From positions 2,604,001 through 2,668,000 of the forward strand of contig MU004181.1 of the NCBI GenBank assembly GCA_010093605.1: DNA of 64,000 nucleotides, in the 5' to 3' direction. Positions 1-64,000 of the stretch are shown piece by piece. The notes beneath the pieces are model-generated. The model was not told the origin of the DNA, did no database searches, and was given only the letters and a program-made list of their open reading frames with translations. Numbering within the stretch: position 1 is the first letter of the stretch; the number at the start of each line of letters is the position of its first letter. The position numbers and the translations under genes are program-made. The DNA comes from Lophium mytilinum. Its lineage: Eukaryota.

Positions 1-3000
1 AAGAGGGTTGAAAATGAGGTGCGTTGAAATTTGCCATGTGCGCGCCGGTGTTTGGTGGCTCGAAGACTTCGGCTGTGATATCCAAGAGCAGAAGGCTATA
101 GGTAGAGCGTCGATGAATGGCATGAGCTCCATGGAATGTAGGCTTTGGCCAGGGGAACAAGGGACAGGTGACAAGCTCTTCCAATGCCAGACAGCAAAGA
201 GATAGATGTAGACTCCACGTTAGAAGACATCTCCTTGACGAGCTCTGGTTATCTTCCTGGGGCGCCTTCGGAGACTTTCAAAGCCAGCAAGTTCCCGGAG
301 AGAGGCTCCAGATAAGTAAGTAGCACAAACAAGCCTACTTGAATTGTGGGTATGCTGTTTTGTATCTGGCTATAGGACTTCGAACAACGTCCAAGAGTGC
401 TTCGTGTTCGGACCCGTGTTTTCAATATGAAGCAGGGCGAGTTCGCGATTGCAGTGCAAGCATAGAAACATGTAGCCATTGCTCTCGCTGCAGTCTCATG
501 AGGTGTCCCTAGAGGCTATGACTGTACACCAAAGGATATTTGTGAGATGTCGTTTTGAGCCCGGGTAACAGTCTTGTCCTGGCTGTCCTCGAATATCGCA
601 ATTGCCGCAAGGTGGTCACCTCAGATCGAGCGGTAATCCGGTGTCGGATGCAGACTTAAGATCTTGGTGTGGTCCTATCTTGAGCATGCCATAGCTGGCA
701 GGCTGAGGAATTCAGCTGTCTGATATGAAGTGGACGCCTCGCAAAAGGCTTCAGAGGAAGCCAATCTGGCCCCAGTTAGTCAGTGCTAAGTAACACGAGG
801 CAGATGTGACGGAGATGACTTACAGTTTTTGAAGGAGGTGACACGCGTCCAAGACGCGCCTGAGGCCAGCCAGCTGGATGACCAGCCGACTACTAGTAAG
901 GAACACAGTCACAGGTGCTGCACCTGGCGGTATCCAAAGGGGCTTCAGTCCAGATCCAGGTCCGGGAAATCCTGGAGGTGCCTGCCAAAGGTTGACGGGC
1001 TCGGTCCGTAGAATCGTCTCGTGGAACTTTTCCGACCATCCACAAGGCTCTTTCGCAAGCTCAGATCGCACAGTAGCGACCTGGGGAGTTAGATCACTAA
1101 GAATGGGTTGTTACTTACGGAAAATCGGTCGGGCGTAGGGCGGGCACGACGTTGGCCATTAGGGCGCGGTGTGAAGGAGAGAAGAACGGTGGGTCGAAAA
1201 TTCGCGTAGATGGACAGCAGCAGGTTGCCAAGCTTCCCTACCCACCCCTGTTCCAGCATATGCCGTCACCTTCCTAGCACGCCTAGCAGGACTTTCAACG
1301 CCATATCTACCTGATATCTGACCTCAGACGCGCGAGTAGCGAAAGGCCCTATATTCTTGAAGCTGTCACAACAACACCACCAGCAGCAGAGCAGTTTACC
1401 CGCTTCTCTGTGGGCCATGGCTCGCTGCTACATGCCACCGAAGCCGCCTCATACGGTTACAGCGGTGTGCAATTGCTGCTAGAAGGTGCACTGATAAACA
1501 ACACCCTAAGGAAGGCTTTGCTGTTATAGCGAGTCTCCAGTAGGGTGCGGCAACAGCCTCCTATTTGCAAGCCGGAGCAGAAGCTGAAAACCAACAGGAG
1601 ATGCCGTCGAGCATGCTTCGAAGCGGCAACAACAACATCAAAGCTCGAGCTCGTTAGGCCCGATCGATACCTTCCTCCGATCGCAAACGAATTCGGGCAT
1701 AAACCCAGAGGGGTATGAAAGCAACAAGACAGGAGAATGGAAGCGGCGGTCACTCGAACGGCCGTTTGACTACAAGAAGAATTGGACGACACACTCCTAG
1801 GGGTGCGAGGGAAGAGGCACATATTCAAACGTCAGCCGCAAGAATACGGTTTCAGGGTAAGACTACTCGTCACAAATTAGTGATAACTATGTGGAACGAG
1901 GAACATATGACAAAAGAATGGAATTTAGGACGCTATGAGAAGCGGCCTGGACTCGGAACAATGCTGTCGAGGGCACCAAGGTCATTCAAGAGCACAGGAA
2001 ACTTGAGATAGAGAGACTGGTAACCTTCTTACACTGCTACCTTACACCGCTTTCAATTCTTCGAATCGAGCTCATTATGCCTCAGGGTACTCATCCGCAT
2101 ACTTCACGTCTTCGTAGAGCACACATTCTCTAATTCGAAAGCCTCTTATAACTCCTCTGCACACTTACGACAGCCGGCAAGACACTCCAGAACGTACTCG
2201 AGGACTTTGCCCCTGAGGCAAGGCCGAAGGACACAGGGAGATATGGCACCGTCATGGTGGCATTGAGAAGACTCAACACCACGATAGAGATGGGATGGAA
2301 GCTCGTGGTGAAGATAGAGATCTTGCCAAGGGCCGCCGCTTCCGCCCTTGATCCCTGGCATGCAAGGGGTGGCTGCGCCAATGGCGGCATAGTGCCCCGT
2401 GTGGAGAACGTTAAATCTTGGAACACCATGCGTTGGACCACGATCACGGGCCCTGCACCCATCACGAACGGAAGGAGCGCAGACTCAGCGCCTCGTTGCG
2501 GTAAGGGCACCTCGAGAAGACACTTTGAGCATCTTCGACTGACTGTTTGCCGTCTGTATAGGCTTGTCTGCCCCTTCGCGCCTCCGCTACAAGCTACCAG
2601 CCCAGCACCCTTCGTCGCCTCAACCGCCGCCTATGTATACTCGAGACGATGAATGAACACTACGATAGTTGCTTGGGAGATACGGGACTAATGGGCTGGT
2701 AGTTGTTCCTTCGCAGAACCTTGGCTATCTCGAAGGGCTTTTACAACACGCAGTGAGCCGCCCCTAAGTCGTGGTAGCCGGCTTGGGACATCTGTCACAC
2801 AAGGGAACCAGTAGGTAAAGGTATCGTAATGCAGAAAATCTTTGGCGGTTCAATTGTCTCGAAATCCTCTGGGGCGGCCTTCTTTCCAGCCTTCTTGTTT
2901 TGGTGAAAGAAGGGTTTCTCTATTTATTCGTGCAAATATGGCAGTACCGCTCCTGCGCTTCGTGCATCATTTCCAGCTTCAAAACATCGTTGACCTAAAT

Positions 3001-6000
3001 GTGCATTTGGCCTCTGTATTTTGGCGCTGTGCTCGCTATCCTAGGGCGGCGGCGGCGGCAAGGGGCGCTCGAAAGCCACTGCATCGCGCACCAAAATCCA
3101 ACCATAGCTTGTCGCCCTGTATCTCGACGTGATTCCCATGCACTATAGCGCGGACGATGCGCATGTTCTGGCGTGCCTACAGGCGTGGAGAAAGTGCCGT
3201 GCTCCTGACCGCTCGGTGAAGCTAACGGCTCTTCAACCCCAGACTAGCCAGCAGGATCTTGACACCTTTCCAGCATCAGGGTCAAAGCCAGTAGGTTGTT
3301 ATTATTGAACTGCTGACGATGTTCTACAGGCTGCGAGACGCAGACAACACGGCGCAAACATCCCACCCGGACGGCATCGGCGGAGCAATCGCTGTGCCAA
3401 AGCAGTCCCGCTCGCAACCCAGCGCTGCGAAGAACGATTCTCTTGCGACGTCGATATTACCAAAGATTGGGATATGGCGCATTTGTACCGGCTCAGGAAT
3501 ACAGCGATACGTGCCTCCGTGGCATCCGCAAAGCAGCCATCGAGGCATCGACAGCGTCGCGACTCCTCTTCCCGGGCTCTCCCGCCAGCCACGCACCGCA
3601 ACCTCGACCGCTTCTTGAAACCGGCGTCGTATTATTCTTTAGGCCTATTCCGGACATTACACCATCATATTCGGAGTCCACATGCCTTCTTTGGCCTTTC
3701 ACATGGCTTCTGGCGACGAGCGCGGCCAGCGTCTCTGCACCATCGCGCCTCCACGGGGGACGCCGCCGAGTCAGACACGTAACACTTTCTTTACTAGGCG
3801 ATGCATCTTCTCCTGTACACGCCTAGAGAAACCTTTGGCATCTCACGCTCCCTGGATCTACCGGAGAATCGCTCTACGACGGTTGAGACAACTGGGTGGC
3901 TGCGCGTACCAAACCGCACATTCATCTAGTTACCCTGCTAGGAGCATATACAGGCTTAGGCTACAGCACTGCTTATCCCACAGGTATCGTGTTGTCCAGA
4001 ATGTCAGGGCCCTAGCGGAAACTAACTGCAGTGCTCGGGAACAGATTCTCTATACCGTCGTCGCGACGAAGCGCGTTGAACCTTTTTCTCCGACGCAGAC
4101 TCGAGGAACCATCCCGCGCGCATATTTTGCCATGCACACAGGATCGCTGTCCCAAGATTGTCCTTGGCACGCCTCATACCAATCCGGAGGACCATTGAAG
4201 GACGGAGCGAGACGAAATCCTAGCGAGAGCAACAGCTTAACCCTCAAGAAAGTTCAAGTCCTAGACGAGTCCTAAATCTCCTGAGCAAAATAGCGTCCAT
4301 GGTGGAGCAGCATATCAAACGGAGGGAGGTTGTACAACACTCTCACCGAGTAACACGAACCCGGCGATCTCCAAACTCATCTAGACGTGATGGTAAGAGA
4401 CGTAGGATTGTTCGGCTTTGTAACACCTAGAATGGTTCAAGGCTTATGGAACGGAACATCTCCTGAACCAGAGAGCTCCGTCGACAAGCTATATGACCGC
4501 CACACTTCCGACAACAAGCTTGGAGAATGATCCGTTGCTACGACAGCTTATAGCTGTTCTTCCATGGGGGACAGCAATTCATGAATGTCGAGTTGCCTCA
4601 TATCGTATCGAGCGAAGCTTGTACTCAGCCTTTATATCCCTTGCAATCATCCCCTAGTTTGAGGATATAACTGTTGGGATAACAAACCATAGCAGGGTAT
4701 GCCAAATCCTGATTCTTGGGGGAAAGATTCTGACGAGAAATAAGAACATCTTGAGCTCGATGCTCTCCGTACGTATCTCCTTATTTATTGGCCAGTGGAA
4801 TCTGACAGATTGAAGTAGTGGGATGGCTCGCAGACCAGTTCAAGTTCCATAGAAGGGTCCGAGGACTCGAGGAGACATTGAATCTGGGCCACAATACCAC
4901 TTCCGGACTACGCTGAAATACCCGGGATGTTTCTTCGCACCAGCCTATCAACCAAAATACCTTGGTCTATCCTTTTCGGGGCCGGCCGATAACTCCTGGA
5001 GCCACAGCACAGGCTAGAATTTTGCTTCCTACGTTCAATCTTTGAACTTGCAATTGAAGAAAGAGACGGAATGGAAAGAAAAAAGACGTATTGCCACAAA
5101 AGTATGAAGAAGGGTTCGAGAGTAAAAAGCAGGGACACTTGGAAGTTGAAAGGAGACCAAAAGAAATGGACGATCGAATGTATGTTTGATCGAATGAGTC
5201 TGAGGGACTTATACAAAACCCAGGACCGCAAAAGAAGAGGTCTTGCAGAAGAGCAAGGAGGTCTTTCAGAAGAGCAACACGACTGCAATATGACCTATGT
5301 GGACGTTCCTGAAAGAGCGTGGAATGAAAGCAAAAACCTTGAAATGGCTATACAATACCTCGAATAATATGATACGGGCGGCTTTGCTATGCGGTATCGA
5401 GCCTCGGAGCTATCGCCCTGGATAATATAGGCTCATACTATTTCTGTTGTCACCTCGAATCTGGCATCCCTTCGGGCAGGGATCTATCCGGCGTGGGCAG
5501 TCAACTCCGGACCATATCCTGCAGAGCCTTTAGGCATTCAAATGATAGATCGACGCATCGATACGTGTTCAAGATCAGGCCAGCAGCTCCACGTCTTTTT
5601 GTACGGCTGATTACCTATGGTTCGAATCATTCGAAACCCCTCGGATATTCTGTCTCGAGTGGCAAAGCCATGTGTGTTGTGCATCTCGATCTTCATTGCC
5701 AGGCCTTTAGAAACCGTTGTCAGCCTGTCAATATAGTCCAATTGTCCTGCTTGAACCCTCAAAGATACACTGCTTGTTGTTGCAGACCGACAAATGTATG
5801 GTTGTTAGGGAACCTTTGCGGAGGCCGGTGGTGTGGGGATGTGATGTGGATGCGGTGGCCCTAAGATCTACAGGTCAGCCGCGGATGAGAAGACTGAGGA
5901 AGTGCCCTTCACCTACGTTCATCAAGGGTTTCGACCTGTTTGACGCTCATAGGCCTCCCAGGTGAAACGTTGGCGTTCGGATGTTGGAATCGTAGGTGAG

Positions 6001-7877
6001 CGTAGTTGAGGTTTCGTAGCCGATTCCAGCGCCGCTGGATGGCCATTCGAGAACGTCCGTTAGCTCAGGGGTGTGTTATGTGTACGCAAATCCCACTCCG
6101 AGCTCTCCCTGTCCATGGGATTGGTGGTGGTGTTGTTCTTCTTGTAATGGGTGGCGACGATGGAGATGCCTCGGAGGTCGGACTCGAGTTGCTGTCGAGG
6201 TGGCATGGTTTGCCCCGAAGGATGCGACAGCCGGCTGTGTGGTGTCCCCCTTTGTATTCCCTCTGGTAGGCTGACCGGCTCTATAGCTTCCCTGCTTCAA
6301 GCTGCTCACTAAGTTATCAAGGAGGGTGGCAAGATCTGGGTCGCGGACTGTGAGATGTCGTCGGAGGCTTGAAGCTTCGCTTCGAGCAACAACTCGCCGT
6401 CTGGAGCTCCAGGGCACCTACTGGGATAGGTGCCCGAACGTCTTGAGTGCCGTCTCGATCGTGGAGGGTTGTCGTCGCGTCGTGCTGTGCTGTGTACGTG
6501 GAGAGGGGTTAACACAAGTGCAGCGGACTTCCTGGACGAGAGCCTCCGCCCTGGTCGAAGAAACGGGTGGTACGGCAACACCAAGTGCCATTACGGGCCG
6601 CCTACGTCTGCATCAAAAGGGGATCTCAAGAGAATCTTACCACCTGCAGCAAAGTCGATGGACATTTAGGGATGCTGACCCCAAGAACAATTGCGAGAAG
6701 CAGGCTGATACAGAAGGTTATGTCTTAGCCTCCAATGTGAAGCACAGCTGCCGGGCTGCTAGAAGAGCTCATGTAAGGAAGAGGATTCCACACGAGGAGG
6801 TCACATATGTCAACACTTCTGGGGACTTGATGCCGCTATTCACTTGCCTCTTGCGACCCGGGAATAGAACTAATTAGGAAAAAGTCCATAGAGTTCAAGC
6901 TACAATCGCTCGAGTTTCCATCTCAAAGACCGGCTCTTCAGGGACTCAACGGTGCGGATTTTCTAATGTCATAGTACCCACAGAACGCTGGATGCGTAAA
7001 CGAGACTTGAAATCATTGAGGTTATATATGCCATAGCGCTACGCCTTCTGATTTCGAGGCCGATTCTGGCTGAAGGCTCCGAGTAAAGCCTATGCTGTTC
7101 CGACCATCCAGGCCATGCCGCAAGTCCAATCCAAGGAACTTATCTTGAGGTACTCTCCATGTCTACTGGCACACATATCGATGCCAACACTTTCAAAATC
7201 CTACGAAATCCCTATGTTTGAAGGCCAACATCAGTCATTTTGTACCACATGGCTCTTCAAAAACATAATCGTGTGGCAAAAATGTGTGTTTTTTGCTAGA
7301 AAGGCACGTCATCAATGAAGGATCATGTAATTCCACCCTCATTTTCACCAAAGTCAGGTAATCAGATTCCAGCAGTACTACAGCATGGCCTGGATTGTGG
7401 CCGCGTCATTGATGGACTAAAATGTTCGAGTCGCTAGGAAGATCCGATGACCCGAGCATGGAGATTGGACTTTCTCTAGGAAGAATAGGGATTGAAGCCA
7501 TAAGAGAAATTTTACATTGATGCCAATCTCATCATTTTAAACACATTTATATCATAACAGTATGGAGTCAAGACAAGACATGCAGCCAAGCCATCGTCGC
7601 TCGGCTTTATTCGCTGGCGTTCCAAGTTCGCGGCTCGCTGCTTTTGGGCCGGAATATCTGACGTGCGCCATACCCAAAGCAGCTGCTAGCTGCATTCCCC
7701 AGCCACTCCCACACACCCTAGTCCAGCCACTGCGTCATCCCGTCACGATTCTTTGGTTTACCTGTGACCTTGTTCCTCCCCCATGACCGAGCAAGCATAT
7801 CCCATGACACCCGCCATGCTTCTCCATTCTACAACCACTACACTCATTTTTACTCACGGTGCCATTCGACTTTCACC

Positions 7878-10043
7878 ATGAACGATCCAGGCGTTGACGG
7901 TGCGCTTCACGAAGCTGCCGACGACATCGAACGGGACCCCCATGAGGCTGAGGAAAAGGAGGAGGAAGAGGAAGAAGAGGACTTCCTCGATCCCACGTAG
8001 GCAGATGTCCTACCTTTGGAAGTATTAGCTAACTCAGGCAAGTCGTTGGTGGTTTGCATCGACAGCGTGTCCTTTGATCGCTGGAACTTTCGGGCCTATG
8101 GCAAATGCCTTCAGCATCTGTGCACTCGTACAGAACTGGAGGGTATACATCCCTCCCGGCGTCGACGAAGCACACGGGAAAGACATCAAGGATCCTCAAT
8201 GGTATGATGGCTATTTCTTCCTCCCGGCGCGACATGCGATTGGTAGGCTGATTATCTTCCTAGGCTCATTGCAATCAACTCCGTCTCGCTAGTTTTCGCC
8301 TTGGTCGCAAACATGGCCCTCCTGCTCAACATGGCTCGTCGACTGTCATTTGCCATTGCTCAATCAATAACTATCGTGGGCTGGTTCATCTCCTCCATCC
8401 TCCTCATCGCCCTTGTCTGTGTCGCCTCATCATCGCTGTTCCGAAATCAGCCAGCCGAGAGTCATGCTCTCTCACAAGCCTTCTACTATGCAATCATTGC
8501 TGCCGCACTTTATTGCGTAGTCTCGTCGCTAATGGTGGTCACCGTGTACGGCGCGTATCGCAACCATTATCCGAAGGAGTTTCAGCTCACGTCGAGTCAA
8601 AGAACACTCATGCTGCAAACAATCAGCTTTATGGTCTATCTCCTGCTTGGAGCTCTAGTGTATACGAAAATCGAAGGATGGGAGTTCCTCGACGCGGTAT
8701 ACTGGGCCAATTTTACATTGCTGACAATTGGCATCGGAGGTGAATACGTCCCGGCGACTCACCTTGGACGATCCCTACTATTCCCGTACGCCATCGGAGG
8801 TATTCTGACCGTGGGTTTGGTCATTGGGTCGATTAGATCGTTAGCCCTCGAACGAGGGAAGCACAAGATGTCTGCTCGATTCATGGAGAAGAAACGACAG
8901 CGCGTCCTGGCCTCCGTTGATCCCGATGAGCGTACAATCAAGATTGGGCCATTCAAGAAAATCAAATTCTCCCAGAAAGGACTCAGCGAGCTGCAAAGAC
9001 GAGAGCAGGAGTTCAACATAATGCGACACGTTCAAAAGAGTGCTGAAAAGCGTCGAAGATGGACCTCCCTGGCTATGTCTACGATAGCTGCTCTTCTCCT
9101 CTGGTTCTTAGGCGCCCTCGTATTCACCTACTCCGAGAAGCCTCAGGGCTGGAGTTACTTCGTCTCGTTGTATTTTGCGTATACTTCGCTGCTTACCATC
9201 GGTTACGGAGATTATACACTTTCGTCTAATGCTTCCAAGCCATTCTTCGTTTTCTGGACTATGTTGGCTGTTCCAACGCTCACCATCTTGATTAGCAACA
9301 TGGGCGACACTATCATCAAGGCATTCAGTGACTTCACCCTCTGGATCGGCTCCTTGACTGTTCTTCCAGGCGAGAATAGCACCATGGCGAATCTGAAGTC
9401 CGCTGCAAAGAAGCTGCAGGATGGTCGTTTCCGCAACCAACGCGTCAAGTTTGAGAAGCCGCCAGGCCTCGAAATCACAGGCGACGATAGCAAAGACAAT
9501 AAATTATCGGATAAAGGACTTGATCGGCTGGCACAGCACATTGAGGGTGACGAGCTCGAAGAAGCTGAGCAGGCAGAAAAAGAGGGCAACACACTTGAGC
9601 GAGATATTCACTTCTACCACTTCATTCTTGCAAAAGAGCTCCAGCAGGTCATGAAAGACGTCGACGCGTCCCCGCCTCGGCAATATTCTTACCAGGAATG
9701 GGCTTACTATCTTCGACTCCTGGGCCAGGATGAGACCGATGCATCACGGCACAGGAAAGCACCGGTGAAAGAAGACAAGTCTCGGAGAAACGGAATAGGG
9801 AATGGCAACGACGAGAGTGGCGAGAGGGTGGCTTGGAGCTGGCTTGGTACCCGGAGTCCGCTTATGGGCAACAAGTCTGAAGCGCAATGGCTGTTAGAGA
9901 AGCTATTGGGGACCCTTGAACGAGAGATGAGGAAGATGAGAAGATCCAGTTCTCAAGACCACATGGAGCCCCCGCCCTTATCCATGGCTGAACTGAGGAA
10001 GAAGCCGCCTGGCCCAGGGTCGGAGAAGAACCAGGAGTCGTAG
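7878..10043 (+). CDS. TOK1: Outward-rectifier two-pore potassium channel (TOK1 family); introns 7997-8042 and 8202-8263
   Basis: Spliced model MNDPG...DPT|RWWFASTACPLIAGTFGPMANAFSICAL...W|LIAINSVSL; multiple TM segments; two pore loops (LLTIGIGGEY, LLTIGYGDY); GT-AG introns with branch sites restore the frame. Confidence 0.93.
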
Positions 10044-10970
10044 TTGTATGTGAGTATGGCGGCGTTTTTTCAGGATCAGCATTCACATTTTGGCGAGCAG
10101 TTGCCGTAAAGGCTTTCAGGACTCGGTTGCGAGCATGTATCGGAGCCGGTGCCTTCGCTAGATACCCTAATATTAATTCGGCGGAAGAGCGCCTATTGTT
10201 CATTCTAGAATCAGTCTTGTTCTTCCACCTCTTCGTCAGGATTGCTCTTTATTTCGACTTGTATTGTCCGAAATAAGTGTTTTGATGACAGAAGTATCAT
10301 ATGATGTACAGAACGTCTCTCAGCAAGCTTATTTCACATCGCCATCTTCCATTTCCACCTAGCACTTGGGAGATCTTCTCCATTCCCCTCTACCTACAGA
10401 TGGAAGTTCCCTATGTGCTGTCGCACGCCCTTATACCTACACTAAGCGTTGCCAGCCTCGCTCAAGAATCCACGCATGCATCTCAGATTTCCCTCCTACT
10501 CGAATATGAAGTTGCCACGAATACATTGGGAGACGAGCATTTCGATTCTACATACTTAATCATGACGCTCCAGGTCTAAAGCAAATAATACCGCAAAAGC
10601 CATCTACTCATTGAACCTGACACCTGACGCCCAGCTACGTTCATATGCTCTCTATTTCCCGACATAGCATTGACCTTGCCACGTGCCACATCACCTAATT
10701 CCAACCTCGCCCTCTGCCATCAACTCCTTTGCCCTCTACTCACTACAATACGAAGCTACTCGACCGGCACTCAGGCTGTGGGGGCCTTTGCGCCCACTCT
10801 CCCGTCACTGTAAGAATTCATCCGCTATCTCGCACTTCTTCATATGTCAGTCTTCCAATGAAACAACGCTTTGATACTGACCGCAATCTCCCTAGGTCCC
10901 TCGCTCTCAAGCGACGCTCTCTTCACCCAACCACACGTAACCTCCTCTAACCCCCTAAGATAAAGTAGCC

Positions 10971-11807
10971 ATGCCCACCTCAACAGCCTGGGCCACCGTC
11001 TACCTCCCCGCCGCAACCATCACCCTCGCCCCACTGCCCGGCGCCGCAGGCACACCCCCTCACTGGACCGCCGCCCCTGCCTTCTCCCCGGGCTTCATCA
11101 TCTTCGCCATCCTCTCCCTCGCCCTCATCGGCATCACAATCACCGGCTACACCCTCCAGAACCGCCGCAAGCACTCCAACCCCCAACCCCACCCCTCCTC
11201 CCAGCTCGCCGTAACACCAGCCCGCGACCCCCGCGACCCTATCCCCCTCTCCCCCTGGCACCAACAACCCCAGCGCCAGCCGAGCGAGCTCGCGCGCATG
11301 CGCCAGGCCCGCGAGCCCCAGTCCGTCATCATCTCGCTCCCGGGCGCCAGGACGCACGACTACCGCCGGCGCAGCGAGTGGGGCAGCATTCACCACGACG
11401 ACGACGCCATGAGCGCGCGGTACCACGACCACCTCGACGACGACGCACCCGGGCCGTCGAACCACGCAGCGCAGCATCCCTTGGCGGCGGCGAGCTCCGT
11501 GTACACCGACTACGACCGCTCGCGGCGGCCGTCGAGCGCGCCGTCGATGCCGTCGCCGGTGCGAATCCACGCGGCCGTCGCAGACAGAGCAGCAAGGCCG
11601 GAAACGGAGCAGTGGCGCGTGGGAGGGAGCGGTCAGCAGCTGCGTGGTGGATACCGTGGGTCTGCGGCGGCGCCGACGGGGTCGGTGATGAGTACGTGGA
11701 ATCTGGGGTTTGGGAGTATGCCGCGCGATCGGGCGAGTCAGATTAGCATGCCGAGTGCGCCGGCGGAGAGTGAGTTTGATACTGTGTTTACGGGGGATCC
11801 GTACTAA
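10971..11807 (+). CDS. Hypothetical single-pass membrane protein (278 aa)
   Basis: Intronless ORF with strong GC3 bias; hydrophobic segment FIIFAILSLALIGITITGY followed by basic RRK; low-complexity tail; no family recognised. Confidence 0.65.
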   Translation: MPTSTAWATVYLPAATITLAPLPGAAGTPPHWTAAPAFSPGFIIFAILSLALIGITITGYTLQNRRKHSNPQPHPSSQLAVTPARDPRDPIPLSPWHQQPQRQPSELARMRQAREPQSVIISLPGARTHDYRRRSEWGSIHHDDDAMSARYHDHLDDDAPGPSNHAAQHPLAAASSVYTDYDRSRRPSSAPSMPSPVRIHAAVADRAARPETEQWRVGGSGQQLRGGYRGSAAAPTGSVMSTWNLGFGSMPRDRASQISMPSAPAESEFDTVFTGDPY

Positions 11808-12350
11808 GAAGATGGAAGGGAAAGGGGAGGGGAGGGGAGGGGAGGGAGAGATGTTTGGAATCAAATTCACTTTGCTCCATTTTTATTTGTTTTAGGTCGT
11901 TGGTGGGGGTGAGGGGTTTGGTAGAGGATCGCTGGGGGGCTAGTATGAAGACCGGCGTCTGTGAGAGACGAGCATGATGCCCGATTTCTGCTTTCTGGCG
12001 TTTGGAGAATGGGACGGCGTGAGCTTGGTTGGGAAAGCCCGCTTGGGAAGCATCAGATATTCGACACCACACTCCTTATCTCATTATTCACCTCTCACAT
12101 CTTCTCCAATCACACCACAAGATCCTCTAAGAACCAATTTAGATTGATATCAGAAATTACCACGCCGGTTCAAATGGGTATCCAAAAATGAATGCTAGCA
12201 GCGACTTTAACAGAAAATTGCGTGCTTGTGGCCCATGCTAAAATCGCGAATCAAGTATGCTTTGCGTGAAATGGCAGAAAAGATTACCCAGGGCCGTTTT
12301 GAGAACCAAGATCCAGAAACGGGGAACAAAAGAGGATAGGAGAGTCGTAT

Positions 12351-13866
12351 CTACATCATGACGCATGTCTGGCTCCCGACATTCACCGCGCTTTTGCTGC
12401 TGCTGAAGGCTAGCGATGCTCGTTTTAGCCCGAGGGATGAGCTGAGGGATGAGCGGCCGCTTCGGCCGCTTCTGATGCTCATGGCGTCCTTTTTCTAGAT
12501 TGAAGATGTCAGTATGGGAGTCACAGTGTAGTGGGGATGGAGAAAGGCGGGAGGGCATTCATATCCAGTAAGACTTACATCACGTGATGTTTGGGGCGCC
12601 AACGCACCCGGTAAAGGCGCGACCATTTGCCCGTTCGCCATCTGAGGGGACTGCTGATAAGGAGTAGCATAGGGGGTCTGCGGTGTTTGTGGGCCGTGAG
12701 GATACTGGTACGGTGTTGCTGGCAATTCCGGTACAGCTGGGAAGTATCCCGGCGACTGCTGGGGTGTAGGTGGGTACCCCTGGTTTGGTGGTGGAGCACC
12801 GTAGATGCTTTGTCGGTGGGCCATTTGAGGATTCTGTTGCGGTGGGTATTGGCCGGGCGGGTAGTTTTGCGGCGGTTGATGGTACGGGGTCATGCCAGAA
12901 GCGCGCATGATTTCGGTTTGCCATTCCAAGAACACTTCTTGCATTTGCGGCATCCATTCTGGGGAGAGAGAATACTTGACAGTACGGTCCTTGAAGGCGA
13001 CGAAGTACTGGTCTTTGGAGTAGGGGGAGAGGGCGAGGTACTAAGTTTTGATATTAGTAATTGTTTGTGTGAAGCGATATCCCAGGAAACAGATCAAGAG
13101 CATGTCTTTTTCCATATGCTTCGATTGAATGTCTCGAAGAACATGAGACACTTACGGCAACACTTCGCGGCTCCGCAGCATCAAGGATCTTATCCAAGTT
13201 GCCATAGCCGCCGTAAAACTTCCACGCAAAGTACCCGTCCGGCCACATGACGAACCAGGCATCCTTCACCCCCAGCGCAACCTGACACGGCGTGTCAAAC
13301 GCTTTATGCACCTTGTCCCTCAGATCAGTCGCAATGCCACTCCATATCGACCCAAGCCCCGGCGCACAGGCGAAGTAGCTCGTCTTGGGCCCAAAGGTGA
13401 TGTATACAGCCGCGGGGGCGTTCGGTATGGTCTTGACCCACCGCGCGAGGTCCGGGTATGTGTAGTCGAAGTGGTTTTGGGTCATGACTAGTCACAAGAA
13501 GGGGAATAATCAGCATTTGCCCTTCGAAGAGTCGTGCGACATCAGGGACGCAAGGCTGAGATCACATACACAGCTTGTCAGTGCCCTCGCACACCCGGCA
13601 CCCGATGTACCAGATAGCCTCATGGTCTCCGCTCTGCGGGGCGAGCGCAACGCAGTATGGCTGCTGCACCCGCCATCCCGGGTTCATCGACGCATTAAAA
13701 AGCTGACGGAGGGTAGGTGGAATGTTGTGACTAGGCGCCCGTCGTCAGCCGTTTTCACTCTGTTTTTGCTACATGCACACATCACGGCCACTCACAACTT
13801 CCATGATTTGGGAGAGTCGAAGAAGAAGGTGTTGTTAGGGCCGAATATAAACGTCAGTTCCGGCAT
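12351..13866 (-). CDS. Hypothetical protein, 5 exons; beta-rich N-terminal repeats, P/Q-rich region, C-terminal CaaX box (CVMM)
   Basis: ORF fragments MPELTFIFGPNNTFFFDSPKSWK, HNIPPTLRQLF..., MTQNHFDYTYPDL..., YLALSPYSKDQYFVAF... join through canonical GT-AG introns; the last intron (12495-12578) gives ...SQTCVMM*. Confidence 0.8.
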
Positions 13867-16800
13867 CGCATCTTTGGGAGGACTACTGGAGGAGCAGTTG
13901 GTTGCAGTCCGCTCAGGCAGATCTTCCCACGCGGGCGGGAGGAAATCAGCTTGGGGCGCCAGGTGGGCGGCGCTGTGCTCACGAGTCACGACGGCTTGCC
14001 AGCGGATACGGGGCGCTTAGCCGCTAGGCACAGGATAGATGCCCAATAGCTGCCTTGTAGCGGTTTTTCCTCCAAAAATCATCGCGCCTTACTACACAAA
14101 GGCCAGATGAGGGTGGGGATGTAGTCGTGATTTACAGTAACGAAGATCAAGAACGACAGCAGATGGGGGCCTTATTTCGTTGATGTCACTAAATTGCTCT
14201 GTATCAAGCTTAGCGACCTATCGTTGCTCAATCTATAAATAAATCAAGACGTCACATGACCTAATCGAACATCATGTGAAGGGACTGGTACAAGTTCCAT
14301 GGCACGAGGAGTCTCATGAGTGTGTTCATGGAGGAAGTGATACTAGTACATGAAGACCTAGGAACACTTTCCATTGAGTGAGCACAATGGACAAACCTTT
14401 CGCTTACGCAATGGGCAGCTACATTCGATACAAAAGACTGTTCAAAGGCTTGGGGTATAGGTTCCTAGGCCCGGGTGAAGAGTTGACTCACAAAGGCAAG
14501 CGATGCGCGAAGCACTACCATACGCAAGCGCTCATGACAACGCATGGAAATGATATAAGGCAACCAATACTTCACCCAACGTACAAGGCAGGCAGAAGCC
14601 ACCCTAGCTCAGCGAACCGGCTCCAGAATTCCTCTTGAAAAGGTACCACGTTCCTGGCGCATTCAGCAGCCTCGAATATTGCATTTGTGAGCCGCACTTT
14701 GTCGCACAGTGATCATATCCAGGCGAGCGTTCGCGATGCACGAGCAATGCAGCGGGATGGAACTAATGCCCCGGGAATGCTTCCGATGCAACGCTGCGTG
14801 ACAAAACTCCTCATAGTGCATGCACAGACGACAAGTAGCCATCGAGTCATCGAAGCAGGCGGATGAGCGGTTCGTGAAGCACCCGAGCCACCGGGTTGCC
14901 CGACAGAGTGGTTGCTGGGTCTGGGGGAAGCCATCGTGCGTTCCGGGTGGTACGAGATGATTGGGCCTCCCGTGGTGCAAGATAACGGTGCATCGCCGGG
15001 GAGCGGCATCTCTAGAACCAAGCCCGAGCGAGTGATGCCTTGCGTGCTCGTTGAAGATAGGAACCGCAAGCTAGGGGCAGGGCTTTGCGGCCGGGGATGC
15101 ATCGTACCGTCCCGATATCACGCTGCAGCGCTGGAGATTGTGCAGCATGATGATCGCATGACAGGTGTAACAGAGCGGCCTTGGATGGGCGCGCAAATGC
15201 ACCATTGTAGAAAGAACATGGCTGGTAAAACGTCGGAACTTACGCAAGAAATGGATGTGACTGCGAAGACGACGTGCAGGAGTGACAGGCACGATAGGGG
15301 ACAATGTCAGAATTGGGAAATGTGAAAGACTGACCTGCAGGTGGTGAGACAATCAAACCTTGATGGCGCGCGAGCCGCTGCACACGCAATCAGTAAATGG
15401 CGTAACAGAGAGCGGGTCAAGCTGCAAGAAGCACGGTCGCAGGTGCGGCATCGACGATGTGGGAATGAGGCATTTAGTCGTGGATCGGCCGAGGGGGAAT
15501 TCATTTCAAGGCAGGCTGAGAGGCCGGTGAGAGAAATGGTGACGCGATGTACCAAAACAATGTTCCATCGTCAGTTCCGCGGCGAAAGGTGGCAGTGGAC
15601 GTAGTAAAAGGGCCGTATGGGCGGGTGGGGATGGCGGGTTCCATGCCGTGAAGAGCCCAGCTGGCTGGAAGCGAATTTTAGAGAAACCCAAGAGCCGTTG
15701 TATCGGGCTGGCTATCGGGCGGACGAGAATTGGGCTCGCGGAAGACACGGCCCATAGTTTTGTGTGGAGCCACATCCAGATGGGGTCGGCGGGCGAATGT
15801 TGAGACGGACGCTTCAGCCTTAGCCTTGCCAGTGATGCGAGGTGTCGGTGCGCCGAACGATGGACTCCTCCCGCCTGGTGCCCGAGCGAAAATCTGGGGG
15901 CCCGAAAGAAGGAATTATCAAGTTGCCGCCGCATCCAGCAACACTGCCGGCCAAATCCCCTGATCTGTGCTCGCCGCCTGTGTGTCTGGGACTCGGCCTA
16001 CGCGTCGCACGTCCTCAGTCGGGTTTGACTGCCGGCATACAGCACGAAAGAGGCAGGAGGGCGCAAGGCTGAAGACGTGCTGGTAGGGAAATCCATTCAG
16101 CCTGATGTCCCAGGCAACGCTGCTGATTGTTCATGCACACAAGTTTGCTATGGGCGCAAATCCGAGAGCCGAGTATCCCACGCGTCGCATGGCCTCAGCT
16201 CCTGAATACGCTGCGGTGTAGACAGTGCATCGGAGCACTAGACACACTCGTCTTTCATCTGCGATCTCATTGGGCCACCTCTGGTTGGACGCCCGTGGTC
16301 GCAGTCTGCGTCACAGAGTTTACTAGGTGTTCCTAGACACCGTCTCCGAAATGGTTGGGCATCTCCTGTCGGCGACGTTGGGACGCTCTGGGGCCCCCCC
16401 TTTTCTCTGCAGTGTGGAGGGAGGGCAGGATGGGATGGAGTGGTGTTGAGGTAAGCGCCGCTGCCAGGCCTGGGAAACGAAACTCGCAGCATTCGTGAGA
16501 CGTTTGATCGGTGAAGGCCATGATTCATGGCCCCCGGGAAAGTTCAACCAGTGCGGATGATCATAGGGTGAATACTCCACCATGGATTTGTTCTCGGCGG
16601 CGCTGGGCTGCAGCCGTCACGCGGAATGCCCTTCGTTGAGACGAAGGGAGCCGGATCCTGGCTCTGGGCTCCCAACAGTGGCGGCGACGGCGTGTGTCGA
16701 CATGCAGTGAATCAATGATGATTGGTGAAGACACCGGGGAGGTGAAGGCTTATGTGGGGACATCATCTGCATCTCGTCTCTTCCCCTCGTTCCCGGCGCC

Positions 16801-17824
16801 GACTCTAATTTCCCACGTGGCATCAAGGATGGCACTGACTAGAGGGCGCAGATGGGCAGGGTCGCTGATAGGTGAGCGGCACGATCGACAGGCGCCCCGG
16901 CGGCATCCTTACAGCCTTGGTGAGGGTTGGTCGTGGGGGTGGGGGTGTTTAGCGGCCCGTCCATAGTCAGCTGTAACGGAAAGGCACGCCTGGCCGTAGC
17001 ATGAGAGAAAGCTGATCCGCAAAGTGAGACGGCTGGCCGTGTCGCCGTCGTACAGACAGGGTAGGCTGTGCCTCGATTTTGAGGTGGATGCTATCCGTGC
17101 GAACCTTCAGAGGAGGCCGAAAGCGAGCCAGGCATGGGTGCATTTAAGGAGCATGCCTCCGAGTCCCTCTCTCCCCGACCGAGACGCAACCCATCGGATA
17201 TCACACCGTCTTTTTTGCCCTCTCGTAGCCCTCGTTCTCTCCCTGCTACTCGTGTCGCCGCTTACCTGGTGTGATTGCCGCCTTCAATATCTGCTTGTCG
17301 CCCTTTTCCACGTGTCCGGGCAACTTCGCCCTCTTTGCCCGTAAGTTCCTGGGGAGCCAACCAAGAATCCTGACAATCTGCTAGATGTGGGAGCTAAGGA
17401 CCCATGTCGCCCTAGATATCTGTCCGGTACCCGTTCCAGAGCACCTCCCAGAGGCCACGCGAGACTGTCCATAAAGCCACGGCCCTGCCACCTGCGAGAC
17501 TCACGCCTCTCTCCTCCCTTCACCATAGCGTACTGTCCATATACTCGTTGTAGTCCCACCGCTCGTCTGCAACAAGCATCCGAGTCAACGAGCTTCATCT
17601 TGCTTGACTAGACGCCGTACCCTTCGCTGACGAAAGAAGTTCGACCTATCGTGAGTGCATCACTGAAGGATGACCTGTCCATCTCCAAGGTTATTGATGA
17701 ATGAGCAGACCCTACCTCCGCCCTGATCTGTCAACTGAGTCACTCGAAGGCTCTCGCTGGTCGCTTGCTACCAAAATTTAGGCATTCCTCTTTAGCTCTC
17801 TCGTAACAGCCGGAAAGAGTCAAG

Positions 17825-18571
17825 ATGCAACTATTGGAACGAGTTGGCAGAGACTCGCACGTCGAAAGTCCACATAATGTTCAGGGTAAAGGAGAGAAAA
17901 GAAAGCTTCCAGAGCTATCTAAAGATACCTTAGAAAGGCACAACAAATGCTATCGGAAGGTAAGAGTCCTGATGAACATTCGGGGATACAACAGACCGAC
18001 ACTGACCAATTCGTAGACGAATGAAGCCTTCGGGAGGTCCGCGATTCGCCAGGAGGCAGCGCTGGCTTGCGACCAGATCATGTATGGTCGGCACTACGGC
18101 AAAGTCGTAGCCTTGCACGACGGCTTCGTGCCTGGGCCCGACGAGAGAAGTATGCCGTCGCCGTCGCCGCCATCAACGAACAACATCAACATATACGCCA
18201 GCACAACGGCGTCGTCCGAGACTCCGATGGGTCGCTTCATGTTTCCAAGCCCGGCTGTTGACGCCCAACCATGGCTGGCACGAGGGATGCTTGCAGACAG
18301 CGGACTAGCCTGCGGCACCATGGAGAGTCTCGAGTCGAGAAGGCTAGCAATGGAGTTCATGGCTCCTGACAACAATGAAGACGAAGCAGACGGCAGCCTG
18401 TGCCATTCGTCGCCCACCCTGCCCGCGCTGTCGAAGTCTGAAGCCATGCGGCTGGTGAATGAGAAGAAAGAAAGGGGATTCATGGGAAACCCTCGGGTCC
18501 AAAGAAACATCAAAAGACGACGGGCTCATACCTCCAGAGACGCCCAAGATTCAAGGAACACACCGGAGTAG
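17825..18571 (+). CDS. Hypothetical protein, 2 exons (intron 17960-18016)
   Basis: The 17825 ORF splices in phase 0 (AAG|GTAAGA...CTGAC...TAG) into the frame of the 18080-18571 ORF; basic C-terminal stretch (IKRRR). Confidence 0.55.
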
Positions 18572-19678
18572 TAAAGGTCAAGTGACACGCCACAGCTACC
18601 TGCGGCCGCTACACGATGGCCTCAAGTTGAAGTTAAACGGGGTCTACGAGAAGGATGTGCCTTCACCCACGGTTGTCATCAAAATTTTCGGGGTTTCTAT
18701 TTCATCTTGTCAGTATAGGAAGCAACGCAAATCTGTATTTGCATCCCCCATAGTTCCTGCGGTGTTCTCGTGTGTGCTGTGTGAAAGTATCTCGCCGCTC
18801 GCTACCCCCATGACAGGAGCTGCAAACCCGAGATCGGTCTGCGAGGCATCGATGCAGGCGAGAGGATTGGGAGGAGGCTGACGCGAGTTGACGCAACATG
18901 ACCAAGCGGACGAACTAGCCATTGGAAGGGCTTTTTCAGGGCCCACGCCAATCGCGCCCGCCGCCAGGGACTGCCGCGGCGGAAAAGTTGTGACGAGCTG
19001 CATTGTGTGCACCCACCGCCTGTTCGTGTGCTCAGCCTGCTGGCCATTCTGCCATTCTGCCAGTCTGCCATTGTCGCTGCGTGGGCAATGCGTCGCATTG
19101 ATGCTGGTTTATACTGTCTTTGTCGTCGCTTTGTCCCCAGCCTTGGGGAGTGCAGAACAGCGGGTGGTCGTAGCACACAAAGAAACCCGCGGCGGCGGCC
19201 ATCGTGAATGCAACCACGGCTCTTATCGTCGTGCTTCCCAAGGCTCGCCGGGTTCCAGAAGAGTGCATTCCCTGCATCTGGCGAATTCTTCACAAAGAGT
19301 GCAAGCTCTTTCACTGCTGGCTGGTGACGCTTACATGTAGCACGGCCAACGCGCCGCAGTGCCAGCGGCCTCTTGCTTCTTCCACTTGCCACACGACCGC
19401 CTGCCCATCGTGACGGCGTCTAAAAGCTCTAATTCTCACTTGCCGCTGCCTCCCGTATCCAATAAACCCGACCGCCTGCCGTCGTGTGACCACCTCCCAT
19501 CCTTTGCGCTGAACCCTTGGAACGCCCTCACCGTCCCGCTGCTCGACCCCCACTCAAACTCCGAAACCTCCTACACCGCCAGCATAATACTCTGCTCCTC
19601 CTCTCCAATACCTCTTCCCCACCTGCTTCCACCCTCTGCCCGACCTGAACCAGCCCTACAGCATCCAGCAGACATAGC

Positions 19679-22063
19679 ATGAGCTCGCAATCCTCCAAAC
19701 TCCGCCGCACCTCGTCTATCGAACCCGATCCGCTCTCCGCCCCCCATATCTACTATGGACAGTCCCACAAGAGGGGCGACAGAACCCGCACCTATTCTGC
19801 CGTAAGCTAGCTCATTGACAGCTACACATACTCGCTGACGCCCTCCTAGATCTTAGACAAGCAGAGCCGCACCCAGCAGCTTCCTTCACGGAGAATCAGC
19901 CACGGTAAGCACAACAGCACAGCTTACAATTGACAGGAAGCTGACATTCTGTGTGCCCCAGATGAGGTCTCCATCCAACCCCGAAAGTTTATCGTCGATG
20001 TGAAATCAACCCTCGCCTTGCTGTTAGCACAGGAGGACACCGATGGCAACATGCAGATTACAATTGACGACCAAGGGCCAAAGGCATGTTGTATCATATG
20101 CAAGGAATGCAGTCCGGAGCTGACATTCGACAGGTTTTCTCGGTTGGGTCGTCCAGGTCTAACGGGTTCAACAAATTCGACATCCGCGGTGCCTACATGC
20201 TCGCCAATCTCCTCCAGGAGCTTACCTTGGCTCAAGACTATGGCCGAAAGACTATCGTCTTGGACGAGGCACGTCTGAATGAGAATCCAGTCAACCGCCT
20301 GTCACGCTTGATCTCCACTGTCTTCTGGGACGGCTTGACTCGTCGAATTGACGGCTCCAACATCGCTAAAGTCGGTCAGGACCCGAAAGACTGGACCCCC
20401 GATCCCCGGCCCAGAGTCTACGTCCCGAGAGGTGCCCCAGAGCAATACGAATACTATACTAGGGTTGCCGAAGAGCATCCCGACATGCGTCTTGATGTGC
20501 AATGGCTTGCAGAGGACTGCGATGCAGATGATTACGTCAGGGATCTGAATGACGCACCTGGATTACTCGCGATTGCCATGGAGGAATTCGTGGACCCCAA
20601 GACGGGCAAAACCGACCTTCGCGGTCTACCTTTCGTTGTCCCAGGCGGACGATTCAACGAGTTGTACGGCTGGGATAGCTACATGGAATCCCTGGGCTTG
20701 TTGATCAACGACAAAGTGCATTTGGTCAAGTCTATGGTCACACATTTCTGTTTCTGCATCAAGCATTACGGAAAGATTCTCAATGCCAATCGGACATACT
20801 ATCTCTGCCGCTCTCAACCTCCTTTCCTCACCGATATGGCTCTCCGTGTTTTCGAGCGAATCAAGCACGAACCTGGCGCAATTGATTTCCTTCGGGAAGC
20901 TGTGCTTGCCGCGATCAAGGAGTATCACAGCGTTTGGATGGCACATCCCCGACTTGACCCGGTCACTGGCTTGTCGAAATACTGTGCTGGTGGTATTGGC
21001 GTGCCTCCAGAGACAGAAGCTTCTCATTTCGAGCATCTCTTGGAGCCCTATGCGAAGAAACACGGTATGACGTTCACCGAGTTCGTGAACGCGTACAATC
21101 ATCGCACCGTGCTCGAGCCAGCCCTCGACGAATACTTCTTGCATGATCGCGCTGTGAGAGAGTCTGGACACGACACATCCTACCGTTTGGAGAAGGTGGC
21201 CGCTCATCTTGCGACTGTTGATCTGAACGCACTCCTCTACAAGTATGAAACCGACATCTCTCGAATTCTCCGTGCCCATTTCGACGACAAGATGGTGATG
21301 CCTGCTGAGTTCTGCGCCAAAGGCATGCCTGCAAATTACGTCGAGACTTCGGCAGCTTGGGATCGCCGCGCGAGGAAGCGACGTCTAGCCGTCGACAAAT
21401 ATATGTGGAACGAGGAAAAAGGGATGTACTTCGACTATAACACGGTCAAGAAAGAACAGACCGGGTACGAAAGTGCCACCACTTTCTGGCCAATGTGGTC
21501 CGGTCTTGCCACACCCCGACAAGCATCAGTACTCGTCGAACAAGCGCTGCCGAAATTCGAAGTCTTTGGAGGGCTTGTGTCCGGTACAGAGGAATCTCGT
21601 GGTCCCGTAGGACTTGACCGTCCAAATCGACAGTGGGACTATCCGTTTGGATGGGCTCCTCAGCAGCTGCTTGCTTGGGTTGGGCTCCAGCGCTACGGAT
21701 ATGAGGTCGAAGCTCAGCGCTTAGCCTACCGATGGCTTTACATGGTCACAAAAGCTTTTGTCGATTTCAATGGTGTTGTCGTCGAGAAGTATGATGTCAC
21801 TCGCCAAATCGATCCTCACAAAGTCGAAGCAGAATATGGAAATCAAGGCAGTGATTTCAAAGGGGTTCCTCGCGAAGGGTATGTTTGCTGACTCCGCAAT
21901 CTAACAGCCACAGTGTAGCTAACTTGAACCTAGGTTTGGCTGGGTCAACGCCAGCTACATCTACGGACTATCCCTCATGAACCACCACATGAAGCGTGCG
22001 CTGGGCGCCATGACTACTTACGATACATTTGTCAGGGCCACCGAAGCTCTAGGCCTCGACTAG
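19679..22063 (+). CDS. NTH1: Neutral trehalase (GH37), 5 exons
   Basis: Ca-binding motif [53 protein letters not shown] and [10 protein letters not shown] motifs; N-terminal PKA-like sites (RRTSS, RRISH). Confidence 0.97.
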
Positions 22064-22734
22064 AAAAGAGCATTCACATTAGAAGGCTCATTGCCTATTG
22101 ATACCCCCCGGCATCGAGCAATCACGCAGGTAATGAACCTACTGCAGATTGCTCCTAGAACAGCGTGTGCTTTTTCCTCTTTGTCCTCATTTTCCTTGTC
22201 ACTGTCGTTTCGGCTTGATCTTAATGATCCTAATGACTGTTCTGTGGCTGTTTTGTGGAACTGGTTCATTCACGGGCTGATGGCTTTTGAAACCCTATGG
22301 CGAATCGGTTTCTGTGATGTTTTACTCCCTGAAAAGGGAAGATGGGAACTCTGTCGGGATGGCGACCTATGCCTATAATTGAATTTGATACACTCATTTG
22401 ATATTAATTATTTCCCGGCCTGATACGTGCTGATATGCGCCCTTGAACTTCTTACATCGCACCCAGATCTTTCAAAGTAGGCCGAGGGACTCTACGCAGT
22501 TGCAAATAACGGTACTTGATCGCTTGCTTTAGGTCCGATTTATAATTCACGGTAAATAATATCTCCATCTACCATGAAATCGTCGAGAGATATGCAGCAC
22601 ATCGCAAACCTGGCTAGCTTTGGTATGGGTTTGCAACTGCTCAGAATGCATCGAGGTACCTCACTCCGTCCTCAAGACACGCAGTCACCCAGCCCTCTCA
22701 TCCCAATTTGAAGCGCCCCGCCAAAACCACCAAG

Positions 22735-23094
22735 AAACTGCCTTCAAATCAGACAGAAAACTGATCCCCTTTGACCCCAACCTCCCCAATACGAGCCACC
22801 CCCGAGCACGCCAACCCCCCGGCAGAACGCTTTGGGACCGAACCGCAAATCACCCACTTTCGCATCCCCTTTCCAATACCCCCCAAATCAGGCACACTTT
22901 AACACAATTTTGCAAGTCCACATAATGAATTGGTGTACTTCACTGCCCCCTAGACACGTGCAACCTCCCGGCACTCCAAGTCCAATATGAAGTCCCTTGT
23001 CAAATCCATCGAAAAACTGCCTTCAAATCAGCCATAAAACCCATCCTCTCTGCCCACCCCTTGCCCAGCACAAGCCACCCTCGAGCACGCCAAC
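22735..23094. repeat. Two 81-bp imperfect direct repeats (22735-22815 and 23014-23094)
   Basis: AAACTGCCTTCAAATCAG...AGCCACCCYCGAGCACGCCAAC occurs twice; ungapped, about 16 mismatches by manual alignment. Confidence 0.85.
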
Positions 23095-23511
23095 ACAACA
23101 CCAAAAACCCGCCTCCCCGTTCTAACGCCTCTGTAATCAGCCCTCCTCAATCCACCATTTTTGCGCATACGAAGGTGAACACGGACAGGGGAGGAGATTC
23201 TGAAGGGTGGCTGGAGTGATGGCAGACTCGGCTGTCGATTCGCGGTAGTTGAGGACAGGCTAATCACCGCACTTGCAGCAGACCACCATTGAGAAATTCA
23301 TGAATCGAGAAAAAAAAAGCAATTTCGAAGAAGGTTTTCATGGTAGATCATCTACGAACGTAAATATCGGAAGAAAGCCCAGACTCGCCAGCTAGAAGCA
23401 CGACAGCCCCAAGGATCTAAACGCCAGGACCTGGCGCCGCCATGCTGTTGTTCTATCGCAGTCTAAGGTGGTCAAAGATGAGTTTGGTAGCAGCCAAAGA
23501 TTCAGATTGCT

Positions 23512-25369
23512 TTATAGCTTCTCCTTCAGAGCAGACTTCAGCCTCCGCTCCACCGCCTCAAGGTACTTGGTCGTGGTGACCCATGACGCTCGGTCCTTCT
23601 TGCCGCACGCGAGCGCTAGATCCTTCGTCATGATGCCGTCGATGTCGACGGTGTCGATGCAGGCACGCTCCAGGCTTTCAGCGAACGTGACGACTTCGGG
23701 AGTGCCGTCAAGCTCGCCGCGTTTGGCTAGACCTTGTGTCCATGCGAAGATGGAGGCGATGGGGTTGGTGGAGGTTTCGTTTCCTTTCTGGTGTTCGCGG
23801 TAGTGGCGGGTTACGGTGCCGTGGGCAGCTTCAGCCTCGTAGGTCTTGCCATCCGGAGTGATGAGGACTGAGGTCATGAGGCCGAGCGAGCCAAAGCCCT
23901 GGGCGACAATATCAGATTGGACGTCACCATCGTAGTCTAGACTTTGGTTAGTGGACTGCTTTTGATATCGCAGAGAGAAAGAGTAACACGTGACGTATCG
24001 ATCGCATGCAAAGGCGTGAATACATACTCTTCATAGCGATGATGAAACCACCCTCGCTCTTGATCATCTGCGCAACCATATCATCGATCAAACGATGCTC
24101 GTACCAGATCTTCTTGGCTTCAAAGTCCTTCTTGTACTGGTTGTCGTAGATGTCCTGGAAAACGTCCTTGAACTTGCCATCGTATGCTTTCAAGATGGTG
24201 TTCTTAGTGCTCATATACAGTGGCAGTTCCTTGTCCAGCGCAAGCTTGAAGCTAGCATGAGCAAAACCGGTGATAGATTCAGTGGTGTTGTATTGAGTCT
24301 GGGCAACTCCGCCACTAGCAGGGAAGTCGTAAACCTTGATAACCTCTGGCTTTCCACCTTTCGGCGTGAAAACCATCTCCAATGTGCCCTCGGTGTCGAT
24401 AACGCGATCTTTCGCGCGGTATTGATCTCCGAAAGCATGACGTCCAATGATGATGGCCTTTTTCCAGCCTGGCACGAGACGCGGGATGCGAGGAATAACG
24501 ATAGGTTCGCGGAAGACGGTACCACCTCTGAGGATAGATGTCAGGACTGTGATCAGTGTAGGGGGCGTTTCTTGCCGCCGGGGTACCAAGGGTAATGCTC
24601 ACAGGATGTTTCGGATTGTCCCGTTTGGAGAGAGCCACACTGTTGTTTTCATGAGTACCTTGTCGGTTGTGTTCGCTCAGTCTATAGCTTACTCTTCTTT
24701 AGCTTGAACTCCTCCACTCGGGCCTCATCGGGAGTGATGGTGGCGCATTTGACACCCACGGAGTATTTAAGGATGGCCTCAGCAGCATCGTGCGTGACCT
24801 GATCTTCAGTCTCATCGCGGTATTCCAGGCCCTATTTTCCGTCAGCCTTCAATTGTTCTCAATTGTCTATACCCCGTAGATATCCGGCGATATGCGCTTG
24901 TGTGAAAGGAAGTGTTTGGACGCACCAGATCGTAGTATTTAAGGTCGATATCGAGGTATCTTGGGGACGTCAGTGGCACGACATGTACTGGCAGGCTGGG
25001 ATATGCGGTGTAGTTACTCACGGGTGGATGAACTGATTGGGTTGGTATTAGCATTGCATTGCATTGCAGAAAGCCGCGCAGACGACGCACCTTGTCCTTG
25101 ATGTCCTGCCAGATAATCCTGGTCATCTCATCGCCGTCCAGCTCCACCACCGGGTTCTTGACCTTGATCTTCTTAGTGGTCGCCATACCTCTCGCCTGGA
25201 CGTATGCAAATGCCAAAGGCTTGTACGCTACACGGGACGCCGCGGTCAATCCTAGAGGCCCTGAAGTTGGGGCAGTTGCAAATCCAGAGGGGATGCTGGC
25301 TGCGCGGGTAGATGCAAAGGCCTTTGATGTAACAGAGGTTGCAGCACGGCGCACAGCAGACGTCCTCAT
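23512..25369 (-). CDS. IDP1: NADP-dependent isocitrate dehydrogenase with N-terminal mitochondrial presequence; multi-exon, including an 11-nt microexon (25022-25032)
   Basis: [72 protein letters not shown] motifs. Confidence 0.97.
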
Positions 25370-26384
25370 CTTCGCGACTTCTCGGAGGGGCTGCAACACC
25401 TATGTACCAAGAGGCTTCTGTTCCACGGCCGGTAGTCGCGATTACTCGGAGGCACGACTCCACTATTCAGCCTCGCAACGGCTACAGCGGGCTCCCGGCG
25501 CTGTCAGAAGAGTGTGATACGTCGCAGACGGGAGGCGCTTGCAGGCAGCTGCCGGCGGGGTAAAGGAATCCGAGGTTGCGGAAGAATGCAATTGCGCTGA
25601 GATTCCGTGCGGTCGATTTCGAGAGTTCGTCCGTCGGCCAGCGTCTGGAGCCAGCAGCAACAAGAGAAAGAGGTGAGAGGGAAGAAGAGTGAGATGTCGA
25701 TGGCGTTTGCGCGTTATTCAAGCTCCATTGCGTCCTCCATCCTGCCCGCAAACTCGGTCTGCGCACCTGCCACTTGGGCATCCCACTCGCTGTTCATCGT
25801 CAAAGCGCACTGCACCACCCGAGTTTCGGCCTGGCCTTCTCCGGGGGGCCGAGGTGCCATTTTGGGGAACGGGCCTCGCGAGTAGACGAGCGGGTGCTAC
25901 AGCGATAAATTCAGGGTGCCGTCGAGTCGTGCAGGCTGGCGCTTTATATACCTGCTGGCTTTCACTATTCCAGATGATGCCTCTCGGCGCGCGTCGGTTT
26001 ACGTCGGGTGTCGGTACGAGACTCCCCGGAATGGCATATAAGGCGTATAGTCATTCACATGTATGGAGCAAGGGAGTCAGCCCCGATCGGGAACGAGATG
26101 CAGTGCTATATGCCCTATCTTCAACAGCTGGAAGACGGCAGCCGGCGTTGATCGTCTCGCAATGCTCACGATTTGCTCTTTTATTGGAAACGCAGCAGGT
26201 AGTTATAAGCGCATATATACGATGCCCTTCGGAAAACATGCAGGTGTCCAAACACCAACCCTATTTTATTAAGTAGTCATATAATGGAGTCTCTTTGATA
26301 GCCAACGCTTCTACGCGAGACCCTCGACTATAAGTACATGTTCGGAGATGCAACAGATCTTGACCTGACGATGCAATATTCCGG

Positions 26385-27693
26385 TCATAAGGAAGGTGTG
26401 GAGGTTGGATTGGCAGTGCAATTAGGGGGCGTGCCGCTAGGTTCTGGATCGGGAGTGTTCCTGTCCCCTTTGACCGTCTGGGCTTTCAAAAAAACCGGAA
26501 TTACACCTCCGGTTTCGAGTCCAAATGACCTATGGTTGACTGCTTGCAGCAAGCTTCCGATCGCTCCTGAATGGCTGGTGAATGAAATGAACGTATTCTC
26601 ATCCGAAGCGAAAATATCATCCAGTAACATCGTCATGCGAACTTTTCGTGTGGAATCGGGTTCACGCAAGTCGGCTTTCCAGAGCGGGTCTGTTTCCGCA
26701 AAACCGCCTTCGATCGTCAGGAACGGATAGGAATCGCGGATGAAAGTGGCAGAGCTGCGGCGATCACACGTATGCACGCCAATGGCCTCGCGGAGGAGCT
26801 ATAATGCTTTAGTCACACTGACGAATCTGTAAATATGAGAAGAGGTCCACTCACCTCTTTCACAATAGGCTTGAAAGGAAGCTGATATGGTAAATCCAAC
26901 TTCTCAAAGGTAATCGCCACGGTCTGAATGGCCCGTACCAAAGGGCTTACGTAGTATGTCTCTGGTGGAGGTATTCCATTTTCTTCTCCAGCCAACAATG
27001 AGTCCCACAGCTGATGTGCGTCTTGGGCTTGCTGTTCCCCGAGGTCGGTCAAATTAGCATCTGCCCACGTTATTCCGTCTGCGCCTTCGAGAAGAGACCA
27101 GTGACAGTCCCACGCCTCAGTCCCATATTTGGACTCGGCGACGTTGTGCCAGCCTTGTCCATGTCGGCCCATGAAGATGACTTTAAACTTGACATCATCG
27201 GGCGCATGCTCGTTCAAATGCCGTACGTATCTGGCAAATCGCTGCCACTGATCTTTTGCGGAGCTCAAATCGAGATCCTTAGACGATATATCATCAGTCT
27301 CGTAAGTACGATCGATCAGTCCAAAATTGCTCTTCTTCTACCCCTAATAAGCTCGGACAGATTCGAAGAGCGGGCATTTACACACAAAATCAAACTTTGA
27401 GGGATCTGTGCTGTCTTCAGATTGGAGGAAGTACCCCTTTACAGTGGAGTATTCGACGTGAGTGCCTGATTTTGCTTCTGGCAAGACCAGAGATGTATCT
27501 CCCATCATTACAAAAAATAGGCCCAACGCAGTTACAACAAAAAGAATAGGTCTGGCGGTCAAGTCTCAGCATCAGCAAGGCAATACATGAGCAATACACT
27601 CGGATTGGGTAAAGAGAAATCTGAAACTCACAGCGAAAATGAAACTCCGCAAAAGTTGAGGGATAGGTGGCGACTGAAAAAGCCAGGAGCCAT
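26385..27693 (-). CDS. Histidine phosphatase / phosphoglycerate mutase-like protein (PMU1-like) with N-terminal hydrophobic segment
   Basis: Catalytic RHG motif (MGRHGQGWHN), DANLTDLG, YVSPLVRA, HTCDRRS, SFTSHSGAI; first intron 27552-27631 joins an upstream ATG in frame. Confidence 0.88.
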
Positions 27694-28639
27694 CACGCAA
27701 TCATCTTAAAAATAGTTTAAGAATGGCAACGAAGCCATCTCGACGTGGTTTGGACGGAGAGTATACTGATATTGATGGAAGAAGATGACGTTGCGACGGT
27801 TGGCCGATTCTTGGAAGACGGAAATATCAGCCTAAATCGCTCTCGGTCTAGCGTCAATATTTTCCGATCTCCCCGATGTCGGCTGCCCTTCCATTCCAGC
27901 CACATATAAAATTGCATTTATGTTTTCACAACATGGTTCAAATTTGCACGTCACTAGAGGCTTGTATGCGAAGTAAGAGCCTTGAGAACGTCAATAAGAC
28001 GTGATTTATTGAAATTGTATTTCGTGACATCGGTATTGCGCCTATGTATGTAATCAATCATTTTAGATACAAAGGTATCCCTGGATGGCAGAGAGGAGGG
28101 ACGGGAGGAATGTCATAGCTGTTAGAACTCGCTCGGATTGGAAGTACTCTTCAACATACGGAGTATTGACACGATGTCGATGCATCTGGAGTGCCGCTCT
28201 ATCCACAATACCCTGTCTGAGAATTCCATGCCCGCCATCTAGGTGGATCTAGATCTGCATATATAAGGCACAAAGCACTTCTAGCTAGCAGAACGCGGGT
28301 TATAGTGACAGCGAATCCAATGTAGGTACTGGAAGCACCGCACTGCCTAACTGTCGTCCAATAGCCAAGCAAGGGAGCGTGGGTCAACAGTCTCCTCGCT
28401 TTTTGATTGGTCGAAATTCACAGCTTTCAAGGAAGCAGAGACAAAGATTGCAGGAAATGGTAGAGCAGAGGAAACAATGCAGAGATGGATCAATTCTTGG
28501 TGCCTGACAACAATACTAAAGCATGGACACGCCGCAAAAAGCGGAAGTGGTTGGCGGCGGCACTTTAGGGAACATTTGCCGGCGTTGACATGACAAAAAA
28601 GCCTTTCAGGGCTGGAGAGACGCGTCCATGGTACAAGCT

Positions 28640-28646
28640 TGACTCA
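28640..28646 (+). promoter_or_regulatory. TGACTCA Gcn4/CpcA-type element upstream of C1-THF synthase
   Basis: Perfect heptamer about 70 bp upstream of the first ATG; function inferred from gene class only. Confidence 0.4.
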
Positions 28647-28714
28647 CAGAGGATAAAAAATATGGTGGGTCCCAGCATACGTCGTCCGACCGCTCAGCTC
28701 AATTGTCCACCACG

Positions 28715-31700
28715 ATGAGGATGCTGGTCTGCAGGTCCCTTGCCCTCTCCTCGCGAGGGGCAAGGCCGCGGTTATGCACTTTTTCTTCAGCGCCGCTCCG
28801 CCGTGAGACGCCGTCATCGCCCATCCCACTCTCCGCCGCCCACTGCGCCCGCGTACGACAATTTTCCAGCACGCTGCCCAGCATGACGGCCACCAAGATC
28901 GATGGCAAGGCCATTGCGCAGAGCATCCGGACGCGCCTGGGCGCTGAGATCCAGAAGCGCCAGGAGACCAATCCTAGGTACAAGCCGTCGTTGAGAATCA
29001 TGCAAGGTTTGTCTTCTTGTACCTTTTAGCATGGTGAATTTTTTGCTAACGAATTCGATTTAGTTGGGACCAGAGAGGATTCCAGTGAGTGCTGCGAGAT
29101 AAAAGCAGTATGATGAGTTCGTTGTTGACTCCCACAGGCACTTATGTGAAAATGAAACTGAAGGCTGCTGAAGAGGTTTGCTCTACGCCCCAAGACCCAA
29201 TCATCCAATACTGACCACAAGATCCAGGCCAACATCGAATGCAAGCTCGTCTCCTTCCCCGAAGAAACGAGCGAGGCAGAGCTCCTCCAGCAGCTCACCG
29301 AATTCAACAACGACCCCACCATACACGGCATCCTCGTCCAGCTTCCTCTCCCAAAACACATCTCCGAACACGCTATTACCTCAGCAGTTGCAGACGAGAA
29401 GGACGTAGATGGCTTCGGCATTGCAAACATCGGAGAGCTTGCGAAGCGCGGGGGCCACCCTCTGTTCACACCATGCACGCCGAAAGGTGTCATGGTGCTG
29501 CTAGAAGAGAGCGGAGTCGACGTCAAGGGAAAGAGCGCCGTGGTGCTTGGAAGAAGCGACATTGTTGGCAGCCCGGTCAGCTACCTGCTGAAAAATGCAG
29601 ACGCCACGGTCACGGTGTGCCATTCCCGGACCCAAAATCTAAAGGAGGTGGTGAAGCAGGCGGACATCGTGGTCGCGGCTATCGGACAACCAGAGCTTGT
29701 CAAAGGAGATTGGCTTAAGCCTGGAGCCGTGGTCATTGACGTTGGCACAAACTACATCAAAGACCCGTCGAAAAAGTCTGGCCAGCGGTGTGTCGGAGAC
29801 GTGGACTACCAGTCCGCTGTCGAGGTCGCCTCGCAAATCACTCCAGTTCCTGGAGGGGTTGGCCCAATGACAGTAGCCATGCTTCTCCAGAACGTCGTCA
29901 ACTCGACTGATGCGTACTTCGAAAGACAGAAGCAGCGTCACGTTACTGCATTGCCTTTGAAGCTCCTCGACCCGGTCCCCTCAGACATTGCGATCTCCCG
30001 AGCTCAACATCCCAAGTTCATCACAAACGTTGCCCATGAAATAGGCGTCTTGAATCACGAATTAGAGCCTTACGGTGCGTACAAAGCCAAGGTGGATCTC
30101 TCTCTTTTGAAGAGGCTTGAGCACCGCCAAAATGGACGCTACATTCTAATCGCCGGTATCACCCCAACACCCCTTGGCGAGGGCAAATCGACCACCACCG
30201 TTGGCCTTACACAAGCTCTATCAGCTCACCTGGATCGGCTAGCATTTGCAAATGTGCGACAGCCCAGTCAAGGTCCGACTTTCGGTATCAAAGGAGGTGC
30301 CGCTGGTGGAGGATACAGTCAAGTCATTCCCATGGACGAATTCAATCTCCATCTGACTGGCGACATTCATGCTATCACTGCCGCAAACAACCTGCTAGCT
30401 GCTGCTATCGAAACAAGAATGTTCCACGAGAACACGCAAAAAGATGCTGCGTTGTACAAGAGATTAGTCCCCACCAAGAAGGGGAAGAGGCAGTTTGCCA
30501 ACGTAATGTTCAGAAGACTGAAGAAGCTCGGCATAGAGAAGACAGACCCAAACAGCCTCACTGAAGACGAGATCCATCGATTCGCAAGGTTGGACATTGA
30601 TCCAGATACTATCACTTGGAGGCGCGTTCTGGACGTAAACGACAGACATCTGAGGGGAATCACTATTGGCCAAGCGTCGACAGAGAAGGGCCACACCCGA
30701 GAAACCGGATTCGACATCTCTGTGGCTAGCGAGTGCATGGCGGTGTTGGCCCTCAGCAACTCGTTGGCCGATATGCGAGAACGGCTTGGCCGCATGGTAG
30801 TCGCAAGCTCCCGGAGTGGTGATCCGGTGACTTGCGACGATATTGGTGCCGGTGGTGCACTCGCGGCTCTAATGAAAGATGCTATTAAGCCCAACCTCAT
30901 GCAGACACTTGAAGGGACGCCAGTGTTCGTTCACGCAGGTCCTTTCGCAAACATCAGCATCGGCGCATCTTCAGTACTAGCAGACAAGCTCGCTCTAAAG
31001 CTTGCTGGAACAGAGCCCGACGAAAACCATGAAGAGAAGACCGGCTTTGTTGTGACCGAGGCAGGTTTCGATTTCACCATGGGTGGTGAGCGTTTCTTCA
31101 ACATCAAGTGCCGTTCTTCTGGCCTTGTTCCCGACACTGTTGTCATTGTCGCGACCGTCCGCGCCCTCAAGGTCCACGGCGGAGGACCAGACATCGCACC
31201 TGGAGCGCAACTCCAAGAAGTCTACCGCACCGAGAACATTGACCTCCTCCGCAAGGGCTGTGTCAACCTCAAGAAGCACATAGAAAATGCCAGGCAATTT
31301 GGAATTCCCGTCGTGGTGGCTATAAACCGCTTCTCCACCGACACAGAAGCCGAGATCGCTGTCATCAAGGAAGAAGCCATCGCAGCCGGCGCTGAAGACG
31401 CTATCCCCGCAAACCACTGGGCAGAAGGTGGCAAAGGAGCCATCGACCTCGCCAAGGGAGTCATCGCTGCATCCTCCAAGCCCAAGGACTTCAAATTGCT
31501 CTATGATCTCGATGGCACTGTGCAAGAGCGCATCGAGAAGATCGGAAAGCTCATGTATGGCGCTGATAAGGTTGAATTCTCCGAGCTTGCGCAGAAGAAA
31601 GTCGACACATACGCCAAACAAGGCCTCAGCAACCTCCCCATCTGCATTGCAAAGACACAGTACTCCCTCTCACACGACCCAACGCTCAAAGGTGCGCCAA

Positions 31701-31864
31701 CTGGCTTCACTGTACCCATCCGCGACGTTCGCATGGCAGCTGGAGCGGGCTATCTGTATGCTCTCGCCGCTGATATCCAGACAATTCCTGGCTTGCCCAC
31801 TGCGCCGGGGTATCTGAACGTAGATTTAGACACGGAGACAGGCGAGATTGATGGGCTATTCTAG
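28715..31864 (+). CDS. ADE3: Trifunctional C1-tetrahydrofolate synthase (ADE3/MIS1 orthologue), three short 5' introns
   Basis: [50 protein letters not shown] (dehydrogenase/cyclohydrolase); [35 protein letters not shown] (FTHFS). Confidence 0.97.
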
Positions 31865-33754
31865 GGTCGAGGCAAGTGAAAGGTTTGACGGGTATCGGCA
31901 TTGAAACGCGCATTCAACTGCTTTCGCGGCTTCTTCAACATTAGCATGGGCGAATAGGGTATTGGGATACCCCACCTCCAGTACAGGAGGGTCAGCATAT
32001 ACCAGGAATGGGCATTTCCAAGCGCCAAGGGGCCTTCAACGGGCATGGCGCTGTAGTAACTAGGGACGAAAATGGGACGCGAGGATCAGACTTGTTGAAT
32101 AGAACAAACCACAAGCTTGCGTGGCTCGTCTACGTTTCGAAATGCAGTGAGGAACCCCCGGCAGTGGCAGATGGTGGACAAGAGATGCGTTGCGTCAACC
32201 CAACCAATCACAGCGGCTCCGCGGACGATGTTCTCGCTTCTGCCACCTCGCCATCTCCAACTTCTCTGCACTTCGCCCAGCTGCTCTGCCACTCCTTCAC
32301 TCGCCGCCGCCGCCTCCTGCGCCAGAACCTGTTCCTCGAATAGACACGTTACGGGAAGTCTTTTGACCACATGTTCTTTGATTGCGGCGTCTGCGGCGTC
32401 TGCAAAGCACGATCGCGGGTTCATGCACACCCGCTTCCCGTGAACGAGTGGTCCGGGATTGGTCTACCCATCTTTCTTCTTGCGAAATCCCCGGGAGTCA
32501 AAAGCGTTGCCAAGTTTCTAATCAGTTAAGTGCTGAGTCCTGTACCGTCAGACTCTTCTCGAAACTTTTCTTGCCTTGCACTCCAATGATCTTCATATAT
32601 TGTGTCTAAAGCATCATCCACGCTATACACAGTGCCACAATTGTGGCCCTTTTTCACTTTTCTTCCGTGACTGAGTTCCTCAGGCAACCAGACGTCACTC
32701 CAACATGCCTGATTTGCCACGGCTCGTGCCGTAATCGGGAGGCGTTCCCGCGGTCGCTTCGTTTCATGGCGGCCACATCCAATGAACGTGTTGTCGATCG
32801 AGCAGCGCCACCATACGCCGCTTCCATAGGCTGTTTCAACCTCCTACCCTCGCGACTGCCGGCCTCTTTGAGAAGACTATGATTGTTGTTACGTCGAGTG
32901 GTCTGTTTTTAGCTGGCAGATGGTACTCTTGCCAGCTTCCAAGGTCTGCGCCTCAACGTCACAAAATTGTTCCGGCTCTGGCCTTGTATAGACGAAGGGG
33001 CAACTGCGTCTTGCGGCGTAAGCAGTGAGAGCGCAAAAGGACGTCTCGAAGTTCTTGAGATGGAAATGTTTCAGCCTGACGGCATCGAACAACTTCGCTC
33101 AGGTATGTTTGAAAGTACCGGGGGCGAAACGAGTCTTCGTAAACACTGAATCACTTCTCAGTTGCGCACCTGACCTTAAGACATCGTTCATGTTTAGGAC
33201 AGCGGCTAGGTAGACAAGTCAGGATAGTCGTGGAAACGATTGCCTCGTTTTGCGGCGACTAGCACCTACCGTCTTCTGATCAGCACAAGGAACGTGTACC
33301 AACACTGAAGGAACAATGCTGCTACTCTCCATTTCGCACTTCACCTCCGACTGATGAGGCTGTGCATTGGGGAGTCGGCTCCTCCACGGATCCACAGAGT
33401 CATTGCGATACGAATGGGACCTTCGTTCGTCAGCCGAGGCCAAACACTATCTCCGCAGAACCGTCACCAACTTCATCCCTAGGAACAGCTAGCCTCACTG
33501 GCCTTCGCCGCGAGGCCTGGACCCTCACGAGCTGTCTGCGCCTCGAGGCGTGCTCGGAGGATGACCTCATGATTAGTCCAGTATTGATATAAGACAGGTG
33601 TACGGTTCCATCCGACTCCACTTCCGCTTGCCATCCATCTTCAGTTTCAATCTAGTTCCTTCGGCAAGCATCCGGCACAGCTTTGCCACTATTCTCATTT
33701 GTCGTCCAAGACTTCCAACCTGTCTTTAAAGGCCGGGCCTGCCCAACTCTCCCC

Positions 33755-34045
33755 ATGCCTCCCATATCTTCCATACCACCCTCACATACTCTATTTGCTT
33801 CACTTCTTCTCTTTCTCTTGCTCCTTACCAACATCACATTTGCAGCATCGCTGCATAGCTCGGCCGATCCAGCCGACGCCCCACGTGCTCGACAAGCAGC
33901 TTGCAACGCTCTTGGTGATTGCTCTCCTGTCAAGAAGAGGTCGTCCGTTGAAGCCCTCGACCATCTGCCATGGCGCCAGGCTCCACCCGCCACCAGAGGA
34001 GCCCCTCGAGGCAAGAAGAGACGCCGAAACGAGACCAGAGATTGA
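33755..34045 (+). CDS. Possible small secreted protein (96 aa), perhaps frameshifted
   Basis: Signal-peptide-like LFASLLLFLLLLTNITFA; basic RAR and KKR sites around a 2-Cys peptide. Confidence 0.35.
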   Translation: MPPISSIPPSHTLFASLLLFLLLLTNITFAASLHSSADPADAPRARQAACNALGDCSPVKKRSSVEALDHLPWRQAPPATRGAPRGKKRRRNETRD

Positions 34046-34407
34046 GGCATGTCAACGGCCTTGAAGATGAGATTCTAGTCATTGGAGTTGAGAGCGCCGA
34101 TGGGGGTTAGTCAATAATTCCTGTCTCTAACTTCCGTTTTTCATTCTAACAGCATCGTCAACACCTTCATTCTTCTCCCAGGTCTCATATATGCGTGTCA
34201 AATAGATCATTCAGGTCCCTACATACAATTTATCCTCCAGACGGAATCTTTCCTCTAAAGTAACGTTACATGACAGAGCTGACAACTAGCTCCACAGACT
34301 CTACTCCAACTACTCCTCACCCAACCCAACCACTTTCAATTCAACCTCAAACTCCCCACCTCCATCCAACCCCTCTCCACTACATTCCCCTGCCCACAAT
34401 CGAAACC

Positions 34408-34797
34408 ATGCTCACCTACCCCGCCGTACCTCAATCAGTCTACGATACCCTCGTCAGTGGCGAGGGACGGGTATCTGTTTCTCCCACACAACGCTCCCGT
34501 ACCGGCTCTAATTCCTCCAATTCATCCATTTCCTCTACGTCTTCTTCAAACACCTCCATGTACAGCTCTTCCGAGGCTAGCAGGGAGGACTGGTATGATT
34601 CTGTTGAGCAGACTGCTGCCTGGGGCCAGCCGGATGATGCGAGAGAGCTGCAGGGCAGCGTGATGTATGGTGCCGCAGGTACTGCTGTCAGTCCGAGAGC
34701 TATGCGCGCTGGGTATACCTTGGGCGGGTATTGGGGCAGGCCGCTGTCCAAGATTGAGGAGAGCGAAGATGAGGTGAAGGGGCAGGAGATACTGTAG
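34408..34797 (+). CDS. Small Ser-rich hypothetical protein
   Basis: ATG in good context (GAAACCATG) after a CT-rich leader; MLTYPAVPQSVYD...RPLSKIEESEDE; no family recognised. Confidence 0.55.
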   Translation: MLTYPAVPQSVYDTLVSGEGRVSVSPTQRSRTGSNSSNSSISSTSSSNTSMYSSSEASREDWYDSVEQTAAWGQPDDARELQGSVMYGAAGTAVSPRAMRAGYTLGGYWGRPLSKIEESEDEVKGQEIL

Positions 34798-35177
34798 AGG
34801 ATTGGTTCGACCTTTGTACTGGCGTATGGCTTCTCGTCAGCAACACTCGATACTGTACCTCAATTATTCATGCGTATTTTCGTGGCGCTTCATTCGTTTG
34901 CAGAGGGTCCTGGCTTTAGAATACGCAGAAATTAAAATGAAACCTCTCGTTCAACACTAGCTCACTTCGTAGAGATAGGGCCCCGTGGCTAAACTAGAAG
35001 GGTTGTTTGGTAACATCTCACATGCTTTGCTTTCCAGCTTTCTCAACATCTCCTTGCTCAGAGTTGGTCACGTGGCAGATCAAACGTCCCAAAACGGTCT
35101 AATCCTGGTCCATGTTGGAACCCTGACACCCATCCGCGCGAGCAATTTGACCTGCCGTCAATCTAGCCTGAGAGCCC

Positions 35178-35426
35178 CACAGTGGGCGAAGAAGCTCGTG
35201 TCATTAAGGCAACAACTTTTTGCCCCATTTTTCGTCAGGCACCAACACAACCAACCTCAAGAACACAGCAACCAACTCCAAATACTTGCAAAAAAGTAGC
35301 TGGCTGTGTTAAAGAATGCTGTCCCCAATAACTGCACCACTTTTTTGATGAAATTGATAGTGCTTTGATGGAAACCGGAGTTTCTGCCTTGGCGCCTTAA
35401 TGACACGAGCTTCTTCGCCCACTGTG
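35178..35426. mobile_element. 249-bp MITE with perfect 33-bp TIRs beginning CACAGTG; 4-bp GCCC direct repeats on both sides
   Basis: CACAGTGGGCGAAGAAGCTCGTGTCATTAAGGC at 35178-35210 and its exact reverse complement at 35394-35426; GCCC at 35174-35177 and 35427-35430. Confidence 0.85.
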
Positions 35427-36104
35427 GCCCCAAGTATCATAGACAGCGTACTACAACGACCTAGATGATAGCACGTGATGATGACAAAGCCCGGCAGAAA
35501 GGGTAAGAGATCGCCCGCGTATATAACATCCGCGATCACCCCGACTCTCGGGAACACACCCGCCTCCTATCCACCGCGTGACATCGCAACCTGAATGCGC
35601 AAGTATTGCCTCAAAGAATTACCCTAGGAGCGCCTACTCAAGCAGCAGCATTGAAGATGATAAGGGCTAGTTATCAGGCAATGTTCACATTTCTGGAGCT
35701 GACCGCCAACGGCCAATCCGAGGCAGTAATTCTCTATCAAAACTCATTTTCAAGAAGCTGCGATCTGTAGCTTCCGCTCCCGTGCACTTACGCATGCATG
35801 GTGTTCTAGAGGTGCTGGACCGAGGCCAAGTTTTCCCGTACCCACTACCCCAGCTTCTCCACACTTTCCCCACGCTTTACCTGTAAACGTCAAGATAAAA
35901 GGCTAGTACTACGCGTAAACATGGAGATGGCTGAAAATGGCCGGAGATCTACAGCCCTTAGGTAGCGCACGGGGTATAAACTCATAGATCCCCACACCTG
36001 TGCATCTTCCTTTGGACATACCTTCTTCTGCATCAAGTCTCATAATATCTCTCTCTTCCTCAATCCTTGTAGTCGTCACCACAAAGGGTACAAGAGTCGC
36101 CATC

Positions 36105-37768
36105 ATGGCGAGACTTACTGCGTACAACATCTGGATAGTCGCCTTCTGCTGTCTCGGTAGTTGGACTTACGGCTTTTCGTTTGCGGTCTTTGTTACTAGC
36201 ATTGGCCAGCCTGGCTTTTATGTGTACTTTGATCTCGATCGTAAGGCTCCTCGTTCTTTTCCCGTTCATTCTGCATCTTCAACGTTAAGTCGTGATAGAT
36301 CTCGGATACACTGACACCAATCCTTCATAGCTACCTCTTCGTACACCGCTTCAATCCTAGGCGCAGTCAACTCCCTTTTCGCATTCGGAGCTGCCGTTGG
36401 TGCTATATCCCAAGGATGGACCTCGAACTGGCTGGGTCGCAAGTGGAGTCTCTTCCTCGCGTCACTTCTTTGCGTTATCGGGGGCGCATTGACGGCGGGG
36501 AGCATAAATATTCCCATGATAATCTGCTGCCGTTTCATCCAAGGACTTGGACTGGGTCAGGTCATCTGTCTAACCCCGCTCTACGTGTCTGAAGTGAGCC
36601 CACCTAAGTCACGAGGTATCCTTCTGGGCATGTTGTAAGTGTATCCCAAGCTATTTCAAACCAGCCATGGACTGACCAATCTCCAAGCACAATCGGGATA
36701 GGCATCGGCTACAGCGTTTGCGCCTGGATTGGATTCGCAACTTATTACGCCAAGGACAAAACAGTCCAGTGGCGTACACCTCTCGCGCTGGCATGCCTGA
36801 CCCCAGCAATCATCTGCGCCGGCGTCTTCTTCATCCCCGAACCCCCCCGCTGGCTCGTCTACAAGCACCGCAAAGACGAAGCATGGACTATAATCCAACG
36901 CCTCCATCGCGATCCTACCGACGCCGCCGATCTTGCCGCCCACGCCGAGTACCTTCAAGTCGTCGAGCAAGTCGAATACGAGCGCCAGTTCAAGACTACA
37001 TACCTCGAGATGTTCCGCAACCCGGCGTGGCGCAAGCGCAGCCTGCTCGTCATGTTCCTTCTCTTCGCGGGCCAATCCACCGGCGTGCTAGGCATTGGCA
37101 ACTACATCGTCATCGTGTACCAGAACCTGGGTCTGACAGGCTCAATGCCGCTCCTGCTAAACGCCGTCTACACCTGCACCGGCACCTCCGTAACTGTCTT
37201 GTCGAGCTTCATCATGGACAAAGTCGGCCGCCGTCGTCTCTTCCTCATTGGCTTTCCACTCACCGGACTAGCCCTCCTCGCCGAGGCGCTCTTGACTCGG
37301 CAGTACGCGAAATCTGACAACAAAACGGGCAATGCCGCCGCCGTCTTCTTCCTCTTCTTCTATATTGTCGTCTACGATATCTTCATTGACCCACCGTCGT
37401 TCGTGTATGCTGCGGAGATCTGGCCCACGGCGATCAGACCAAAAGGCATCGCGCTCGCCTTCGCTGCGTACTTTGTCGGTGCGATCACATACACGACGCC
37501 TGCAGCTGTAGCGTTCAAGAACATTGGGTGGAAGTTCTACCTCGTGTGGATCGGGTGTAATGTCGTTAGCACGATTGTGATCTACTTCTATCTGCCCGAG
37601 AGCAAGGGGCGCAGTATGGAAGAAATGGGGGATCTCTTTGGGGACGTCGTGGTCGTCCATCTGGCGCAAGACGGGAAGGGGCTGGTCAAGGGAGACGTGG
37701 AGTTGCCAGTTCCCGTTAGCGAGAAGGAGGCTGTGATTATGGTTGAGAATCAGGCTGCGGACGTGTGA
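36105..37768 (+). CDS. MFS sugar porter family transporter (introns about 36241-36330 and 36635-36687)
   Basis: LGRK, PLYVSEVSPPKSRG, QWRTPL, PEPPRWL, DKVGRRRL, YAAEIWPTAIRPKG, LPESKGRSMEEM motifs. Confidence 0.93.
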
Positions 37769-38318
37769 GGCTCACCGGTGCTAACAAAGCATTCATTGGG
37801 GTATGCTTGCTATGCTGCTGTTTGGGACGGCTCGTTATCTTTTTCTCGAGAAGCTGGAAACAAGACGCGTGGTTGCGAGAATTTGTTGAATGCAGGTCAT
37901 AATCCAACAGACTTGTCTAACTTACCTGTATCTAAGCTCCTAGCGTTTCGTCGCCTGGTGCTGTTATACTGCGCGCCCGTCGTAATTATGACCACGTCTC
38001 CAATTAGGCCTGTGGCTCCCTGTTTTCATATGCATTTGCCTGTCAAGTATTGACACGTGATGCACAGCTTGGAAAGGAAGGTCTTGGTCTTACAAGGGTT
38101 TAAGCGAGGTGTAGAGCGCCGTGGATATAAAGTCGCCATATTTCGTTATCTTCCTTCACGCTACACCCACCTAAGCGAGCATATGCACGTGACCGGTAGC
38201 GGGACCAAAAGTCTGCGTAATTCCGTTGTAAAAGCGCATGCATCCAATCTATATCGGCAGCTAGCTGCTAAGACCTATCTCGCCCTCGAAGTGAATGAAG
38301 TATATACAAGAATATAGG

Positions 38319-38430
38319 TGTAAAAGTAGGGTATAAGCGAAAGTAAGAATGCGGGTAACCAGGACCCAAGTGTATGTAAAAGGTGGGTATAAGCGAATGG
38401 AAGAAAGGAAGGGTTCAATCAAGACCCAAG
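38319..38430. repeat. Two imperfect ~55-bp tandem copies downstream of the GH128 stop
   Basis: TGTAAAAG..GGGTATAAGCGAA...GACCCAAG occurs twice. Confidence 0.7.
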
Positions 38431-38482
38431 GATAGCACCAAGCCTCCCGAAAATTCCTCCAAGCCCTAGCTCACGCATATAA

Positions 38483-39415
38483 TCAATACGTGTTATAGAT
38501 CTGCCCCAGCGCCGACAACCCAGTGCCAGCATCGTTGACCAAGTTGCCCTTCGCGGTCATGAAGTAGGAGTACCACTGAATCCAGCTCGTCGAGTCCATC
38601 CAGGCCAAGACTTCCTGTAAGAATTGCTGTTTTTGAGCGTCTGTGCCAGACGTAGGTGCGAACTCGGTGACGTAGACTGGTCGGTTGCCTCCAGCGGCAT
38701 ACGCATCCGTCATGTGCTGCTTGAAGTAGGCAATGTTGGTCGCCGAGTCATACCAATGCACTACGATGAAATCTAGACGGCAGCCGGTGCACTGCGCGAT
38801 GAACTGCTTGAGCCACGGTAGGCCCATAACCGACCCTGTGGTCGCGTCTAGAACGCCATTCGTCACGCTCGGCGCGCCGATGCGGATGCCATTCCCGTAT
38901 TTGGCGGCGAGAGGCTGCATCCACTGCTTGTGTGCTGCGACAGCGCCCGCGACGTTCTGCATGCATGCGCCACCACCACCGCACTGGTCGGGCTCGTTGA
39001 AAGAAAAGGCGTGGCGAGACCCAGCGGCCCAGGCGGCGGCGAAGTTGGCGTTCCATTTGGAGGTTTCGGAGGCAGCGTTGGATTGGAGAATGGGGCAGTA
39101 AACGAGGTTTGAGTTGACGCCGCTGTATTTGGCCGAGTCCCAGTTCCACATCCAAGAGACCTTGGAACCACCGCCCGAGAAGAGCTTGGTCAGAGTGGGG
39201 TCGTTGTAGGCGAGGCCTCTCTTCTTGGGGACGGCTCGGCGCACAAGCTGCTCGACGGCAGGTTCCAATGTGTCGTTCGATTCGGGAGATGATAGAGCTG
39301 CTGCTCGCACTTCATGATGAGAGTGATGAGAGTGAGGCGAGAAAGCGATCGCTGGCGCTGCGCTAGCTAGGCTGAGGAGACCCAGGAAGGGTAGTAAGAT
39401 AAGGTGGGCAAGCAT
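38483..39415 (-). CDS. Secreted GH128 beta-1,3-glucanase (ASL1-like)
   Basis: Signal peptide; KRGLAY, SWMWNW, FNEPD, LDFIVVHWY, PVYVTEF motifs; intronless. Confidence 0.92.
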   Translation of the reverse strand: MLAHLILLPFLGLLSLASAAPAIAFSPHSHHSHHEVRAAALSSPESNDTLEPAVEQLVRRAVPKKRGLAYNDPTLTKLFSGGGSKVSWMWNWDSAKYSGVNSNLVYCPILQSNAASETSKWNANFAAAWAAGSRHAFSFNEPDQCGGGGACMQNVAGAVAAHKQWMQPLAAKYGNGIRIGAPSVTNGVLDATTGSVMGLPWLKQFIAQCTGCRLDFIVVHWYDSATNIAYFKQHMTDAYAAGGNRPVYVTEFAPTSGTDAQKQQFLQEVLAWMDSTSWIQWYSYFMTAKGNLVNDAGTGLSALGQIYNTY

Positions 39416-39859
39416 TTTGACGAGATCCAAAGTACGAAAATAAAAGGATAAAGGAATGAAGTTTGTATGTTAGTTTAAGGAGTGAAGGTTGTGCTAAGAT
39501 AAGGAGTGTAAGCGCAGCAGTGGAAAAGAGGTTCAAGCACATGAAAGCAGACCGGATACATGAAGAATCATATATCCCAACATGAATAGCTAGTGTCCTG
39601 CGGTTGAGTGCAGTATATCACGCTTGAAAGTACTTTCAACCAGTAGTACACGACAGTAATGCGCTGTCCCCACTGAATATGCAAGGCTCTTCTAGAGCAA
39701 GCTGACGGAAGATGATTCGGGAAGCGGAGCCACGACGCGTGGGAGACTACGGGCATGACCGCGGCTTGGGGCCGAGAACATGGCGTCAAAGCTGCATGAT
39801 GCCCTGGCACAATATCTGCCGAGTAGGATCCGACCAAGAAGCGCTGAGTGCGGAATCCA

Positions 39860-41900
39860 GGTACCATCGGTAGGCAATGCAGCTTGATCAAGAGTTGAAA
39901 GATATCTTCCAATCAAATAATACCCATTTCGCCAAATGTAGCGCCTTCGAGCGACAAGAACGTGACGTGGAGATGCTTGGCTGGCGCGAAGATGTGCGCT
40001 GTCTTTGCGCGGGAGTGAGCCACGTCTTGGGGACATGCAGGTGGAGGAAAGAGAGTTGATCTGACAGATGCTATTGGCTATGTGGTGATGCGCTGGAAAT
40101 GTGTGGCGTGTTTCACCTTCAAAGCGTGGCGCAAACTGGTGGATAGTGCGGGCCTGGACTCCAAAGGCATGGCTCCGGCCTCTCTCCAGCCGATCCCACG
40201 GCGCGGGCCCACCGGCTCCCATCCGGCTCCTTGGGATGCCCCTGGTAAGGCTGTTGCTTTCACGGACCCTGTCGAAATGAATAATCAAATTTCTATCCAG
40301 CCAATCAGCGTCCGGAACTCGATATTCCAAGAAGAATGAATCGCAAATGGGAATGCGGGAAAGACATGACAGCGTTGCCGACATCGCCGTCAGCTCGCCA
40401 GCAGAAAACCTTTTCTACGCAAGCGGAATCAATCTCCACCCTGGCTGAGGCCCTCACCCAGACTGATTCTTCACCCGAGCCCATCTTGATTTGGCATGCG
40501 AAGCCGTCCTTCAATCTGCATGATTGACAAACTCTAGTCCGTTCTACCCACGAACATATGCTGAAATTTGTCAAGAGGAGGCTTTAGCTGTACTACCATT
40601 CGCCGGGAAGTTCAGATAGAACCTCGGCGCATGCTCCTAAGAGATCTTTGAAAAAGGCCAGGCCATATTGGCCAAGTACGCCGAGCCAGCCAGTCTGTAA
40701 TCGAGTGAAGCACAACGAACGCCTAGAAGAAGAGGACTGAATCCAGTGTCCCGTGTTGAGACAGCGCGAGATTTGGGAGGTGACGGCCAATGCCGTCTTA
40801 GCTGGCGTCTGCAAACCTTTCCTGCCGTTCTCCAACGGGCTCCCCACAGTGAGCGCACAGTCTCCCTTTCGTGCATGGAGTGGATCATGTACATCGCAAA
40901 CTTTTCGGGGCCCGTCGTGGGTCAAAGAGTGCATGGTGATTTCGGGGTTGCCGGTAGTGATTAGACCTTGAACAGCGCCCGTCCAGTCCATCCATAGCCA
41001 GCTCGGAAGTTCAACAGACGTAAGACTGCCCGGAGTAAGCAACTTGTGACCCTTCTCTCTGAGTAGCCGAATCACGAAAGACACAACTCGAATACTGATC
41101 TTGGCATGCTGGCGATGAAGTCCTCTCTTTGCAGCTTGCTAGGAAATTTTGTAATGCCAACAAGGACGTTGACGATGCCGCTAGGAGGATCGCATGATGA
41201 GGTGTCCGAAATACCCATAGACTTCTTTGCATGCTTTGTTGACTGACCTAGATTGGGATTACTCTCACCGTATTCGTACCTTAGGCGTTGGCCCTCTTTG
41301 ATCTTCAGAGCAGAGCACGCTTAGGACTTCGCCTAGAAGAGAGCGTTGCTTGTGGGCTTAAGCATCAACACTATCTTCCGGGGCTCGCAACGTGTTGTTT
41401 GAAACAAGCGAGGATTATCGACTCAAACCATGACTTTGTCGCACGCCCGGCAGATGAAAATCTGAACACCATTCGATGGCCTTGTTTCTGGAATTACCCA
41501 TCCTCTCTTGTACCAAGACGTCTGTTTGAAGTAATGACCGAATTAGCTCTTTTAAGGCATAAGTATGGTCATGATGGCGATTATCTTCTGCTTCCGTCCG
41601 GTTTTGTGGGCAAATATCCCTTCCCCAACCCCTGTAGGGTTCAGCTGCTATATGAGGCCCAGGAAGGCTACTATCGGCATCTTTTTCAGAAGCTGCTGTG
41701 ATGATGAATGACGCTTGGCTGTATATGACTTCGATCATGCGAATCCGAGCCATCTTGTCCTCTTTGCTACCTTGCTGGGTGTATACATACACAAAGCGGT
41801 CTACCCATAGATAGCATTCAGCACAACGCTGTCTACCATTTCGAGTCTGATGTCGAGCAGGCAAGAGTACCCGGCGGATATGCGGTACGGCGCTTAAAAG
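39860..41900 (-). pseudogene. Degenerate HET-domain gene (frameshifts and stops; boundaries approximate)
   Basis: YLWVD...DKMARIRMIEVIYSQASFIITAA...LPG (from about 41813), SWYKRGW in a different frame (about 41498-41518), and LPSWLWMDWTG (about 40980-41010) appear in the order expected for HET proteins, with no continuous ORF. Confidence 0.75.
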
Positions 41901-42424
41901 TTGGTGTTGAGACGTGTAGGTACGACGCGGCGGGCGGAAAACTGAGGTCTCTTGCCACAGCTTCGCACCGCCACCGCTAATTAAGGAGGCAGGAACTATA
42001 ACCTTACCGCGCTAAGCCTATACGCGAATATAATATTAATAATATAGTACTATAAAGATTATACTAGTATAATATTTAAATAATATTAATATATATATTC
42101 TACTAGATATTTTTATTCTAGCCTATTCTATTAATATCTTATTAGAATATAGTATTATTTTTAAAATACTATAGTATTAGGTAAATAGAATTTTAGTAGT
42201 ATTTTATAGAAAATATATATTTTAATAGAAAACTATATTTAAGCTAAAACTATATTTTAGTAGAATACTATATTTAAAAATAGATATATTAAGATTACCT
42301 TAGGTATCTCTCTTTTACTCTCTTAGTAATACTATATCTTCTACTATACTAATACTAAGAAGCTAGATTCTACTTAATAATTTCTCTTTTAAAAAGTTTA
42401 CTCTAGACTAGTCTAATATCTATA

Positions 42425-42645
42425 TATTATAGCTATAATGCAACCCTTATTATAATATACTTCTATTATAAGTAATAGTATTATATAGCCTCTATTACAT
42501 GTTACTATTATATAACCTTACTTAGCGCTAGCCTTATCTACCTCTCGGCTAGTGCTCCGCGCCCTACTCTCTCTTCTTATAGCTACTTTATTATATACTT
42601 AATACTATCTAGTTTTCTATTATAATTCTATATTATACTATAATA
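42425..42645 (+). repeat. 5' LTR
   Basis: TAT...ATA termini (RIP product of TGT...ACA); 13 transitions relative to the 3' LTR by manual alignment. Confidence 0.95.
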
Positions 42646-43059
42646 TAAAGTAGCTACCCTTCTAGCTTCTAAAAGATATTAAAAGTACTCTTTACCTATC
42701 TATATATATACCGGCGCCCCTATAGCTACTAAAATTTAATTTCTATAACCTTTATTAATAAGAAACTAAAATAGAAGAAGACTCTATAACCTTAAAAGGC
42801 CCTATAACTTTATAGTAAGAATACTATACCCTATTATATATATAAACTAATGCGTAGGCCCTATAAATCTACTTACTATTACGCCCCTACCTATACGCGC
42901 ACGCGTAAACTAACTAAACTAAGTGCAGTTATTTACTAATTAACTCCGCCGCTAAAAATAGCCGCTAAGAAGCGCACTAGCTATATCTACTTACTAGCTT
43001 TTATAAAGGCCCTATAATCTTTCTACCTATATTAATCTTTTTCTCTATTCTACTACCTA

Positions 43060-45645
43060 GACTATTATCTACCTACTAGAATACTATCTACTATTACCTA
43101 ACTAGTAATAGTTAACTAGCGCAACCCTTTAATACTAGTACCTTCTTATTTAAGACCCTAGAACTATCTACCTATAATACTAAGTTATAGTAAATATACT
43201 ATAGCGCATTTAAAAGCTTTCTCTAGCGGCGTATATATTAATAAGAGTAGTAATACTAACCTTTACCCTAATATTAAGAGCTAGAATACTTAATCTATAC
43301 TAGCCTTAGACTCTTAGTATATATAATAAGAGACTTAATACGCTAAAGCCTTATATAAAAAGATAGATAAATTATCTTAATTTAGTATTAGTTCTACTCT
43401 AGAGTAGCTAGCCGCTTATAGTAAACTCTATACTACTCTAAAAGTTAGTACTATTAGACTAGGCGCAGCCGCAGTCTATAGCTGCCTCTAGCTAACTACT
43501 ATCCTCTAGTATAGTAAGCGCTCTCTTAACCTAGAGAATAAGAAGTTCTAAGTTACCTCTAATAAGAAAGATAATAAATACCTAGACTAGAAGCTTAATA
43601 AACTTAATAAGAAAGATAATACCTAATTCTAGTTAGCTATAGACCTCTAGAAAGTAGTCTACTTTACTTAAGGTAATCTTCTTAATATATAAAATAATAA
43701 TATTTCTACTAGCCTAGTTCTTCTATTTACTTAGAAAGCCTAGTGTACTAAGAAGCGCACTAATAATCTACCTCTATTAGTATAGAGCCCCTTTACTATA
43801 GCTATACTATTATAGCCTAACCTAGAATCCCCTATACTAGGCCTATTAATATACTATAACTCTAGCCGCTATAAGTTATACTTTACTATAATAGCTAAAG
43901 GTATTATATTCTATATTAACTATAATAGAGTTGCTAACGCTATTAATATTAACCTTAACTCTGCTAAAGCCTTTTATAATATAGTTTCTAAGTATTATAA
44001 GAATATATACTATAGAGTTGCTATATTTTAAAAGAACCTAGAAGAACTTTAAAAGAATATGCAAGCTAAAAATATAGAATTAAACGCTCTCTAGAACTAA
44101 GCTAAAGCTAATAACTCTAAGATTTTATACTTATAAGCTAAAGTTACTTAACTAAATAAAGATATTACGCGTCTTTAATTAGAGAATAAGAAGGCGTATA
44201 CTAAGTATACTTAATAGTTTATAACTAAATATAAAGCTTATAAAGCTAAAACTCTTCTTCTTACTAAAGTACGCTTAGTAAATAAAGCCCTTTAATAAGA
44301 CGTTACTATAGTATAATAGAATTTAGACTATCTATAAACCTAGCGTAATTACTTTAAAGAGCTTAGCCTTATCTATAAGCGGCAGTATACTAATTTAAAA
44401 GTAAACTAGATAGTAGTATTAGTGCCCGCCTAATTATATTACGCTGCCGCCGCTGCCGCAGGCAACCTTAACTATAACTTAGAAGATAATAATAACGCTA
44501 ATTATAATAACTTTACTATTATAGATAATAATACTATAACTTAGCTTATACGCCTGCAGCTCTATAGAGACTATAAGCCTAAGTTTTATAATCTCTAGAA
44601 ATTTACTAGTAAGAGTAATAAATACTAATACCTATTTTAGAAGAGCTACGCCTACGCTATCTTCTAATATAAGGGCCTAGCCTATCTAGATAAGTAGAGT
44701 AAAATAGAATATATTAAATTATACTATATTAATTACGCGGAAGCTACTATTTATAGCTATACCTAGTTTAAGAAGCCCTTACTAAATAAGAACTTTAAGA
44801 CTCTTAATAAAATGTTTACCTATATAGACCTATATTTTACTATCTTTAATAAGCCTACCTATATAGATAATATCCTCTATAGTAATAAGGTAAAAATAAA
44901 GGGCTATAAGTTATAGAATATATATATGCTACGTTTTAAAGAGATAACTAATATTAATAATAAGAACTAGATTTCTTTTGCCTCTAAGAAAGGATAGCTT
45001 AAGCGTCTGCTACGCCTAGATCTTAGCCGCTAAGTATTTAGCAGCGCTAATAGCTACTAAGATTAGCCTACGTTAGTTACTATAGTATTCTGCGCTAAAG
45101 CCTTCCTTTAGAATAATACTTAGCGTAATATAACTACCTAGCCCCCTTAATTATTTAGATTCTAAAACAGCTATAGTAATAACTACTTAAATAATTACTA
45201 ATTAAATAACTACTAGAACTAAGACCGCCGCCCTAAGCAGAGCTACGGATAATAGTTATCTATTCGCGATAATAAGAAGGACTAAAGTAACCGCCCTATT
45301 TACCTTCCTCTAGTAGTTATAATAGTACTATATACTAAAGGCTACTATTTCTACTATATTAAGAAGGGCTATTAAGCTAATAACTCTAAGCGCCTATGCG
45401 CTAATAAACCCCCTCTATTAAAGCGCAAGCTAACTAAATATCTATCTAAAGCTAATAACGGCCTTAAACTTAAGCTTTCCGCAATCTATTACGCGGATAA
45501 AGATAGTAATAACCTAATTTCTATTAATAGTAATAGAGAGAACCTCGCTATTATTACTTACGCTAATAAAACTTTATTATCTAGCGTTCTTAGTAATAGT
45601 AATAGAAATAGTAATAGTAATAGTAATAGGAAGGATTTTATATAG
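43060..45645 (+). pseudogene. gag: RIP-degraded gag (start approximate)
   Basis: Coiled-coil-like region near 44000-44400; degenerate Cys/His knuckle YFYYIKKGY (CFYCIKKGH before RIP) at about 45346-45372; frame ends ...KDFI*. Confidence 0.65.
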
Positions 45646-48600
45646 GCTCTAACTATAGTTATAGATAGAGCTATATAGAATTCTTTCTAAGTACTATTAT
45701 AGCCTATATCTAGAAGCTAGAATAGCTACCTCTAGAGCTAGATAAGATCTAGCTATCTATATGCTCTACTAACTTAATTTAGAATATTACTTATAGAAAA
45801 TAATTAAACTTTAAGTATAGAATCTAGACCCCTATAGGTATAACTAATAGCCGCTATCTTATAGATATAGGTTACTTATACTTTACCTTTATTTTATAAT
45901 TCTACGCTAAAGCTAATAAACTAATAATATTACCTCTAGCTACTTCTATTCTACTACGCTTAGCTAATAGTATACCTATAAAACTTATTACTTATAAAGC
46001 CTAGCTTATGCTATTCTTAGGTACCTATACTAAGAATATATAGTATTATATTACTAATCTTAAGGGCTATAATATTATCTTAGGTATACTATAGTTTAAG
46101 AAATATAAGCCTAATATTATATAGAGTAAATACGCACTTAACTTTAATAAGAACTTCTACTATAATTACTGCCTCTATACTAACGGATGCAGGCGCGTAT
46201 AGAGTAATAGAAATAATAGAGATATTACCTGCGTAGGAAAGCGCTTATATAATATAGCGTTACGCAATATCTTTAATAAATATTAGAAACTTAGCCTAGA
46301 ACTTAATAAGGCTAAAGATATAATAGCCGCCTACTAAAAGCTCTAATATAAAGAAAAGAAGAACTATATTATCTAACTTTAAAATAATAATTAGGAAAAG
46401 CTATAATAAATAGAGAATTATAAGCGCTGCTAACCTTAGCCTATAATTTAATAAAGCTTTACTCTAGAGATAGATCTAACTTTATATAGCCTATTTAAAC
46501 TTAATAATACTCTCTATAATATATAAACGGCTGCTTTTACCGCTAATATCTTTACTATTAACCCCTTTAACTATTATAAGTTCTTTAAAAAAATAAACCG
46601 CCCCCCTATTATAAATTAGAAAATTAAAGCCTTACTTTCTAACTAGCTCTATTATATAGCTAAGGCGTGGAACCCCTAAGAAGTAAATAAACTGCCGCCT
46701 TATAGGCTAATAAACTACGTAATTAATATCCTCCCTAGCTCTAAACTACCTACTTATAAGGTATATAGCCTCTTAAGAGACTAAGCCGCTATTATTAAAG
46801 CCTTTATTAATAAAATGCGCACTAAAGAATTTATCTACTCTAGCTTATTATTATATGCTGCACTAATACTTATTATTAAGAAACTAGAAGAAGAACTTTA
46901 AGTCTATATTAATTATTAAGGCCTTAATAAAATTAGTATTAAAAGTTATAATATACTACTACTTATTAAAGATACCCTTGCCTTATTAGCTAAAGCTAGG
47001 TACTATACTAAGCTTAATGTAATTAGCGCATTTAATATACTATAAATTAAGAAAGGCGATAAATATAAAATAGCCTTTCTTACCTATTAGAGGTTATTTA
47101 AGTTTATAGTACTTCCGTTTAGATTATATAATACACCTAGTTCCTTCTAGGCCTATATTAATAATACTTTATAGAAATACCTTAATAACTTCTATACTAT
47201 ATATATAGATAACGTTCTAATATATAGTAATATATTAGAAGAATATAAAGCGCATATTCTTATAATTATTACTAAGCTTTATAACGCTAGACTATTCCTT
47301 AATATCTATAAATATAAATTTACCGTTAATAAGGTTAAATATCTTAGTATACTTATTAGTGTTAACGGCGTTTAAATAGATCTAGTAAAGGTCTAAATAG
47401 TATTAGACTAGCTAACGCTATAAAACCTTAAAGATATTTAAGCTTTTCTTAGGTTCTATAACTTCTATTAATACTTTATTACTAATTATTCTACGTTTAT
47501 AGCCCCTCTAATAACGCTTATATTAGCTATTTAAAAAGGCTTTAAGTTTCTATAGCTAGATAATAGTAATAAAGCTAAGGCGTTCCATAATATTAAGGAA
47601 TGTTTTCGCGTAGCCCTATAGCTCGCACTATAGAACCCTAACTATAATACCTAGGTAGAATATAACTCTTTAGACTATACTATAGCTACTATACTCTTCT
47701 AAGTTTAACTAAATAGCACCCTTTATTCTATAGTATTTATATTATAATATATAACGCCGCAATAAATTAACTACGCTATCTATAATAAGGAGCTTCTTGC
47801 TATAGTCTTAGTATTTAAAGAATAGAGACTAGAGCTTGCTAGATAAAAATAAGAATATAATAGTCTAGTTAATATTATCTTAGATTATAAAAATCTTTAA
47901 ATATTTATAACCTCTAAACGCCTTAATTATTAATAAGCTAGATAGGCTAAGTTTCTTACTAAGTTTAACTTTAAGATTACCTATAAACTAGGTAAGCAGA
48001 ATAAGAAACTAGACCTACTAACTTAGTAACTAGGTAATAAGCCGGCCCTAGAAGATAATAGGTATAAGTATTAAGAGTAAGTTATACTAAAGCTATCTAA
48101 CTATAAGCTAGGGATGTATTACGCTATTAAACTAGTATATATCCTAACTAATACGTTTAAGTATAGTTCTATTAAACTAGCTAAACTAATATATAACCTT
48201 AGTAAATTTAATTACCTAGATAATAAAGTCTACTTAATAGTTACGCGTATATAACCTCCGCCCGCTATTCTAGATAAGCTAGATAATTTAGAACCGCGCG
48301 TTTACATAAGAGAATAACCTAAGAAATAGACCGCACTAGCTAATTAACCTATAGCTAGGCTAGATAAGCTAAATAACTCTATCCTAGTTCGCCGCCCACG
48401 AGGCCGCCCTAGGAAAATGCCTTAACTAGTAGCTAAGCTAGATAAGCTAAATAACTCTAGCCTAGTTCGCCCGCAAGAACGCCCTAAAAAGAATAAGATA
48501 CTACTAGTAGATAAGCTATATAATTCTACTACTAAGAAGCTGCCTATAGATAATAAGCTAAATAATTTATCTAAAGTAACTATTCTTACTAGTAATTAGA

Positions 48601-50230
48601 TTCTTTAACGGGTCTAAAAGTACTTAAAAGGTAACCCCGTTATTTAAGCTATTAAATATACTAAATACTAAAATTAGCGCTAATTACCTATATAATTCTA
48701 TTAAGACTATTATTTATAAATAGAGCTAGGTAACTATAAAGTTATTAATAATCTTCTCTACGTCCGTAAGCGGCTCTATATTCTAGATATTAAATAACTA
48801 TATACTTATATTATTTAATCTATATATAAACCTAAGCCTACTAGATATACTAGAATAACTTTAATCTATATATAACTCTATAAGTACTATTACTAGCCCT
48901 AAATAATATCCTCTATAGACTAGTATATTAGCGCCTATCTAGCTTATAAAAGATCTAAATACTCTTAAGAGGGTAAATAAAAACTGCTCCGTCCCCTGCC
49001 TATTCTAGACTAATATTAGTATTATATCTCTATTAACTTTATTACCCCCTTACTAATTTATAAGTAATAGGGACGTAAGCTTAAATATATTATAGTTATT
49101 ATTAATTAGTTTTTAAAGAAGAGAAAGTTTATAGCTATAGACTCTATAGAGGCTAAAGACGTTGCGTAGGCATTTATTAAATAGATCTAGTAAGAAGAAG
49201 AATACCTATATTCTATTATTTCTAACCGCGGACCTTAATTTATATTATATTTCTAGAAATAACTATATACTTAGGTAGAAATAAAGCTAAAGCTCTCTAC
49301 TACCTTCTACTCTAAAATAGATAGATAAATAGAAATTACTAATATAGCCCTTAAATAGTACTTATACGCGTATATTAATTATAAGTAGAATAACTAGGCT
49401 AACCTCTTACCTATTACTAAGTTTAAAGCTAATTTAGATAAGATAACTATAGGCGTTTCCCCCTTTATTACTATAAAAGAATATAATCTATATTCTAGTC
49501 TTAAGCTAGCTAATAACTCTATAGCTAAAGGACTATAGAAGGCCCTTAGAGAGAAGGCTAATGCGCTTACTAAGTAACTAAATAACCTCCGCCTCTTTCT
49601 CTATAATAAATTAATTTAGGTATAAGCTAGATAGAAAGAGTTTACTAACTATAAATAGAAACTAGCTATAGAGTTTAAAGTTAGTAACTAAGTTATATTA
49701 AATGCGCGTAATATTAAGACTTAGCGCCTAAATAAGTTACTAGACTATAAATAACTTAGTCTATTTAAAATTACTAAGGTTATTAATAATGCCGCTTACT
49801 AATTAGCCCTTCTATATACTATAAAGGGGGTGTTTAATATCTTCTATCTATAGCTACTCTATTATATTACTTATAAGCCGCTAGAAGAATAAGTCTAGAA
49901 GAAACTAGAACTAGTTAAAATTAATAAAGAAGGCTATAAGTAATAGAACGTTAATAAAATAGTTAACTTATATATTAATAATGCTATACTTAACCCAGCT
50001 ATAAACTAAAAGGGCCTGCTTTAGTATAAGATTCTCTATACTAGTTACCCTAAGTAGAATACTAATTCTTAATAGAAATTCTATACTAGTATTACTAACT
50101 ACTATAATATTATTATAGACTATTACTATACCTACCTAAAAGTAAAAGAACTTTATAAGTTCTTCTAGAAGCCTAAATATTAGAAACTACTACTTACTCT
50201 AATTATAATAACGCTCTATAGATAACGCGT
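45633..50230 (+). pseudogene. pol: RIP-degraded pol (PR-RT-RH-IN-chromodomain; end approximate)
   Basis: YNIILG (46068), YIDNVLIYS (47202, from YxDD), NYAIYNKELLAIV (47769) and SIISNRGP*F (49212) share one frame; LPFRLYNTPSSF*, LSLFKI (GPF/Y) and a chromodomain-like tail at about 49940-50100 are also present. Confidence 0.9.
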
Positions 50231-50527
50231 TCCCTACCTTACTAACTTAACTAGCACTGGCCGGCTAAGCTATTACTAATTTATATAAAATTAGACAACG
50301 CTATACTATATAGACTACGCAAATAAAGCTTAGTAATATATATAAGATTAACTATATTACTAACCTTATATCTAAGGCCTAGCGTATATCTATTATAACT
50401 CTTCTATATATATAATTATAAGATAATTTATTAAAAGAATTAACTAAAGAAGAACTACCTTATAGTAAGTATATATACTAAAATAGAAAGGCTGCATATA
50501 TATAGCTTTCTTTTTAGAGAGGGGTAG

Positions 50528-50748
50528 TATTATAGCTATAACGCGACCCTTATTATAATATACTTCTATTATAAGTAATAGTATTATATAGCCTTTATTA
50601 CATGTTACCGTTATATAACCTTACTTAGCGCTAGCCTTACCTACCTCTCGGCCGGCGCTCCGCGCCCTACTCTCTCTTCTTATAGCTACTTTATTATATA
50701 CTTAATACTATTTAGTTTTCTATTATAATCCCGTATTATACTATAATA
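50528..50748 (+). repeat. 3' LTR
   Basis: Follows the PPT; same length as the 5' LTR; followed by the TSD. Confidence 0.95.
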
Positions 50749-52204
50749 CTATAGTTCTATAGGCGGTAGGCTAGTATAAAGAAGGGGGGGTAGAGATAGA
50801 AATAAAGTACTTTAGTAGTACTAAAGTTTAAGCTTAGGTAATAGAAAAGATTATATACTTATATAAGCTAACTAGAAAATTATATTTATAGAGAAAATTA
50901 TATTTATAAAGAAAATTATATTATAGAAAATATTATATTTAAGGCTAAATACTATATTCTAATAATATAAAATTTATAGAATATTATTATTCTATTTTAT
51001 TAAACTTAAAATAGTTTTATCTTTTAATAGCCTATAGAGATAATATCTATATTATATTTATATAGCTATATAGCGCAGTAAGAAACTATACTAGAAAGTA
51101 ATAACTACCTATATTTTATCTATTCTTCTTATTCTAGCTTTAAAACTTAGTATTAGAAACTATATAAAGAGATAAGTAGGGGGACTATATATATAATAGA
51201 GAATAGTACTATCTCTATAGCTATTCTTACTACTATAGCTATATAGTAGAGTTTATATAGTATTCTTTAGCTTATATCTTACTATACTATATAGCTATAT
51301 AAATATAATATAGATATTATCTTTATAGACTATTAGAAAATAAAACTATTTTAAGTTTAATAAGATAGAATAATAATATTCTATAAATCTTATATTATTA
51401 AAATATAGTATTTAGCCTTAAATATAATATTTTTTATAATATAATTTTCTTTATAAATATAATTTTCTCTATAAATATAATTTTCTAGTTAGCTTATATA
51501 AGTATATAATCTTTTTTATTACCTAAGCTTAAACTTTAGTACTACTAGAGTACTCTACTTCTACCTCTATCCCCCCCCCTTTATGCTAGCCTACCGCCTA
51601 TAGAACTATAGATATTAGACTAGTCTAGAGTAAACTTTTTAAAAGAGAAATTATTAAGTAGAATTTAGCTTCTTAGTATTAGTATAATAGAAGATATAGT
51701 ATTACTAAAAGAGTAAAAAAGAAGTACCTAAAGTAATCTTAATATGCCTATTTTTAAATATAGTATTCTACTAAAATATAGTTTTAGCTTAAATATAGTT
51801 TTCTATTAAAATATATATTTTCTATAAAATACTACTAAAATTCTATTTACTTAATACTATAGCATCTTAAAAATAATACTATATTCTAATAAGATATTAA
51901 TAGAATAGGCTAGAATAAGAATGCCCGGTAGAATATGCATGTTAATATTATTTAAATATTGTGCTAGCATAATCTTTACAGCACCACGTTGTTAACATTA
52001 TATTCGCGTATGGGCTTAGCGCGGTAAGGTATGCCTAGAAACCAAGGTCGTTATCTAGGCATAGCTGCGCCTCAGCCTGATACCTATGTATTCGACAAAA
52101 TGTGCTGATCTCGCTGTCTTTCCGCAGGGTGATTATTCTCTGCAGCAAAGACCAGGTTTCTCGAGAACTAGGATCGAAGATTATCTTATTCCGCTCACTT
52201 TTCC

Positions 52205-55054
52205 ATGTCTGGCTCTCCTCGACCTTCCAGTCCAATTGGCTTCTACGAGTTTAGTCATGCCACCCATTCGCCGACGCTCGATGCTTCTTGGCCTCAGCTA
52301 TCCTCTCAGGAAGACACCGATGTTTCTTGGCTTCCGTTGTTCCCTCAGGAAAACACCTACGACTCCTCCTACATCCCCTTTGTAGATCCTATGAATATCC
52401 GAACGGAGGACCTTCCACACATGCCGCTACTGACCTCCCAAAGCGAGCCGCCCGAGAAGTTTTGGCCATGCCCAATCGCCACATGTCCATACCACTTGAA
52501 GGGATTCGTAAGAAAATACGACACGGATAGGCATACCTTGTCTCACTACAAGGGCACCATCGTATGCGGTTTCTGCTCAGGTTCTGGATCAAATGTCGAA
52601 AAGTCCTTCAAACGCGCAGATGTTTTCAAGCGCCACCTCCAGTACATCCACGGCGCAGAATCATTATCGCGAAACAACCGCAAGAGGTCGCGTAGGGGTA
52701 GAAAGATAAAGAAAGCCACGCAAAAGAACCTCGAAGGTTCTTGCTCGACCTGTTCTGTGGCTTTCAGCGCCCAGGCACTCTACGAACATCTCGACGACTG
52801 CCTTCTGCAATATATCAGAGAAACGGACCCGTATTATATTAGACAAACGGACCTGAAAGATAGCCCTTCGTCTTTGGCTGCAGACGTTCCAAATGGTCTG
52901 GAACCCCTTCTCGATGCTAGCGCCGCAGCGCGTCCAATTTTGCCAATACCACGGCCACTTCAGAACACGCCATGGACCGAGGGACCGCGTGCAACGCTTT
53001 GGGATACTTTGAATCCATCAAAGATTCTGTCATCTGGATCATTCGACTATCCCCATAAGTTAAAGTCTAGTAGCCTAGAAAAAAAGCGGAAACGATCAAT
53101 TTCAGTGGCTTCCTGCGAGGAAATGCCACCCCCAAAAAGTCCATTGCCACTGTCAAGCCGATCTAGTAAGTTACTAGAGCCTCTTAGGCCCACAGAGGTG
53201 GAATCCAGCCCAGCGAACAAGGAAATAATGCCCGTAACAAACGCAAAAACACATCTTACGGTCAACGCACAATACATTTCATTGAATTTGAAGTCTAAGG
53301 AAGAAATTCGAGTTCTATCCGTCATAGAGCCACAAGGTCACCAGTATAGATTGTTATCCATCAACTACGCCCAATCAAACCCACCTCCATATGTGGCGCT
53401 ATCCTACGCTTGGGGTAAACATGATATTGCAGTGGATATCTACCCACCCAATCGGATTTGGATAAACGACCAGCCCTATGACATCCGACCCAACCTTTAC
53501 GCCTTCCTCACACAGTGGGGTCCTACACTTCATATGAAGAGCCTGCCCTTGTGGGTAGATGCCGTGTGCATTGACCAAGACAACCTCGAAGAGCGCGAGA
53601 GCCAAGTTGCACAGATGCGGGAAATCTTTACTAAAGCAAAAGCCGTCTGGGCTTGGTTAGGACCCTCAAATCATGCCAGCGGTACCGCGGGGGTTTTTGA
53701 GAAGCTCTATGAATGGATAGCACGGTTTCGAGAACCCGCTGAGGATGCACGTTACAGCCCAGACTCCCTGGCAAACTATGGAGCCCCTTCTGCACCTTCG
53801 ACAAAATTCTTCTGGTCGGGACTCACCCAGATGATCACAAGAACCTGGTGGATGCGTGCGTGGATTGTCCAAGAGGTTACCTGCAATCCCTCCACTTTCT
53901 TGCTGAATGGGCCTACTTGTATGAAGTACCACGCATGGCGGGAGTCAATACTTGCCATGAACAAAAGTATTGTTCTCAAGTCAAAGATCCTTCCTGCGCA
54001 CTGGGATGCTTTTAGAGAGCACTTCAACGCAGCGATTACGTTGCTCAACCTTGGAGAACGACTCGCACAATCTAGGTCCGCTGATAAACCACCGGCAAGC
54101 GCACTTCTAGAAACATTGGAGATGATGTCTCACACCAAATGCTCGGATCCAAGAGACAAGGTATACGCCATATTAGGTCTGACTCCGGATCTGGTACGCT
54201 CAATGATTCTGCCAGACTACAAAATAGCTACCCAGAATCTATGGCTTCATGTTGCCCGATTCTTCTGCTCGTACATGCCCGACGGCCATAAACTCGAATT
54301 CCTCCGCGACTTGCCCAACGCTCGTCAGAGGCGAAGCCTCCTAGGAACGAGAACATCCGACAAACCATCTTGGATCGTCGATTGGGCAGCAGTAAACTCT
54401 GAACAGTCGCAATACTTCTCGCAATATCGAGGCAACCGCCGATACTACAACCCCGATTATTGGAACTACACTAACCCACTCATCGAGGACAGCCGCCTGA
54501 TTATCCGCGGCGCATGCATTGGCAGAGTTAATGAGGTACTCCCCTCATGGATGGCACAAGGCCACGTAGCTCCAGCCGAGCTGCGTGACGTCTGCCAAAG
54601 CATCGCCTCAACCTCAAAGCCATACCCAACCAAAGAGCCCATGGCCGACGTGGTCGACCGTACTATAATTATGGACCTAGACTGGAGCAAATGGCCCCAC
54701 GTAACGCGGGACGGTCGCGCTGAATGGAGCCAATATCTCCACGACGGAGCCAACCTTGCATCCGCAACCTATGAGAGGTGGAGACACCACGGACACTCTC
54801 TATCCATGGCTGCTAAGAACCGGCGGCTGTTCTGGACGGACAAAGGATATCTAGGCCTCGGGCCGTTGCAGCTACTGCCTGGCGACATATTGTGTGTCTT
54901 CTTTGGGAGCCAGATGCTGCAACTTCTTGGTGAGATCGCGCCGGGGCGATACGAGTACATTGGCGAATGCTATGTGCATGGCTTGATGGACGGGGAGGCA
55001 ATGTGGACGATAAACGACCAGAAGGATAATAGTGAGCTCTTCGTGATCGAGTGA
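52205..55054 (+). CDS. HET-domain (HET-6-like) protein with N-terminal C2H2-type zinc-finger module, 949 aa
   Basis: YVALSYAWG, LWVDAVCIDQDNLEERESQVAQMREIF, WWMRAWIVQEV, CSDPRDKVYAILG, PSWIVDW, IGECYVHGLMDGE; N-terminal CPIATC..H....H, CGFC..H....H and CSTC..H...C. Confidence 0.93.
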   Translation: MSGSPRPSSPIGFYEFSHATHSPTLDASWPQLSSQEDTDVSWLPLFPQENTYDSSYIPFVDPMNIRTEDLPHMPLLTSQSEPPEKFWPCPIATCPYHLKGFVRKYDTDRHTLSHYKGTIVCGFCSGSGSNVEKSFKRADVFKRHLQYIHGAESLSRNNRKRSRRGRKIKKATQKNLEGSCSTCSVAFSAQALYEHLDDCLLQYIRETDPYYIRQTDLKDSPSSLAADVPNGLEPLLDASAAARPILPIPRPLQNTPWTEGPRATLWDTLNPSKILSSGSFDYPHKLKSSSLEKKRKRSISVASCEEMPPPKSPLPLSSRSSKLLEPLRPTEVESSPANKEIMPVTNAKTHLTVNAQYISLNLKSKEEIRVLSVIEPQGHQYRLLSINYAQSNPPPYVALSYAWGKHDIAVDIYPPNRIWINDQPYDIRPNLYAFLTQWGPTLHMKSLPLWVDAVCIDQDNLEERESQVAQMREIFTKAKAVWAWLGPSNHASGTAGVFEKLYEWIARFREPAEDARYSPDSLANYGAPSAPSTKFFWSGLTQMITRTWWMRAWIVQEVTCNPSTFLLNGPTCMKYHAWRESILAMNKSIVLKSKILPAHWDAFREHFNAAITLLNLGERLAQSRSADKPPASALLETLEMMSHTKCSDPRDKVYAILGLTPDLVRSMILPDYKIATQNLWLHVARFFCSYMPDGHKLEFLRDLPNARQRRSLLGTRTSDKPSWIVDWAAVNSEQSQYFSQYRGNRRYYNPDYWNYTNPLIEDSRLIIRGACIGRVNEVLPSWMAQGHVAPAELRDVCQSIASTSKPYPTKEPMADVVDRTIIMDLDWSKWPHVTRDGRAEWSQYLHDGANLASATYERWRHHGHSLSMAAKNRRLFWTDKGYLGLGPLQLLPGDILCVFFGSQMLQLLGEIAPGRYEYIGECYVHGLMDGEAMWTINDQKDNSELFVIE

Positions 55055-55199
55055 ACAGCTGTCTACGTATCAGGTTGGATACAGTTGTTCGAATCTACGA
55101 CTACTTCACGAGATCCAACCCTAGCACCTATGCGAGCAGAATGCGATCACCCAATGCAACGCCTCTATGCATATGTCTAAATATATAGTACAGTCCGGG

Positions 55200-57961
55200 C
55201 TACCTCCCCGACCCCTCGGGCAACACCGCGTCCCTGTACACCTCCGTCAAGCTTTCCAGCTCCGTCATCCCCAGCGCCTGCTCCACGGACGTCACAAAGT
55301 GCCGCCTCCCACCACACGCCTCCACAATCCCCGACGCCTCAAAAAGCCTCCACACCTCGGTCTGCTCGCCGGGGACTCTGCAAAAGAAGACCCGCACGTC
55401 GCGGGCGCGGTACGACTCCACAATCTCTGAAAGGACCTGCGCGCCAGCACCGTCGAGGCTGGTAACGCCGTGGACGTCAAAGATGATGTTCTTGTTGTGC
55501 TCTTCCTTTCGCACACGAGGGAGGGCAGGATGCGCGGCGCCCGTGCCGTGATACTCAAGCCTCTTGAGTCGATTCTTCAACTCGCCTGTATTCGCGAACG
55601 TGAGCGGTTCGGGGATCTTGACGATCAGGCAGCCTTCGATGAACTCGAGGCGGTCAGGCTCCAGCTCCGCGTTTGCGAACTTGTCTGTAGTACCAGGCAC
55701 CCGGCCTAGGATCTGGATGCGTGGGCGGGTGCTGTGGCGGATGAGGCGCAGAATGGAGAGACCGATGCCAACCGCGATGCCTTTCTTGAGGTCCCAGAAG
55801 ATGGTCGTGGCGAAGATTACGAACATGAGGATTAGCTCGGACCAGCCTCGGATGCGCCAGAAGAAGCGGATGTCGCCGGGAGCTTCTTCGACGAGGGAGT
55901 AGGCTACGACGGATATCATAGCGCTGAGAACACCTTTCTGGGAGGGTATTAACTTCTGGAGAAACGATGATACGGGAAAAAGAGTACGCTTACTGGTAGA
56001 TAATACATGTAGGGTAATAGGAAGAAGATGCAAAGTAGAGTAATGAGGCTTAAGAAAATACTACTCATTGGAGTCGTTCCGCCAGTGGAGGCGTTGACTT
56101 TACTCCTTCCATATCCACCAAAAGCGGGCAGTGCCATAAAAAGACCACCCGTAATGTTTGCGGTCCCAAGGGCAATAAGTTCGCGGTTCGCGCTCAGAGT
56201 GACGTCGGTGATGCCCTCTTTCTTGGGGTCTCCAGATCCCAAGCTTTTTGCTGCGACGGAAGATTCAAAGAATCCAAGCAACGCGATGATCATTGCTGTA
56301 TTAAACGCGTCGGACGCGTATTTTAGATGCGAAGTTTCAAATGGGAAGTGGACAGCGAATAGCTTCCCGCTTGCTTTGACTTCGCCCAGTACACCAACAC
56401 CGTGAAGGTCCCATCTAAATCTCCACGCGAATATCGCGGATAGTACAACTACAATGAAACGGTCGGGAACGTATGCTACAGATGGGTATCGAGGTTGCAA
56501 TCGCTTTTTTGTCTCCCTAATTGCATGGATCAGCTGGTTGCCCCAATAACTCATTTAGTTCGTCTCACCTCAGAGCCATAATTATCCCAAAAGCACCGAA
56601 TGAGACGGCGCAAGTCAGACCGTTTGCCTGCTTGATGTGGCCGAAAATGAAAACGATTTTGTCTACGCAACTTCCATGAGAGACTTCTCCCGCCTCTGAT
56701 GCAAGCCGAGCCAAACCCATCTCAGGGATTAGCTGGTCTACGAAAATAACCACACCGATGGCACTGATGAAACCTCTTAGGAAGGGGCGGCTGAGAACAC
56801 TGTCGAGGAAGCCGAGCCTAAACAGCCCGGCTGCAAATATCATTCCCCCAGCCATGCATGTGACTATTCCAGCGATCTCCGCGTTTCGAGTCCCGTCGCC
56901 GTCTTCCGTCGTGCCTTTCTTAATGTTTCCGCGCACCACCTCCCCGGTCAAAAGCGATCCTGCAGCTTCAGGTCCAACTACCATTAACGGGCAGGTGCCG
57001 AGGATAGCGTAGATCAAAGGGTTGACGACGAAGCTGTAGAGTCCGTTTATTGCAGGAAGATGTCCAAGATTCGAGGCGTACGAAAGTGCCATGGGTATGT
57101 AGAAGGAGGCCATAGTCAGAGCAGCGACCAAATCGCCGCGTAAATATGCCCACTTGTACTGTCTAATCCAGTTGAATATCGGGATATAATATGCCAAATA
57201 CCTGCAGATTTCTTGGTGTTAGTTTCTAGTAGTCCTAGAAAGTTGAAGATTGGAACTGTAACGTTCACGTACATTCGCTTTTCGCTTTTGATACCATGCC
57301 GTTTTGCCAGATAACGCGTTGTGCTCATTTTCTTCCCTCGTCCGCCTCCTAGCACCCCATCTGCAACGGTATCTCCAAGGAGCGCATGCGTCACATCAGC
57401 GTGTTCGCCGGGTGCGGTGCCTAGGCCTCCTGGATACCGGCCTCCGAACCCCTCATGCGATACGTCGGACCCTATGCTCCCATAGCTTCTTACCGTGCCC
57501 GGGCGCGGAGAGAAGGTCCCATGGTTGCAGTGCTCTGAACCGCATCCTGACGCCTGGTCCCAGTGCTTGTGGCTCAGCAGCCTTGACCGCAGAGTGGACT
57601 CCAGGTCAACCTCCAATATGCCATCAATGGTCTCGGCAGGGGCTGCGTCGTCGTTGGAGTGTACTGACGCCTGGTCTAATCGAAGATGTATGCCGTCGTT
57701 GTCGAAGATAGGATCGCTGTCATTTTGGGGAGACGTCCTCGGAGACGTCTTGGGAGAGGAGTTGGAGCCCTCTGCTCCGTCGTAGTATCCGCTTTTCATG
57801 GTCGCCTCTGGCGACGGCGTGCGGCTCGCGGGCACATGAGATTCACGTAGCTGGCTAGGAGTCGCGGGGACATGGAGACTGTGCCTGTTGGTCGAGGACT
57901 TGCGGCGATGATGGCCGGAGTCTGGCGACGACGCGCCGGGGCGAGTGTTTTTGGGTGGCAT
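55200..57961 (-). CDS. SulP/SLC26 anion (sulfate) transporter with STAS domain, 4 exons
   Basis: GDLVAALTMASFYIPMALSYA, VGPEAAGSL, NRELIALG, PAFGGYGRS, LTFANTG, IIFDVHGVTSLDGAG motifs; GT-AG introns between ORF blocks. Confidence 0.93.
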
Positions 57962-58291
57962 ATCGTGCAGAAGCGCAAGCCTCAAGACTTAGCCGCGGTT
58001 CGAAGGGTGAGGGTTGCTTTTTCTATGCGGATTCGAGAGTACCCGCCTAGCACATTCATCGCTGATGGAAGCTATCGCCAGGTGGAACTATGCTACCGGC
58101 GGGGCAGATCAGCGGCGGGCAGTATGTGGAGGAGAGGATTCGATAGAAGCATCACATGCGCTATGTTGAATGGGTACGAGGGAAGGTCATGCATTTGTGC
58201 CTTTGCAAGCATGGCATTCTGGAGAACGAGCCACATGACGAAGGCCGGGCGTTTAGGGCGGTGAAAGGAATTCCTTTACTGCCCCGAGAAG

Positions 58292-58299
58292 GGAGTCAT
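58292..58299 (-). promoter_or_regulatory. ATGACTC Gcn4/CpcA-type element in the SulP/LYS1 divergent promoter
   Basis: GAGTCAT on the + strand about 150 bp upstream of the LYS1 ATG. Confidence 0.4.
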
Positions 58300-58321
58300 A
58301 TTTGTCCCGCAATTGCTATAA

Positions 58322-59718
<1,397 letters not shown>

Positions 59719-60059
59719 GGAGCAGTTGATTGACTTGCTTGATGTGAAGAATACCCCAAAAAGATCGGCCTGTATGGATTAGATAAAAGTCACTAAAATA
59801 GAACGGAGGGGACGGGATGCGGTCCCTGAGAATATGAACTACGACTTCTTGTTTTTATTTGCTTGGCCTCTATCCGAAGCTGTTATCATAGAAAACCGTA
59901 AGGTTACACCTATTAGTTACTACCAACTATTCAGGGGTCTAGGAGAAGAAATGATATACATACCTAATAAGGCTTAGACTGGCGCATTGACCAGGGCTTC
60001 ATATCTGCGATCAGCCTCATCTTCATCCCGTCCTGCTTACGCTCTGCCATTCTTCCACC

Positions 60060-61651
60060 ATGTCTCTCCTCGCACGCAGGGTGAACACTGGAGCTCATAG
60101 GACACTCCGCCACGTAAGTCGAAGCTTGAATCGATCCATCAACCAACATGCTACGTCGACCATTCGAGTTGCAACCCATCAGTCTCGTGCTTTGACTCTC
60201 AAAGATGCCGGTCTGTTCTTTGGTCTGAGTGCCGCATTTGCCGGTGGCGCTGTGATCGGAGGAATCTATGGTCCCTCTAAACCTACCGCAATTTCGCCTC
60301 AATCAGCATGTTCATCTATCAGCCCTAACGAAACTCCAAGAGATCCTTTTGCCCTAGTCAATGAACCTGTGTCTCTCAATGTACAGACTGCAACTGCAAA
60401 ACTCATCGAAAATGAGCTTAGTGTTGCTGCAAATGGGAAAAATCCAGAATCTCATACCGTGCAATTTGCTAGCAATAGTCCGGTTGAAGACCAATACGTG
60501 CAAGACGTCGCACCTGGAGCAGGCAAAACTCCATGGTGTTATTGGGGAGTTTTTGATGGGCATGCGTATGTTCACTTTCCTCATTTCTCTCTGAAATTTC
60601 TTCAACCTCGTTATATCTTTCTTCCACTTTACTAATTAAGTGCAGAGGAGCTGCAACAGGCATCCTGCTAAAGAGCACACTTGTCCCATACGTATCCAAA
60701 TCTCTATCTCAACTGTCCACTCAAAGCGCTAGCCCGTTGATCACCTCCGCCATCCAAAGCGCATTCTCAACTCTCGATGCCGACATCCTGAACACCGCCC
60801 AAAAAGCCGTCAACTCCGCATCCTCAGTTTCACCCGCCGCTCTCGCAGCGCTCGCCCCCGCCATTGCTGGCTCTTGTGCACTGCTCGCCATCTTCGACCC
60901 CCAGAGCTCCATCCTCCGCGTAGCGTGCGTTGGCGACTCGCGAGCTGTCCTCGGTCGCTACGAGTCTGCCGCTGGAAAGTACGTCGCCATGCCGCTCTCA
61001 GCCGACCAAACCGGCTTCAACGCCGCTGAAGTGGAGCGCATCAGCGCAGCCCACCCTGGCGAAATCGGCATTATTGATCCCGCGTCTGGGCGCCTGCTCG
61101 GCATCGCAGTGACTCGCGCCTTCGGCGACAGCCGGTGGAAGTGGAGTGAGCAGTTTCTGACGAAGACGCAGCTGGACTTCTGGTCGCCAGCTCCACGGAA
61201 AGGTGCTGTTACGCCGCCCTATATGACAGCTGAGCCAGTTGTTACCGAGACGCAGGTGGTTAGGGGGGAACGTGGCGACTTTGTGATTCTGGCGTCTGAC
61301 GGTCTCTGGGACCATATCAGCAGCGAGGATGCGGTGGAGTGTGTAGCGCAGTACGTTGAAGCCAGGAAGAGCGGGAAGTTCAAGTCTCTAGCTTCATCCG
61401 AAGCGAAGGCAGACGACTCCTACGATGTAGTAGGTGGCAAGCCTTTTACGCTGACGGATGACAAGTTCGTGGAGTGGCAAGCGACGCCGGAGCACTTTGT
61501 CGTCGAGGATAACAATGCGGCTACGCATTTAGTGAAGAATGCGTTTGGCGGTTCACGGAGGAGCTTGTTCTGCAGCGTTATGAGCGCTGGACAGCCACTT
61601 AGTCGGAATATTAGGGATGATATCACCGTTCAGGTTATTTTCTTTGATTAG
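60060..61651 (+). CDS. PP2C-family phosphatase, pyruvate dehydrogenase phosphatase (PTC5)-like, probably mitochondrial; one intron at about 60567-60646
   Basis: SNSPVED, VFDGHA|G, AGSCALL, VGDSRAVLG, VTRAFGD, LASDGLWD, RDDITV motifs; Arg-rich N-terminus lacking acidic clusters. Confidence 0.92.
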
Positions 61652-62126
61652 ATATGCTATGAGATCCAGTAAAGTAGTCCTATGCAACGCAGAAGCTACT
61701 CTAACCGGCCTTGTAAGCTGATCCAGTTTTCAGATTAGGTTAATAGTTATGTGGCTAATCACTGCCATATATCCAAGGCGAGGAGGCAAAAACATTTGGA
61801 GTCACTCGATGCAACGTATACATAATTTACACGCACTGTCACATGAAATATCAGAATATATAAGACTAGAAACGAATACAATTACAACTTCTTGAGATCA
61901 TATCCAGTTGACAGGCGGTAGGTGTTATGTACTAGACAATATACAGGTCACAACGTGAAGTGACTACGCTTATAAGAGCTCGGAAACTAAATAAGGAGCG
62001 TCCGTGTGGCTGGAGCAGCGAGGTGGCAAAGAGAAGGGAAACCCGTGTCTTCGTATCAATCATTGGCCTTGTTCGAAGTGGTAGCAAGATTGACCAAACG
62101 AAATACATCCCATCGTTCAATAGACA

Positions 62127-64000
62127 TTAATATGTGAAAGATTCCTCCACGAAGTCAATGTTCTTCACACAGACCCGTCGCCTTACCGCAGCCCTCACCA
62201 TATCCGCAAAGGCCCCAGGCCCGCAGACTGTGACTACCATCGCCCCGACTTGGTCCAGGATCTCCGCATCTATCACGTCGCTGGCGGTGCACCTCCCTCG
62301 CCGCACTTCTATACCCTCGGGTAAGAGTTTAGTGTCGAGGTCTGAATTCTTGCCGGACACATAGAGGATGACCTGGAGGACGTCCTTGCGATCCCGCATC
62401 GCCATAATCTCTTCCAGCCATCGCCCAGTCCACTCGAGTATGTCAGTACTGCGGATGGACCAGATGAGCACGACTCTCTGCGCGGCGGCGGTGCCAGTAG
62501 TGTGTCCGGCTAGCAGGTGACGCACGAAGGAGATCTGATGCGTGATACCGACGCCGCCGGCAAAGAGAAGCACCGTCCCGTACGAGTCCAGGGAGTTAAA
62601 CCCGCCGTAGGGCCCTTCGATTGCGCCCCAAGTAGTCAGGGTCTTATTGGGTTGAAGGGATGCTTTCTTGTGTAGGGACCGCGTCATGCCGGTGCGAGCG
62701 CGGACCACAAGAGAAACAGTACTGCTAGCTGTCTTGATTCTCAGGTCTCCAATTGAGGATGGTAGTTTTTCAGATTCGCTCGCTAGGGGCTGAGGTTCGA
62801 CCCATGCGACGGAAAATGGATGCGAGCACCAGAAAGATATCGACGGCAGGTAGACGTGGACGTGCGAGCCGGGATTCCCGGTCCAGGGGCGAGTGAGGTG
62901 AAATTTCAAGCGGCATGCCTCTCCAGGAAGAGCTTCGACCGTAGTCTTAGTGATTGCTCGGTTTCTGAATAGCCCGGAGGTATTGAAGTACACGACTCGG
63001 AAGAATCGGAAAACATATTCGGCGGCCAGGATAGCGATGATGATATAGGCCCAATACAACTGTGGCAGTGCGTGCTGCTTCAAGTGCCAGTATACGCCAA
63101 TGATCACGTGGATGATCAAAACGCGATGGATAACAAGGAACGTCTCGTAGAATGCGTGTCGCAAAGGAGACCACGTTTGGATCGTTATCAGCAAGAACGC
63201 GATGGAGGCCATGAGCCCCCATTTATAACTTGCAGCTTGGTTTATGATCCACATTGCGCCTTTCCAGTCTCCGACCCTCAAAGTATTGTAGAGCCATGCC
63301 GCAATATGGGCCAAAACCTCCAGAAAGACGATAGTTGCTAGCCACCGATGGAAGAGATTGAATGTGTCGTAGCTGATATGAAATATCCAAATAAATGGAT
63401 TGTTTCGGAGTGCGAAGAGGATCGTTGGGATGAGGTTCAGTACTGCTAGAGTACCAGACCGACCTCGTAGTGTTGCAACGAGAAACGGTGCGTCGGCAGT
63501 TTTCCAAGGTAGAATCAAACAATATGCTAGATTAGATGCGAAGTACCCTAATAAGAGTATTGTGTGCATCCGTGAAGGTAGTGTACCAAATGTTATGGCA
63601 CTGGACAGTTGAATTTCGGAGTTGTGGCGATTTTTCCAAAGAGGGGCATATAACAGGTGTTCCTTCAATCGAGGGAACCATTTCCAGCGGTTCGTGGCCC
63701 ATATTGCTTGCCTAGCCGGGTTTGTCGCCGCAGCAACATGTCGTCTTTCTGCTTGAAACCCACGTCCTACTCGATACACGAGAATGACAATAGTGACAAG
63801 AAGTAGAGTCGTAAGCAAAACGTTGACAAGGAGATTGTTTTGAGGTTGATTGACTCCGCTTAGGCCATGGGAATATCTACAATATGTTAGCAATGGGGCG
63901 CAGAAATGCTGAAAGAATTGTAATACTTGTACTGGTCGTCAGGGTGTGTAGGAGCGTAAATATCGTTTATATCTACATGTGTTGGGTAAGAGGCCTGGAC
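62127..64000 (-). CDS. Ferric reductase (FRE-like) transmembrane component, 5'-truncated by the window edge
   Basis: RNNP, FHRW, YETFLVIH, HPFS (FAD), EGPYG, FAGGVGIT, VCGPGAFAD, EESFTY motifs; an intron near 63878-63927 links to a further open exon reaching the window end. Confidence 0.93.

Follow-up and report, generated by a model that had tools for sequence, protein, structure and literature searches.

It has long been asked how retrotransposons find safe places to insert, and to our knowledge the choice made by chromoviruses has been credited to the chromodomain only. The locus described here raises the question of whether such an element can carry a second part that reads DNA, and whether that part steers its integration. 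The window, by which we mean the whole 64,000-nucleotide stretch of Lophium mytilinum DNA that was analysed (G000:C1:2604001-2668000, in a genome of 43.4 Mb and 49 contigs), contains a retrotransposon in which a first-pass annotation had read tandem AT-hook repeats within the Pol frame, and had suggested that these hooks, paired with a chromodomain, aim integration at AT-rich, RIP-derived heterochromatin.

The element lies in a 10-kb block of low GC (42001-52030; 21-31%, against ~52% in the surroundings) with an excess of TpA, as left by RIP. The element spans 42425-50748, has the direct LTRs (94% identical) and the short target-site duplication (TSD; 5 bp, on both flanks) of Ty3/gypsy elements, and has been wrecked by RIP, with 115 stops per 1437 codons in its Pol frame (Table 1). 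Its domains follow the order PR-RT-RH-IN, the same order that is given by Pfam matches in the least mutated copy of its subfamily (subfamily A, see below), where the protease match is weak (gag-asp_proteas, E 0.012), RVT_1 is matched at E 3e-29, rve and SH3_Tf2-1 are both found and Pfam Gag has no match. In a quick RT tree, which included no named reference elements, it groups with fungal-type chromodomain elements (SH-aLRT 91). By structure, the element is a Ty3/gypsy chromovirus. It is nested in a RIPed fold-back element (arms 754 nt, 93%), whose arms contain 17-35-nt tandem repeats and which stands alone amid gene-rich DNA. To the right of the block, at 52180-53000, there is an open frame with a 39-nt two-copy repeat (52279-52357) and a Cys/His spacing that, by eye, resembles C2H2 zinc fingers.

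Table 1. Features of the retrotransposon and its host element, in window positions; domain limits were counted from the translation and are hence approximate.
Feature	Positions	Strand	Remarks
Host fold-back (TIR) element, RIPed	42001..52030	.	~1.7 kb, split by the retrotransposon; 193-nt spacer
Left TSD	42420..42424	+	CTATA
5' LTR	42425..42645	+	221 nt
Gag region	42650..45700	+	approximate limits; heavy RIP
Aspartic protease remnant	45855..46150	+	approximate; counted on translation
Reverse transcriptase remnant	46700..47430	+	approximate; translation; YIDN at 47202
RNase H remnant	47650..48030	+	approximate; translation; RT_RNaseH found in P0001 (see text)
Repeat unit 1	48270..48326	+	acidic head and degenerate hook RE*PKK (48309-48326)
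Repeat unit 2	48360..48416	+	acidic head and intact AT-hook RRPRGRPRK (48390-48416)
Repeat unit 3	48438..48491	+	acidic head and degenerate hook RPQERPKK (48468-48491)
Integrase N-terminal extension and H2C2 zinc finger remnant	48600..48960	+	approximate
Integrase core and SH3 remnant	49000..49860	+	approximate; translation; SIISNRG at 49212
Chromodomain remnant	49945..50140	+	approximate; custom profile, E 5e-7
3' LTR	50528..50748	+	221 nt; polypurine tract before it
Right TSD	50749..50753	+	CTATA

The repeats that had been described between RNase H and integrase are present as three units of 78-90 nt, all in one frame. Their acidic heads begin with a spacing of 90 and then 78 nt; TRF reports a period of 78 with 2.2 copies and a score of 203, and a repeat search finds two 50-nt copies, 90% identical, within the array. 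The HMGA-type AT-hook has an RGRP core with basic flanks, and the three motifs that the first-pass annotation had read as intact or degenerate hooks were each found where it had put them, sharing their frame (start mod 3 = 0) with the YIDN and SIISNRG motifs of the reverse transcriptase and integrase. Pfam AT_hook gives no match to the window's own hook stretch, which is too damaged. In shuffled versions of the element (n=200), RGRP occurs in 4% and the full motif, [RP]RGRP[RK][RK], in 0/200, a result that together with the natural copies described below rules out that RGRP is an artefact of RIP or of chance. The proposal that the two degenerate hooks were once RGRP is borne out by other natural copies, which read RGRP at those positions.

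A genome search with the linker region gave at least 65 matches, which sort into two subfamilies: the 15 copies of A, the window copy among them, have a long linker and the 17 of B a short one. All 15 A copies carry units, four of them three and the other 11 two, so that the insert is family-wide, as its reading as a family trait implied, and an insert private to the window copy is ruled out. Despite RIP, GRP is kept in 20 of the 34 units and RGRP in 13. The least mutated A copy (G000:C21:300936-309149) has a GC of 0.50 and LTRs that are 98.6% identical, yet stops break it; RGRP occurs twice, between RNase H and the H2C2 finger, within an open stretch of 320 codons (P0001). The isolated 57-aa linker of this least-RIPed copy scores 20.8 bits on PF02178, above the cut-off of 17.4, whereas the whole 320-aa P0001 scores 15.2 bits, below it. 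Because natural copies read RGRP and the linker of one of them passes Pfam, we regard the motif question as settled. In an AlphaFold2 model of P0001, residues 121-219 are without secondary structure (pLDDT ~45-58, with a small alignment depth there) and residues 220-320 are folded with high confidence, which places the hooks in a predicted disordered segment.

Upstream of the array, in both A and B, there is a hydrophobic motif that ends in VTR, similar to motifs in P0011 and P0196, which is the putative protease site between reverse transcriptase and integrase. If it is a cleavage site, the hooks would start the mature integrase. The best matches in a fold search of P0001 (Foldseek) are Ty3 integrase chains, weak at E 0.12-0.34, and the search returned just weak Ty3 and foamy-virus integrase entries (E 0.12 or worse). 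Ty3 integrase possesses an N-terminal extended domain (PMC8632968, partial text), and thus the array would sit just upstream of that domain.

The contig of the least mutated A copy (G000:C21, 614 kb; loci L031-L033, L037, L038, L050 and L120-L125) is repeat-dense, and its repeats (GC 0.33-0.50) are less RIPed than those on larger contigs; several families have their least mutated copies here. In the least mutated A copy, Gag and Pol are in different frames (L031 7170-10000), which suggests a frameshift. On another contig, a 148-nt LTR piece severed by a later insertion (L126 7242-7390; G000:C2:1597242-1597390) is nearly RIP-free and matches the least mutated LTR at 97%, which would be expected of a short piece if such pieces escape RIP. 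Of the sequencing runs listed as containing the sequence, two are of DNA and none of RNA, and the two DNA runs may be where this DNA comes from.

The sister subfamily lacks the hooks. GRP occurs in 0 of 17 B linkers (16 complete and one interrupted by an A copy), which instead have a pair of acidic heads and, directly after the same putative cleavage motif as in A, a patch rich in Arg. No hooks were found elsewhere in B, in six copies searched whole in three forward frames, where RIP could hide some. Outside these two subfamilies, the Pol proteins of database relatives were searched for hooks upstream of the integrase finger, and GRP was found in 0 of 150 complete linkers (from 203 proteins), which makes the array specific to the A lineage. 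Nor was an AT-hook seen C-terminal to the chromodomain in the first 192 database proteins. The same holds for nine copies of more distant families of the same genome, which have no linker GRP, and no hooked relatives were returned by a linker-only protein search or from metagenome and viral contigs, phage records and PDB sequences; Atlas matches were all under 0.9. The linkers of the relatives are mostly acidic and without a basic patch, range from ~30 to 300 aa and often contain small tandem repeats. Counted in transversions, the distance is 0.031 among A copies, 0.033 among B copies, 0.133 from A to B and ~0.21 to the next family, so that A and B are sister clusters. This history rests on the distances and not on trees: the protein tree is unfinished, is subject to RIP-composition bias and places B inside A, and the purine/pyrimidine ML tree is poorly rooted. 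The shortest history is a gain of the hooks on the A stem; the hooks may also have been gained earlier and then lost in B, and neither tree tells the two histories apart. The four three-unit copies of A fall into two pairs that differ in their second unit, which points to repeated unit expansion or to recombination.

Several other features of these copies were noted. Later insertions fall within the ~350-nt linker in three cases (G000:C7:186378, C2:1564280 and C23:34427), in one of which an A copy sits in the linker of a B copy; the trio may be chance, the search having used the linker region. Two RIPed B copies (L082/L083; G000:C14:464960 and C8:1397202) have 3' LTRs that are 100% identical although their TSDs are distinct, by recent gene conversion or assembly collapse. 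The 5' LTRs of two B copies on different contigs (L094/L095; G000:C19:1046840 and C12:1647808; L110-L111) share 14 upstream bases, which suggests a duplication that included the flank, and the C12 copy has a partly doubled 3' LTR.

RIP produces transitions only, and for this reason we counted transversions to ask how the units have changed. In the RGRP core of the 34 units, transversions occur at 4/5 silent sites and at 0/7 replacement sites (Fisher p 0.010), a test of 12 sites in related, non-independent units in which one of the four silent changes comes from a single unit. In the acidic head the corresponding counts are 2/5 and 4/22 (p 0.30). At the level of copies, with 13 of the 15 A copies aligned and changes counted if common to at least two copies, replacement sites had changed in 0/15 cases in the hooks, 0/155 in RNase H and 0/250 in the integrase N-terminal domains, and in 5/82 in the other codons of the units (pN/pS 0.79). 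We judge the hooks to be selected because the RIP-independent changes in the core are silent and never replacement, a pattern that, on small numbers and related units, fits purifying selection. These counts bear on the possibility that the array came about neutrally, through slippage or template-switching in a repeat-prone linker, in which RGRP arose once by chance and was then copied. The wide length range of the clade's linkers, with their frequent small tandem repeats, the same duplicated acidic head in B without hooks, and the variable number of units among A copies are all compatible with such an origin, but it does not explain why core transversions are silent while neighbouring codons change freely, nor why no A copy has lost the array (15/15), and we consider it very improbable.

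The other half of the original suggestion was that the hooks are paired with a chromodomain, and this was confirmed with a profile built here from 12 PF00385-bearing tails, flanking tail sequence included, which matches the least mutated A copy (E 4e-23), B (E 2e-21) and the window copy. Pfam Chromo itself has no direct match in the A, B and window copies and matches the close relatives P0005 and P0002. By eye, the three cage residues, which are aromatic in group I chromodomains, are W, Y and H in A and B, where the relatives have Y/W, W/Y and Y/F; the third position (window 49945-50140; L031 3990-4250) is thus His, not a standard aromatic residue, where relatives have Tyr or Phe, so that the chromodomain may be a weak reader. 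Both subfamilies carry the same, divergent chromodomain at the integrase C-terminus.

Do the hooks steer integration? We compared 14 scorable A and 14 scorable B insertion sites, having dropped A6 (5' end off the contig), B22b (no left flank in the set) and B8a and B23 (LTR end missing) and kept B7 despite a TSD that is one base off. The TSDs match in 14/14 scorable A copies, and every one of these sites, all of them repeats, has at least 60% AT within 100 nt per side, a level reached by 33 (8%) of 398 windows of 200 nt sampled from the genome, in which RIP-like DNA makes up 5 of 80 sampled 1-kb bins. A13 had seemed to be inserted in unique DNA but falls within a small TIR element, ~150 nt from its end. 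The first-pass annotation had held that one cannot see whether the host was AT-rich before insertion. That is correct for the window copy, as TSDs cannot date the RIP of the host, and does not apply to the least mutated A copy, whose CpA index is 0.86 inside and 0.41 and 0.47 in the flanks: because it is barely RIPed between heavily RIPed flanks, this copy most likely entered already-RIPed, AT-rich DNA.

The hook-less B sites behave in the same way. All 14 have at least 60% AT within 100 nt per side, and the mean AT within 10, 25 and 100 nt is 0.72, 0.77 and 0.74 for B versus 0.68, 0.71 and 0.72 for A (two-sided p 0.58, 0.09 and 0.12; one-sided p for A > B 0.94-0.96). Nor do A and B sites differ in their A-tract counts, and the least mutated B copy repeats this CpA pattern in weaker form (flanks 0.23 and 0.28, inside 0.60). 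Since B sites are as AT-rich as A sites, placement in repeats is strong yet independent of the hooks, and the idea that hooks are needed for it is not supported. The claim that the hooks aim integration at AT-rich heterochromatin finds no support in the comparison of flanks, in which A shows no excess over B. Later RIP and the loss of genic insertions could mask a finer difference between A and B, which limits the power of this comparison, and could on their own account for some of the placement. A true second targeting module, acting with the chromodomain on AT-rich, RIP-derived heterochromatin, would agree with the AT-rich sites of A, with the RIPed flanks of its least mutated copy, with a chromodomain that is perhaps a weak reader and with the hooks of CHAP, which direct the HCHC complex to RIPed DNA (PMC7544195, partial text); given that hook-less B shares the AT-rich sites, the A-tract counts and the contrast between a less RIPed copy and its flanks, we think such a module unlikely.

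We therefore put forward, tentatively and with slightly less than even confidence, a reading of these sequences in which integrase bears the hooks as an accessory minor-groove tether, which would add avidity for AT-rich DNA or chromatin and would not set the class of target. The two or three tandem AT-hooks of subfamily A lie in a linker, predicted to be disordered, that joins RNase H to the N-terminal extension of integrase. In this scheme, the protease would cut upstream of the array and so leave the hooks on integrase, where they would hold on to A/T tracts through the minor groove and raise the avidity for DNA or chromatin. Placement in RIPed repeats would be set by features that A and B share, namely the chromodomain and/or the loss of genic insertions, and because hook-less B lands in the same AT-rich DNA, the hooks look like an add-on and not a steering device. 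Some points speak against the tether. The hooks could remain on reverse transcriptase, the cleavage motif being an assumption of ours, the acidic head before each hook could weaken DNA binding, and RIP makes TpA steps more than A-tracts.

The absence of a difference between A and B targets is also what would be seen if the basic RGRP(K/R)K served nuclear import, or bound the element's own cDNA or RNA, and not host target DNA. AT-hooks bind RNA too, and in LEDGF the hooks and the NLS form one element (PMC11354804, partial text); the adjacent N-terminal extension of Ty3 stabilises the contact with the LTR end (PMC8632968, partial text), and the Arg-rich patch of B, placed after the same putative cleavage motif, could serve equally. 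Import would not need the core Gly and Pro, which are conserved, the unmutated LTRs of the element family are not AT-rich, and most relatives manage with acidic linkers that have no basic patch, and so we regard this explanation as somewhat unlikely.

Subfamily A resembles fungal chromoviruses such as MAGGY in its PR-RT-RH-IN order, in the SH3 domain and chromodomain at the integrase end, in its 5-bp TSD and in being lodged in heterochromatin-like repeats; the chromodomain of MAGGY is reported to bind H3K9me2/3 (Gao et al. 2008, as cited in PMC3350952, partial text). It differs in the hook array of its RH-IN linker, which none of the 150 relatives has, and in a His-bearing chromodomain missed by Pfam Chromo. 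With HMGA-type AT-hooks (PF02178) the array shares the RGRP core, the basic flanks, the tandem arrangement and the disorder, and its isolated linker passes the cut-off, but it lies within a retrotransposon polyprotein, has an acidic head before each hook and is known here from sequence. No description of such an array was found in a literature search for AT-hooks in retrotransposon proteins: the word 'hook' is absent from the main text of a survey of fungal LTR elements (PMC3248453), whose supplementary domain lists could differ, and from the main texts of PMC3350952 and PMC2774666, and 'transpos' is absent from the available text of an AT-hook review (PMC11354804).

The placing of tandem hooks next to a histone reader has precedents in CHAP of HCHC (PMC7544195) and in LEDGF/p75 (PMC11354804; both partial texts). 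The Neurospora HCHC complex (HP1, CDP-2, HDA-1 and CHAP) also combines a chromodomain with AT-hooks in finding RIPed heterochromatin (PMC7544195, PMC13297926, partial texts); it is a multi-protein deacetylase complex of the host, and we draw an analogy and claim no homology. LEDGF/p75 likewise joins a histone reader to two AT-hooks and an NLS and tethers integrase to chromatin (PMC5053271, PMC11354804, partial texts), but is a host protein that acts in trans and is aimed at active genes, whereas the hooks of subfamily A are in its own polyprotein. By this analogy the element might have built a cis version of a host dual reader, one that recognises both H3K9 methylation and the AT-rich scar of RIP and so hides among dead repeats, which we consider doubtful.

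As far as sequence can tell, the AT-hook array of subfamily A is real, selected and lineage-specific; its role in targeting is unproven, and the B control argues against a requirement for it. Since B lands in RIPed DNA without hooks, the importance of the array is capped unless binding or retargeting says otherwise. An AT-hook array that is under selection and lies on the integrase side would give a chromovirus, besides its chromodomain, a second part that reads DNA, and the hooked and hook-less sisters within one genome form a matched pair that makes the targeting idea testable.
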